A DNA stretch of 64,000 nucleotides from NCBI GenBank assembly GCA_024679065.1, contig JAGIQG010000016.1:2108001-2172000 (forward strand), given 5' to 3'. Numbering within the stretch: the first letter of the stretch is position 1; the number at the start of each line of letters is the position of its first letter. The position numbers and the translations under genes are program-made. Shown here piece after piece: positions 1 to 64,000 of the stretch. Origin of the DNA: Sphyrna mokarran (taxonomy: Eukaryota). The notes beneath the pieces are model-generated. The model saw only the letters and a list, made by a program, of their open reading frames with translations, was not told the origin of the DNA and did no database searches.

Positions 1-450
1 GGAGGTGGAGAGGGAAGGATGGATAGAGGAGGAGGCAGGAAATGGAGAGGGAGGGATGGATGGAGAGGTGGGGAGGGATGGATGGAGAGGTGGGGAGGGA
101 GATGAGGAGGGAGGGAGGGAGATGAGGAGGGAGGGAGGGAAAGTAAGGGAGGGAGAAGGGAGTATGAGGAAGGGAGGGAGGGAGAGAGAGGGAGGAGAGT
201 AAGGGAGGGAGATGAGGACGGAGGGAGGGAGATGAGGACGGAGCCAGGGGCGAAGGAGGGAGGGAGGGAGATGAGGAGGGAGGGAGGGAGATGAGGAGGA
301 GGGAGGGAGAGAGGAGGGAGGGATGAGGAAGGAGGGGGAGATGAGGAGGGAGGAGGGGAGAGAGGAGGGAAGGAGAAAAGGAGACGAGGAGGGAGGGAGA
401 TGAGGAGGGAGGGAGATGAGGAGGGAGGGAGATGAGGAGGAAGGGGAGGG
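1..450. repeat. Purine-rich low-complexity tract (GGAG/GAGATGAG units) in intron 4 of the PP2A scaffold gene
   Basis: Almost pure G/A sequence; ORF 5..202 is an artefact. Confidence 0.9.
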
Positions 451-755
451 AGCCACATCACGAGGTGTGGTTTTGAGATGGAAAAGTGAATGAGGTGAAT
501 AAAGAGCTGAATTTGAAATCACAGCGCGATTGGCAAGGCCAAATCATTCACCGTTTCCCAGCACACAAACAGGCCTTTCGGCCTATATCCATATTCAATC
601 CCACACTCACTGAAATCCCGGAGTCCCAAAGTCCAAACTGGAGGCAAATATTATAAAATCGTACCCCCCAGCAATCTCCGTCTCGTTCTATTCCTCCCTC
701 ATGCGTTTATTCAGGTTCCTCTTAAATACATTGATAATATTCACCTAAAGCATTT

Positions 756-1178
756 CCCGTGGGAGCGGCTCCCGCATTCTCCCCCGCTCCCCGTGGGAGC
801 GGCTCCCGCATTCCCCCCCGCTCCCCGTGGGAGCGGCTCCCGCATTCCCCCCCGCTCCCCGTGGGAGCGGCTCCCGCATTCCCCCCCGCTCCCCGTGGGA
901 GCGGCTCCCGCATTCCCCCCCGCTCCCCGTGGGAGCGGCTCCCGCATTCCCCCCCCCCCCGCTCCCCGTGGGAGCGGCTCCCGCATTCCCCCCCGCTCCC
1001 CGTGGGAGCGGCTCCCGCATTCCCCCCCGCTCCCCGTGGGAGCGGCTCCCGCATTCCCCCCCGCTCCCCGTGGGAGCGGCTCCCGCATTCCCCCCCGCTC
1101 CCCGTGGGAGCGGCTCCCGCATTCTCCCCCGCTCCCCGTGGGAGCGGCTCCCGCATTCCCCCCACTCTCCCCGTGGGA
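756..1178. repeat. 34-bp GC-rich minisatellite, about 12 copies (CCCCGTGGGAGCGGCTCCCGCATTCCCCCCCGCT), inside a decayed CR1-like fragment
   Basis: Near-identical direct tandem units without spacers; runs into CR1-like ctccccactctccaggtaaagaagtttctcctgaattcc. Confidence 0.93.
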
Positions 1179-1543
1179 ACAAGTTCTACGTTCTCCCCAC
1201 TCTCCAGGTAAAGAAGTTTCTCCTGAATTCCTGGTTGGATTAATTAGTGAGTGTCACATATCAATGGTTCTGCTCTGACATCTAATCCTGGGCTTCACTT
1301 CCTACCTTAGAGCAATCATGATGCTCCTTGATTGCTAAGAAGCATTTTGAGAAACCACATAGTGCCAGTAGGCGCTACAGAAATGCAGATCTATCTTTAT
1401 ATTGAATGTCTCAAAGCGGTGTTCCGATCCTCAGCCTGAGCAATAGGTGGATTTGGCCTTCAGAAAACACATCATCACAATCCCCTGCCCCCCCACCGCA
1501 TGGCTCCAACGTCTCTTGCACCTGCTCAGTGTGCCATACTCAC

Positions 1544-1776
1544 AGCCTCAACTCTGCCTTGACGGGGTTGGGGACTCGCTGGTAACACACGCTGAAGAGG
1601 CCGCACGCCGATGTCCGCGAGGTGAACCAGTCGCCACTGGCCAAGCGCTTAACCAGCGGCACAAAGTATCGCTCCAGATCGAGTGCCGAGTGCTCCTTGG
1701 AGATGGCACGCAGCGACTCCACTGCCTTGTCCCTCACCACTGTCTCCTCCACTGTGGCCAGGCTTTCCAGCGGAGG
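1544..1776 (-). CDS. PPP2R1A: PP2A scaffold subunit A, coding exon 4 (233 nt): [77 protein letters not shown]
   Basis: Recognised HEAT-repeat sequence; AG acceptor at 1778-1777, GTGAG donor at 1543-1539; frame continuous with exon 3. Alpha versus beta paralogue call rests on PPLES/RAIS/ELR residues only. Confidence 0.95.
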
Positions 1777-1879
1777 CTGATTCCAGGAGGTGGGGGGAGG
1801 ACAAGAAATACAGGCATTTACACAGAAATATTACCACAATGTATCCGAGAATTGTGCACAGACAAACTCGAGGAGATGC

Positions 1880-2000
1880 AGAATGGGTCTGTGTAACAGG
1901 ATCGAGGAACTGAATGGCCTCCTCCTGTTCCTGTGTAACAGGCTCGAGGGGCTGAATGGGGCCTCCTCCTGTTCCTGTGTAATGGGGGATCCTTCCTGTC
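1880..2000 (+). repeat. Short array of the ~43-bp CTCCTCCTGTTCCTGTGTAACAGGCTCGAGGGGCTGAATGGGGC repeat
   Basis: Same unit as arrays at 44.9, 46.1 and 50.5 kb. Confidence 0.8.
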
Positions 2001-2013
2001 TAGATGGGTCTGA

Positions 2014-2240
2014 TGTACAGATGCCGGCGTTGGATTGGGGTGGTAAGAACTCAGTAAGAATTTAGCAACATCAATTTATAATCCAACCGATTTATTTGAT
2101 AGTAAAAAAGCAAGCTTTCGACTCTGTGTCTTCCTCAGGCAAATGCAGTGTTCTGGTCTGCATTTGCCTGAGGAAGACACAGAGTCGAAAGCTCGCTTTT
2201 TTACTATCAAATAAATCGGTTGGATTATAAATTGGTGTTG
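2014..2240. mobile_element. Palindromic Penelope-like insertion with hammerhead-type motifs
   Basis: 86-bp inverted arms (2063-2148 / 2158-2243), 9-nt loop, 14-bp direct repeat CTAGATGGGTCTGA at 2000-2013 and 2241-2254; CTGAGGA-A-GACacagaGTC-GAAA-GCTC core at 2168-2194. Confidence 0.85.
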
Positions 2241-2493
2241 CTAGATGGGTCTGAACAGAGTGCAGTAGAATTGAAGCATCTCTTATACGGGATTGGAACC
2301 CAGCCTGCTTGAGATAAGGTCCAACATTCCAATAGCCTTTGAGTAAAAGTTTGTGTTGTATTGCCCACCTGGGTTTGGCAATCTGGCTGAGTTTTCTGCA
2401 GTTCCACCTGACAATCTGTTCATTCAGACCAGACAGGGAACATCACCCACTCCCTGAGCCCCATACCGCATAGCAAAGATCTCAACAACTCAC

Positions 2494-2594
2494 CAGCAAA
2501 CAGTTTACAAAGGTAGGGCCTCCCACCAGGGCTGTGAACGATCCCAGCTGTTCAGCCAGGGCCAACAGCACCTCATCTTCATCATATATTGTGT
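2494..2594 (-). CDS. PPP2R1A: PP2A scaffold subunit A, coding exon 3 (101 nt): [34 protein letters not shown]
   Basis: Recognised sequence; acceptor at 2596-2595, GTGAG donor at 2493-2489; phases 1/0 fit neighbours. Confidence 0.95.
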
Positions 2595-2659
2595 CTGCAA
2601 CATAAAAAAAACAAAAACCCACCCAGCATGAAAATCGAGCACTGGCATCTGTGGGAATC

Positions 2660-3540
2660 TGACTCAAACCTTATCTGGCCACTCTTAGAATACTGTGCAC
2701 AGTTCCAATCTTCACATCCCTCAGTTAGACCCACACTCGGAGCTCTGTGCACAGTTCCAGTCTCCATATCCCTCGGTTAGACCCACACTCGGAGCCCTGT
2801 GCACAGTTCCAGTCTCCATATCCCTCGGTTAGACCCACACTCGGAGCACTGTGCACAGTTCCAGTCTCCATATCCCTCGGTTAGACCCACACTCGGAGCA
2901 CTGTGCACAGTTCCAGTCTTCACATCCCTCAGTTAGACCCGCACTCGGAGCACTGTGCACAGTTCCAGTCTCCATATCCCTCGGTTAGACCCACACTCGG
3001 AGCACTGTGCACAGTTTCAGTCTCCATATCCCTCGGTTAGACCACACTTGGAGCACTGTGCACAGTTCTGGTTTCCATATCCCTCGGTTAGACCACACTC
3101 GGAGCACTGTGCACAGTTCTGGTTTCCATATCCCTCGGTTAGACCCACACTCGGAGCACTGTGCACAGTTCTGGTTTCCATATCTTTCGGTTAGACCCAC
3201 ACTCGGAGCACTGTGCACAGTTCTGGTTTCTATATCTTTCGGTTAGACCACACTGGGAACACTGTGCACAGATTTGGTCTTGTACAATAGAAGTAGAAAC
3301 ACTTGAAAAGATGCAAAAATTATTTAAAAAGACGATTCCAGTATTGCAGTATTAGGCTATAGTTTATTCCTCGAGAAAGGAGAAGCTTAGGGGTTGACCT
3401 GACAAAGTCTTTAAAATGATGAGAGAGTTTCATTCGGGTTGATATCGAGAAAATGTTTCCACAAAATGCAGTACTGAAGGAGCAACGATCAAATAAGATA
3501 ATCACAAATAAATCCATTGAGAAATCTGGGAGAAATATTT
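2660..3540 (+). repeat. 52-bp minisatellite (about 11 copies, to ~3270) amplified from a CR1 ORF2 segment, followed by a decayed CR1 3' fragment
   Basis: Unit TCCCTCGGTTAGACCCACACTCGGAGCACTGTGCACAGTTCCAGTCTCCATA translates to VRPHSEHCAQF, matching CR1 VRPHLEYCVQFW seen elsewhere in the window. Confidence 0.9.
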
Positions 3541-3565
3541 TTCTCTCTCTTTCTACCTCGCACTA

Positions 3566-3763
<198 letters not shown>

Positions 3764-4029
3764 TCAAAACCTCACCCGGTTTTAATCCTGCTATCATTCT
3801 CAGGAAGATTGCTACCTCTGCTTGTCCCCGGGGCAACACATCCAGCATGCGGTGTAACATCTTTCACACACAAATGTACTCGCCATTACCCACCAACTCA
3901 CCATTAACAACATCAGGAACAGCAGAAAGCCATTCAGCCCTTCAACCCTCTTCCCCCATCCATCAAGATGGCAGCAAATCCACTTCATAGAATCTCATTG
4001 TCGCCCATACTGATCCCTTCCTCAGGCCC

Positions 4030-4550
4030 CTCCTCCACTGACCTCTCTCCCTCACTGAACTTGCCCTCTTTCTCTGACCCCTCCCCTCACTTACCCCCTT
4101 TTCTGACACCCCCCACTGACCCTTCCCCCTCACTAACCTGCCTCCTCATTGACCCCTCCTCCTCCTGAACCCTGCCACCCTCACTGACCCTGCCCCTCAC
4201 TGACCCTTCCCCCTCACTGACCCTTCCCCTCACTGACTCTTCCTCTCAGACCCCTCCCCCTCACTGACACATCCCTCTCACTGACCATTCCCCTTCATTG
4301 ATCCTGCCCCCTCACTGACCGCTCTCACTCACTAACCACTTCCTTTCACTGACCCTCCATCTCACTTACCCCTCCCCCGGCTAGAGCCTCCCATCCACAA
4401 CTGCAAAAAACACCACACCACCTGCCGTANNNNNNNNNNNNNNNNNNNNNNNNNNNNNNNNNNNNNNNNNNNNNNNNNNNNNNNNNNNNNNNNNNNNNNN
4501 NNNNNCTCCCTGACCCCTCCTCCTCACTGACCCTTCCCCCTGAGGCTCCT
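4030..4550. repeat. Degenerate CCCCTCACTGAC pyrimidine-rich repeat containing an assembly gap (N 4430-4505)
   Basis: Repeated ctcactgaccc units; 76 Ns. Confidence 0.85.
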
Positions 4551-4648
4551 CCCCCTGTTGCCCCGATCTCCCTCTGAGGGGGTTATATTTGCTGTTTATT
4601 TGTCGGTTTTTTGAGGTTTTGATGTATTTAATTCTCTCTCCCGCTCAC

Positions 4649-4732
4649 CTGCACATCTTCATTCCGCAGCTCGTCGATCAGCACGGCTATGGGGTACAGA
4701 GAATCATCACCAACCGCCGAAGAGGCGGCCAT
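4649..4732 (-). CDS. PPP2R1A: PP2A scaffold subunit A, coding exon 1 (84 nt): MAASSAVGDDSLYPIAVLIDELRNEDVQ
   Basis: Hallmark N-terminus DDSLYPIAVLIDELRNEDVQ; ATG at 4732-4730 in GCTATGG context; CAG/GTGAG donor. Confidence 0.96.
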
Positions 4733-5300
4733 AGCGAGGGCAGGACCTGAAGAGAGAGGGCGGGGCCTGGCCAGGGGTGGGGCAGGACCGAGCGCGTGGC
4801 CTGCAGCGAATGGGCGGGGACTGGGAGGGAAGGGGCGTGGTCTGTAGAGAGGGGCGGAGCCTAGGCAGGGGGGGCGGAACTGAGAGGGGTCGGGGGCCGG
4901 TAGTGAATGGGTGGGAAGTGGAGAAGGGGCGCGGTCTGGAGAGAGAGGGGCGCGGAGGGAGCGGGATATGGAGAGCAGGCGGTGGGGTTTGGGGGCCAGC
5001 GGGATCTGGTGTGAAACGTTAACTGGGGCGCGGCCCCATCCTCCTCCGCCTGCCGCGTCTGCGCATTGGCTCCGCGTAGAGAGACACACCGTCTCCTCGT
5101 GCCGCTTCACGAGCGATGGGCACGACACGCGCCTGCGTCTCGCGGGACAGCCGTTGGCGGTTGGTTGCTCGCGCGTGCGCAGTCCGGGGCCGAACTGTGG
5201 GGATGACCAACCGTTCCCGCCCAAATTGGTTGCCAACCCTCCCGGAATCTCCATTGGCACTGATTGCAACTGGAATTTCCTGAGGCAAACCCTGACTGGG
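4733..5300 (-). promoter_or_regulatory. CpG-rich housekeeping promoter / 5' UTR of the PP2A scaffold gene
   Basis: High CpG density against a CpG-poor background, several GC boxes (e.g. GGGCGGGG 4758-4765) and ATTGG/CCAAT motifs; TSS not determinable. Confidence 0.75.
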
Positions 5301-5419
5301 CTCAACCCAGCCTCGCGGAAAGAAAAGGCAAACATGCTCCTTCAACACTCTCCTTTTGTCAATTATCAATATACTGGGGGGTGCCCAGATGTTGACCAAC
5401 AGGCGGGCAGCGTCCTGTG

Positions 5420-6180
5420 GTAGTGGCCTAGCCTCTCTGAGGGCACTCACCTCAGTGAGGACAATAATGTCTCCTTCAATGTCAACAAAACAAAGACTTC
5501 AGGAATTGTAGAGGAGAACATGCCCCTTTGTACATCAACAGGGACGAAGTGGGAAGGATGGACAGCTTCAAGTTTTTAAGTGATCAGATCACCAACAACT
5601 GTCCCGGTCCTCCCCATGCTGACAGTATAGTTAAGAAAGCCCATCAACATCTTTACTTTCTCAGAAACTTAGAAAATTTGACGTCATTTACAATCCTCAC
5701 CAATGTTTATAGATGAACCATAGAAAGCATTCTTTCTGGTTGTTTCACAGATTGGTACGGCTCCTGTTCTGCCCAAGACCACAAGAAACTACAAAAGTTT
5801 GATGTAGCCCAATCCATCACGCAAACCAGCCTCCCATCCATTAACTCTGTCTATACTTCCCACTGCCTCGGCAAAGCAGACAGCATAATTAAGGACGCCC
5901 ACACCCAGACGTTCTCTCTTCCACCTTCTTCCATCAGGAAAAAGATATAAAACTTTGAGGTCATGTACCAACTGACTCAAGAACAGCTTCTTCCCTGCTG
6001 TTAGACCAACCTCGCATTAAGTTGATCTTTCATTAAACCCTAGCTGTGACTTACTACATTCTGCACCCTCTCCTTTCCTACTCCTTTATGTACTGTATGT
6101 ATGGTATGCTTTGTATAGCATGCAAGAAACAATATTTTTTATTGTATCCCAACACATGACAACAGTAGATTAAATCAAAA
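5420..6180 (+). mobile_element. Decayed Rex1/Babar-like LINE 3' fragment
   Basis: Translates to FKFL..ITNN..IVKKAHQHLYFLR; homologous to copies at 21.3, 38.7 and 52.7-57.6 kb. Confidence 0.75.
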
Positions 6181-8177
6181 GGAGGAGAGCTGAGGGATTG
6201 GGGGAATTGATGGTCCAGGATGCAAAGTTTGGATGCATCAGCATGAGGAATGTGACCAACTGGAGTTGGCAACATGATTCACTCACAACAGGGTGGCCCA
6301 TGAGGCTATTTTGTCATTTAGATCAAAATCTAAACAAGTCAGTGAGGAAGACCAGAGAAGAAGGGTGGAGGATGGATGGGAGGGTGGTGCAGGGTGATAG
6401 GAAATCTGCTGTTGTCTGAGGGAGACTTGAAGAAATTTGTGGCAGGAAAATTGACCAGATTCTATTTCCAAAGTTTTGAGAAAGTATGGAGATGGACATC
6501 GTGGGATGGAACCAGGCTCAAGAGTCAGATTAGAATATTCCTGCATCATTTTACAACACCGCAATCGTTTTGTGTTGCCAATTCTCATTGGTTTGATGTT
6601 TCAGGCCCCAATGATGTCACTCGGAGTCAAGCTCGCATAGAATCACATTCGATTCAAAGGTTTCTTCGTTCAGAAGCTCTGGATCAAGCTCTACTGAGAA
6701 GGAAATCCAAAACGTTCAGGAATTTTGTAATTATTTTCCAGGAAGAAGTTGAAAGTGGTGTTACTCATTCCCGTCACAGAAAGACTCTGTTTCTTGACTC
6801 AGCAAGCTGATTTGAGGCTTACCTGCTGGATGTATGACTTTACGTCAGGTGAGACTGGGTAAACAGTTTTAAAGTCTCAGAGAGAGAGAGAGATGCAGCT
6901 GCTGTATTGTGCACAGGTAACATCGCTCACCTTGTTTCAGATGACTGTAATACAAAATCTCTTCATTTCATTTTCAAAGCATCCCTGAAGAGATCATGCC
7001 TCTCCACCAACCCGTGAGGGTCAAAATTGGGAGTTTTTTATGATCCCAGTTGATGTGGATACTGGGCAGTCAAGTCCCAGAATATAACCCTGGCTCGATG
7101 GATTGTAAAATTTTTTTGTTTCGTTTAGAGACATGGATGAAGAGAATCACAAGTCTGCCAATTAACTTCTAACAAAAGAATAAAACATATTCTCATCATC
7201 TTTTCATGTTTGATACAAGTCTCCTTCATCTCATTCATATTTTCGCCTAAGCACACAGATTTTTAATGTTCTCAGTAAGTACACAGTCCATGTAAACCAA
7301 CAGGGTAACTGTGGTCTAATCACATTTTGAACTCAAGTAGCAAATGCCACTCAATGTATCTTCTTATCAAATCCCCACAACTGGCCTCACTGGAACTCTG
7401 ATTTCAACATATGTGTTTCCAAATTCCATTCTCAAAAATTTTCCTTAAACTCTGGTTATTTTTACATTGCAAACCCTATAATTATCATGTCGGCACAGTT
7501 TATAATGAAATAAAAGCCCACAGGTATGTTTAACATGAGTAACTGAAGTTCTGACCCTTATACAGAATACTTAGAGCCATACCTTGATTCCAAAACTCTC
7601 TAACACAAATACACATTACTTGGAATTACCTGTTTGATTGCTGAGAATGTTCAGCTGGGAAGTGACGAAGCCAGAGAGAGACTTCGCTGGGGACAAGCAG
7701 AGGCGAAGTCAGAGAGTGCAAACAAACTCTCCCAACCCTCCAAGCATCTCCTATCCCGCCACGGGACAGAGTCTGCAGATAATGCATTAGAATGAAGTAG
7801 CGATCCTGGAATCCATCCGAAGAGACTATCCCAAGGAACTGCAAGAGACTGGTGAGTGTTACTGATTCTGAATGTATACAGTATTTTTCATAATTGCTGG
7901 TGTATTTTATATTGCAGGTTATTGCAGTTAGGATTACACAGAGCTGCATGTGTACAATACAGTGTTTCAATGTGGACTTTGTATTTTCTGGGTGAGAACT
8001 GTCTGAAGGAACAGACTCTGGTTTTAACACAGATTCCTGTGAGAACACATGATTCGCTAAAAGTTGTTTCATCTAAAGTCACCATTTTCAGGGATGTGAT
8101 TGTAACTTTAAGCGAGGACTCCCTGTACCTGTGATCAATTCTGGGCTCTGAGCCTTAGGAAGAATTCAACAGAATTT

Positions 8178-9307
8178 CCCACATGCAAGACTTCTGGAGA
8201 AGGTGAGAGGGCATGGGATCCAAGGGGCTTTGGCCTCGTGGATCCAGAACTGGCTTGCCGGCAGAAGGCAGAGACTGATTGTGGATGGGTCTTGTTCTGC
8301 ATGGAGGTCGGTAACCAGTGGAGTGTCCCAGGGATCTGTTCTGAGACCCCTGTTGTTTGTCATTTTCATAAATGACCTGGATGAGGAAGTGGAGGGATGG
8401 GTTAGCAAGTTCGCCAACGATACAAAGATCGGTGGTGTTGTGGATGGTCTGGAGGGATGCCAAAAGTTGCAGCAGGACATAGACAGGATGCAAGACTGGG
8501 CGGACAAGTGGCAGATGGACTTCAACGCAGATAAATGTGTAGTGGTCCATTTTGGCAGGAATAATGGGATGAAGGAGTACAATATAAGGGGTAGGAGTCT
8601 TAACTGTGTTGTAGAGCAGAAGGATCTCGGGGTCCGGGTCCATAGGACTCTTAAATCGGCCTCGCAGGTGGAGGAAGTGGTCAAGAAGGCATACGGTGTA
8701 CTGGCCTTCATTAATCGAGGAATGGAGTTTAGGAGTCAGGAGGTAATGATGCAGCTCTATAAGACTCTTGTCAGACCCCAGTTGGAGTATTGTGCGCAGT
8801 TCTGGTCTCCTCATTATAGGAAGGATGTAGAGGCTATTGAGAGAGTTCAGAGGAGATTTACAAGGATGCTGCCTGGATTGGGAGGCAGGCCTTATGAAGA
8901 TAGGTTGAGGGAGCTGGGACTCTTCTCACTGGGGAGACGTAGGTTGAGAGGCGACCTGATAGAGGTTTATAAAATGTTGAGAGGAATAGATAGGGTGGAC
9001 TCTCAGAGACTATTTCCCCGAGCTGAATTGGTCACTACGAGAGGACACAGATTTAAGGTGCAGGGAAGCAAATACAAAGGAGATGTCAGGGGTAGGTTTT
9101 TCACTCAGAGGGTGGTGAGTGAATGGAACCGACTGCCGTCGGAGGTTGTTGAGGCAAACTCAATGGGGTCTTTTAAGAGACTTCTGGATGAGTATATGGA
9201 AAAGAATAGGATAGGGGGTTATAGATAGGTCTGTGGATTGGTAGATGTGATCGGCGCAACTCGTGGGCCGAAGGGCCTGTTTGTGCTGTATTGTTTTATG
9301 TTCTATG
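8178..9307 (+). mobile_element. Young 5'-truncated CR1 LINE with an open 341-aa RT C-terminal frame
   Basis: SGVSQGSVLRP, SKFANDTK (catalytic FADD altered), RPQLEYCAQFWSP; ends in TTTTATGTTCTATG tail. Confidence 0.95.
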
Positions 9308-10129
9308 ATCCTAGAGCTAAAGGTTAAATTTGAGGGAGGACAGGTTAAGTGGAAGAGCTCCTGAAACGTGCACAGATTCAGGATCCATGGTAACCTTGCG
9401 GGCAGTTATTGTGCTGTACCACTCAGAGGAGTGCTCTATTTACAAGGTCAGATCACATAGCAACTGGAAAGTGTTTTCCCCTACACTTTATTCTCCTTGT
9501 GATTGGATGTGTACCCATTCCCGGTGTTTGCCGCTATAGCCATCCTATTTCTGTGTCAATTGTAGTTAATGTCAGTATTCTCCGGTCCTTACAGCAGTGA
9601 TTGATACTAGTGTCCAGTTGAACAGCTGCAGCATCGTACATGTACTGTCCCATTCTTGGCTATACCTGCGGACAAACATGGGGGTACCATACTTGAACAC
9701 AATTTAGTACTGAGACAACCCTTGCTTCAGAAACTGGGAGTGGGAGGGGGGACAGGGAGGGGTGGGGAGAAGGGGAGTGGATCCAGCAAGAGTTGAAGAG
9801 CAGGGCAGTAATTTTCTTTCCCAGTCCGTAACCCAAGAGTTTGGTGAAATCTTTCAACCCAACACAGATCAGGATCTGTGTCCATAAACGGTGTAGCACA
9901 GTTCCACCTCAACCCTCAGCCATCAGGGCAAATGGGAATTGATCATCCAACCAGTGAAAGGTTGTGAATTCTCACTGTAACTCACTCTGTTAACAAAGCT
10001 TTTTCATCCTGCTATAGCACACAAAACATCCACAAGCAAACTGTTATAAAGGGGGAGTTGATTTCCATCTCACCACCCCTCCGCCAACACCAGGAACTAA
10101 CACCTAACCTCTCAGAGGAGTATCGCGTC

Positions 10130-11465
10130 CTTTTATCTGTCAGAGTGAGTATGAGAAATAGTGCAATCTACTCTTCAGCAACTTTTTGTGATTCATCAAA
10201 TATAACTATCTGAGAGTCTCTCTTTAAAATCAACGAGTAATTCTTTATTCGTTGAAATAACAATGAACAAGTTAATTAAACTATTAACAAATCAAATAAA
10301 ACATGATTCTAATGGAATGCTATTTAGATAAATACAATCCCCACTCATGAACAACAAAAATAAAACTTTTCGTCGTTCTCTAAATTACAAATAGGTTTTT
10401 ATCTTGTGGAATCTTCTGTCTGGAATCTCTATCTTCTTTTGGGACCTTTGCTATCCAGATGAGACTTTGAGCTAAAAACTGTTAGCTGTAGCAGAGAACA
10501 GTTGCGGAATCGCTCTAGAGCTGATAGCTGTCTCTCTCTAAAGCTGTGAGCTATAGCAGATGCTCTTCTCTCATTTGAGCCGCTGTCCCCTTCTCTTATA
10601 CCCCTGATGACATACCAACATCCCCACATTAGGATTGGTTCTCAGGTTACCAAAATATCAAATTTTAATCTAATAGGCTGCTGGTAGTTAAGTGTCAAGT
10701 TTAAATCAATTGGCCAAATTCAAAAGCAACCTGTTATCTTGATAACATTGCTGTTTGGCCTGTAATACAATGTTACATTCTGTTTTTTCCATATGCACCT
10801 GTATCCTTTTTTAAAAACTGTACGTACAGAAAAAGCACTACCTTTGTAACAGACAATTTTATGCACAGCAACTTCACAAAAAACCTTCCCAGCATAACTT
10901 GCACTGGTCACTATTACATTGAATTGTCTTTTTATTAATCAACCCCTGATCAGGCTGTACATTCTTTTGCACCCCATTAGCTTCAACTGGGCTTTCCCTT
11001 ACCACTTTAACAAACCCCACTAGCTTATCCTGTTTTATCATGTAAGTGCTTTTCTTAAACCACCAAAACTGCGACTTTGTATGTCCTACTTTGTTACAGT
11101 GAAACCACCTTCCACCATCATGGGTTTTCTTTTTAACCTGAAATAAACTATCTTCACCATCACCAATGAGAACGCCTTTACCCTTTCTTCTTGAGCATTT
11201 TCTTTGCCCCAGTTTCTGTCTCTCACAGGCTGAGACTGATGTCGGAAATCGAACTTTTGATTCACGAACTAACTCATAATTATCAACCATTTCTGCAATT
11301 AATCTCACAGTTTTAATTCTCTACTCTTCCACCTGAGTTTTCACTACATTGGGAAGTGAATTTTTAAATTCCTTCAAAATAACCGCTTCTCTAAAAGTGT
11401 CTTGCACCTGATCTATTCACATTGATCTTATCCACCTGTACATGTTATTCTGATCGTTTCAAATT
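10130..11465 (-). mobile_element. Decayed Gypsy-type LTR retroelement remnant: gag-like region with SCAN-like segment and degenerate zinc knuckle, adjacent LTR-like sequence
   Basis: Minus-strand EFKNSLPNVVKTQVEE*RIKTVRLIAEMVDNY and FHCNKVGHTKSQF (decayed CCHC); boundaries approximate. Confidence 0.6.
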
Positions 11466-11469
11466 CTGT

Positions 11470-13690
11470 CTATGGAGTCATAGTCATACAGATTAATAGC
11501 ATAGAAACAGAACTTTCAGCCCAACTTGTCCATGCTGCCCTTTTTTTTAAACTCCTAAGCTAGTGCCAATTGCCCGCATTTGCCCATATCCCTCTATACC
11601 CATCTTACCAGTGTAACTGTCTAAATGCTTTTTAAAAGACAAATTGTATCCCCTCTACCTTTGACAACTTGTCCCAGACACTCACCACCCTCTGAGTGAA
11701 AAAGTTGCCCCTCTGGATACTTTTGTAACTCATTCCTCTCACCTTAAATCTATGCTCAATAGTTTTAGACTCCCCTACCTTTGGGAAAAGATATTGACTA
11801 TGTAACTCATCTGTGCCCCTCATTATTTTATAGACCTCTATAAGATCATCCATCAACCTGCTAGCTGCAGAGAAAAAAGTCCTAGTCTATCCAGCCTCTT
11901 TTTATAACTCAATCCGTCAAGTCCCGGTAGCATCCAAGTAAATCTTTTCTGCACTTTTTCTAGTTTAATAATAGTCTTTCTATAATAGGGTGACTAGAAC
12001 TGTACTCAGTATTCCAAGCGTAGCCTTACCAATATCTTGTACAACTTCAAAAGATGTCACTACTGCTGTATGTAATGTTCTGACCAACGAAACGAAGTAT
12101 CTTGAATGTCTTCTTCACCATTCTGTCCACCTGTGACTCCACTTTCAATGAGCCATGAGCCTGTACCCGTAGTTCTCTTTGCTCTGTAACTCTCCCCAAT
12201 GCCCTATACTCAACTGAGTAAGATTGATCCCTGATTTAATCTACCAAAATGCATTGCATTTATCTAAACTCCATTTGCCATTTGTCAATCCACTGGCCCA
12301 GTTGATCAAAATCCCGTTGCAATCTGAGATAACCTTCTTCACTGTCCACTATACCATCAATCTTGGTGTCATCTGTAAATTTACTAACCATACCTCCTAT
12401 ATTCTCATCCAAATCATTAATATAAATGACAAATAACAGTGGACCCAGCACTGATCCCTGAGGCCCGCCGCACAGGTCTTCAATTTGAAAAGCAACCCTG
12501 TACAATCACCTTCTGGCTTCTGTCATCAAGTTAATTTTGTATCCATTTAGCTACCTCACCCTGGATCCCCTGAGATTTAACTATGCAACAATCTACCATG
12601 CAGTGTCTTGTTAAAGGCCTTGCTAAAGTTCATGTTTTTGCCATTTCTGCTGCTAATCTCACAGTTTTAATTCTCTACTCTTCCACCTGAGTTTTCAATA
12701 CAACCGCACTGCTCTCATCCACCTTCCAACTTACCCCTTCAAAAACCTCAATCAAATTTGTAAGACATGATTTTCCACTCACAAAGCCATGCTAACTGTC
12801 CCTAATCAGTCCTTGCATCTGTAAATACCAATAGATCCTGTCTCTCAAAATATCTTCCAACTTACCCACCACAGATATGAGGGTTACTGTCCTGTAGTTT
12901 CCAGGTTTTCCCCTGCAGTGCTTTTTAAACAAAGGCACAACATTTGCTATCTCCAACCTTCAGGCACCTCATCTGTGACTCTCGATTCAAATATCTCGGC
13001 TAGGGGACCTGCAATTTCCTCCTTAGCCTCCCACAATGTCCTGGGATACACTTCATCTGGTCCCAGAGATTTATCTATCTTGATGCAATTTAAGCACCTC
13101 CTTCTCTGTAATATGTAATATGACATCATTATTTATTTCCCCAAATTCTCTAACATGCATGCTTTTCTCAATAGTAAATACTGATGAGAAATACTCATTT
13201 AGGATCTCATTTATCTCTTGTGAATCTGAACATAGATGACCATGTTGATCCTTTAGAAGGCCTGTCTTTCCGTTATTCATCTTTTGATCTTTATGTATTT
13301 GTAGAAGCTCTTTGGATTCTCCTTTGCTTTACCTGCCAAAACAATCTCATGTCCCTTTTTTGCCTTCCTGATTTCTCTCTGAACTCTACTCCTACACCTT
13401 CTATACTCTTCAAGAGATTCATTTGATCCCTGCTGCCTAGGCATGTCACGTGCCTCTTTCTTCTTCTTGACCAGGGCCTTAATATCCCGAGTCATCCAGG
13501 GTTCCCTACTTCTGCCAGCCTTGCCCTTCACTGTGAGAGGAATGTGTTTTCCCTGAACCCTGGTTAACACACTTATGAAAGCATGCCATTTACCTGATGT
13601 CCCTTTGCCTTCCCACAGACTCCCCCAATTAATTTTTTGAAAGTTCCTGCTTGATACCATCAAAATTGGCCTTGGCCCAATTTAGAATTT
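11470..13690 (-). mobile_element. Decayed CR1 LINE (ORF2 fragments)
   Basis: PQGSVLGPLLFVIYINDL, SKFTDDTK, DKSLGPDEVYPR, KENPKSFYKY split over several frames. Confidence 0.92.
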
Positions 13691-13739
13691 TAACTTTTGG
13701 CCAGACCTATATTCTGCATAGCTGCATTCTGGAGTTCAG

Positions 13740-14200
13740 CGTGTTGGCTTATGAAGAAACTAAGTAGATTGAGGATATACTCATTGGAATTCAGAAGAAT
13801 GAGAGAAGATCTTATAGAAACATATAAGATTATAAAGAGAATAGATGAGATAGAAGCAGGGAAGTTGTTTTCACTGGTACGTGAATCTAGAATTAGAGGC
13901 AATGGCCTCAAAATAAGTGGGGGCAGATTTAGAACTGAGGTGAGGAGGAACCTCTTCACACAAAGGATTGGGAATCTGTGGAATTCTCTGCCCAGCTGAA
14001 GCAGCTGAGGGTACTTCATTATATATTTTTAAGGCAAAGATAGATAAATTTTTGAACAGTAAAGGAATTAAGGGTTATGGTGAGCGTGCAGGTAAGTGGA
14101 GTTGAGTCAACAAAAAGATCAGCCATGATCTTATTGAATGGCAGAGAAGGCTCGAGAGGCCAGATGGCTTACTCCTGCTCCCTGTTCCTATGTTCTTATG
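13740..14200 (+). mobile_element. CR1 3' fragment
   Basis: LYSLEFRRMREDLIETYK-like peptide; GTTCCTATGTTCTTATG tail. Confidence 0.85.
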
Positions 14201-14353
14201 TCTTTCAGAGTGTGGGAGGAAACCGGAGCATCTGGAGGAAACCCATGCAGACATGGGAAGAATGTACAAACTCCACACACAAATGACCCAAGCTGGGAAT
14301 CAAACCTGGGTCCCTGGCACTGTGAGGTAGCAGTGCTAACCACTGTGCCACCC
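14201..14353 (-). mobile_element. tRNA-derived SINE 5' part
   Basis: Minus strand GGTGGCACAGTGGTTAGCACTG (A box) and GGTTTGATTCCC (B box). Confidence 0.8.
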
Positions 14354-14359
14354 TAAAGA

Positions 14360-15790
14360 CATATTTAAACAGATTTCTGCAAGTCCTTTAAGTATCAGGT
14401 GTTCACCCTTCCTGACTGTCCTCATCACTACTCCCAATGTTTACTTTGATCTTTGTCATTTTAAATAGACATTCACTTTTCAGTTCCAATTTCCGAAGTT
14501 CAAATTCTCTCTCTTTTTCCCTTTCCTCTCTCTCTTTCACTTTTTATTCTGCCACAGTTATCCTTTTCCTATTGACTGTAGCTCAAGTGGTTTTATTTCT
14601 TTTTCTTATTGCAATTCCAACTGTTTCAGTTCTCTTGCTCTCTGTTCTATTGCAATTGTCTCTCTCTCCCTCTTTTGCTTCTCTGTTTTTCTTTTGCTTC
14701 TAATTCAATCTTTTTCTTTCATAACTGAATTCAAGCCATTTCTAATGATTCTGACTATGTTTCTGGCAATGTTGAGTACTGAGCTATTGCTGCAATTATT
14801 TCTCTCTTCCATCGCCATTCAGGCAATGTCAACTGCAGCTTATTTGTCGATTCCAAAATTTTTGCTTCAACCACCTTTTGTAAACCACACAGAGTGATTT
14901 CCACATCCAGGAAACTTTTGGCCACTCAACGAGCTATTATTCTGCAAGGTATATATAAACTAACCAAATGCAAACCTGAAAAGAAAACACAAATACTCAC
15001 CACTTTTTGTTTTTGAGTCCAATAATCTTAATCCTAACAAGGAATTATACATGTTAATCCCACAAAAGCTCCCAATTTGTTAGGGACCTGATCAGAAACT
15101 CAAAGATACGTTATGAAGTTAGCCTAGATTCCAACCCTTTTATGATTCTGGCATTAGTGTGAGGATCAGGTGTTTCACTCCAGGAATGATTCAAGGGACC
15201 CACGAGGAAGTTTTTACTCAAACAAACTTTATTAAACAAAACAGTTAAAATATAATGAAAATAGTTAAGATAACTTTTACCAATTGAAATATTTCAACAT
15301 GAGAAAGTACAATTCTTTACTGCTAACTATCTCTATAGTTCCAATTTAAGCAATATCCACACAAATATAAATCACTGATCAGAATCAGTTAGCACAAACA
15401 TTAGATTTCTAAGCTTTTAACACCTTTGGACAGAGGTGCAGAATGACACCTGTCTCCTGACGCCTATCTAGCAACCTTCATGGAAAGATCTATCTTCAGA
15501 GCTTCAGAGAAATAGACCTATTTTCTGGCAAGCCCTGGACTCCAATCATCAGAGAGAGAAAGAGAGAGATATAGAGAGCTTTTTCTTTCTGAAGGTCCCA
15601 AGTAGCAACTGTGTTTATTCCTCCTTTAGAGCCTAACCTTGCCAGTCACATGATTTTTCCTGTCAATTAACCTAATCAAAACTCACTCTGAAAAACACCA
15701 CGAGAATTACTAAAATAATAACACTGCATTAGCCCAGATTTAAACAAACACTCCAGCAATTAGGATCAATTATCTTCTGCAGTAGCAACA
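14360..15790 (-). mobile_element. LTR element remnant: probable LTR 15790-15078, PBS-like site and decayed gag-like leader
   Basis: Minus strand TGTTGC...CTAACA followed by AATTGGGAGCT (PBS-like), then purine-rich coiled-coil-like sequence. Confidence 0.5.
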
Positions 15791-16234
15791 TGTGGGTTGT
15801 TGGTTATAGACAAAGTGTAAATCGACCTGCCTTCTCGATAGAATTCTGCTCAGGAAATATAACACAAATACATTTGATAAAGGCAAAGTATCGATGCATA
15901 AACAAGACTGAGAATTAGGGATCAAAAGTATTTTATGAAAAATTGAAGCAACGTATGATAAAATGTAAAATGATGAGGAAATTGTTTTGACCTGGACTAA
16001 TTCAGCTCCAAACATGCTTTCCTGAACTCTATAATTTGCAATGATCTTTCTGTAAATATTCACTTTGAATGACAGAATAAGAATTGCCTCAAGTACACAG
16101 CCAGCAATATGAAAAACAATTCCTTTTTATTTAATATCTGAGCATTGTAAAACATCAAAATTAACTTCAAAGACACATGATAAAGAAAACTTAATTAATG
16201 CTGATGCTTTGATGCAGTACCGAGAGAGTGCTGC

Positions 16235-16370
16235 ATGATGTTGAGATGCCAGCGTTGGGCTGAGGTAAAACACAAAAAAATCCCACAACACCAGTTTAAA
16301 ATCCAAACAGGTTTATTTGTAGCAAACGCCACAAGCTTTCGGGACAGCCTGTCCCTTCGTCAGGTGGCTG
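16235..16370 (-). mobile_element. Single Penelope-like terminal fragment with hammerhead-like core
   Basis: Minus strand CCTGACGAAGGGACAGGCTGTCCCGAAAGCTTGTG...AATAAACCTGTT...GGCATCTCAACATCA, homologous to the palindrome arms. Confidence 0.7.
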
Positions 16371-16950
16371 GGAATGTTGCATGTCAGAGAGTCAGTACTG
16401 AGTGAGTGCTGTACTGTCAGAGCATTAGAAATGAGGGAGTGCTGCACTGTCAAAGGGTCAATACTAAAGGAGTGCCGCACTGTCAGATGGTCTTTATTGA
16501 AGTTGTGCTGCACATCAGAGAATTAATACTGAGGCAGTATCGCACAGTCAGAAAGTCAGTGCTGAGGGAGCGCCGCACTGTCAGAGGATCAGTGCTGAGG
16601 GAGTGCCGCACTATCAGAGGGTCAGTGCTGAGGGAGTGCAGCACTGTCAGAGGAGCAGTGCGGAGGGAGTGCCGTACTGTCAGAGGATCAGTGCTGAGGG
16701 AGTGCAGCACTGTTGGAGGATCAGTGCCGAGGGAGTGCCGTACTGTCAGAGAGTCAGTACTGAGGGAGTGCCGCATTGTCAGAGGATCAGTGCTGAAGGA
16801 GTGCAGCACTGTTGGAGGATCAGTGCTGAGGGAGTGCTGTACTGTCAGAGAGTCAGTACTGACGGAGTGCCGCACTGTCAGAGGATCAGTGCTGAGGGAG
16901 TGCCACATTGTTGGAGGATCAGAACTGAGGTAGTTCTGCAGCCTCAGAGA
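16371..16950 (+). repeat. 33-bp satellite (CACTGTCAGAGGGTCAGTGCTGAGGGAGTGCCG), array 1
   Basis: Tandem 33-mers giving spurious RECRTVRGSVL ORFs. Confidence 0.93.
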
Positions 16951-17751
16951 GTCACAGTGACCACCAATTCATAAGCATTTCATTGGCTGTGAAGCATTTT
17001 GGGATGTCCTGATGTGGTGAAAAAGGCTAGGGAAGTGCAAATCTTGCTTTTTTATAAATCAGGCAACTGAATGTGTTCTAAGAGCAAATGCCCTTAAATT
17101 CAGTCAAAGAGGATGTTCCCAAGGAGCATCTTAATGAAGGGAAGAAGAGGGAGAGGTTCAGGATGTAGAGTTTTTTTTTGAGGAGGGGATTGATGAAAGT
17201 TGATTTGAAAGAGAGAGAGATGACACACAACAAGGGCTGACATGGAAACCAGGAGGGGAAGTTGTGCAGTCAACAATTTACTGGGAAAAGTATCGAGGGA
17301 ACAGGAGTTGGCCCTCATGGACAAGGTGTGTTTAGAGAGCGAATGAGAGGAGAGTGAAGACAACTGTGGAAATATGAGAATTCAGGGCTACGGCTGGAGT
17401 GGGATGGGGATGGGGAAGTTTGGGCTAATGGGCTGGTGAATGGGAGGGAATGGGATTGAATTTGTCCGTTCTGTCCTGGTGGATCATCGATCAATGCTGA
17501 AAGACATTTCCAATCAGAATGGAGAGGAGGAGTTTTCTAGCAGCGAGGAACAACCTGAAGGAAGAGAGACAAACTGAAATACAGAGAATTATCTCAGAGA
17601 GATCATTTCAAAGATATCAGATTATAACAAGAGCTTTAAAGCTGGTTTAGAGACTGAGACCCTGTGAATTTTTGGAAAGTAAGTGGAAGTTTTGAATGAT
17701 TCTCAAGCTCTTTGTTCTCACCACACTGCGGGTGTCTCTTTCTCACTCAGT

Positions 17752-17868
17752 TTATATATTCCCATAAATAGCATCCTGAGAAAAGTCACGGTTTGCATAA
17801 AAATCATCTTCTGGATCAAAACTGAGGCTGTGTTTAGATTCCATTTCCAGAACCTTCCCTTCTTTCAT
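17752..17868 (-). CDS. Siglec-like receptor A, last coding exon: MKEGKVLEMESKHSLSFDPEDDFYANRDFSQDAIYGNI*
   Basis: TTTCTATTACAG acceptor; phase 0; TAA at 17754-17752; same length and frame as paralogous exon 60737-60621. Confidence 0.88.
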   Translation of the reverse strand: MKEGKVLEMESKHSLSFDPEDDFYANRDFSQDAIYGNI

Positions 17869-17929
17869 CTGTAATAGAAACAGAAAGGATCAGAAAGATA
17901 ATCAGAGTGCTATGTGTTTACTATAATTG

Positions 17930-18085
17930 ATCTGAATTAAAAATTCCACTAGACATTAATAGTTGATACTGAAGAGTGTTTGATTATTGACATTGAACAG
18001 GGTTTAATTATTGATACTGAATGGAGTTTAATTATTGATACTGAGCGGGGTTTAATTAATTATACTGAACAGGGATTGATTTGTG
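17930..18085. repeat. Degenerate 24-bp minisatellite (TTAATTATTGATACTGAACAGGGT) in last intron of receptor A
   Basis: About 6 imperfect units; positional homologue of 60830-61160. Confidence 0.7.
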
Positions 18086-18639
18086 ATGTTAGTGTACCTT
18101 TAAGAGTTGTTTTTAATTCATGGTCACAGCTTTAGATGATGTCATTACTGGAAGAATAAATAATGGGCAGGTCAGGTGTTAAGAGATTTTTCAGGTTTTA
18201 CTTTGAGTTCTGGCTTGTAGTGTTAGAAGCGTAGCTGAACAAAGTCTCTCTGTTGTTATTGTGAAGATTTTACCAGTTAGCTGAAAGCACAGCTTATTGT
18301 ATCGTGGAGTAAAGAATCTGCATTTTTGTGTTTTGGGGAGCTGATCTAAATGCAAACTACTCTGAGTTTTCGAGATCATTTGAAATTAGCATTCAACCAA
18401 TCGAACTGAATTCCAGTATCAAGTGAGCCTGAGCTTGTGCAGTGATAAATCAGTGATAAAGGGTTTTGATTGGAACATCTGATATATATTATTATGGATT
18501 ATACATTAGTGATATTGTTTTATTTTTGTTTGTAATTGATTAAAGTTCTTGTTCATTTTCTTACTATACTTGAAACCTATATTCTTAAATATAATTTAAA
18601 ACTATATTTTTTGTTTGATAAATGCTCCCTCGTGAATCT

Positions 18640-19280
18640 TTGACAGTGCTGTATCATCAGGTCAGTACTGTGGGAGTGCCGCACTGTCAGAGGGTCAGTG
18701 CTGAGGGAGTGCCGCACTGTCAGAGGGTCAGTGCTGAGGGAGTGCCGCACTGTCAGAGGGTCAGTGCTGAGGGAGTGCCGCACTGTCAGAGGGTCAGTGC
18801 TGACGGAGTGCCACACTGTCAGAGGGTCAGTGCTGAGGGAGTGCCGCACTGTCAGAGGGTCAGTGCTGAGGGAGTGCCGCACTGTCAGAGGGTCAGTGCT
18901 GAGGGAGTGCCTCACTGTCAGAGGGTCAGTGCTGAGGGAGTGCCGCACTGTCAGAGGGTCAGTGCTGAGGGAGTGCCGCACTGTCAGAGGGTCAGTGCTG
19001 AGGAAGTGCCGCACTGTCAGAGGATCAGTGCTGAGGGAGGGCCGCACTGTCAGCAGGTCAGTGCTGAGGCAGTGTTGCACTGTCAGAGGGTCAGTGCTGA
19101 GGGAGTGCCGCACTGTCAGAGGGTCAGTGCTGAGGGAGTGCCTCACTGTCAGAGGATCAGTGCTGAGGGACTGCCACACTGTCAGAGGTTCAGTATTAAG
19201 GGAATGCCACACTATTAGAGGATCAGTGCTGAGGGAGTACTGCATTGTTAGAGAGTCAGTATTGAGGGAGTGCTGCACTG
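18640..19280 (+). repeat. 33-bp satellite, array 2 (highly homogeneous, about 19 copies)
   Basis: Tandem 33-mers. Confidence 0.95.
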
Positions 19281-19557
19281 AAGTGAAACAAATCACATTC
19301 ATCCTAACCAAATTCAGTGTAAAAAGCTTATGATTTATAAAAATTTTGACATTTCTGCTCTGTTCCATAGCATATTATTAAGACTAAATGGGATTGGTTT
19401 TGACTATTTTTTCTGTTAAGAAGTGATTCCTGACATTGAGTCAGTGTTAATTTTAAACTTCAGACATTTTTTGCTGGACTGCCCACTCTACAGGAAATGA
19501 TTTCTATCTATTTTCATATTATTTGAGGAAATGTATTCCAGTCAATGTATTACTCAC

Positions 19558-19642
19558 CAAGGAGTCGTCCAGTTGTTTGCCTGACGAAGCATTTCTGACA
19601 CCCTTTTCTTGGGCTGAACGGCCTCTTCCTGTGCTGCTCCCT
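19558..19642 (-). CDS. Siglec-like receptor A, cytoplasmic exon (85 nt): (K)GSSTGRGRSAQEKGVRNASSGKQLDDSL
   Basis: TACAG acceptor (alternative in-frame AG 6 nt upstream), GTGAGT donor; phases 2/0 bridge TM and last exon; same size as 61696-61612. Confidence 0.85.
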
Positions 19643-21254
19643 CTGTATCTTTAATTAGAAAGGATGTATATGTCATTGTGAGTCAAACTGGCATAGAGGA
19701 ACAAGTGAGGAAATATCATCCTGCTGAACGGAAAGCTTTTATTTTTTTTTTAATGGATAAACTGTTAACCTTTTGTGTCCTGATGTGGTGTGGTGATTTC
19801 AGTGCAAAACTGGGCAGTCGTTGGTGGAGTTTCTGTCCAGTCTTAATCCAGAGGCTAAAGTGGATCTTCTAAAGGAGCAGATGTTGCTCAGAACTCTTTG
19901 AAAATGTCAGGAATTGGAGATCGTGCAAGAAGGGCTGGAAGAAAACAGATGAGAAAGGGAAGTGGGGGGAGGTGGTGGGGGTGGGAGATAGAGGGAATGA
20001 ATCAGACAGAAAAAGAGAAAGAAAAAGAATAAGACAAGAGAGAGAGTGTGAAATTCTAATACCAGAATTGCCACCGTAATAAATCATGTCAGAAATCTGT
20101 GTTCTCATTCGGTAAAGTGTAGCTTGGTCTTCTGGACAGAATTGTGTTAGTAGTGTGACTGCATGTACAAGTTATAGTACTTTATGGTTATGGGTATCTT
20201 TTCTGGTTTGGTTAAGAAGCTGGGTGTTGGAATAAGTGGGACATTCTCAATTGGCAAGCTTTGACTGCTGTAGTGACACATTGATCAGCGCTGGGGCCTC
20301 AGCTATTTAAAGTCTATAATAGTGACTTAGATGAAGAGTCACAGAGCAATGTATCTAGGTTTGCTGATGATACAAAGCTAGTGGGAATGTGGGGTTGGTG
20401 TTTATGGTCTTGCTCACCCTGAAACCATAATATCCCACCCAACTCAATGGATTTTTTCATTGTCCACCCCTGGCCCATTCCGATTCCTGTGGTAAAATTC
20501 TGTCCGTAAGCTCTGGGGAGGACACAGAGAGACCGTAGGCAACTTCAGAGCAGCTCAGTTCCTCTTTTGCATAAATATTGCAATTAGGAACAATGGGAGA
20601 CAATTCAGATGCATTGAATCGTGAAGGGAAAGATAAATGCTGCAAGCTGTCCAAAAACAAATAGGCTATCAGTTGAAGGCTTGTTAGCCTACACTGTAAA
20701 ATTGAATGAAAACAAAGGACATCAAAGGATTTCCAAGGTTTATATTTTCTAGGAAGGCTCAGACTCTGGGAATATATGTATATTACAAAAATGAGACTGA
20801 GCGAGCAGCAGTAGAAAAAGGAATTTCCACATAAGAGAGTGAGTGACTTCTCCTGTCAGTGAGAGGAGTTAAACAGGGTTTTTTCACACCTGCAGAATGG
20901 AATGCTACTGTAATTTGGAAGCCTACCAAGTGCCCAGGGAACATGGAGATTAAGGTGACCAGGCCACTTCAAAATTTTCACAGTACACGAGCGGATGCAG
21001 GGGCAGGGTGGGGGGATGGGGGGTGGGGGGGGGGGGGGGGGGGGGGGGGGGTGGTGATGGGAGATAACTGCAGTGTGATTGGGGCCCACTGTCAGGCAGC
21101 AGTGAAGTGCGGCCTTTGGATGACAGAGCTGACTTAACAGGGCCATTTGACTGAATCTTCCTGTTTCTTGTGTTCTGGCTCTTACCCTCTGAAAGTTTGG
21201 CCCTACCCCTAAGTGCACATTACTAGGGATGAGGTTATCAGCTCAGGAATTTGA

Positions 21255-22460
21255 TTTTGATTTGACTTAATATTGTCACTTGTATTAGTATACAATGAAA
21301 CAAAAACATTGTTCCTTGTATGCTATACAGACAGTGTATACTGTACAGACAGAGTATACTGTTCATAGAGAAGAAAAGGAGAGAGTGCAGAAAGTAATGT
21401 TACAGTCATTGCTAGAGTATGGAGAAAGATTAACTTAATGCAAAATAGGTCCTTTTGAAAGTCTGACGGCAGCAGGGAAGAAGCTGCACTGGAGTCAGTT
21501 GGTATGTGATCTCAGGCTTTTGTATCTTTTTCTCGACAGAAGAAGGTGGAAGAGAGAATGCATGGGGTGCGAGGGGTCCTTAATTATGCTGACTGCTTTT
21601 CCAAGACAACAGGAAGTCAATGGATGGCAGGCTGATTTGCATAATGGATTGGGCTACATTCACGATTTTTTGTGGTTTCTTGCGGTTTTGGACAGAGCAA
21701 AAGCCATACAAGCTATGATACAACCAGAAAGAATGCTTTCTGTGTTGCGTCTGTAAAAGTTGGTGAGAGTTGTAGTCGATATGCCAAATTTCCTTAGTCT
21801 TCTGAAAAAGTACAGGCACTGGTAGGTTTTCTTGACTATCGTGTTGGCATTGGAGGAACCAGAACAGGTTGTTGATGATCTGGATAACAAAATACTTATA
21901 ACTTTTAACCCTTTCTCATTCGTCCCCACTGATGTAGATAGGAGCGTGATTTCCACTACGCTTCCTGAAGTCAATGACAATCTGTTTTGTTGACATTGAG
22001 GGAGAGATTATTATCGTCACACAAGTTCACCAGATTCTCTATCTCATTCCTCTCTGTCTCATCATTGTTTGATATCCGACCCACAAACTTGAAAATCGAG
22101 TTTGAGGGGAATTTGGTCACACAGTCATAGGCATATAAAGAATATAGTAGGGTGGCTGAGAATACATCTTTGTGGGGCACCGTTTTGAGGATGATTGTGG
22201 AGGAGGTGTTGTTGCCTATCCTTATTGATACTAGTCTGTGGGTTAGGAAGTTCGGGTTCCAGTCGCAGACGAAGGAGCCGAAGCCCAGGCCACAGAGTTT
22301 GGAGATGAGTTTGTAGGCATAATGGCATTGAAGGTTGAGTTGTAGTCAACAAATAGGAGTTTGACATAGGTGTCTTTGTTATCTAAGTGTTCCGGAGTTG
22401 AGTGCAGAGCCAGGGAGATGATGTCTGCTGTGGACCTGTTGCTACACTAGGTGAACTGAA
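21255..22460 (-). mobile_element. Decayed Rex1/Babar-like LINE
   Basis: VKKTYQCLYFFRRLRKFG, TESILSGCII, NNLSLNVNKT peptides; AATCAA-type tail. Confidence 0.8.
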
Positions 22461-22920
22461 AGGAGCAAAAGATTTGTATTTGTTTAGCACCTTTCACAAC
22501 CTCAGTCCTAAAGCACTATACAATCCAGGAGTGCTACACTATCAGACCAGACACTAAACCAAGGCCCAGTCTGCGCTCTCTGGTAGATGTGAAGATCTGC
22601 TGGACACCTAGGGGAAGAACAAGGGCAATTCTCCAGAGTGACCTAGAACCAGTCTATATCCTTCAGTATCCTTCAGAATACCAAGCTAGCCAAAGACAGA
22701 TAATCTGTTGGCTGTTTGTGAAAGCTTGTGTGCTCAGTCAGGCTGCCCCATTTTTAACATGACAACACTTTCAAACTATTTAGTTCACTCTAAATTGTGT
22801 ATGGGGGCGGTGGTCACGAATTGTGCAAGGTGCTGTAGAATTGCAAGATTTCTTTAGGGAGAGAGCTGTGAGGTAAGAGATGACTAAGATAACAATCAGA
22901 AATTAGATCCTCGCACTTAC

Positions 22921-23017
22921 TTTTTTACATACTTGAAGATGATGAATCCAATCAGTTCAACACACAAAGTGATTCCAGCTCCAAGCAATCCTACTTTCCA
23001 CTGATTGGAGGCTGCAA
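22921..23017 (-). CDS. Siglec-like receptor A, transmembrane exon (97 nt): VAASNQWKVGLLGAGITLCVELIGFIIFKYVK
   Basis: TTACAG acceptor, GTAAGT donor, phases 1/2; hydrophobic helix with basic stop-transfer; same size as 62621-62525. Confidence 0.9.
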
Positions 23018-23099
23018 CTGTAACAGTCAAAGAACAACTGTGGTTCAGTGTTTTAAAATGGGCTGGAGGGGTCGGAGGTTGTCACTGAATAAGCATTAT

Positions 23100-23890
23100 T
23101 GGTCAGTACGAGGAAATGCTGTTTGGTTAGTAGGTCAGTATCAAGGGAATGCTGCACTGTTGCAGCGACAGCACCAAGGGAATGCTGCATTATTGTCGGG
23201 TCAGTACTGAGGAAGTGTTGCACAGTCGCAAGGTCAGTACTGAGTCAGCGCCGCACTGTTGCATATCAGTATTGAGGGAGTGCTGCATTGTCGCAGGGTC
23301 GAGACTGAGTGAGCGTTGCACTGTCGTGGGGTCAGTATTGAGGAAGTGCCGCACTGTTAGAGAGTCAATACCAAGGGAATGCCACACTGTCAGAGGATCA
23401 ATACTGAGGGAGTGGTGCATTGTCAGATGGTCAGTACTGAGGGAGTGTCGCATTGTCAGAGAGTCAGTGCTGAGGGAGTGCCGCGTTGTCAGAGAATCAG
23501 TACTGAGGGAGTGCCACACTGTCAGAGGGTCAGTACTGAGGATGTGCCACACTGTTAGAGGGTCAGTGCTGAGGGAGTGCTGCACTGTCAGAGGGTCAGT
23601 ACTGAGGGAGTGTCGCATTGTCAGAGGATCAATACCGAGGGAGTGCTGCACTGTCAAAGGATCAGTACTGAGGAAGTGCTGCACTCTCAGAGAGTCAGTA
23701 CTGAGGGAGTGCTGCACTGTCGGAGGGTCAGTACTGAGAGAGTGCCACACTGTCAAAGGATCAGTGCTGAGGGAGTGCTGCACTCTCAGAGAGTCAGTGC
23801 TGAGGGAGTGCTGCACTGTCAGAGGGTCAGTGCTGAGGGAGTGCTGCACTGTCAGAGGGTCAGTACTGAGGGTATGCTACACTGTCAGAT
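23100..23890 (+). repeat. 33-bp satellite, array 3
   Basis: Tandem 33-mers, more diverged at the left end. Confidence 0.93.
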
Positions 23891-24469
23891 TTGCCATCTT
23901 TCACAATATTAAAATGTGGCCATAGTTAATCTGTGAGGTGACAGAAAAGACTATTTGATTTAATCCAAAGCAGATACTCATTCTGGTTCTTACCAGTATT
24001 CATCAGGAAAAAGAGTTTGTTCACAGCCTGATTTTCCACACTAGTGGTATAACATGTCGATCTATACATCTGAACCAACAAGGCTTGCTGCAGCCACGAC
24101 CCACCTGAAGAAGGCCTGGGGCTGCCTACGGCATTCAGGACGGATGCTGGAATGCCTCAGTGGGTTGGAGCATGTATATTAGGTTCAGTGACACTGAGGA
24201 TATCCATCTTCCAGCCTCAGAATGTTTCTGGAAATCCATTGTCTTTCCTCAGCAATAGGTTGGTAATGTCAATCATCCCTTCAGTATGGCACTTGAGTAT
24301 GATAGCACAAAGCCCCTGGACATATTTACACCAAGGACAACCTATGTTGGATAATAATCTGGTCCATATCATAAAAGTTTATCCCAGTTGGGAAAGTTCA
24401 GCCTGAGGTAGACTGTTGCAGCTTAATGTAGGATAAGTAATGTCCATGGTTTGAGGCTTTATGAGTGGA

Positions 24470-25995
24470 AAATAATGTCTTATAAATTTGATTGAGTTTT
24501 TTGAAGGGGTAACCAAAAAGATAGATGAGACCAGCGCAGTTTATGTTGTCTGCATAAGGCCTTTGACAAGATACTGCAGAACAGGTTGTTGCATTAAGTT
24601 AAATCTCACAGGATCCACGGTGACATAGCTAAATGGATCCAAAATTGGCTTGATGACAGAATAAGTAAGAAGTCTCACAATACCAGATTAAAGTTCAACA
24701 AGTTTATTTGATAGTAAATCCACAAGCTTTTGGAAAACTGTTCTTTCTTCAGGTGAGTGCAAAGTCCTGATCAGAAATTCATCTGACAAAAGAACAGCAT
24801 TCAGAAAGCTTGTGGGTTTACTATCAAATAAACTTGTTGGATTTTAACCTGGTGTTGTGAGACTTCTTACTGTATTTACCCCAGTCCAACACTGGAATCT
24901 CCACATTGATGACAGAAGACAGAGGGGTGGTTTTAGTGAGTTGTTTATTCAAACTAGTGGACAGTGAAGAAGGTTATTTAGGATTACAACAGGATCTTGA
25001 TCAATTGGGCCCTTAGGCTGATGAATGGCAGATGGAGTTTAATTTAGAAAATTGTGAGGTGATTCATTTTAATAGATTAAACTAGGGCAGGACTTACTCA
25101 GTTAATGGTAGGGCACTGGGGAGAATTATAGAACCGAGATCTAGGAGTACATGTTCAAAGCTCCTTGAAGATAGAGTCATAGGTGGACAGAGTGGTGAAG
25201 AAGGCATTCGGTTTCATTGGTCAGAACATTGAATACAGGAGTTGAAGTTGCACAAGATATTGATAAGGCCATACTTGGAATATTGTGTACAGCTCTGGTC
25301 ACCCTATTGTAGAAAGGATATTATTAAATCGCAAGAGTACAGAAAAGATTTACTAGGATGCTACCAGGACTTGAGTTATAAGAAGAGGTTGGATAGGCTG
25401 GGACTTTTTTTCTGGAGCGTAGAAGGCTGAAGGGTGATCTTAAAGAGGTCTATAAAATAACAAGGGGCACAGATCAGCTAGACAGTCAATATCTTTTCCC
25501 AAAGCTATGGGAATCTAAAACTAGACGCTATAGGTTTAAGGTGAGAGGGGAGAGATACAAAAGGGTTCAGAGGGACAATTTTTTCACTCAGAGGGTAGTA
25601 AGTGTCTGGAACAAACTGTCAGAGATAGTAATAGAGGTGATACAATTTTGTCTTTTAAAAAGCATTTAGACAATTACATGTGCAAGATGAGTATAGAGAT
25701 TCCCACCAGTCTCTACATTCAAAGGATTATCCTCCACCATTTCCATCAACTCTAGCATGATGCTACAACCCAACACATCTTCCCCTCACTGCCCCTGTCA
25801 GCATTCCACAGGGATCTCTATCTCTAGGACATCCTGGTCCACTCCTCCATCACATCCAACATTTCATCCCTGTCCATGGCACTCCCATGCAATCATAGAA
25901 CATAGGCAGTTGGAACTAGCTTAGTGGTAAAAAAAAAAGAGTGGCATGGACAAGTTGGGCTAAAGGGCCTGTTTCCATGATGTAAATCTCTACGA
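24470..25995 (+). mobile_element. Decayed CR1 LINE with nested insertions (palindrome at 24662-24905; Penelope-like ORF fragment ~25700-25895)
   Basis: RPYLEYCVQLWSP etc.; nested piece translates to PTSLYIQRIILHHF...HIFPSLPLSAFHRD, resembling Penelope-like ORFs. Confidence 0.8.
24662..24905. mobile_element. Older, diverged palindromic Penelope-like insertion
   Basis: Imperfect inverted arms AGTAAGAAGTCTCACAA...TTGTGAGACTTCTTACT; 12-bp direct repeat TTGATGACAGAA at 24650-24661 and 24906-24917. Confidence 0.8.
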
Positions 25996-26014
25996 CCCTT
26001 TGACTATGACTCAC

Positions 26015-26308
26015 CTGGCACAGTTAGTATGAGGTTCCTCTCCGCTGAAACAGATGGATATTTCACTCTACAGGTGAGATTGTGTCCATGGTGTTTGAGT
26101 GATGGGATCAGGGTCAGAACAGAAGTATAGGTCAGAGTGTTGCCATGCTGAGTTACAGTGTTTGAGACTGATCCAGGTATGTCATTGAGAGTGTACCAGG
26201 TTAAGACAGGTGCTGTTCCATTGCACGTTGTGTTGAAGGTGCAGCTTATGTTCACACGTTTTCCTGCAATAATTTCAGCAGGAAATATTGTGGGTTTATC
26301 TATGAAAT
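26015..26308 (-). CDS. Siglec-like receptor A, C2-set Ig exon (294 nt): NFIDKPTIFPAEIIAGKRVNISCTFNTTCNGTAPVLTW...HHGHNLTCRVKYP...LILTVP
   Basis: Siglec domain-2 pattern C-x5-C-x4-P-x3-W and HGxNLTC; phases 1/1; GTGAGT donor; alternative in-frame acceptor 9 nt inside. Confidence 0.93.
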
Positions 26309-26719
26309 CTAACACACACAGAATGGATTTTTTAGATAAATATATCATGAAACATCAGTTCAAATAGAAATCACAGTCCCACAAGAGAAAGCATTGTTAC
26401 AAGGATGAAATCAGAACTGAGAGATTACAATGATCATTAAAGAATTTTCTATTTTCTGAGTTAACACTGTGTCAGTAACTCAGTTAAATACTCTTTCACA
26501 CAGTGAGGCTTGAGGCATCAAAATGGAGGAGCAACTCGCAGAGAACTCACTTAGAAATCTATCCCAAATTTAAATTAATTCCTATGCCCAGCTGGACAGA
26601 AACGCTTTGAAACAATCTCTGAAGCAGCGTCTAAAACAAATGATTAGTTATTTGTCTGCAATCCATGGGAGCTTGCTGTTCACAAATTGCCCTCTTTGTT
26701 TCCTATGTTACAATAGTGA

Positions 26720-27065
26720 TGGCATGGTGGCATAGTGGTTAGCACTGCTGTCTCACAGCATCACAGACTCAGATTTAATTCTGGCTTTGAGTGATTGTCT
26801 CAGTTGAGTTTGCACATTCTACCGATGTCTGCACTGGGTTTCCTCGGGGACTCCGGCTTCCTCCCATATTCCAAAGATGTGCAGGTTAGGTGGATTGCCA
26901 TGATTACAATTGCCCCATACTGTCCCAAGATTTAAAGATTAGGTAGATTAGCGCAGTAAGTGTGTGGAATTATGGGGATAAAGTGGGGAGAGGGCCTGTA
27001 TGAGATACTCTGTTAGAGAATTGGTGCTGATGCGGAATAGCCTCGTTCTGTGTTGTGTGAATTGT
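26720..27065 (+). mobile_element. tRNA-derived SINE
   Basis: GGCATGGTGGCATAGTGGTTAGCACTG start, GAGTTTGCACATTCT...GGGTTTCCTC core, LINE-like tail. Confidence 0.8.
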
Positions 27066-27314
27066 ACGATGACTACACATCAAGCAATGACTGTGAATTG
27101 ATTTGGAATGTTCTGAGGTAGTGAAAGGCACTATAGAAATATGAGTCTTTCTTTTGTCATCAGCTAAGATTATTAAATGGAATTAAAGAAATCGATGGGA
27201 TTGGATAATCTGACAACACTGATGGACGCAGTCAGTACATTTAATCATTGATATTAAAGTGAGTAGTAGAGGTTGCTTTAGGACTGCACTGGAAGCTATC
27301 ACCAGGTTAAGTGG

Positions 27315-29388
27315 TGCTTATTCAAGGAGCAGCTGCTGCGAGTCCTTGATAAGTATGTCCCTGTCAGGCAGGGAGGAAATGGACGAGTAAGAGAGCCTTG
27401 GTGTACGAAAAGAGTTGATTTGCTGGTTAAGAAGAAAAAGGATGCTTATGTCAGGATGAGGCTTGAAGGCTCAGGTAGTGCAATGGATAGCTATAGATTA
27501 GCTAGGAAGGAGGTAAAAAGTGAATTGAGGAGAGCTAAGAGGGGACACGAGAAGATGTTGGCTGATAGGATTAAGGAGAATCCTAAAGCTTTCTTTCGTT
27601 ATGTTAAGAATAGAAGATTGGTTCGGGCAAGATTAGGGCCAGTCATAGACAGCAGTGGGAAGTTGTGCGTGGAGCCTGAAGAGATTGGTGAGGCACTGAA
27701 TAAATATTTCTCTTCGGTATTCACACAGAGTGCTGGAAATGTAGCTGTGGAGAGCACTGAGGTACAGGGTTGCAAATTGGGGAGTATTGTAGTAGATAGG
27801 GAGGATGTGTTAGAAATTCTCGAGTGTTTGAAGTTGGATAAGTCCCCTGGGCCGGACGGGATTTACCCTAGGATTCTCTGGGAGGCAAGAGAGGAGATTG
27901 CAGAGCCTCTGGCTCTGATCTTCAGGTCCTCGTTGGTTACGGGTGTGGTTCGGAGGACTGGAGGATAGCGAATGTGGTCCCATTGTTTAAGAAGGGGAAG
28001 AGAGACCTTCCAGGGAATTATAGGCCAGTGAGTCTTACTTCTGTTGTGGGCAAAGTATTGGAGAGAATTATTAGGGATAGGATTTATAGTTATTTAGAGA
28101 GAAATGAATTGATTGGGATAGTCAGCATGGTTTCGTGAAGGGTAGGTCATGCCTTACTAACCTCATTGAGTTTTTTGAGAAAGTGACCAGAGAGGTGGAT
28201 GGGGGTAAGGCGGTTGATTTAGTATATATGGACTTTAGTAAGGCGTTTGATAAGGTGGCCCATGGAAGACTTCTACAGAAAATGCAGATGTGTGGAATAG
28301 AGGGTGATTTCGCTAATTGGATTAGGAATTGGCTGGCAGATAGAAGACAGAGGGTGGTGGTTGATGGGAGATATTCATCGTGGAGTTCGGTGACGAGTGG
28401 TGTGCCTCAGGGTCTGTTTTGGGGCCCCTGCTGTTTGTAATTTTTATAAATGATCTGGATGAGGGTATTGAGGATGGATCAGTAAATTTGCAGATGACAC
28501 TAAAGTCGGTGGAGTGGTAGATAGTGAAGAGGGGTGTTATAGTTTACAGAGTGCCTTGGACAAGTTGCAGAGCTGGGCCGAGAGGTGGCAAATGGAGTTT
28601 AATGTGGAAAAGTGTGAGGTAATGCACTTTGGCAGGAACAATAAATGTGTAGAGTATGGGCTAATGGTAGGGCTCTTAATAGTGTTGAGGAACAGAAGGA
28701 TCTTGGTGTATGTGTCAATAGATCCCTGAAAGTAGGCAGTCAAGTTGATAAAGTTGTTAAGAAGGCATATGGAGTCTTAGCTTTTATTGGTAGGGGGATT
28801 GAATTTAGGAGCCGCAGCATCATGTTGCAACTGTACAAAACTCTAGTGCGGCCGCACTTGGAGTATTGTGTGCAGTTCTGGTCGCCACATTATAAGAAAG
28901 ATGTGGAGGCATTGGCGAGGGTACAGAGGAGGTTTACCAGGATGTTGCCTGGTATGGAGGGCAGGTCCTATGAAGAGAGGTTGAAGTATTTGAGGTTGTT
29001 TTCGTTAGAAAGGAGGCGGCTAAGAGGGGATCTTATTGAAGCATATAAGATGATTAGAGGTTTAGATAGGTGGACAGTGATAGCCTTTTTCCTAGGATGG
29101 AGAAAGCTAGCACGAGGGGACACAGCTTTAAATTAAGGGGTATGAGTTATAGGACGGATATCAGAGGTAGGTTCTTTACTCAAAGAGTGATTAGGGAGTG
29201 GAATGCCCTGCCTGCAGCTGTTGTAGATGCGCCAAGTTTGGTGGCGTTAAGAGGTTAGTTGATAAGTATATGGATGAGAAGGGAATGGTTTAGTTAGGAG
29301 GGGCATTGCTTTTTATTTTGGTCGGCACAACATCGAAGGCCGAAGGGCCTGTTCTGTGCTGTATTGTTCTATGTTCTATGTTCTATGT
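27315..29388 (+). mobile_element. 5'-truncated CR1 LINE, frameshifted RT
   Basis: KSPGPDGIYPR, YMDFSKAFDKV, SGVPQG, KFADDTK, RPHLEYCVQFWSP; (TTCTATG)3 tail. Confidence 0.96.
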
Positions 29389-29514
29389 TATTGATAATCA
29401 CATGCTGGGTTATAATGAGCTGTGTTTTGTGTTAATGTGTAAATGTCATAGTTTGTGTTAATTCCCATTGAGTGTTGAATATGAATTGTTGAGTAATTAC
29501 AAGACAGAACTTAC

Positions 29515-29880
29515 TAGAAACGTGAAGCCGAGATACAGGGTAGTAGCTGTAACTATTCCTTCTGTCAAATTCTATTCTGAAATAATAAGGCCCAGCATCT
29601 TCTCGTGTGATGTTGTTTATAATGAGGGAACAGTCGCCATCTTTCAGTTCTCCAGACAGCCGGGTCCGATGGCGGAACTGTGGCAATATGCGATTGTGAT
29701 CCTTGGAGTGAAAGGCTATAGATGATCTTCTCCATTTCTCGTTATTAAACCAGATTGCATCTCGCGATTGGTTTACCAAATCTGATGGATAACTGTAATG
29801 ACATGGAATCTGTACACATAAACCTTCCTGTGCTGTCACCTTTTGTGGAGTGTCGACTTTCCATTTCTGTGACAGTCCAG
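29515..29880 (-). CDS. Siglec-like receptor A, V-set Ig exon (366 nt) with predicted sialic-acid-binding Arg
   Basis: QEGLCVQIPC, GDCSLII and DAGPYYFRIE match the Siglec V-set signature (extra Cys, B-E intrasheet disulfide, F-strand Arg); TTTCTCTCTCCAG acceptor, GTAAGT donor, phases 1/1. Confidence 0.95.
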
Positions 29881-30184
29881 CTGGAGAGAGAAATATCAAT
29901 ATTTAACACTGGCATTCAGCAGGGTTGCCTTGAAAGGGCTTCTGCACCCTCTGACCTTTCTTTGAGCAGCAATGTACTGCAATGCCCACTACCTCTGCTC
30001 AGACCACATTCTCTTTCAAACATAGATAACCACTAAAACAAAATCGCTGGGTCACTACTTTAGAAGTCACCATGTAATCATTGTGGGGAGTGCCTTCAGC
30101 ATACAGAGATTCCTCAGACAAAGAAGATCCAATGAGATTCCTTGGACAATGAGGATCCAACGAGGTTCCTTAGACAATAAGGAT

Positions 30185-30510
30185 ATAAACTGCACCAATT
30201 AGATTGATTCAGACAAACTACCCTTAGGTGGTGAATTCTAAAAAAGCGATCCATTCCTAGGGTAATGCCTCAACCAATCAGATTTGACTGCCCAATTTGA
30301 ATTTAAATAAAAGCTGGGCAGTAAACTGTTTCCTGATGCATTTTCCATGGCAATGCCTCCCTCAATTGGTGTCCATTTGCCAATCAATCAGCATTCTCTA
30401 CTTATACAATATAAATTGTTGTTACTTTGTAGTTGATCTTTTTGCAAAAATCATAATGAGAGCCTGATGAAAAGCTTCAAGAGCATGTCTGTTTTTCAGC
30501 AATACTGACA
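30185..30510 (+). mobile_element. Probable retroelement terminal repeat (CCAATC-rich, TATAAAT)
   Basis: Repeated CCAATCA, TATAAAT and CTGATGAAAAGCTT; family uncertain. Confidence 0.35.
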
Positions 30511-33464
30511 GCTTTCTCAGGCGATGACTTTGCTGACTGTTCTCCATTGTATTTTCAGTTGGGGAATATAATTGTATTTAGTATTTAAGTAAATTACGTT
30601 TTCGAGACCCCACGTTAACCTGACCCTACTGCAACAGGCACTGTCAAACACACAAGAAAGCGCCTGTTGCCGGACCTCTATATATGTCAGAGGTGTCGCT
30701 ATATTGGCTTCACAGTTTCACAGGTGGTATTACTTTGTTTTGTTAAGTGTGAACTGAAACCCATGTGTTAGGCTGAAGATTCCACCTATTCCCCTGCAGT
30801 ATTTATGCATTGATGCAGCAATGATAAGGGCTCACTGGCAAGGAATTTATTTCACGGAACCATAAAATAAGACAGCACAGCAAAAGACCATTCGGTCCAT
30901 CGTGCTTTTGCAGTTCCTTGAAGGAGGAAATTCAATAGCACCTCTACACAGCGACAGGAAAAGAGCATCACTGGGAAAAAAGCAAGGCGGGGGGAGGTGA
31001 GAGAGTTTAATAAATCGCACAGATCTACCAAAGGGCCAGCATAGGCATAATGGGCCGAATGGTCTATTATTGTATTGGATTATTCTATGGTTCCATGAGT
31101 TTTATCTGTATTGCAGTTAAGTTCTAATACAGAAGAAGACAGAGGCACAGTGGTAATGAGCTAGTGATTCAGAGTCCAGGCTAATATTCTGGACGTTTGG
31201 GTTAAACTGCTATCCATGATAGCTGGTAGAAACTGAATTCAATCTGGAATTGAAAGCTAATCTCTGCAATTGTGATCGAGAAATAACGATTGATTGACAT
31301 TAAAAACATTGGGTTCAATAATGTCCCTTTTAGTGAAGAAAAACTGCCATCTTTACCCAGTCAAGTCTACATGTGACTCCAGATCCACAGCAATGTGCTG
31401 ATGCTTAACTGCCCTTCTGAAATGACTGAGGGAGACACTTAATTCGAGGGACACTGAGGATTGTGCAACAAATGTTGGTGCAGCCAGTGACACCCACAAG
31501 CCATGAAAAATATGAGAGATAAGCTGATAGTTTTGTTATCAAACTGACGGTCTTGTTGTCTTTTTGATGTTTGCTTGGCTGGCTGCTATGATGACAGGAA
31601 GTCATTCTGTCTATTCTAAGCTCTGCTGCCTTGCAATCATGTGATTTCTCAGTAAAATTCTTATTTCAGAGCATCTCCAATTCTGAACTGTTCTCCATCC
31701 CCAAGGTTTAGGAAGAGAATTGCAGAGCTTAGAGTTGAGGCAACTGAAGGCACGGCTCCTAGTGGTAGAATGATGGGAACTGGAGAAACACAGGAGGCTT
31801 GGTTAGTGGCCACAGAGGGCTGAAGGGCCCATGGGAAGAAATAGAGAGAGGGAAGGTTATAGGGGCTAGAAGAGATTACAGAGATACAGAGGGGTGTAAA
31901 GGCTGAATGGTTATAATGGTAAGGAGGGCTATAGGGAATGGAAGAGGTTAAAGACAGAAGAAGGGTTAACATAGAAACATAGAAACTAGAAACAGGAGGA
32001 GACCATTCGGTCCTTCAAGCCCGCTCTGCCATTCATTTTGATCATGGCTGATCGTCAAATTCAATATTCTGATCCCCTTTCCTCCCAGATCCCTAGATCC
32101 CTTTAGCCCCAAGAGCTAAATCTATTTTCTCCCTGAAATGAGACAATGTTTTGGCTTCAATTACTATCGCTGGGAGTAAATTCCACACATTTGCCACTCT
32201 CTGGGTGAAGAAATTTCTCCTCATCTCAGTCCCAAAAGGTTTACCCCTTATCCTCAGACAATGACTCCCTAGTTCTGGACACCCATCATTGGAATCTAGC
32301 TTGTCTAACTCTTAGAATTTTGTAAGTTTTTATGAGATCCCCTCTCACTCTTCTCTCATGCAGTGAAGATATCCTAACTGATTTAGTCACTCCTCATATG
32401 ACAGATTTGCCATCCCATGAATCAACCTGGTAAGCCTTTGCTATACTCCCTCTACAGCAAGAACATCCTTCTTCAGATAAGGACAACAAAACTACACATA
32501 CTATTCCTGGTGTGGCTTCACAATGCCCCATGCAATTGCAGCAGAACATCCTTATCCCTGTATCCAAATTCTCTCGCTATGAAGGCCGATACCATTTGCT
32601 TTCTTTACTGCCTGCTATATCTGCACACTTATTTTCAGCGACTGATGCATGAAGACACCAAAATCTCGTTGAGTATCCATCTCTGTCAACTTACACTGAT
32701 TCAAGTAATAATCTGTCTTCCTATTAATGCTGCCAAAATGGATAACCTCACATTTATCCACATTATATGCATCTGCCATGCAGATGCCTACACATTTAGC
32801 CTGTCCAAATCACGGTGAAACATCTTTGCATCCTCCTCACAGCTCACCCTCCCACCCAACTTTGTATCATCTGCAAACTTTGAGATAGTATATTCAGTTT
32901 CTTCTTCCAAATCATTAATATATAATTGAACAGTTGGGGTCCTAGCACAGATCCCTGCAGAACCCCACTAGTCACTGACTGCCAATCAGAAAAAGATCCA
33001 TCTTTGAAGATGTGACTAAACACATGAATTACTAAACTTCACTAAAGTGTGAAGTTCATTTTGGCAGGTCAAATATAAATGACTTGGAAGAGGGAGTAAG
33101 TGGAGTGATCAGCAAGTTTGCAGACGATACAAAGATGGCTGGACTTGCGGATAGTGAGGAGCATTGTCAGGCGATGCAGCAGGACATAGATAGGCTGGTA
33201 GCTTTGGCAGATAGATGGCAGATGGAATTCAATCCTGATAAATGCAAGGTGATGCATTTTGGGAGAAAGAATGTAGCGGGGAGGTATATGATAAAGGGTA
33301 AACCTATTATGGTAAGTATGTCCCTGTCAGGCAAGGAGGAAATGGTTGAGTAAGGGAACCATGGTGTACTAAAAAAGTTAATTCACTGGTTAAAAGGAAA
33401 AAGGAGGCTTATGTCAGGATGAGGCTTGAAGGCTCAGTTAGTGCACTGGATAGCTATAGATTAG

Positions 33465-33707
33465 AACTCAGTAAGAATCTAGCAACACCAATTTTAAATC
33501 CAACCGATTTATTTGATAGTAAATTTGCGAGCTTTCGACACTGTCTTCGTCAGGCAAATGCAGCGTTCTGGTCTGAATTTGCCTGACGAAGACAGTGTCG
33601 AAAGCTCGCAAATTTACTATCAAATAAATCGGTTGGATTTAAAATTGGTGTTGCTAGATTCTCACTGAGTTCTTACTACCCCAGTCCAACACCGGCATCT
33701 CTACATC
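33465..33707. mobile_element. Young palindromic Penelope-like insertion carrying hammerhead motifs on both strands
   Basis: 101-bp arms (33463-33563 / 33573-33673), 2 mismatches, 9-nt loop; 15-bp direct repeat ATAGCTATAGATTAG at 33450-33464 and 33708-33722. Confidence 0.92.
33576..33614 (+). ncRNA. Minimal type I hammerhead ribozyme motif (mirror copy on minus strand ~33559-33523)
   Basis: AAUUUGC-CUGACGA-A-GACaguGUC-GAAA-GCU-C-GCAAAUU: 7-bp stem I, conserved core, 3-bp stem II, self-complementary AGCU stem III, predicted cleavage after C33607. Confidence 0.75.
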
Positions 33708-36700
33708 ATAGCTATAGATTAGCGAGGAGGAAGCTAAAGAGTGAGTTGAGAAGAGCTAAAAGAGGACACGAGAAGACTTTGGCTGATAGGATCAAGGAGA
33801 ATCCTAAAGCTTTCTTTAGATATGTTAAGAATAGAAGATTGGTCAGGGCAAGATTAGGGCCAGTCATAGACAGCAGTGGGAAGTTGTGCGTGGAGCCTGA
33901 AGAGATTGGAGAGGCACTGAACAAATATTTCTCTTCAGTATTCACGCAGGGAGACGTAAATGTAGTTGTGGAGAACACTGGGATACTGGGTTGTAAACTG
34001 GAAAGTATTGAAGTAGACAAGGAGGAGGTGCTAGATATTCTTGAGGGTTTGAAGTTAGATAAGTCCCCTGGGCTGGATGGATTTACCCTAGGATTCTCTG
34101 GGAGGTGAGAGAGGTGATTGCAGAGCCTCTGGCTCTGATCTTCAGGTCATCATTGGTTACAGGTATAGTGCCGGAAGACTGGAGGAGAGCGAATGTGATC
34201 CCATTGTTCAAGAAGGGGAATAGAGACTTTCCAGGGAATTATAGACTGGTGAGTCTTACTTCTGTTGTGGGCAAAGTATTGGAAAGAATTATTAGGAATA
34301 GGATTTATAGTTATTTAGAGAGTAACGAATTGATTGGGGATAGTCAGCATGGTTTTGTGAAGGGTAGGTCGTGCCTTACTAACCTATTGAGTTTTTTGAA
34401 AAAGTGACCAAAGAGGTGGATGGGGGTAAGGCGGTTGATGTGGTATATATGGACTTTAGTAAGGCGTTCGATAAGATGGCCCATGGAAGGCTTCTGCAGA
34501 AAATGCAGATGTATGGGATAGAGGGTGATTTAGCTAATTGGATTAGGAATTGGCTAGCAGATAGAAGACAGAGGGTGGTGGTTGATGGGAGATATTCATC
34601 GTGGAGTTCGGTTACTAGTGGTGTACCTCAGGGATCTGTTTTGTGGCCCCTGCTGTTTGTAATTTTTATAAATGATCTGGATGAGGGTATTGAAGGATGG
34701 ATTAGTAAATTTGCAGATGACACCAAAGTCGGAGGAGTGGTAGATAGTGAAGAGGGGTGTTATAGTTTGCAGACAGACGTGGACAAGTTGCAGAGCTGGG
34801 CCGAGAGGTGGCAAATGGAGTTTAATGTGGAAAAGTGTGAGGTAATTCACTTTGGCAGGAATAACAAATGTGTAGAGTATAGGGCTAATGGTAGGACTCT
34901 TAATAGTGTTGATGAACAGAGGGATCTTGGTGTATATGTGCATAGATCCCTGAAAGTTGGCAATCAAGTCGATAAGGTTGTTAAGAAGGCATACGGAGTC
35001 TTAGTTTTATTGGTAGGGGGATTGAATTTCGGAGCCGCAACGTCATGTTGCAACTGTACAAAACTCTAGTGTGGCCGCACTTGGAGTATTGTGTACAGTT
35101 CTGGTCCCCGCATTATAAGAAAGATGTGGAGGCATTGGAGAGGGTACAGAGGAGGTTTACCAGGATGTTGTCTGTATGAGGGCAGGTCTTATGAAGAGAG
35201 GCTGAGGGTTTGAGGTTGTTTTCATTAGAAAGAAGGCAGCTAAGAGGAGACCTTATTGAAACATATAAGATGATTAGAGTTTAGATAGGGTGGACAGTGA
35301 TAGCCTTTTTCCTAGGATGGGAAAGCTAGCACGAGGGGACATAGCTTTAAATAAGGGGTGGTAGTTATAGGAGATGTCAGAGATAGGTTCTTTACCCAGA
35401 GGGTGTAAGGGTATGGAATGCCCTGCCTGCTGCAGTTGTAGATGCGCCAAGTTTGGTGGCTTTTAAGAGGTTAGTAGATAAGTTTATGGATGAAAAGGGA
35501 ATGGTTTAGGTTAGAGGGTCATTGCTTTTTCTTAATTGGTCGGCGCAACATCGAAGGCCGAAGGGCCTGTTCTGCGCTGTAATGTTCTATGTTCTATTAA
35601 GAGTATAGAAACGCAGAGGGACCTTGGGGTGCAGGTGCACAAGTCTCTGAAGCTGGCAGAGCAAGTGGAGAAGGTTGTGAAGAAAGTATATGGTATGCTA
35701 GCCTTTATAGGAAGGGATATAGAATACAAGAGCTGGCCTTTAATGTTGCAGTTGTATAAAACATTGGTTAGACCTCATTTGGAATACTGCGTCCAGTTCT
35801 GGTCAACTTACTACTGGAAGGACGTGGAGACTCTAGAGAAAGTGCAGAGGAGGTTTACCAGGATGCTGCCTGGTATGGAAGGTCTGAGTTACGAGGAGAG
35901 GTTAGGCAAATTGGGACTGTTTTCCTTAGAAAGACATAGACTCAGAGGAGATCTAATAGAGGTGTACAAGATTATGATGGGTATAGATAGAGTAAACAGG
36001 GTTAAGCTTTTTCCCAGGATGGACTCAAATAGCACGAGGGGTCACGGGGCTTAGGGTAAGGGCGGTAAGGTATAATTTGGATGCTAGAGGGAGTTTTTTC
36101 ACACAGAGGGTGGTGGGGGTATGGAATGCGCTGCCAAGTAAAGTGGTGGAGGCAAGCACTCTGGAGTTATTTAAGAAATACTTAGATGGGCACATGAACA
36201 GAATGGGAATGGAGGGGTATAGAGAACTGATTTAAAATAGGGATCATGAGCCTTGGGAGTCCCTGGGAAGTGTGTAAATGGATGATGATATTGACGTACT
36301 TGTTTTTATCCTACAGGTGCTTTGGTCCACCTTGTTGTCTAACAAGGGGCATTCACGCTTTGGGTCGTGAGAGGGCTGCTCTTGGATATTTTTCGAGAGT
36401 ATTGTAGTGCTTCACGTTGTTAGTGTATGCTTGACCTGGACCATTTGATGGGCAACACGACAGTTCAGTGACTATCGCTGTGCTGTGCAGATACATGGAT
36501 TTGGGCCTGTGTCTGTGGGAGTTTGTGCATTCTCCCCATGCTTGCGTGGGTTTTCTTTGGGTGCTCTGGTTTCCTCCCACATCCCAAAGATGTTCTGTTA
36601 GGCTTACTGGCAAAACAAATTCTGTCTAAATTGTCTCAAATTTGGTTTTTCATCTATAAACATAGACAGGGATCACGGGTAGAGGCGGGAACATTGAGGT

Positions 36701-37915
36701 GGCAGCGTGGGCTCGTTGGGCCGAAGGGCCTGTTTCCCGTGCTGTTTTCTTCTTTGTTCTTTGAATGTAATATTAATGGTAGGACTCTTGGCAGTGTGAA
36801 AAATCAGAAGGATCTTGGGTTCTGAGTTCGTAGGACGCTCAAAGCAGCTGTGCAGGTTGAAGCTACTGGTTAAGAAAGTGTATGGTATACAGGCCTTCAT
36901 CAATCAAGAAATTGAGTTTAAGAGTCAAGTTGCAGCTATATAGGACCTCATTTGGATTGCTGTCACCTCATTACAGGAAGGATGTGGAAGCCATAGAGAG
37001 GGCGCAAAGGAGATTTACAAGGATGTTGCCTGGATTGGGGAGCATGCCTTATGAGGATAGGTTGAGAGAGCTTGGCCTTTTCTCCTTGGAGAGATGAACG
37101 GTGACCTGATAGAGGTGTATGAGATATTGAGACATATTGATCGAGTGGATAGTCAGAGGCTGAAGTAGTTGACACAAGAGGACACAGGTTTAAGATGCTG
37201 AGGAGTAGGTACAGAGGAGATGTCAGGGGTAAGTTTTTCACTCAGCGGGTGGTGGGTACATGGAATAGGCTGTCGGCAATAGTGGTGGAGGCAGATTCAA
37301 TAGGTTCTTTTAAGAGACTTTTAGATAAGTGCATGGAACTTAGTAAGATAGAGGGTTATAGGTAAGCCTAGTAATCTCTAAGGTAGGGACATGTTCGGCA
37401 CAACTTTGTGGGCAAAAAGCCTGTATTGTGCTGTAGTTTTTCTATGTTTCTATGCCAATTCTTTGCTTTCTATTTGCTAACCAGATTTCTGTCCATCTCA
37501 GGACATTACCCACAATTCCACGTGCTTAAACTTTACACAGTAGTCTGTTATATAAGATCTTGTTGAAAGCCTTCTGAAATTCTAAATTAAACCACATCCA
37601 CTGGTTCACCTCAGTCAACTACTACTAGTTACATCCTCAAAAAATTCCAGTAGATTCATGAAGCATGATTTCTGTTCTGTAAATCCATGCTGACTTTGAT
37701 TATACCACTGCTTTCCAAATGCTGAGTTATGAAATCCTTGATAATAGACTCTAGCAACTTCCCTGGGACCAACAATAGGTTAAGTAGTCTTTAATTCCCT
37801 ATTTTCTCTCTCCCTCTCTTTTTGAATAGTAGGCTTCCATTAGCTACCCTCCAATCTGTAGGACTTATTCCAAAGTCCAAAGAATTTTGGAAAGTAACCA
37901 CCAATGGATCTACTG

Positions 37916-38290
37916 TTGTAGTTGCTGGAGGAGGTTACAGAGGTAGGGAGGGTTGTAGGCGCTGGAGGAGGTTACAGAGATAAGGAGGGTCATGGGAGTT
38001 GGAGAAGGTTAGAGGGATAGGGAGGAGATAGGGAAGAGTGTAGAGGTTGGAGGAGGTTACAGAGGATGGGAGGTGTATTGGGACTGGAGAAGGTTACAGA
38101 GATAGGGAGGGTTTTAAGTTCTGGAAGGGGTTACAGAGATAGTGAGGGTTGTAAGTTCTGGAGGAGGTTACAGAAATAGAGAGAGGTATGGAGGTTGGCG
38201 GAAGTTACTTGGATAGGAAGAGTCCTGGTGAAGTTAAAAGAGAAAGTGAGCATTGTGGGGGTTCAAAGAGGATATAGAAATAATGGAGAA
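37916..38290 (+). repeat. Degenerate GGAGGTTACAGAGATAGGGAGGG tandem repeat (also ~31830-31965 and 58290-58690)
   Basis: Repeated ~40-bp imperfect units. Confidence 0.75.
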
Positions 38291-38503
38291 CTTTTAACAT
38301 GAGGGCCTGAATTTGAATTTTGAGGTGCTGTCTGATGGTGAGCCAGCATGTAGTAGAGAGCACGGAAGTAATGGGTGAATGGGACCAGGTGTGAGTTTGT
38401 ACACTGGGTCACTGCGGAATTGCTTCCCAGTCAGAGCTCAGTAAGAATCATCTTTTACAAAGACTATTAAACATAAATCTGTCTGACCTAACAATGATAT
38501 TAC

Positions 38504-38543
38504 CTTGGAGAACTGACAGGAGGAAGTAAGATTTCCCGATCAT
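38504..38543 (-). CDS. Siglec-like receptor A, signal-peptide exon: MIGKSYFLLSVLQ(A); exon extends as UTR to acceptor at 38586-38585
   Basis: GGCAATG start, CAAG/GTAAT phase-1 donor joining the V exon as ...LQAGLS-QKW; CTCCTTTCTCTTTCAG acceptor upstream implies a non-coding first exon. Six exons total 999 nt = 332 aa + stop. Confidence 0.8.
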
Positions 38544-38664
38544 TGCCACTCCCAGATATTTCACCAGCTTCTCACTCTTAAGCTCTGAAAGAGAAAGGAG
38601 TTAGTGAGACCTCACCTCTTGTCCAACAGCCCTCAAGAGATCAGAAGCTACTTTCAGACAATGT

Positions 38665-39555
38665 CTTTTGTTTTGATTTATTGTCACATATATTAGCATA
38701 CAGTGAAAAATATTGTTTCTTGCACATTATACAGACAAAGCATACCGTTCATAGAGAAGGAATGTAGTGTCACAGTCATAGCTAGGATGTAGAGAAAGAT
38801 CAATTTAATGCAAGATAGGGCCATTGAAAAGTCTGACAGCGGCAGGAAAGAAGTCGGTTCTAAGTCGGTTCGTATGTGACCTCAGACTTTTGTATCTTTT
38901 TCTCGATGGAAAAAGGTGAAAGAGAGAATGTCCGGAGTGCATGGGATCTTTAATTATGCTGGCTGCTTCGCCAAGGCAACAGGAAGCGTAGATAGACTCA
39001 ATGGATTGAATGCTGGTTTGTGTGATGGATTGGGCTACATTCACGACCGTTTGTAGTTTCTTGCAGTCTTGAATAGAGCAGGAGCTATACCAAGCTGTGA
39101 TGCAACCAGAAAGAATGCTTTCTATGGTACCTCTGTAAAAATTGGTAAGGGTCATAGCTGACATGCCAAATTTCCTCAGTTTTCTGAGAATGTAGAGGGG
39201 TTTAATGGGTTTTCTTAACTATAATATCTGCATGGGAGGACCAGGACTGGTCGTTGGTGATCTGGACACCTAAAAACTTGAATTTCTCGACTCTTTCTAC
39301 TTTGTTCCTGTTGATATACTCAAGGGCATGTTCTCATCTATGCTCCCTGAAGTCAATGACAATCTCCTTCATTTTGTTGATATTGAGGGAGAGATTATTG
39401 CCGCCGCACCATTCTCTAGATTCTCTATCTCATTCCTATACTCTGTCTTGTCATTGTTTGAGATCCAATTCTCTGTGGTGGTGTCGTCAGCAAACTTGAA
39501 AATCGAATTGGAGGGGGATTTGGCCACACTGTCAGAGGTGTATAAGGAGTATGCA
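38665..39555 (-). mobile_element. Decayed Rex1/Babar-like LINE
   Basis: KFADDTT, TIESILSGCITAWY peptides. Confidence 0.8.
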
Positions 39556-39791
39556 GATCCAGATGACTTATCATTTTCTTTTGTGATTGTCACAGACAAC
39601 AGGGATGTTCCTGATTTCCCCACTCTCTACCTGTCCATTATCAGAAAGTTATTTCTGTAATTCTGATTCCCCAATTTATAAACAGTGCCATATTTTCCCC
39701 AATCATTAAATTTGGAAATGTTTCAGTCCTCGATTAATGACTTGCATGAACAGCAAATGCAAGGTAAGAAGATAATGAAAGGGTTGGTTTA

Positions 39792-39822
<31 letters not shown>

Positions 39823-40394
39823 GGACACACATACAGAGAGAGAGAGGGTCTTGCAATGTCCATCCCTTTTTACACTCACTGAGGAAATAAGGAAAAAGGA
39901 GGCAGGATCAGGGCACGATATAAGAAAATACAGCTATCAGTTTTATGTGTGCCCAGAATCAGAAGTCAACTGCAATGTTCCTTCAAAGGGGAGGTTGGGA
40001 TATTGCAGAATGTCCTGCCTTTTCATGGCAAGACTTGCACAATGGGAGAATGAGTCAGTCAGGTGGCATGGGTTCCAAGATTCCAGCAGTAAGCAGGTTT
40101 GATGAGGGCCTCAGTTCATTCTGCAGTGACTGGTTTGATGGCAATGAAGTAGGGAAAGGGTTAATGAATTTAATGCATTTTGTATCTAGCATATATCACT
40201 AACATAACCCATCCTCAAGGCTGATCTTCTTAAGCGTATACTGCTGTTGTATTAATATAAATTATTTATTCATGTTTTCCTTACTTGTTCATGTCTTTTT
40301 TTCTTTAACTTTCATTTCCATAAAGACAGGTAATCAAATGTGAATATGATTTTACAGACATTGCAAACCTTACCTGTTTGTGCAAAATGAACAT

Positions 40395-40804
40395 CGTTAA
40401 AACAGCTGTAGCTGGTAGATTGCGATACCGGCTTTTTAACAGGAAGAGTCCTGCTGGGACAGCCACGACCACCCAAGTAACTTCAAGGAAGGAGATGCTG
40501 ATTCCGCTGGAAGCGTTGTGGGTCGTGATTGGACTGAAGATTATGTTGTAACTGCAGAGTCGTGGTTGAATCAAGAGTTTGCGTCATGACCAAAGTAGGA
40601 AGACCTGCCATCCTAACCGGAATCGGGAGTTTGCGTTGTGATTGATACTGGGACTCATGATGTATAAATACCCACTTGTATTTGTGTTCAATGAGAAGCC
40701 TGGTAAACCACTGTTAGGACGAGGCTTCTCCCAAAAGCTTTTAAAATAAAACTTACTATATGTTGACTCATTAACAATCTCAGAGGTGTCTTTTACCTAT
40801 AACA
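40395..40804 (+). mobile_element. Possible solo LTR
   Basis: ~410 bp CpG-containing segment with TATAAATA, AATAAA and terminal TAACA; absent from the duplicated block near 49-50 kb; no clean TSD. Confidence 0.45.
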
Positions 40805-41339
40805 ACAGACAGCACAGGTTGCTGCCTGGAGTTCTGTTCATATTGGGTGTCAGACTTAGCTATTGAAATTCAGGTCCAACAGATGCTATCAGAATGTAGT
40901 TTAGGGGAGATTATATGACATATCTCCTCAATGTTGGATGCAGTTTGACATTTAATTGAAGTTGGAATTCTTTTTGGTTTTAGAGATACTGTTGTCAGGT
41001 TGACTATCTGCTGTGTTCTTTGTTCAAACCTTTGTGTTAGGATTGTTAATGCTTAGGTAATTAGCACCATTAAAGCTGGACCAGACTTCCCAGCCCTGTA
41101 GGCATTGTTACTCAGCTGGAGAAATGTGGTTAGCTCAGTAATTTTCCATTTTTAACAGTTCCAAAAATAAAATGTCTTCACAGATAGTTCATTTGATGAA
41201 TATACATATATTTATATTTATATTTTTCAGATCTCGACTGTGACATGATTATTATTGTATCTGTTTTCTGATCTCCAATTGCTCCTTGATTATTTGGTAT
41301 TTTTGGAGATGTTAACATTTTTTGCACAATGACTAGAGT

Positions 41340-44190
41340 ATAAAAATAGAGAAGTTTTTTTGCAATTTTATAGGTTTTTGATGACACCACAGCTGGAGTA
41401 TGGTGTCCAGTTTTGGTTTCCTTATTTGAGAAAGAGTGTGGTGGCATTAGAGGCAGTTCAGACGAGTTTCATCAGATTGATTCTGGGAATGAAAGGGTTG
41501 GCGTATGACGAGAAATTAAGCAGGACTGGAATTTGGAAGGATGACAGGGAATCTGATCAAAGTATGTAAAGTTTTAAAAGGGATTGATAAAGTAAACGTA
41601 GACCAAATGTTCCCTGTTAAGGGGCAATGTCAAACAAGAGGTCACAGATATAGGTTGCGAGGCGGTAAATTTAAAACGGAGATGAGGAGGAACTACTTCT
41701 CCTAGAGGGTGTTAGATTTATGGAATTGCTGCCCCATAGCACGGTGGGGTGTGAATTATTGAATGGTTTCAAAACGGAGATAGATATATTTCTAATTTTA
41801 AAAATGGGATCACAGGATATGGAGAATAGGTAGGAGGTAGATCTGAGATCAGGATGAGATCAGCCATGATCTGATTGAATGGCTGAGCAGGCTCGAAGGA
41901 TTGAATTACCTTCTCCTGCTCCTAATTCCCATGTTCCTACGGTCCTATATAAAATATTTATTTAACTCCTCTGATATTTTCTGATTCCTCATTATTTCCC
42001 CAGTCTCATTCTCTAAGGGGCCTATATTCACTTTGATCTCTCTCTTCCTGTTTACATATTTACAGAAGCCCTAACTGTCCATTTTTTCTTTACTTTCTAG
42101 TTTACTCTCATTGTTTATCTTCTCCCTCTTTATTGTATTTGTTGGCTTTTAAATCTTTCCCAATCCTCTCTCTTAACATCAATCGTTGCCAAATTATATG
42201 GAGTCATAGAGGTTTGCAGCATGGAAACAGGCCCTTCGCCCAACTTGTCCATGTTGCCCTTTTTGTTTAAAACCCCTAAGGTAATCCCAACTGTCTGCAT
42301 TTGGCCCATATATATTTTAGTTTTATACTATCCTTGCTTTCTTTGGATAACCATCTTTGATTTTCCTTTTCTTAGAATCCTTCTTTCTCACTGGGATATT
42401 TCTTTTTTGTGAGTCACGGACTATTTTCCTAAATGTGTCTGCCCTCATTCCTTTGTAATTACCTTTATTTAAGTTGAGCACAGTTATTTCTGGCGCAAAT
42501 TTCTCACTCTCACACTGAATGCTAAATTCTACAATGTTTTGGTCACTGTTCCTCGGGGATCTTTTACTCTGAGATTGCTTATTAAACTTGCAACATTACA
42601 ATTACAAATCCAAAGTGTCCTGAAATATGCTCTGAATTCTACCTCAAGGCTATCTCTGTCAATTTGTCCTTCCCAATCCACATGAAATCATCCAGTATTT
42701 AATGTTCTGCCTTCATTATCTCCTGATATATTTTCCATTTTAGTAGAGTTCCTGTTCAGGGGCCAATAGACTACTCCCAGCTGTGCTGTCTTCCCCTTAT
42801 TTTTTCTTACCTTCAACTGTATGGATTCTACATCTTCATTCTAGATAGTTTCTTGCTTTTTTTTAATTCATTTGTGGGACATGGGCATTGCTAGCTGGCC
42901 AGCATTTATTGCTTACTCCTGGTTGCTTCTGAACTGAATGGCTTGCTTGGCCATTTTAGAGGGCAATTGACAGTCAATCACATTGCTGTGGCTCTGGAGC
43001 CACATGCAGGCCAGACCAGGTAAGGGTGGCAGATTACCTTCCCTAAAGGACATTAGTTATCAAACGGATTTTTCTGATAGAACATAGAACACTACAGCTC
43101 AAACAGGCCCTTCAGTCCACAAGTTGCGCTGTAACTCCCAATCTTATTAAATCCCATGTATTCATCCAGAAGTCTCTTAAAAGACTCCAGCGAGTTCACC
43201 TCTCCCACCACTGACAGCAGCCGATTCCATTCACTCACCACCCTCTGAGTGAAAAACTTACTCCTAACATCTCCTCTGTACTTGCCCCCCAGCACCTTAA
43301 ACCTGTGTCCTTTTGTAGCAACCATTTCAGCCCTGGGAAATGGTTGCTACAAACCATTGTAACACCCTGTCTATTCTTCTCAACATCTCGTAAACCTCTA
43401 TCAGGCCACCTCTCAACCTTCGTCTCTCTGGGGAGAAGAGATCTAGCTCCCTCAACCTATTTTCATAAGACATGCCTCCCAATCCAGGCAACATCCTTGT
43501 AAATCTCCTCTGCACCCTCTCAATAGCTTCCACATCCTTCCTGTAGTGAGATGACCAGAATTGCACACAGTATTCCAAGTGGGGTCTGACAAGAGCCTTA
43601 TAAAGTTGCAGCATTATCTCCCGACTCCTAAACTCAATCCCTCGATTAATGAAGGCCAGTACACCATATACCTTCTTGACCACATCCTCCACCTGCGAGG
43701 CCGATTTAAGAGTCTTATGGACCAGGACCCCAAGATCCTTCTGTTCCTCAAAACTGCTAAGACTCCTACCCTTGATATTATACTCCTTCATCCCATTGGT
43801 CCTGCCAAAATGGACCACCACACATTTATCCGCGTTGAAGTCCATAAATAATAATTGTCAATCGTTCTATAGTGATCAATAGATCCAGATATTTTTGTTG
43901 AATTCAAGTTCCACCATGTACCCAAGCAGGATTCAAATCCGGGTCCCCAGAACATTAGCAATTGTATTTATTCTTGTATTTACAATGTTATCTCACCACC
44001 TTTTCCTTTCTGCCTATTCTTAAGAAAAGTCGTATAGCCTGAATATTTAGTCTTTGGTCTTCTTGTAACCACATCTCAGTGATAGTTGTATGATCATATC
44101 CATGAACCCCAATTTGAGCTGTTAATTCATTTATTTTGTGCCAAATATTGCATGCATTTAAGTAAACCATTAATATTGTCTTGTTCCCAT
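41340..44190. mobile_element. Nested CR1 fragments (plus 41340-41945; old minus-strand pieces; young minus-strand 43081-43845)
   Basis: RT C-terminal peptides; endonuclease-like YLNACNI..ITEMWL at ~44.1 kb. Confidence 0.85.
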
Positions 44191-44563
44191 TTTTCCCCTT
44201 GGACCCTAATTTCTGGTATATTTTGTGTTTATGTACTCTGTCCCTTCCTGTCACACTCTGGAAATCATCATCCAAATAGTTGCTTTGCAATGCTGCCATA
44301 TTCTTTTATTTTATAATCCAAAACATCCCCTCTCCAGAACCTTTCACCACCACAGATTGTCCCAAAGCTCATGTCTCTGCGCTTCCCTCATGCCTTGCTT
44401 TAGAACAATGTTCTGTGCGACTTGAACCTCGCACCCAGATCTCCAGAACCAGTGGAAAACTTTTCAAAGGCATCAATCATTGGAATCTGTCTTTATAAAG
44501 TCACAACATCAACAAAGGAAAAAATTGGTTCTGGAAGTGAATTGCAATTGTTGCGTTACTTAC

Positions 44564-44629
44564 CCAGGACAAGTCCAACTGCTGACCCATTCTGCTTGGG
44601 CTAAATTTCCTGTTTCTGTGTTGCTCCTG
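44564..44629 (-). pseudogene. Orphan, frameshifted copy of the Siglec-like cytoplasmic exon (66 nt instead of 85)
   Basis: RSNTETGNLAQAEWVSS aligns to GSSTRTGHAAQAECVSS of 61696-61612; flanking intron also homologous; splice sites intact; no companion TM or last exon seen. Confidence 0.8.
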
Positions 44630-44879
44630 CTGTGTGTTTAATTCAAAAAGGTGGATATGTCACTATGAGTCAAAATGGGGAAGTGGTCAAAACGTGAGAA
44701 AACAACTACACTTTGAATTGTTAGTAAACTGCTAACTGTTATTTAGAAAGAGTTGATATGCCAGTGGAGGAAGAAAACACTACCTTGGCTACAATTACTT
44801 GCAAACTTTTAAATCTTTATGTTCAGACCCTGTGTCATCATTTCTGCTCACAGCTGGAAAATCATTGACGCATATCAAC

Positions 44880-46810
44880 TCCTGCTGTTCCAATGTAACA
44901 GGCTCAAGGGACTGAATGATCTCCTTCTGTTCCTATGCAACAAACTCATGGGGCTGAGTGGGGCCTCCTCCTGTTCCTGTGTAACAACTCGAGGGACTGA
45001 ATGGGGCCTCCTCCTGTTCCTGTGTAACAGGCTCGAGGGGCTGAATGGGGCCTCCTCCTGTTCCTGTGTAACAGGCTCGAGAGGGTCTAGATGGGTTTAA
45101 TCATGTTGCTGTACTACAGGCACACAAGGATTGAACGCGTCTTCCTATCACTGTGTAACAAACTCATTGGAGCTGACTGGACCTCTCCTGTTCCCAGTGA
45201 TATATCAAGGTAGTGAGAAAATAGTATTTTTGTCTGAATTTCTATATGAAATATAGGGCTAATGGAAGGACCCTTAATAGTGTTGTTGAGCAGAGGGATC
45301 TTAGGGTACAAGTACATAGCTCTTTGAAAGTTGGCACCCAGGTTGATAAAGTTGTTAAGAAGGCGTACGGTGTGTTAGCTTTTATTGGTAGAGGGATTGA
45401 ATTTAGGAGCCGTGAGGTTATGTTACAACTGTACAAGACTCTGGTGCGGCCGCACTTGGAGTATTGCGTACAGTTCTGGTCGCCGCATTATAAGAAAGAT
45501 GTGGAAGCATTGGAAAGGGTGCAGAGGAGGTTTACCAGGATGTTGCCTGGTATGGTGGAAGGCCTTATGAGGAAAGGCTGAGGGACCTGAGGTTATTTTC
45601 ATTAGAGAGAAGAAGGTTACGCGGTGACCTAATTGAGGCGTATAAGATGATCAAGGGATTGGATAGGGTGGATAGTGAGAGCCTTTTTCCTCGGATGGTG
45701 ATGACCACCACGAGGGGACATAACTTTAAATTAAGAGGTGGTAGTTATAGGACGGATGTCAGAGGCAGGTTCTTCACACAGAGGGTGGTGAGGGCGTGGA
45801 ATGCCCTGCCTGCAGCAGTTGTGGACTCGCCTACTTTGGGGGCATTCAAATGTTCGGTGGATAGGCATATGGATAATATTGGAATAGTTTAGGTTAGAGG
45901 GTCCACTGGCCGGCGCAACATCGAGGGCCGAAGGGCCTGTACTGCACTGTAATGTTCTATGTTCTATGAATTTACCTGCAAACTTTTAAATCTTAATGTG
46001 CAGATCCTGTAATCCTGTATTTCTGCTCACATCTGGAGTGTAATTGACAAGAATCAATTATTTTATTGTTCTCCCCCTGTTCCTGTGCAATAGGCTCAGG
46101 GGGGCTGAATGGGGCCTCTTATTCCTGTGTAACAGGCTCAAGGGGCTGAATGGCCTCCTCCTGTTCCTGTGTAACAGGCTCCAGGGGGCTGAATGGGACC
46201 TCCTCCTGTTCCTGTGTAACAGGCTCCAGGGGCTGAATGGCCTCCTCCTGTTCCTGTGTAACAGGCTCAAGAGGCTGAATGGGACCTCCTCCTGTTCCCC
46301 TGTAACAGGCTCGAGGGGGCTGAATGGGATCTCCGCCTGTTCGTGTGTTATAGGTTCGATGGAGGCTAAATGGGGCATCCTCCTGCTCTTGTGTCACAGA
46401 CTCGAGGGTTTAAAGGAAGCTTCCTCCTGCTGCTGTGCAGCAGGCTACAGGGGGCCTGAATGGTGCCTCCTTTTTTTTGTAATAGGCTCGATGGGGGCTG
46501 AATGGCCCCCCCCTCCTATTCCTGTGTAACAGGCCCAAGGGGAGCTGAAAACGCTGCTTCCTGTCCCTGTGTAACATCTCAAGGGCTAAATGGCCTCCTC
46601 CTGTTCCTGTGTAATAGGCTCAAGATGGCTGAATGGGACCTCCTCCTGTTCTTGTCTAATACATTCGAGGAGGAGCTGAGTGGACCTCCTCCTATTCCTG
46701 TGTGATAGCGTCAAGGGGCTAAGTGGTCTCCTCCTGTTCTTGTATAACAGGCTCGAGGAGCTGAATGTGGCCTCCTCCTCCTCTTGTGTAACAATCTTGA
46801 GGGACTCAAT
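44880..46810 (+). repeat. Two arrays of the ~43-bp CTCCTCCTGTTCCTGTGTAACAGGCTCGAGGGGCTGAATGGGGC satellite (44880-45085, 46070-46810) separated by a CR1
   Basis: Tandem units; both arrays preceded by the same duplicated flank (44790 vs 45968). Confidence 0.88.
45245..45968 (+). mobile_element. Young 5'-truncated CR1
   Basis: MKYRANGRTLNSVVEQRDL...; TTCTATG tail; near-identical to 48658-47932. Confidence 0.95.
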
Positions 46811-46889
46811 GAGGCCTCAAACCAGGACAGTTACTGAGATTTTGCAAGCCCAGGCAAGTTGTGGTGGTTACATATAGTGTGACATGAAC

Positions 46890-47152
46890 CCAAGATGATG
46901 GCTTGAGACAATTCAGACTTCTTTAATCTGTACTTAACCCTCTCTCCACTCTCATGGTCTGTACCTATAAAGATTTGATTACCTGTTTAGATTCACATTC
47001 TAATCATTATCTTGTAAATTGAGCCTGTGTCTAAATATGCCCTTTTGGTGAACCCAACTCTCTACTCACCTGATAAAGGAGCAACGCTCTGAAAGTTTGT
47101 GCTCCCAAATAAACCTGTTGGACTTTAACCTGGTGTTGTGAGACTTCTTACT
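46890..47152 (+). mobile_element. Penelope-like terminal repeat, longer non-palindromic copy
   Basis: CACCTGATAAAGGAGCAACGCTCTGAAAG (decayed hammerhead core) then AATAAACCTGTTGGACTTTAACCTGGTGTTGTGAGACTTCTTACT as in the 24.7-kb arms. Confidence 0.75.
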
Positions 47153-47931
47153 CATCCAAGCTATTAATATATATGGGTGTCTCCAGCACTGATCCCTGTG
47201 ACTCTTCACTAGTTACAGATTACCATTCTTAAAATGTCCTTCTCATCTCAACTTTGTCTTCTTTTAATTAGCCAATCCTCTGTCCATATTAGTATAGTAT
47301 CCCCAACACCATGGGCTCTTATTAAATAGCATTTAGTGCAGTACCTTATTCGCACACTTCTTGGAAACTAAATTTTATTATACCTGCTGGCTCCCCTTTA
47401 TCTATCTTGCTCATTACCACCACAAAGAATTCTATTAATTGTATAACACATATTTCACCTTCAAGAAGCTTTGCTGACTCTGACTTAAAAATGCATGACA
47501 TAATCAGGCAATGCTATTATATCCTTCATAATGAACTCAGACATTTTCCAACAACAGATGTTATGCTAACTGGCCTATTGTTACTTGTTACTTATCTCCT
47601 TCCCTTTTTTACATAAGGGTGTTACATTAGCAGTTTTTCAATCCTCTGGAACTTTTCCAGAATTTAACAATTCTTGGGGGGGGTTATGACCAGTACATCT
47701 ATTATTTCTGTAACCAATTCCCTTTAATATCCAAGGGTGCATCCCATTAGATCCAGATGACTTCTCATTTTCTCTTGTGATTGTCATAGACAACAGGGAT
47801 GCCCCTGATTTCCCCACTCTTTACCTGTCTATTATCAGAAAGTTATTTCTTTAATTTTGATTCCCTGATTTATAAATGGTGCCATATTTTCCCCAACCCT
47901 TAAACTTGAAAATGTTTCAGTCCTCTATTAA

Positions 47932-49035
47932 AACATAGAACATAGAATTTTACAGCGCAGTACAGGCCCTTCGGCCTCGATGTTGCGCCGGCCAGTGGAC
48001 CCTCTAACCTAAACTATTCCAATATCATCCATATGCCTATCCACCGAACATTTGAATGCCCCCAAAGTAGGCGAGTCCACAACTGCTGCAGGCAGGGCAT
48101 TCCACGCTCTCACCACCCTCTGTGTAAAGAACCTGCCTCTGACATCCGTCCTATAACTACCACCTCTTAATTTAAAGTTATGTCCCCTCGTGTTGGTCAT
48201 CACCATCCGAGGAAAAAGGCTCTCACTATCCACCCTATCCAATCCCTTGATCATCTTATACGCCTCAATTAGGTCACCGCGTAACCTTCTTCTCTCTAAT
48301 GAAAATAACCTCAGGTCCCTCAGCCTTTCCTCATAAGGCCTTCCCACCATACCAGGCAACATCCTGGTAAACCTCCTCTGCACCCTTTCCAATGCTTCCA
48401 CATCTTTCTTATAATGCGGCGACCAGAACTGTACGCAATACTCCAAGTGCGGCCGCATCAGAGTTTTGTACAGTTGTAACATAACCTCACAGCTCCTAAA
48501 TTCAATCCCTCTACCAATAAAAGCTAACACACCGTACGCCTTCTTAACAACTTTATCAACCTGGGTGCCAACTTTCAAAGAGCTATGTACTTGTACCCCA
48601 AGATCCCTCTGCTCGACAACACTATTAAGGGTCCTTCCATTAGCCCTATATTTCATATGCCTGTTATTCCTACCAAAGTGAATCACCTCACACTTATCCG
48701 TATTGAATTCCATTTACCACCTCACGGCCCAGCTCTGCAACCTACCTATGTCCCTCTGCAAACTGTAACATCCATCCTCACTATCTACGACTCCCCCCAC
48801 TTTGGTATTGTCAGCAAATTTACTAATCCAACCCCCTTCACCCTCATCTAGGTCATTTATAAAAATGACAAACAGCAGTGGCCCTAAAAGAGATCCTTGA
48901 AGTACACCACTTGTAACTGCACTCCAGGTTGAATATTTCCCATCAACCACCACCCTCTGTCTTCTATCAGCTAGCCAATTCCTAATCCAAACTGCTAAAT
49001 CACCTTCAATCCCATGCATCTACACTTTCTGCATT
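47932..49035 (-). mobile_element. Young 5'-truncated CR1 with TATTAA target-site duplication
   Basis: RT ORFs 49019-48714 and 48713-48009; TATTAA at 47926-47931 and 49036-49041; empty site visible at ~39730. Confidence 0.95.
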
Positions 49036-49149
49036 TATTAATGACTTGCATGAACAGCAAGCGCGAGGTAAGAAGATAATAAAAGGGCTGGTTTATTTTT
49101 ACATACACACACACACAAATACACACACCTGGAATTCTGTTCACATTAA

Positions 49150-50192
49150 GAACATAACATAAGAACATAAGAAATAGGAGCAGGAGTAGGCCATCCAGCC
49201 CCTCGAGCCTGCCCTGCCATTCAATAAGATCATGGCTGATCTGCAGTGGTTGAGTACCATTTTCCTGCTTTCTCTCTGTAACCCTTAATTCCCTTGTCAA
49301 TCAAAAACCTATCCACTCTTGACTTAAATATAATCAGCGAAGAAGCCTCCACCACTTCAACAGGCAGAGAATTCCTAACATTCACCACCCTTTGCTTGGA
49401 GAAATTCCTCCTCAACTCTGATCTGAACCGCATCCTCCCCCCGCCTACCCCCCCTCCCTGTGCCCTCTAGTCCTGCTATCTTTGTTAAACGGGAAGAGTC
49501 TCTCAACCTCTACCCTATCCATCCCCTTTATTATCTTATACGTCTCTATAAGATCCCCTCTCAGCTTTCTAAACTCCAAAGAATACAAACCTAGCCTACT
49601 TAGCCTCTCCTCATAATCCAACGCCCTCATCTCTGGTATCAGCCTAGTAAACCTTCTCTGCACCCCTTCCAAGGCCAATATATCCTTTCTCAAATGCGGC
49701 GACCAAAACTGCACACAGTACTCCAGCTGCGGCCTCACCAGTACCCCATACAGCTGCAAAAGTACCTCTCTACTTTTATATTCTATCCCCCTCGCTATAA
49801 AGGCCAACATTGCATTCGCCTTCTTAATCACCTGCTGCACTTGCCTACTGTGTTTTTGTGACCTCCAGATCCTTTTGCACCATCACATGCTGCAGCTTTT
49901 CGCCATTTAAATAGTAATCCTTCCTCCCGTTATTCCTACCAAAGTGGATAACCTCACACTTGCTAACATTACGCTCCATCTGCCAGGTCCTTGCTAGCTC
50001 ACTGAACTTATCCAGATCCCTCTGCAGATTTTCCACACCCTCCACACAATTTGCTTTTCCATTCATCTTCGTGTTATCAGCAAATTTCGTCACCCTGTAC
50101 TCAGCCCTTTTCTCCAGATCACCTATATAAATAGTAAACATTTGAGGCCTCAGCATCGATCCCTGGGGCACTTCACTAGTCACCAACTGCAT
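49150..50192 (-). mobile_element. CR1 3' fragment (different subfamily)
   Basis: EVPQGSMLRP, KFADNTK, RPQLEYCVQFWSP; TTCTTATG tail. Confidence 0.92.
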
Positions 50193-50539
50193 TGGAACTC
50201 AGATGTTACGTATTGAAATTCATGTCCAACAGATGCTATGAGAATGTAACTTGGGAGAGGTTATGTGACATACCTCCTCAATATTGGATGCAGGATGACT
50301 AGAAATATGACATTTAATTGAAGTTGGAATTCTACCTCAAGGCGACCTCTGTCAATTTGTTCTTCCCAATCCACATGAAATCATCCAGTATTTAATGTTC
50401 TGCCTTCATTATCTCCTGATATATTTTCCATTTACAGTAGAGTTACTATTCGGGGGCCTATACATTACCCCCAGCTTGTGCCCTCTTCCCCTTACTTCTT
50501 TCTTACCTTCAGCCATATAGATTCTACATCTTGAGGTGG

Positions 50540-51160
50540 TGAATGGGGCCTCCTCCTGTTCCTGTTTAACAGTCTCAAGGGACTGAATGGGGCCTCCTCC
50601 TGTTCTTGATTAACAGGCTCAAGGAGAACTGAATGGGGCCTCTTCCTGTTCCTGTGTAACCGGCTGGAGGAGCTGAATGGGGCCTCCTCCTCTTCCTGTG
50701 TAACAGGCTCGAGGGGCTGAGTGGGGCCTCCTCCTGTTCCTGTGTAACAGGCTCGAGGGGCTGAATGGGGCCTCCTCCTGTTCCTGTGTAATAGACTCGA
50801 AGGGCAGAATGGGGCCTCCTCCTGTTCCTGTGTAACAGGCTCGAGGGGGGTGAATGGCCTCCTCTTGTTCCCGTGTAACAGACTTGAGAGGACTGAATAG
50901 TTTCCTCCTGTTCCTGTGTAACTGGCTCAAGGGACTGAATGGGACTTCCTCCTGTTTCTGTGTAACCGGCTCAAGGAGGGCTGAAAGGGACCTCCTCCTG
51001 CTTTGGTGTAACAGGCTTGAGGGGAGTTGATTAGACGTCCTCCTGTTCCTGTGTAACAGGCTCGAGGGGCTGAATGGGGCCTCCTTCTGTTCCTGTGTAA
51101 CAGGCTCGAAGGGCAGAATGGGGCCTCCTCCTGTTCCTGTGTAACAGGCTCAAGGAATGA
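50540..51160 (+). repeat. ~43-bp satellite array (about 14 copies)
   Basis: Same unit as 44.9/46.1 kb. Confidence 0.9.
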
Positions 51161-51259
51161 ATGTTCTATGGGAACAAGAAGAGGATGACCATTGGAAATG
51201 AGAGTATAAATGTCATTATTATTTAAAGTTTATTTTTTATTCTTAGTGTTAAAAGCAGG

Positions 51260-51497
51260 CTTACATTAACATTGCATTGAACTTATTGTGAAGGTCCCCT
51301 AGTCGATATTCCAGCATCTGTTTGGATACACCTAAACATCTTGTGTTTGGAACTGTGGGAGGAATCTGGAGTACCCTGGCAGAAACCCACACAGAAACGA
51401 GGAGAACGTGCAGACTCTGCACAGACAGTGACCTAAGTCGAGAATCGAAGCCAGGTCCTTTGCATTGTGAGGCAGCAATGCTAACCACTGTGCCACT
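51260..51497 (-). mobile_element. tRNA-derived SINE (similar copies at ~59610-59835 and ~63530-63918)
   Basis: Minus strand GTGGCACAGTGGTTAGCATTG...GGCTTCGATTC. Confidence 0.8.
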
Positions 51498-52699
51498 CCT
51501 GATTTCACCGAATAACCTCACCGGGTAATGAAATTCATATTTAATCAGCTCCACGGGGAGGAAACAATTATACAAATTATTATTAATAATGTTCTTCCCT
51601 ATGATTGTAGCAATTTAGTGGCACAGTGTGAACACAGTTTTTCAAAGATTGACCACAGGCAAGACAGGGCAATGCCATTCGCCTGCATTTTGGCTTTTAT
51701 AGTACAAAGACTGCAAATTTAGTTGTGTAGTGTGCTTTTGTCCACAAAAAGTTACTTGGAAGTTCTGATGCATATTATGCATGGTAGCTAATCAACATGG
51801 AGATTTTTGCATCTCATCAAGTGTATTTTCTTTAGGCAAGTTCTGTGTGACGATTCAGTGCAAATTGCTTTTTGCTCCATGGGAAATCTCTAATTGTTCT
51901 TCCCATGAGGCTCATTGAATACAAGTTTCTTTACCAGGAGAGATTCTCAGGTGGAGTTGGGTTTACAGGGAAGGGGGCAGTTTCCTTACTTCTGTTAGCT
52001 TCCTGGTCACTTCACAGCCATGCTAAGGTGACTATTCTACAAAATGGGACCTTTACAAAATGCCGCATCATCTCCTGAATAAGACATCAACACTTCAAAC
52101 ATCCCTCCTGCCATCTGTGGTTCTTAGTTTTTGCCTGGCAAAAGGCATATTTATATTCTTACAATTAGATGTCAACAGAAATTCCTTTGTGTCTATCGAG
52201 AGCCCAGGAATCCACAATTAAATAAAGGATTGTCCTTTGTCCTCTCAGAAGACCTAGTCTGAATCCGCAATTCTGTCTGGTAGCTTGGAGACATTTGGAA
52301 CACTCTCTCACTCAGTCCAAGTTTAAAAATGTAATACCATAACTGCGTAAGACTGACTGAAGTCATTCTGCTGCACCACTCCTGGAGCAGTCCTACAGGG
52401 CTCCATTTCCAATGCAGCTGCCATTATTCTGCCCCAGAACCAGTTTCTGTGTGAATTTTAGAAAAATAGCTCAAATTGTAGAAAGATGGGAAGAGGAGTT
52501 TAACTTCTGATGTCCTGCATCCATCAATGAAGAAGCAATTAAAGTGGAGGTGATGGTGTAGTGGTGTTATTACCAGACTATTATTCCAAAAACTCAGCTA
52601 ATATTCTGTGGACCTGGGTTCAAATCCTGCCACGGCAGATGATGGAATTTGAATTCCTATCTGGAGTTAAGAATCTACTAAATCGGTTGCCAGAATGTC

Positions 52700-55600
52700 G
52701 CCTATCCCACCAGAGGCCTAAACATCCTTGACCACTGCTAGACAAACATCAAACATGTTTTATTACCCATCCACTAAACTGTGCTCCTGCTCCCAGCTTA
52801 CAAGCAAAAATTGAAGCAGGAGAATCCGATAAGGAAAGTCGTACAATGTCCGCCTGAGGAATCAAATGATCTCCTATGGGATTGCTATAAGTCAATGGAC
52901 TGGCCAATATTTAAGAACTCAGTGATAGGCCTGAACAAGTGCACCACTATAATAACAGACTTCATTAGTCAGTGCGTTGAAGACTATATGCCAAAGAATC
53001 AAATCAGTGTATTTCCAACCAAATAAACTGCTTACTGAAATCCAGGCTTGAAGCGTTCAAGTCAAGTGACCTTGACCTATATAAAAAATCCAGACATGAT
53101 CTACAGTGAACCATTAAAGATGCCACGAGACAGTACAGAACCAATCTAGAGTCCCAGGCTAGCCACATAAACATCCTCCAATTATAGCAAGTTCTGCAAG
53201 ATCTACCAGACCACAAAATGAAGGCATGTCAAATCGCCAGCAAAAATGCACCCCTCTCCAATGAACTCAATGCATTCTATGCCCATTTTGAGCAAGAGGT
53301 CAGCAAGAGGACTTGCTGAAGTTTCAACCGAACTGGTATCTGAGATCACCATTGCAAACATCAGATCAGCCTTCATAAAAGTTAACCATCAGAAAGCGAC
53401 AGACTCGGAAGAGGTACGTTGACGAGCACTCAGATCCTGCATGGACCAGCTGGCAGGGGTATTCACAGACATCTTTAACTTCTGCTTACACCAATCTGAA
53501 GTTTCAACCAGATTCACAAGATTACCATCATCCCTGTTCCAAAGAAAAGCCAGATAGCATGCCTTAATGACTATCGCTCAGTGGCTCTGAAATCCATCAT
53601 TATGAAGTGCTTCAAAAGGTTAGGCTGGATCCACCAACTCTGGTCTACCAGATTGCCTGGATCCATTACAGTTCACTTTACTGCAACAGCAGGCTCCATC
53701 TTCCTGCCTCTACACTCAAACCTGGAATATCTGGATAGCAAGGCTACTTATCTCAGACTCCTATTTATTGACTACAGCTCAGCCTTCAACACCATTATCC
53801 CAAAAAAACCATCTCCAAACTCTGTGGCCTAGAACTTGTCTCCTCCTTCTGGATTCTAGACTTCGTAACTCCCAGACCACAATCAATAAGGACAGGCAAT
53901 GACACCTCCTCCACAATTATCCTCAACACTGGGGCTCTGTAAGGCTGCATTTTCAGCCCCTACTATACTCCATATGCACTTATGACTGTGGCCAAATTCC
54001 CCTCCAACTTCACTTTCAAGTTTGCTGATGACACCATTATAGTGGGTTGGATCCCAAACAATGACAGAACAGTGTACAGGAAAGAGATAGAGAATCTGGT
54101 GAAATGATGCAACAACAATAATCTCACCGTCAATGTCAGCAAAACTTAGGAGATTGTCAGCAACTTCAGGAGGCATAGTGGAGAAATGCCCCTGTCTATA
54201 ATGCCAATGATGATATAGAGGTGGGTGAGACCCTCAAATTTCCAAGTGTCCAAACCGTCCTAGTCCCTTCAAGCTCATGCTATAGGTAAGAAAGCCCACA
54301 ATGTCTGTACTTCCTCAGGAGGCTAAGGAACTGTCACCAGTTTTTATTGATGTACTATAGAAAGCATCCTTTCTAGATGTCATAGATTCATAAAGGTTTA
54401 CAGCATGGAAAGAGGCCCTTCGACCCAACTTGTCCATGCCGCCCATTCTTTTGAAAACCCAATTGCCCTCATTTGGCATATCCCTCTGTACACATCTTAG
54501 CCATGTAACTGTCTAAATGCTTTTTGAAAGACAAAATTGTACCCACTTCTATTACTACTTCTGACAGCTTGTTCCAGACACTCACCACCCTTTGCGAGAA
54601 AAAAGTTGCCCCTTTGGACCCTTTTGTATCTCTCTCTTCTCACCTTAAACCTATGCCCTCTAGTTTTAGACTCCCCTACCTTTGGGAAAAGGTATTGACT
54701 ATCTAGCTGATCTGTGCCCTTCATTATTTTATAGATCTCTATAAGACTACCCCTCAGCCTCCTACGCTTCAGGGAAAAAAGTCCCAGTCTATCCAGCCTC
54801 TCCTTATAACTCAAACGATCAAGTCCTGGTAGCATCCTAGTAAATCTTTGCTGCACTCTTTCTAGTTTAATAATATCCTTTCTATAATAGGATGATCAGA
54901 ATTGCACACAGTATTCCAAGTGTGGCTTTACCAATGTCTTGTACAACTTCAACAAGACGTCCCAACTCCTTTAGTCAATGCTCTGACCGATGAAACCAAG
55001 CATGCTGAATGCCTTCTTCACCACTCTGTCCACCTGTGACTCCACTTTCAGGGAGCTATGAACATGTATCCTGAGATCTCTTTGTTCTGTAACTCTTCCC
55101 AATGCCCTACCACTAACTGAGTAAGCCCTGCCCTGGTTCAGTCTACCAAAATGCATCACCTCACATTTATCTAAATTAAACTCCATCTGCCATTCGTCAT
55201 CTCACTGCCCAATTGATTAAGATACTGTTGCAATCTTAGATAACCTACTTCACTGTCCACTATGCCACCAATTTTGGTGTAATCTGCAAATTTACTAACC
55301 ATGCCTCCTATATTCTGATCCAAATCATTAATATAAATGACAAATAACAGTGGACCCAGCACTGATCCCTGAGGCACACCGCTGGTCACAGGCCTCCAGT
55401 TGGAAAAACAACTCTCTACAACCACCCTCTGGCTTTGGTCAAAAAAACAATTTTGTATCCATTTAGATAGCTCCCCCTGAATCCCCTGAGATTTAACATT
55501 ATGCAACAACCTACTATGTGGTATCTTGTCAAAAATCTCGCAGAAGTCCATGTGGACAACATCAACTGCCCTGCCCTCATCTACTCCTTGGTTACCTCTT

Positions 55601-57600
55601 CAAAAAATTCAGTCAAGTTTGTGAGACATGATTGTCATTCACAAAGCCATGCTAACTGTCCCTAATCAGACTTGCTTCTCTAAATGTCAGTAGATCCTGT
55701 CTCTCAAAATACCTTCCAACAACTTACCCACCACAGATGTGAGGCTCACTGGCCTGTAGTTCCCAGGTTTTTCCTGCAGCCCTTTTTAAACAAAAACATA
55801 ATACTTGTCACTCTGCAATCTTCAGGCACCTCACCTGGGACTATTGGTGATTCACATATCTCTGCCAGGGGACCTGCGATTTCCTCCCTAGCCTTCCATC
55901 ATGTCCTGCAATATACTTCATCAGGTCCCGAGGATTTACCTACCTTGATGCGCTTTAAAATTTCAGCATCTCTTTCTCTGTATTGTGTATGCTACACAAG
56001 ACATCACTGTTTACTTTCCCAAGATCCCTAATATTTATACTTTTCTCAACCAGTAAATACTGATGAGAAATATTAATTTAGGATCTCACCCATCTCTTGT
56101 GGATCTGCATATAGATGACCATGTTCATCCTTAAGAGGACCTAATTTCTCTCTTGTTACTCTTTTGCCCTCTATGTACTTCTAGAAGCTCTTTGGATTCT
56201 CCTTTGCCTTGTCTGCCAAAACAATCGGGGGTCCCCTTTTTGCTCTCTTGACTTCTCTCTGAACTCTACTGCTACACCCTCTATACTCTTCAAGACATTT
56301 ATTTGATTCCAGCTGCCTGTGCTGGTCATGTACCTCTTTTTCCTTCTTGATCAAGGCCTCAGTAACCCGAGTCATCTAGGGTTCCCTATTTCTGCCAGCC
56401 TTGCTCTTCATTCTCAGAGGAATGTGCTTACTCTGAACCCTGGTTAACACACTTCTGAAAGCCTCCCACTTACCAGAGATGCCTTTGCCTCCCCATAGAT
56501 TCCCCCAATTAATTTTTGAAAGTTCCTGCCTGATACCATCAAAGTTGGTCTTGTCCCAATGTAGAATTTTAACCTTTGGGCTGGATCAACCATTCTCCAT
56601 GGCTATCTTAAAACAAATACAATAATAGAAAGTGATCCCTCATTAACACTTTTGTCACCTGCCCTTCCTTATTTCCCCCAAGGAGGTCAAGTTTTGCCCC
56701 CTCTCAGGTCGGGCAATCCTCATACTGAATGAGAAATTCTTCCTGAATACAGTCAACAAATTTCTCTCTATCCAACTCTCTAATATTAGGGCTGTCCCAG
56801 TCAATGTTGGGAAAGTTAAAACCTCCTACTTTTACCACCCTATTTTTCATGGAGCTATCTGTAATCTCCTTATATATTTGCTCCTCAATTTCCCACTAAC
56901 TATTTGGGGTCCTATAGTACAACCTTATCAAAGTGATTTCAGTGTGTCACAATTTGATATGGCTCCTGCTCTGACCAAGACCGCAAGCAACTACAATAAA
57001 GGCAAAATACTGCAGCTGCTGGGATCTGACACTTCAACAGAAAATGCTGGGAAATCTCAGCATGTCTGACAGCATCTGTGGAGAGAAAACGGAGCTAACG
57101 TTTTGAATTTAGATCACTCTCCACAAATGCTGTCAGAGCTGCTGAGATTTTACAGCATTTTCTATTTTCGTGCCACAACAAACTACAAATGGTCGTGAAT
57201 GTAGCCCAATGCATCACGCAAACCAACCTCCGATTCATTGACTCTGTATATACTTCCTGCTGCCTCAACAAAGCAGCCAGCATAATCAAGGACACCATGC
57301 ACTCCAGACATTCTTTCTTCCATCTTCTCCCAGGAAAAAAAATACAAAAGTCTTTGATTGCATACCAACCAACTCAAGAACAGCTTCTTCTCTGCTGCCA
57401 TCAAACTTTTGAATGGCCCTGCCTTATATTAAGTTGATCTTTCTCTACACCATAGCTATGACTGTAACACTACATTCTGCACTCTCTTCTTTCTTTCTCC
57501 TCTATATACTCAGTGCACAGTATGTCTTGTCTGTGTAGCGCAAGAAAGAATACTTTTCACTGAATCCCAATACATGTGACAATAATAAATCAAATCAAAT
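52700..57600 (+). mobile_element. Decayed Rex1/Babar-like LINE interrupted by a minus-strand CR1 (54381-56940) and a small palindromic insert (56997-57180)
   Basis: ALKSIIMKCFKRL, LFIDYSSAFNTIIP, KFADDT; host resumes at ~56945; CR1 has SGVPQGSVLGPLLF. Confidence 0.85.
56997..57180. mobile_element. Palindromic insert of a second Penelope-like end family
   Basis: AGAAAATGCTG..AATCTCAGCA..TCTGACAGCATCTGTGGA inverted as TCCACAAATGCTGTCAGA..TGCTGAGATT..CAGCATTTTCT; AACTACAA repeated at 56989-56996 and 57181-57188; related single copy ~62940-63085. Confidence 0.65.
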
Positions 57601-60600
57601 GTTCAAGAAGTCAGCTCACCATCACCTTCTCAAGGGCAGCTAGGAATGGGCAATAAATGCTGACCAGCCAGCGACACCATGACCCATGAGTGTTTTTTTT
57701 TAAAAAGATTGACAAAATGCCATGTCATCAAGATGGCCCACCCTAAAAGGAGAATTGCAATCAAACTCCAATCTCACAGCAAAGCTGCAGGAGCTGATGC
57801 TATTCCAGCCAATGTTAACGAAGCCAGGTCAAGAAACTCACTGAATCGATTCAGTCAGTGTGGAGAAAAGGAACCATCCCACAAGAATGCAACAATGTCT
57901 CCATTGTCCATCTGTACAAGCAGAAAAGAACTCACCAATCTTGCTGCTTTCCATTGCTAGCAAAATCTTCATGCGAATCTTTCTGAACTGCTTGAGACAA
58001 CACCTTGACCAGATGTCCTGATGGTGAAAGGTGCTATAGAAGTGTAATCTTTCCTTTGTTTTTAGACACTGAGTGACAGAATGTGTTGTTAAGACAGATA
58101 ACCTAAAGTTGGTCATAGAGGGAGGTTTTATGGAGCGTTGTAAAGGAGGAGAAAGAGAGAGAGAGAGAGAGATGGTTTAAGGGGGTGAATTCTAGAGATT
58201 AGGACCCCAGGAAGCTAAAAGCATTGCCACCAATGGAGGAGCAATGGGTATCAGGCGACATTCAAGAGGCTGGAATTGGAGGAGGACAGGGATCTTGGAA
58301 GATTGTAAGGGGTTGGAGGAGGTTACAGTGAGAGGGTGGGTTGTAAGAGCTGGTGGAAATTAAATATAAGGAGAATCTGAGGCTGGAAGAGTTTACAGTA
58401 ATAGGGAGGGCTGCAGGTGCTGATGGAGATTACAGAGACGGGGAAGATTGTAGGGGCTGGAAGATGTTCCAGAGTTAGGGAGGGTTGTAGGCACTGGAGG
58501 AGATTACAGTTCGGGTTGTAGAGGCTGGAGAAGGTTATAGAGATAGGGAGGATTGTGGGAGCTGGCAGAGGTTACAGAGATAGAGAGGGTTCTAGGAGCT
58601 GAGTGAGGTTGGACAGATAGGGAAGCTTGTAGGTATTGGAGTGCTATTGAAGACCAGGAGGATTGTAGGGGTTAAGGAGAAGTAGGGATGATACTAAATG
58701 TTGCAATGGTGTTTATTACAGAATGTGCCTGTCAAGCAATTATCCATAGACCTCTGTATGTTAACAGCAAATCTTTATTAACTGCCTTTATTAACAATAT
58801 AGATGTATACAGGAAAGGATACAGGAAAGCAACTATTCCCATGACTTGATCTCAACATATCTTAATGCAACATCACAGTGACTCTGGACAAGATTTTACT
58901 GCTCAAGTGGGACCAAAGATTCCCACACAAGTTCAACAGACATTTCCATTGTCTACTTCTGGCCTACTCTGATTGTGTGGCAAGCGGGGCGGTAGAATTC
59001 TGAGCCTAGGTCTGCCTCATGTGCTGACTGACATCATTGTGTAGTTCTGTACTCTGTCCCCCATTAAGTCTGTGTGTACCAGACCCTTTCACTATACCTC
59101 CACTCCTAGTCCTTATCCCACTGATATGGAATCACATTAGTTTACTTCAAGCCTTACATTTTTATAAGGCTTATGAATTTATCTGAGTCTTACAACCCTA
59201 ATGATAGCCTAACATTATTGCTGTTATAGTATTGTATTAACAATATTTTCAATGCCCCATCTCCTCCCCCACCCCTCCCTTCAAGTCCAAGAAGTTAGGG
59301 CTTCAGGTGGTCCAGAGACCTTAATGCCCCTTTGACATCTCGTTCATTGTTCTGTAAGGAGTGATAGGCTCTATGGATTCTGCTATTTGTTTGCTTGGTG
59401 GTATTGTGAGAAGAAAAAATGGGATGGGGACAAGGGTTGCATTTTTGAGGGAAGGGTTGATTACAATAAATTTGGAGACAGGGACCATACATATACACAC
59501 ACACACGAGAACCTTTGACAATTTTAGATAAAATGTAGACTGGCAGGGAAGATTATATGGTCAGCAGTTTTGTGGCTGTCACAGACAAGATATGTTCAAT
59601 GACACATCTTTGAACTCTAAGGGGGCAATTTAGCATGGCCAATCCACATAATCTGCTCATCTTTGGACACAAAGGGGCAATTTACCTTGGCCAATCCACC
59701 TCACCTGCATATCTTTGGAGTATAGAGGAAACCAGAACACTCAGAGGAAACTGACACAGACGCAGGGAAAACACACAAACTACACTCAATGACCCGAGAC
59801 CAGAATTAAATCCGGATCCCTGATGCTGTGAGGCCTTATAGCCACAATACTTACATAGCTAGTCTAGATCAACTTCTGGACAATAGTAATTCCAGGATAT
59901 TGGTAGAGGGGGATTCAGTGATGGTAACACCATTGAATATAAAGGAGAGATGATTAGACATTCTTTTGTTGAAGATGGCCATTGCCTGGCATTTATGTGG
60001 CACAAATGTTACTTTCCACTTCTCAGCTCATACCTGGATATTGTCCAGGTCTTGATGCATTCAGATATGAACTGCTTCAGGATCTGAGGAATCACAAAAG
60101 ATGCTGAACATTGGGTAATCGTCAATGAATATCCCCACTTCTGACTTCACAATGGAAAGATCATTGAAGAAGCAACTGAAGATGGTTGAGGCCTCAGACA
60201 CTACCTTGAGAAACTCTCCCCTGATGAGACAGAGAAGAGGAGGACATGTCTTGGGCAGGGGGAGATGTGGGTATCAATAAAACTTAGCCCAATGAATAAG
60301 TGAAAGGGAAAGAACTGACATGAAATTGAATTTGTCCGTTCTGTCCAGATGGATCATCGATCAATGCCAAAAGACATTTCCAATCAGAATGGAGAGAAAT
60401 TTTCCAGCAGTAAGGGACAACCCTGAAGGAAGAGAGACAAGCTAAAACACAGAGAATCATCTCAGAGAAATCATTTCAAAGATATCAGATCATAGCAAGA
60501 AGTTTAAAGTTGGTTCATGGGTCTGAGACTCTGTGGACTTCTGGAAAGTAAATTGGAGTTTTGAATGATTCTCAAGCTCTGTGTTTTCCCCACACAGCTG

Positions 60601-60620
60601 GTGTCTCTTTCTGGCTGAGT

Positions 60621-60737
60621 TTACATATTCCCATAAATAGCATCCTGAGAAAAGTCACAGTTCGCATAAAGACTGTCTTCTGGGTCAGGACTGAAGCTAT
60701 GATTAGATTCCATTTGCAGAACTTTCTCCTCTTTCTT
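60621..60737 (-). CDS. Siglec-like receptor B (paralogue), last coding exon: KKEEKVLQMESNHSFSPDPEDSLYANCDFSQDAIYGNM*
   Basis: TTTCTATTACAG acceptor, 117 nt, colinear with 17868-17752; 3' UTR also homologous. Confidence 0.88.
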   Translation of the reverse strand, partial: KKEEKVLQMESNHSFSPDPEDSLYANCDFSQDAIYGNM

Positions 60738-60829
60738 CTGTAATAGAAACAGAAATGATCAGAGAGATAATCAGAGTGATCTGTGTTTAGTATAATTGAT
60801 CCAAATTGAAACTTCCAACCACACTAGAC

Positions 60830-61160
60830 ACCCATTAGTGACTCTGAACGGGGTCCCATTAGTGACTCTGAACGGGGTCCCATTAGTGACACTGAACGGG
60901 ATCCCATTAGTGACTCTGAACGGGGTCCCATTAGTGACTCTGAACGGGGTCCCATTAGTGACTCTGAACGGGGTCCCATTAGTGACTCTGAACGGGGTCC
61001 TATTAGTGACTCTGAACGGGATCCCATTAGTGACTCTGAACGGGATCCCATTAGTGACTCTGAACGGGATCCCATTAGTGACTCTGAACGGGATCCCATT
61101 AGTGACTCTGAACGGGATCCCATTAGTGATTCTGAACAGGGTTCGATTATTGATCCTGAC
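60830..61160. repeat. 24-bp minisatellite (CCCATTAGTGACTCTGAACGGGGT/AT), about 13 copies
   Basis: Near-perfect tandem units in last intron of receptor B. Confidence 0.95.
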
Positions 61161-61611
61161 AGAGCTTGCTTATTCATGCTGAATGTGGTTGGCGATGTCA
61201 ATTTTTGAGTTGCGTTTGGGTTTGCTAACCATCATACAGTCGTGACTGGAGCAACCACATCGATAACCAAGCAACTGTCCATGTGAAAGGCTCAGTAGCC
61301 TATGGTGTGTGACTCACCTTCTGATGACTCAGAGTCCCTGTTACCTCCCAGTTTTTAAAAGAAGGACGTTGATATTCATAGATTTGATGGTTCCTTTTGA
61401 TTTCCTGTTTCCCATTGCCTTTCTTCTGCAAATAGAAATGAATATAGAAGAGTAACAATCAACACCAGGTTTAAGTCCAACCGATTTATTTGATAATAAA
61501 CTCGCAAGCTTTTGAAGTTTGCCCCTTCGCCTGACTCAGTTTATAAAGTCACAACATCAGTAAAGGACAATGTTGGTCCTGGAAGTGAATTCCAATATTT
61601 CCATTACTTAC

Positions 61612-61696
61612 CAAGGACCTGTCGATCTGTTCATCTGGGGAGTAACTGCTGACACACTCTGCTTGGGCTGCATGTCCTGTTCTTGTGCTGCTCCCT
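61612..61696 (-). CDS. Siglec-like receptor B, cytoplasmic exon (85 nt): (K)GSSTRTGHAAQAECVSSYSPDEQIDRSL
   Basis: AAACAG acceptor, GTAAGT donor, phases 2/0. Confidence 0.86.
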
Positions 61697-62524
61697 CTGT
61701 TTAATTAGAAAATGTTAATGTGTCACTGTGAACTTCAAATGAGTAACTGGGCTACAAGTGAAAAGCCTTTTATTGGAATGTCTTGCACCATGAGCATAAT
61801 GTTAACCCTTTGTGTGCTGACGCTGTGACGTGATTCCAGTGTAAAGCTGGGCAGTCGTTGACAGAATTTTCTTTCACTGCTCACTCCAGTTATGAAGGTG
61901 GATTTTTGGAAGGAGCAGATCTTGCTCAGCATTGGTTACAAATGTAGTATCTGGACAATGTGTAAGAGAACGAGAGAGAGAATGAGAAGGAGAGCAGTAT
62001 TGAAGAAAGGAGAGTGAGTGAGACAGAGAAAATGGAAAGGGTTTGCATCCACTGAAATACCTAGGATAGAAAGAGTTGCATTTACATAACCCCTTTCACA
62101 ACCTCAGGACCTTGCTAGATACTTTATAGTTCAGATACTGATTGAACACTGTACTGTTAGACAAGATATTTGACCATAACATTAAAACAAATGTTCTTAT
62201 AAAAAATCCCATAGCCACTATTTGGGAGAGGAATTGGTGGGGTGGTGCTGGGGGAAAGAGTTCTCCCACATGTTCTAAGGTCAAAATGTATCCTGAAACC
62301 AACATCACTGAATAAACATGATCTGCTTCACGGTCATTTTGCTGTCTGTAGGAGCTTGCTATGCACAAATTAGCTGCTACTTTTCCTACATTATGAGACG
62401 GGAAAAGCATGTCAACAGGTTTGATGTCCTATGGGATGTGAAAAGTGCTTTCAAAATTTAAATTACTTCTACAGAGAGAGAAATGAACATTCTCAAAAAT
62501 ATTAAATTAAACCCTTGCACTTAC

Positions 62525-62621
62525 TTTCTCACACATTTGAGGATGAGGAGTCCACTCAGTCCAGCACACAACAAGATTCCACCTCCAAGCAATCCTACTT
62601 TCCACTGATTGGAAACTTGAT
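62525..62621 (-). CDS. Siglec-like receptor B, transmembrane exon (97 nt): QVSNQWKVGLLGGGILLCAGLSGLLILKCVR; Ig exons expected beyond the right edge
   Basis: TTTTTACAG acceptor, GTAAGT donor; homologous to 23017-22921. Confidence 0.9.
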
Positions 62622-64000
62622 CTGTAAAAACAGCCACTGAGTGACTCCAGTACATATCTTTCTCAAAATGTTTAATATTGTTTGTATTTAACATATAACT
62701 GCACACACTGATCACTGAAAGTGCTGTTTAAATTCTAAGTCTCCACTACAGGGGAGAAGCAAACTTTTCTATTCCTAAAGCTTTAAAATAGTGCTGGAGT
62801 TTGTGATAAATATATAGAAGAAAGTAATTGAGTCAAACCATCAGTAGCTAATTAAAGCTGATATATATGGGCAGGATAGGTGATGTGTCAAAGTTGTAGC
62901 ATGTCTTAGCTCAGGGCAAGCACATCTGAGGCTTGAAGAAGAAGTCTGAAGGATTGTAGTACAGGCTTATAACATTAACCTTATACCTCTCTCTCACTAC
63001 AGATGCTGCCAGACTTGCTGAGCTTTTCCAGCCTTTTCTGTCCTTCTGTGATATTTCCAGCATCCACACTATTTTGCTTTTATATTATTGAGAAGCTTTG
63101 GCTCGGAGTCATTGCGCTGGAGGCTGAGCTGCAGACACTGTGACACATCAGAGAGGGCAGGAGCTACCTAGATGCTTTGTATCGGGAGGAGAGCACATCC
63201 CTTAGGTTGTGGTCTTATGATTTGGAAATCAGGAGCAGGAGGGTATGATTCCAATTGAGGCAGGTGAGGAGACTGATTCAAAGAGCAAGAATAGAATTGA
63301 AGAGAACTTTGTTGTTCACACAAAAGTGAAAATTTGTCTTTGCATTCACCTCCAGTGTAACATATAATCATACAGTCTTTAGTTCAAAGACAGTGTATAT
63401 TTCATGATACCTCCATTTATAAATATCTCACACACATTTATATCTTACTAACATTAGAGGGAATCAGCCTCTGCAACTGTCAAATGGGATTTTAGTTCTA
63501 TCAGCATGTTTGGATGGAAAAAGAAGTTTATTTATTGATCACAAATAGGAATTACATTACAATGAAATTACTATGAAATTCCCCTTGTAGCTAATCTATC
63601 TAAGCTGCACATCTTTGGGTACTAAGGGACAGTTTAGCATCGTCAATCAACCTAATCTAAAGTTTATTTATTCGTCACAAGTAAGTCTTACATTAACACT
63701 ACAATAAAGTTACTATGAAATTCCCCAAGTCGCCACACTCAGGCACTTGTTGGTTTAGTTCACCTAACCAGCATGTCCTTCAGACTATGGGAGGAAACTG
63801 GAGCACTCGGAGGACACCCACGCAGAGACAAGGGGGAGAACATGCAAACTCCACAGTCAGTGACCCAAACAGGGAATCGAACCCGGGTCCCTGGCGCTGT
63901 GAGGCAGCAGCATTAACCACTATGCCACCGTGCTGCCCATGAGAATTGGGGCCGCAACACAGATAAACTGACTGACCATGATATTGCAGTACAGGAGACC

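Follow-up and report, generated by a model that had tools for sequence, protein, structure and literature searches.

Candidate miniature Penelope-like elements in Sphyrna mokarran: head-to-head terminal repeats around an inherited asymmetric loop found in both polarities

The window analysed here, a 64,000-nucleotide stretch of the Sphyrna mokarran genome, contains three palindromes that share one asymmetric centre, present in both polarities relative to a tail at one end of the element. Judged by RNA motif and architecture, the features at 2 kb and 33.5 kb are head-to-head pairs of the terminal repeat of Penelope-like elements (PLEs), and the palindromes very probably represent a non-autonomous miniature PLE, in which two head-to-head terminal repeats surround a fixed 17-19-nt spacer and which would be mobilised in trans by a PLE reverse transcriptase/GIY-YIG endonuclease. 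The components of such an element are already known; the new feature is a fixed, inherited spacer with concerted arms and both loop polarities. No description of a fixed-spacer palindromic mini-PLE or of its loop isomers was found in the literature searched, outside which lie Repbase, Dfam and most subscription papers, where consensus entries may exist.

Architecture and assignment of the palindromes

The paired arms of these elements are the three longest close inverted repeats of the window (Table 1). All three copies are flanked by exact direct repeats. At 33.5 kb and at 24.7 kb, once the element and one repeat are taken out, the flanks align without interruption to paralogous LINE sequence. 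For the 2-kb copy no paralogous empty site was found in the window, so that its boundaries are defined by the target-site duplication (TSD) alone. Long palindromes can be artefactual. An assembly or sequencing artefact of the fold-back chimera kind is, however, effectively refuted for these copies, as all three are TSD-flanked, two have paralogous empty sites, and differences have accumulated in the arms.

Table 1. Positions of the palindromic elements, their parts and their non-palindromic relatives within the window
Feature	Position	Strand	Remarks
Left TSD, 2-kb copy	2000..2013	+	14 bp; final 2-3 nt also match element end
PLE-type tail, 2-kb copy (complete end)	2011..2045	-	boundary from comparison with 33.5-kb short arm
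Long arm, 2-kb copy	2046..2148	-	pLTR sense on - strand; paired part 2060-2148
Hammerhead core, left arm, 2-kb copy	2116..2138	-	minimal type I; stem I 2 bp, stem II 3 bp
Asymmetric 9-nt loop, 2-kb copy	2149..2157	+	'flip' polarity relative to tail
Short arm, 2-kb copy	2158..2246	+	core 2168-2190; terminates in 6-nt microhomology with TSD
Right TSD, 2-kb copy	2241..2254	+	14 bp
Solo relative	16234..16370	-	tailed; hammerhead intact, with stems I and II of 5 and 6 bp
Third, older palindrome, divergent subfamily	24650..24917	+	12-bp TSD, 24650-24661 and 24906-24917
Arms of 24.7-kb palindrome	24664-24756 and 24779-24871		87% identical
Centre of 24.7-kb palindrome	24757-24777	+	homologous, 33.5-kb polarity
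Tail of 24.7-kb palindrome	24872-24906		on right; 32-35 nt
Left TSD, 33.5-kb copy	33450..33464	+	15 bp, within LINE; uninterrupted site in paralogue at 27.4-27.6 kb
Tail-less arm, 33.5-kb copy	33463..33563	-	hammerhead core 33533-33553, stem I 6 bp
Asymmetric 9-nt loop, 33.5-kb copy	33564..33572	+	'flop' polarity relative to tail
Tailed arm, 33.5-kb copy	33573..33673	+	hammerhead core 33583-33603
PLE-type tail, 33.5-kb copy	33674..33709	+	34-38 nt
Right TSD, 33.5-kb copy	33708..33722	+	15 bp
Longer relative	46815..47152	+	inverted 5' piece (about 46815-46898), then direct piece
Short rearranged solo fragment	61460..61535	-	3' end near end of 2-kb short arm

An earlier note on this DNA had assigned a "complete terminus" to the left side of the 2-kb feature and to the right side of the 33.5-kb feature, with the other arm truncated. 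Both placements are confirmed, and the complete terminus is the known 30-40-nt PLE tail. The other arm is indeed shorter, but for the most part it has not been cut at an arbitrary point: at 24.7 kb and 33.5 kb the missing stretch measures 32-38 nt, as long as a PLE tail. The 2-kb short arm is the only one of the three that lacks more, about 46-55 nt, and the extra piece at the complete end of this copy accordingly lies beyond the 30-40-nt range; the end of this short arm falls 12-20 nt short of the 33.5-kb tail-less end. All three palindromes are one-tailed and none is two-tailed. In the subfamily of the 2-kb and 33.5-kb copies, a short motif, TTCTTACT, is duplicated at the tail boundary (33660-33680), and it is within this duplicated motif, or immediately past it, that the 24.7-kb, 33.5-kb and 47-kb copies have their tail-less ends.

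The PLE assignment is built on the RNA motif and the architecture. Among the features that mark PLEs, a direct or inverted pLTR arrangement with TSD is present (TSDs of 12-15 bp in 3/3 palindromes), as are a tail of 30-40 nt at one end, seen at 24.7 kb and 33.5 kb, and a minimal type I hammerhead in the terminal repeat. None of the 12 window ORFs scanned for domains contained a PLE-type domain, and a protein search with a 41-codon open frame across arm and tail gave one candidate and none at E <= 10; across these ORFs and this one search, no PLE reverse transcriptase plus GIY-YIG ORF flanked by the pLTR of the palindromes was identified. A scan of bacterial and archaeal genome contigs for the arm motif returned no matches, as expected for a eukaryotic repeat.

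The window is rich in LINE reverse-transcriptase fragments (RVT_1 in 2 of the 12 ORFs scanned), presumably of CR1 type, and apparently LINE 3'-end-like pieces form an imperfect inverted repeat at 30852-31098 (68-nt arms, 75%). A decayed palindrome at 57027-57175, with 59-nt arms (83%) and a 31-nt centre, is unrelated in sequence to the mini-PLE family and resembles what we take to be another family of PLE terminal repeats, minus its ribozyme portion. Coding features include an exon-like ORF end at 4631-4720 (- strand), which we assume to resemble the first exon of a PP2A scaffold subunit gene, and an exon with an Ig V-set/CD22-like domain at 29435-29902 (- strand). An assembly gap of 76 N occupies 4430-4505.

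Hammerhead motifs and non-palindromic relatives

Each arm contains CUGANGA, an extra A, a short stem II, GAA, the palindromic AGCU and stem I. A minimal hammerhead descriptor found five intact matches in the window, all within these elements, and none in any of 100 shuffles. The minimal hammerhead of PLEs has been defined by CUGANGA, an extra nucleotide before stem II, G10.1-C11.1 and a palindromic stem III (PMC4209133), and the motif of these arms, with its additional A following the core and its palindromic stem III, matches that type. Stem I covaries between subfamilies (TTTGC/GCAAA, GCCAC/GTGGC and CTCAC/GTGGG). At the gathering threshold, Rfam gave no match in the window. Ranked by E-value, the 33.5-kb copy produced 15 Rfam matches, all under the gathering score and mostly to generic microRNA-hairpin models, which were rejected as a hairpin effect; the hammerhead family was absent from these 15.

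It had also been proposed that the 2-kb copy, with a stem I of only 2 bp, may be catalytically dead. A stem I of this length is found in both 2-kb arms, compared with 6 bp in the 33.5-kb arms, and a scan of the right arm at 33.5 kb runs to nine positions when G-U pairs are counted. In single-arm folds the probability of the first stem I pair is 0.001-0.003 at 2 kb versus 0.22-0.56 in the 33.5-kb arm; because this pair rarely forms, reduced ribozyme activity of the 2-kb arms is plausible. Catalytic death of this copy, if real, may not matter, because in predicted folds of the whole-hairpin transcript the ribozyme stems of either copy are sequestered (pair probability ~1e-18 or less), because helix I of the D. 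virilis Penelope hammerhead is likewise 2 bp (PMC4209133), and because ribozyme mutants still insert in vitro, with insertion unimpaired (PMC11167929). The degenerate stem I in both arms suggests that cleavage is dispensable for the palindromic mini-PLE family.

BLAST and profile searches of the window recovered six relatives, namely the three palindromes and three non-palindromic copies at 16.2, 47.1 and 61.5 kb. The solo relative at 16 kb is tailed and that at 47 kb is tail-less, and the spacer upstream of the hammerhead is absent from both. The last nucleotide of the direct piece of the 47-kb relative is identical in position to the end of the 24.7-kb short arm. Its inverted 5' piece overlaps the direct piece by 11 nt at the breakpoint (9/11 matching) and resembles second-nick priming, a likeness that is suggestive only because this copy has no TSD (longest direct repeat 5 bp). 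At the three non-palindromic relatives, no exact repeat longer than 7 bp was found as a TSD.

Several observations concern the surroundings of these relatives. On the - strand of the inverted piece (46815-46912), the translation at 46871-46894 ends in a short peptide and a stop, and this peptide presumably resembles the C-terminus of a PLE ORF. The 47-kb relative is enclosed by two inverted LINE fragments (45244-45926 and 47975-48658) that lie about 2 kb apart and are 98-99% identical over about 680 nt; this pair is a recent inverted duplication or conversion. In the relative at 61460-61545, the 5'-most ~9 nt seem to be inverted at the ribozyme core, and the copy is possibly a collapsed palindrome. 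The 16-kb relative is located at the edge of a 33-bp minisatellite array. Arrays of this unit occupy 16424-17053, 18530-19390 and 23110-23900, and arrays with units of 34, 24 and 44 bp occupy 654-1265, 60759-61231 and 50507-51199, respectively.

Loop polarity, concerted arms and routes of formation

On the + strand, the loops read TGTTCTGGT at 2 kb and CGTTCTGGT at 33.5 kb; the two centres read as the earlier note had claimed, and the loops match at 8/9 positions in the same orientation (chance ~2e-4, allowing either orientation and equal base frequencies). Compared with the 33.5-kb centre, the 24.7-kb centre scores 5 in the + orientation and -5 reversed (31 of 20000 shuffles), and compared with the 2-kb centre it scores 3 and -1, respectively (258 of 20000 shuffles). 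The junction is inherited and not random, being common to all three palindromes across an arm divergence of about 30%, in agreement with the expectation that the loop does not vary at random among copies. Self-complementarity of the centre is lowest at 24.7 kb, intermediate at 33.5 kb and highest at 2 kb.

The arms evolve in concert. Arm-to-arm identity is 86/89 (96.6%) within the 2-kb copy and 99/101 (98.0%) within the 33.5-kb copy, and arms compared across these two copies are 85.4-89.9% identical. The 24.7-kb arms match each other at 86-87% and the arms of the other two palindromes at 65-72%. Five diagnostic events separate the 2-kb from the 33.5-kb copy (core C/G, a 2-nt stem II insertion, loop II A/T, AAA/TTT and TA/AT), and all five are present in both arms of each copy, which bears out the claim that such variants are common to the arms of one copy and differ between copies.

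The arm-to-arm differences within these two copies all lie in the tailed arm (5/5; 2060-2148 and 33573-33673; two-sided p ~0.06). The difference beside the 33.5-kb loop agrees with the 24.7-kb centre and is perhaps the ancestral state. RNA editing is not supported as the source of the five: read on the sense strand of the tailed arm, 0/5 are A-to-G changes.

Relative to the complete end, one palindrome is flip (2 kb) and two are flop (33.5 kb and 24.7 kb), each in a different subfamily; flip and flop do not occur together within one subfamily among these three palindromes. Because five diagnostic events separate them, the flip and flop copies derive from different source lineages, and because they belong to different subfamilies, one spacer inversion suffices. 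In full-length PLEs, polarity is supplied by the ORF. Here the asymmetric loop, not an ORF, gives polarity. To a first approximation, flip and flop are therefore a minimal element's version of something already described, namely that inverted PLE insertions can carry the tail on one side or the other (PMC8557442, PMC3846280).

The route that we favour, while holding it somewhat short of probable, uses the two target nicks as primers to rebuild both arms from a single sense arm. The PLE protein would nick the two target strands 12-15 bp apart, and reverse transcription would be primed from each nick with the sense arm of the element RNA as template, beginning at the tailed start site from one nick and at a tail-less site from the other. 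Both cDNAs would cross the spacer into the beginning of the opposite arm and then anneal via their arm sequences, and the loop would stay as a mismatched bubble in which repair or replication could fix either polarity. With both arms copied from one, each round would homogenise them and pass on the spacer, and loop polarity would be independent of the side on which the tail lies. The TSDs, hammerheads, tail-sized asymmetry, shared centre, concerted arms and both polarities are observed; the annealing and bubble step, and the use of this route by the palindromic mini-PLE family, are what we infer. The anole PLE protein, predicted to form a dimer, has been shown in vitro to cleave and extend each of the two target strands, and its two reverse-transcription start sites bound the tail with no strand difference (PMC11167929). 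Solo relatives end with or without the tail, and the 47-kb one stops at exactly the nucleotide where the 24.7-kb short arm stops; the tail-less end thus has the character of a priming site rather than of a random truncation. Coordination of start-site choice must be assumed, because independent choice predicts two-tailed and tail-less copies, yet 3/3 are one-tailed (p = 0.125 at 50:50). The stability of the hairpin RNA (-148 to -183 kcal/mol), which the reverse transcriptase must displace, counts against double-ended priming, and the location of all five arm differences in the tailed arm is not explained by it.

The earlier note had instead made the hairpin itself the replicating unit, copied from either strand with its arms re-homogenised by fold-back synthesis. 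Spelled out as a mechanism, the whole hairpin would be transcribed from either strand, the reverse transcriptase would prime at the tail, the cDNA would fold back past the loop to remake the second arm, and this arm would be joined to the target by microhomology, so that the isomer reflects the strand transcribed. This is unlikely in our view, although the existence of both polarities stands, as do the inherited centre and the concerted arms, which the model explains. It also accounts for the 6-nt microhomology in which the 2-kb short arm terminates, a feature that suits fold-back and microhomology joining at least as well as it suits double-ended priming. Self-priming with possible bidirectional transcription has been proposed for palindromes at inverted PLE junctions (PMC3846280). 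What fails is the derivation of a tailed opposite isomer from a one-tailed master: the other strand of such a master logically yields the same isomer by straight copying or a tail-less one by fold-back, so both tailed isomers require masters tailed on both arms, of which 0/3 were found. Nor does the model predict that the short arms at 24.7 kb and 33.5 kb stop at the tail boundary, or that the direct solo copy at 47 kb ends at the base of the 24.7-kb short arm. De novo formation at each insertion from a non-palindromic source, either an autonomous PLE or a tandem retrozyme, with inversion at a hot spot set by the sequence immediately upstream of the hammerhead, is highly improbable. Identical arms would follow trivially, PLEs typically contain pLTRs that are inverted and 5'-truncated, and an 18-bp or 38-bp palindrome opens some pLTRs (PMC3846280); however, this route alone yields only one loop polarity, and the solo relatives at 16 kb and 47 kb have no spacer upstream of their hammerheads.

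Host processes offer a rather doubtful but somewhat better placed account, in which ordinary palindromic masters have a fixed polarity per subfamily and one strand is copied, while rare DNA-polymerase template switching or recombination between the 90-100-bp arms, in the master or after insertion, turns the spacer round and makes the arms alike. Arm homogenisation and reversible spacer inversion are both reported for template switching between inverted repeats whose arms exceed 9 bp (PMC8604942). A single event in the 2-kb subfamily lineage would give the data with no special transposition step, and the trend in self-complementarity of the centre is as expected from arm extension. Against this, complete homogenisation would be needed repeatedly, given the five of five events and the ~30% divergence to the 24.7-kb subfamily; no inherited arm-specific variant is evident; and the 24.7-kb arms have drifted to 86-87% in place, so that post-insertion conversion is not fast.

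Under double-ended priming the family might be a self-renewing hairpin retroelement, a possible but tentative extension in which the arms are remade at each insertion, the loop passes through a heteroduplex, and flip and flop occur at about 50:50 within each subfamily. The loop would then be a natural strand mark of double-ended PLE integration and would explain the tail at either end of inverted pLTRs. How PLE inverted structures form and how the tail is placed have been stated to be unresolved (PMC8557442, PMC11167929). Loop direction relative to the tail provides a simple genomic marker for how PLEs build inverted copies, and, in a short family with a fixed asymmetric spacer, double-ended priming, fold-back and host inversion each predict a table of counts of their own. 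With at least six relatives in 64 kb, copies should be numerous enough for such counts. If polarity is fixed per subfamily, the finding shrinks to an ordinary PLE derivative.

Comparison with known systems

MITEs are short, palindromic, non-coding and TSD-flanked. Unlike them, the present palindromes have asymmetric ends with a tail on one side, carry PLE hammerheads in their arms and have no symmetric transposase-type inverted repeats; in 3/3 copies, 32-55 extra nt at one end keep the terminal inverted repeats from reaching both ends symmetrically. Parvovirus and AAV flip-flop hairpins have an asymmetric loop in two inverted-complement forms, which arise when the genome ends undergo rolling-hairpin DNA replication with the help of a Rep/NS1 nickase. 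The resemblance that had been suggested to these hairpins holds for the geometry only. The palindromes are internal insertions within LINE sequence, with TSDs, a retroelement tail and ribozyme motifs, and no coding region lies between their arms (12 window ORFs domain-scanned); the TSDs and the tail point to retrotransposition.

Spacer inversion by template switching in yeast is similar in that the loop is inverted and the arms are homogenised, but it is a host mutational process and not a transposition step, and the reported spacers are 2-5 bp and the arms 10-16 bp (PMC8604942). Non-LTR retrozymes, like the palindromes, are short, non-coding and PLE-derived with a type I hammerhead, and they have been reported in a chondrichthyan genome (bioRxiv 10.64898/2026.07.22.740005). 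Retrozymes form head-to-tail tandems whose ribozymes cleave as dimers, and that survey searched tandem repeats only; in the window the units are head-to-head or single, never two or more head-to-tail, and the ribozymes of the palindromes lie on opposite strands and are sequestered in the predicted hairpin. An unclassified palindromic polymorphic insertion of ~90 bp has also been mentioned in a chaetognath (PMC2997562).

The closest counterparts are endonuclease-positive PLEs with inverted pLTRs, such as D. virilis Penelope, A. vaga Pen2/Pen2a and anole Poseidon PAc, with which the palindromes share head-to-head pLTRs, a minimal hammerhead in the pLTR, and a 30-40-nt tail on one end only, on either side, together with a TSD (PMC3846280, PMC8557442, PMC2377424, PMC11167929). 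The palindrome TSDs measure 12-15 bp, compared with the 8-10 bp given for A. vaga PLEs. Unlike these elements, the palindromes have no ORF, the whole insert being ~230-250 nt, and whereas the truncation point of inverted-pLTR PLEs is variable, the junction here is the same 17-19-nt spacer in 3/3 palindromes across ~30% divergence.

Follow-up and report, generated by a model that had tools for sequence, protein, structure and literature searches.

A palindromic insert in a Siglec-like intron of Sphyrna mokarran is probably a truncated, head-to-head insertion of a Penelope-like retrotransposon

The 64,000-nt window analyzed here carries, on its minus strand, the signal-peptide and V-set exons of a Siglec-like gene, and the intron between them holds a CR1-type LINE fragment (Table 1). 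A hairpin-forming insert breaks the CR1 reading frame, which is restored when the insert is removed together with one copy of the direct repeat that flanks it. The original prediction, made from the sequence alone, had described a palindrome with near-perfect 101-bp arms and 9-nt spacing inserted in a CR1 within the signal-to-V intron, and both the structure and its setting are as predicted. The inverted arms (33463-33563 and 33573-33673) are 101 nt each, 98% complementary, and separated by 9 nt, and the predicted fold has a free energy of -180.1 kcal/mol (z -28), with none of 200 shuffled sequences as stable. The apparent 9-nt loop is ordinary element sequence found in the left arm only. The diagnostic part of the insert, which the prediction did not mention, is an unpaired 34-nt tail. 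Counted upstream from the end of the tail, the tail-less arm spans nucleotides 151 to 35 of the pLTR of a Penelope element, and it overlaps the tailed arm by 3 nt (33573-33575). A perfect 15-nt direct repeat does bracket the hairpin, as had been proposed, but the duplication itself is 13 bp long, and the longer reading arises because the two outermost bases match the ends of the element by chance.

Table 1. Features of the insert and its surroundings (positions in the window)
Feature	Position	Strand	Remark
V-set exon, Siglec-like host gene	~29515..29880	-	
CR1-type LINE fragment hosting the insert	33300..35070	+	Reading frame broken by insert
Left target half-site, CTG	33446..33448	+	2 nt outside duplication
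Left target-site duplication (TSD)	33451..33463	+	13 bp; 15 bp (33450-33464) with chance-matching outer bases
Tail-less arm (locus copy, L232)	33464..33575	-	Includes the so-called 9-nt loop
Hammerhead motif, left arm	33523..33559	-	Minimal type I; C17 = 33529
Tailed arm	33573..33708	+	pLTR, ~139 nt upstream of tail end to +1
Hammerhead motif, tailed arm	33577..33613	+	Minimal type I; C17 = 33607
Stem I, plus-strand hammerhead	33577-33582/33608-33613	+	
CUGACGA	33583-33589	+	Followed by extra A
Stem II	33591-33599	+	
GAAA	33600-33603	+	Followed by palindromic AGCU
AATAAA of pLTR	33623..33628	+	Poly(A)-signal-like hexamer
One-sided Penelope tail	33674..33708	+	34-35 nt
Right TSD	33709..33721	+	13 bp; repeat extends over 33708-33722
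Right target half-site	33724..33726	+	GAG in locus copy
Signal-peptide exon, Siglec-like host gene	38504..38543	-	

Each arm contains a hammerhead motif followed by AATAAA, with the anatomy given in the original prediction: a minimal, dimer-type ribozyme with a palindromic AGCU stem III and an extra A before stem II. The core pattern occurs three times within the window, where none is expected by chance, and no Rfam hammerhead model matched the locus at an E value of 10. The lowest-energy fold of the monomer (-10.4 kcal/mol) differs from the hammerhead fold (-5.8 kcal/mol). The suggestion that the long hairpin would mask both ribozyme cores agrees with the predicted fold of the minus-strand hairpin, in which all seven core positions are paired with probability 1.0. 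The motif closely resembles the minimal hammerheads of Penelope-like elements (PLEs), which, in the available text of PMC4209133, likewise have an extra nucleotide before stem II, a G10.1-C11.1 pair, and a palindromic helix III; we noted no difference of substance from the examples given there. That text also describes hammerhead pairs on opposite strands 100 to 700 bp apart and monomers that are inactive.

The arms belong to a large Penelope family. The arm query gave at least 8,476 terminal-repeat matches, and there are 1,207 exact matches to the tail and 188 to the tail plus ORF start. The Penelope origin and the retro-insertion given in the original prediction are correct. In longer copies, the same end continues into the ORF of an autonomous element: the tail leads straight into the start codon, and the pLTR lies both at the 3' end of the parent and ahead of its ORF. 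The tailed arm at our locus is 93% like the 5' pLTR of one ORF-bearing copy, L165. Open frames in long copies reach 931 amino acids with RVT_1 and GIY-YIG domains, and intact ORFs are present in the family. In the 931-residue frame (copy L081), RVT_1 scores 38.8 bits against a cut-off of 29.6, and GIY-YIG, at residues 830-870, scores 21.0 bits, just below its cut-off of 22.6. The order of domains is RT, a CX4CxxC linker reading CHSNLCKTC, and a C-terminal endonuclease reading VVYLIRCKKGC..YIGET..EH..HF..H, in accordance with the CX2-5CxxC and CCHH patterns of Neptune/Nematis-type PLEs. Among the matches listed, the closest proteins are from sharks (83-88%) and then turtles (44-47%), and none is a named Neptune or Nematis sequence. 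The family thus has the RT plus GIY-YIG ORF, the two pLTR positions, the inverted copy with a tail, and the minimal hammerhead of EN+ Penelope-like elements. The copy at our locus is one of its unremarkable, dead remnants.

A tail-less inverted arm is present in 53 of 90 sampled copies, and 49 of these 53 have a TSD (control, 1/53), which is 12-14 bp long in 42 of the 49. In another 32 of the 90 the inverted arm is absent, and TSDs are less frequent (17/32; control, 4/32) and variable in length, implying that insertion has other outcomes too. Head-to-head insertions form a size series, with the locus copy near its short end and arms ranging from about 30 bp up to 2.8 kb, which indicates that the palindrome is formed afresh at every insertion. 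As a separate observation, in contigs from one run, presumed to be RNA, read depth changes from 5' to 3' in a gradient resembling that of the truncated genomic copies.

The target sites of the family are themselves palindromic, with the form CTG-NN^(12-13)^NN-CAG, and the TSD is nearly fixed at 12-13 bp. The pattern YTGR-N14..16-YCAR scores at least 7/8 at 47 of 79 sites, compared with 3.4% of random positions, although this motif was derived from the same data. In a held-out test, 13 of 16 sites fit, again against 3.4%, with 13 of the 29 held-out loci lacking a readable pair. The motif is short and tolerant; ATG replaces CTG in many CR1 matches, and GAG replaces CAG at our locus. The identical CR1 site has been struck at least 79 times, 20 times in the orientation seen at the locus and 59 times in the opposite orientation, and 1,087 CR1 copies in which this site is empty have CAG as the right half-site. 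Where the junctions could be read, the duplication is TAGCTATAGATTA (13 bp) in 10/10 and 9/10 cases, and the arm lengths of the 30 insertions read at the site vary.

Taken as a whole, the hairpin is probably a truncated, head-to-head pLTR insertion of an autonomous Penelope-like retrotransposon, whose protein likely nicks a palindromic CTG-N17-CAG site on each strand, at positions 13 nt from one another, and primes cDNA from both 3' ends. As read from these genomic fossils, a protein pair would bind the two half-sites and nick the DNA 2 nt inward of each, which would create 3' overhangs of 12-13 nt. Priming from one 3' end would then begin at the end of the tail (-2 to +8), and from the other it would begin 32-45 nt further upstream, aided by 1-2 nt of pairing, a pair of starts that agrees with two internal starts shown in vitro for an anole element. 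Both cDNAs would halt early, mostly at the hammerhead's 5' boundary, either at the RNA 5' end or at an RT stop, and microhomology or a handful of filler bases would join their ends before fill-in. It is somewhat less certain, but still favored, that the family is a sequence-specific, two-ended retrotransposon, in which a paired GIY-YIG endonuclease would cut CTG-NN^N12-13^NN-CAG in the manner of a bipartite restriction enzyme, and a pair of RT sites would begin cDNA on both 3' overhangs from two fixed positions in the RNA.

The inverted arm might instead arise by self-priming, through fold-back of the cDNA or an antisense RNA or through a switch of the RT to an antisense template. Self-priming was proposed in PMC3846280, where, in the available text, priming on an antisense template is favored, and this counts against priming from two nicked strands. 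Among 48 simple pairs, the ends of the two arms differ by no more than 10 nt in 18 and arm lengths correlate (rho 0.63), as self-priming would have it, but fold-back predicts that the same arm is always the longer at the junction, whereas the tailed arm extends more than 10 nt further 5' in 15 pairs and the tail-less arm does so in another 15, with differences of up to 779 nt. At our locus, moreover, each arm contains sequence missing from the other. Sister arms mostly have variants in common (5/8 doubletons), which is also expected from fold-back, but 3 of 11 long pairs (L099, L134, and L135, read by eye) join different haplotypes, each known from other copies. Either arm may be longer and haplotypes are mixed, observations that speak against fold-back and in favor of both nicked strands serving as primers. 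Self-priming also sits poorly with outer ends that both lie at fixed element positions and have primer-like microhomology (means of 1.4 and 1.6 nt, compared with ~0.33 by chance), and if the RT had instead switched onto an independent antisense RNA, the stop at -32 to -45 would be left unexplained. Overall, we regard self-priming as unlikely.

Less probable again is the proposal in the original prediction of a dedicated, non-autonomous, retrozyme-like RNA element, moving as a 245-nt palindromic hairpin unit. Both arms are 165 nt or shorter in 32 of the 48 simple pairs, making short palindromes the commonest product (a DNA similarity search, which puts palindromes at the top, did not enter the frequency estimates), and 41 of 96 arm 5' ends cluster in a 30-nt zone; some of the short palindromes may have been copied from a short RNA consisting of the pLTR alone. 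A fixed transcription start at -151 is not supported as the cause of this pile-up, since in 10 ORF-bearing copies the 5' pLTR exceeds 165 nt. Against a mobile hairpin unit, the center and the outer end vary between copies, the series runs continuously into the ORF of a parent encoding RT and GIY-YIG, and exactly one tail is present, as in 16 of 16 further pairs. The arms are inverted rather than tandem, whereas non-LTR retrozymes, which are similarly pLTR-derived and non-coding with a type I hammerhead, are described in the available part of bioRxiv 10.64898/2026.07.22.740005 as tandem units each with its own hammerhead; the locus copy is not such a transposition unit. Core damage (G8A) in 19 of 53 copies, mostly in both arms at once, also speaks against it. 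Long inverted arms and matches to Rfam miRNA models might suggest a DNA-transposon MITE or an miRNA-type hairpin gene, but the scores are far under gathering thresholds and reflect what any long hairpin would give, and the asymmetric tailed ends, variable 5' truncation, and arms derived from the end of an RT-encoding element, in place of symmetric terminal inverted repeats of uniform length without an RT parent, make either extremely improbable.

L1 twin priming yields an inversion from cDNAs primed on the two target strands; there, the second primer binds internally at a random position, without any duplication. Two-strand priming in the shark family would differ in that the primers start at fixed sites ~35 nt apart, so that the 3' end of the element is copied twice. 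The inverted repeat, the one-sided 34-nt tail, and the minimal hammerhead are published PLE features: the available portions of PMC3846280, PMC8557442, and PMC8969392 describe EN+ insertions with head-to-head 5'-truncated copies, TSDs, a one-sided 30-40-bp tail leading into the ORF start, and a pLTR hammerhead. The shark family differs in that its arms are often pLTR alone, its TSD is nearly fixed, compared with 8-10 bp in the rotifer examples, and its target is a palindromic bipartite motif rather than AT-rich or microsatellite DNA. The nickase and variable TSD length described in PMC8557442 count against our interpretation. The Neptune/Nematis-type elements in the same text share a C-terminal GIY-YIG domain with two Cys between its motifs and a CX4CxxC linker, a likeness confined to motifs, and, unlike them, the shark family displayed no microsatellite targeting. 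A mechanistic parallel is Poseidon of Anolis, PAc (PMC11167929), whose protein, as far as the available text describes it, is predicted to be dimeric, both cuts and extends the two DNA strands, initiates at two internal sites bounding the tail, and does not need the hammerhead, all properties that the shark element may share; its activity on both strands counts in favor of two-strand priming. PAc prefers ATT, which counts against our interpretation, its ORF starts inside the hammerhead, and that text does not tie two-strand priming to the inverted layout. Within the searchable literature, the palindromic targets, the repeatedly struck CR1 site, the freedom of either arm to be longer, and the mixed-haplotype pairs are new.

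The value of the locus lies in its being a fossil record of Penelope insertion. How inverted ends and tails arise in Penelope elements is described as undefined in the available text of PMC8557442, and two-ended priming, if correct, would account in a single step for three of their features: inverted pLTR, one-sided tail, and TSD. An in vitro system exists for one Penelope element (PMC11167929), and the shark family adds intact ORFs, a target of defined sequence, nick positions given to the base, and a prediction of two start sites, so that a brief biochemical experiment could tell twin priming from self-priming. Developers of RT-based insertion tools might also be interested in a retroelement able to write DNA at each end of a symmetric cut. 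Thousands of such intronic palindromes are a potential source of dsRNA, which might feed ADAR or Dicer as the original prediction suggested.

The hammerhead motif is likely a passenger inherited with the pLTR and probably not needed for insertion. When G8A was scored by pair (n = 24), both arms were affected in 10, neither in 10, and the two were discordant in 4; stem II was identical in the sister arms of 8 of the 24 pairs (shuffle mean, 2.2; maximum, 9), an only moderate excess. Across 109 distinct motifs, which are related sequences from mixed families, stem I is 86.2% paired (shuffle mean, 83.1%; maximum, 86.2%) and stem II 96.6% paired (shuffle mean, 88.9%; maximum, 91.7%), and double changes occur in the stems.

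As originally predicted, the window insert comprises two complementary arms, a spacer and a 15-nt direct repeat, and both strands carry a minimal hammerhead followed by AATAAA. Its hairpin lies well above chance (z -28 for the fold of the insert against shuffles). Positions -151 to -140, counted upstream of the tail end, are present in the left arm alone, just as the tail is present in the right arm alone. The predicted insertion inside a CR1 was borne out, the CR1-type LINE frame being restored once the insert was taken out, as was its location in the intron between the signal and V exons of a minus-strand Siglec-like gene, the relatives of which are shark proteins. Further exon-like matches across the window suggest a gene cluster. 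The insert is a real, young, dead insertion of an already known type: inverted pLTRs (terminal repeats of Penelope-like elements, PLEs), tail, target-site duplication (TSD) and hammerhead are all described PLE features in the available text of PMC8557442, PMC3846280, PMC8969392 and PMC4209133.

Window coordinates of the insert, its host gene and related features
Feature	Position	Strand	Length (nt)	Remark
Left arm	33463-33563		101	98% complementary to right arm
Right arm	33573-33673		101	9-nt spacer between arms
Tail	33674-33708		34-35	Extra bases on right arm, missing from left
Siglec-like signal exon	38543-38504	minus
Siglec-like V exon	about 29880-29515	minus
Exon-like match	14629-14988			Shark Siglec/CD33-like proteins
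Exon-like match	17755-17865			Same
Exon-like match	22920-23030			Same
Exon-like match	25998-26327			Same
Exon-like match	55670-55753			Same
Exon-like match	60624-61696			Same
Second CR1 copy	27487-27501			Same target position, empty, weaker half-sites
Related-family pLTR piece	2011-2246			Palindromic, one-tailed, CTG/TTG-N16-CAG site
Related-family pLTR piece	24664-24906			Palindromic, one-tailed, CTG/TTG-N16-CAG site
Related-family pLTR piece	16235-16364
Related-family pLTR piece	47106-47152
Related-family pLTR piece	61460-61515

The 35-nt tail pattern has 1,207 exact matches in the 2.77-Gb genome, and the 35-nt arm pattern at least 8,476. We mapped 90 loci, those at the head of the list of tail matches (30 plus 60; 10 of the first 30 were extended), onto one real long copy. 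Measured upstream from the tail end, their 5' ends lay at 42 to 2,875 nt and reached into the ORF. The tail directly adjoins the ORF start codon (188 exact matches to tail plus ORF start, nine in one array), the closest proteins to this ORF come first from sharks and next from turtles, and a 207-aa RT piece gave 26,509 first-look candidates, of which the 150 scored were all 98-100% identical. The 5' ends within the ORF, the RT relatives and the abutting start codon identify the window insert as the pLTR of an autonomous PLE, present twice, head to head. The proposal of a new non-autonomous hairpin element therefore fails: the centre of the palindrome varies from copy to copy, so the palindrome itself is not the mobile unit, and the same end continues into the RT-bearing ORF. 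The predicted Penelope link held but the retrozyme-like label did not, retrozymes being defined as tandem in the available text of bioRxiv 10.64898/2026.07.22.740005; a MITE was rejected because the insert is the pLTR of an RT-encoding element. In ORF-bearing copies (loci L155-L184), 5' pLTRs are very uneven in length (about 30 to 450 nt), and many have no hammerhead at the 5' end. Two copies on C1, L031 and L033, are 99.9% identical over 3 kb in opposite orientation and represent either a segmental duplication or an assembly duplicate.

A tail-less inverted arm was found in 53 of the 90 sampled copies and not seen in 32, arms under about 25 nt escaping detection and 20 loci having only 1.5 kb upstream; the other 5, which were duplicated, deleted or unresolved, were left out. 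By alignment end, no inverted copy carried two tails (outer ends -10 to -53), and exactly one tail was present in 16/16 further pairs, most from RT or arm searches (29 loci tried, 13 without a readable pair). TSDs accompanied 49/53 inverted copies (control, 1/53) and measured 12-14 bp in 42 of the 49, whereas the available text of PMC8557442 describes variable TSD lengths and a nickase endonuclease with moderate preferences. Single-arm copies had TSDs of variable length in 17/32 cases (control, 4/32). Short palindromes resembling the window insert were the commonest product, with both arms at most 165 nt in 32 of 48 simple pairs; 41 of 96 arm 5' ends fell at -155 to -126, the hammerhead 5' edge, and 6 at -300 to -166. 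One copy, L106, has a single 54-nt segment represented six times between its arms, as short, repeated, inverted pieces that look like repeated re-priming during joining.

The target of the family is palindromic, with folded half-sites of C 70%, T 91% and G 93%. Scores of at least 7/8 were reached by 47/79 sites, against 3.4% at random (31/49 in the tail-list sample alone), and the motif signal was highest at spacers of 14-15. Among held-out loci, 13/16 matched CTG-N16/17-CAG at five or more of six positions (versus 3.4%), two other Penelope copies in the window being among those that matched. The CR1 position struck in the window has 1,087 exact empty sites in the genome, at least 20 insertions in the window orientation and 59 in the opposite one, 58 of which share a junction although 0-8 free bases were permitted. 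Fifteen insertions per orientation were read; arm lengths varied, and the duplication was TAGCTATAGATTA in 10/10 and 9/10 readable right junctions in the two orientations. This constancy in both orientations at one site therefore indicates base-exact nicks and symmetric insertion. Other repeats have also been struck repeatedly at an identical base by this family (L006, L023, L192/L193; L012, L016; L034, L131).

Sister arms share 5/8 non-CpG doubletons (expectation, 4.8%) and mostly have a common source; 3/11 long pairs, judged by eye, join haplotypes known from other copies. Each outer end has a fixed position along the element, -2 to +8 for one and -32 to -45 for the other, with mean microhomology to the target end of 1.4 and 1.6 nt (51/83 sites, those fitting the motif). 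The anole Penelope protein, a dimer by prediction, cuts and extends both strands in vitro and starts at two RNA sites bounding the tail (available text of PMC11167929). Together, the copy-level evidence and these in vitro results make it probable that insertion is two-ended: after a symmetric staggered cut, both 3' overhangs would prime cDNA at the two RNA start sites, synthesis would halt early, and the two cDNA ends would become joined. The inverted arm could instead stem from a template switch onto a distinct antisense RNA. Self-priming on an antisense template, published in PMC3846280, is disfavoured, since under it one arm should lie nested within the other. The two arms ended within 10 nt of each other in 18/48 pairs; of the rest, the 5' reach of the tailed arm exceeded that of the tail-less arm by over 10 nt in 15, and the reverse held in 15. 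This even split argues that neither arm was copied from the other. It seems fairly likely that this shark Penelope family is a sequence-specific, symmetric, two-ended retrotransposon. The open-access article texts searched made no mention of palindromic targets for Penelope elements or of two-ended priming. The family-level evidence makes the insertion mechanism directly testable.

The window hammerhead conforms to the minimal type described for PLEs in PMC4209133, the available text of which reports inactive monomers and also notes opposite-strand pairs. Across 109 distinct motifs, stem II pairing was retained beyond shuffles and stem I was borderline; hammerheads of the other pLTR pieces in the window differ in stem I and II sequence. 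The core, fully paired within the predicted hairpin fold, was intact in only 26/53 parsed tailed arms and carried G8A in 19. Among 24 pairs, G8A occurred in both arms of 10, in neither arm of 10 and discordantly in 4, and its presence mostly in both arms suggests that dead-core sources still transposed; repair between arms could also have homogenised them. In 4/48 pairs, against 1.0 expected, both arms ended either on the cleavage site or 3' to it, a post hoc count confounded by arm-length correlation; this and an array at L185 give weak hints of cleaved templates. The array (L185:1982-3435; G000:C749 about 36,342,480-36,343,930) is a TSD-flanked, one-tailed inverted insertion in which both arms are tandem, with 7.6 and about 1.9 copies of a 155-nt unit that begins 3-5 nt past the predicted cut and ends 60 nt inside the ORF. 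It may record circular or repeatedly copied RNA from a cleaved transcript. The unit junction recurs at a second locus, L219:1362-1610.
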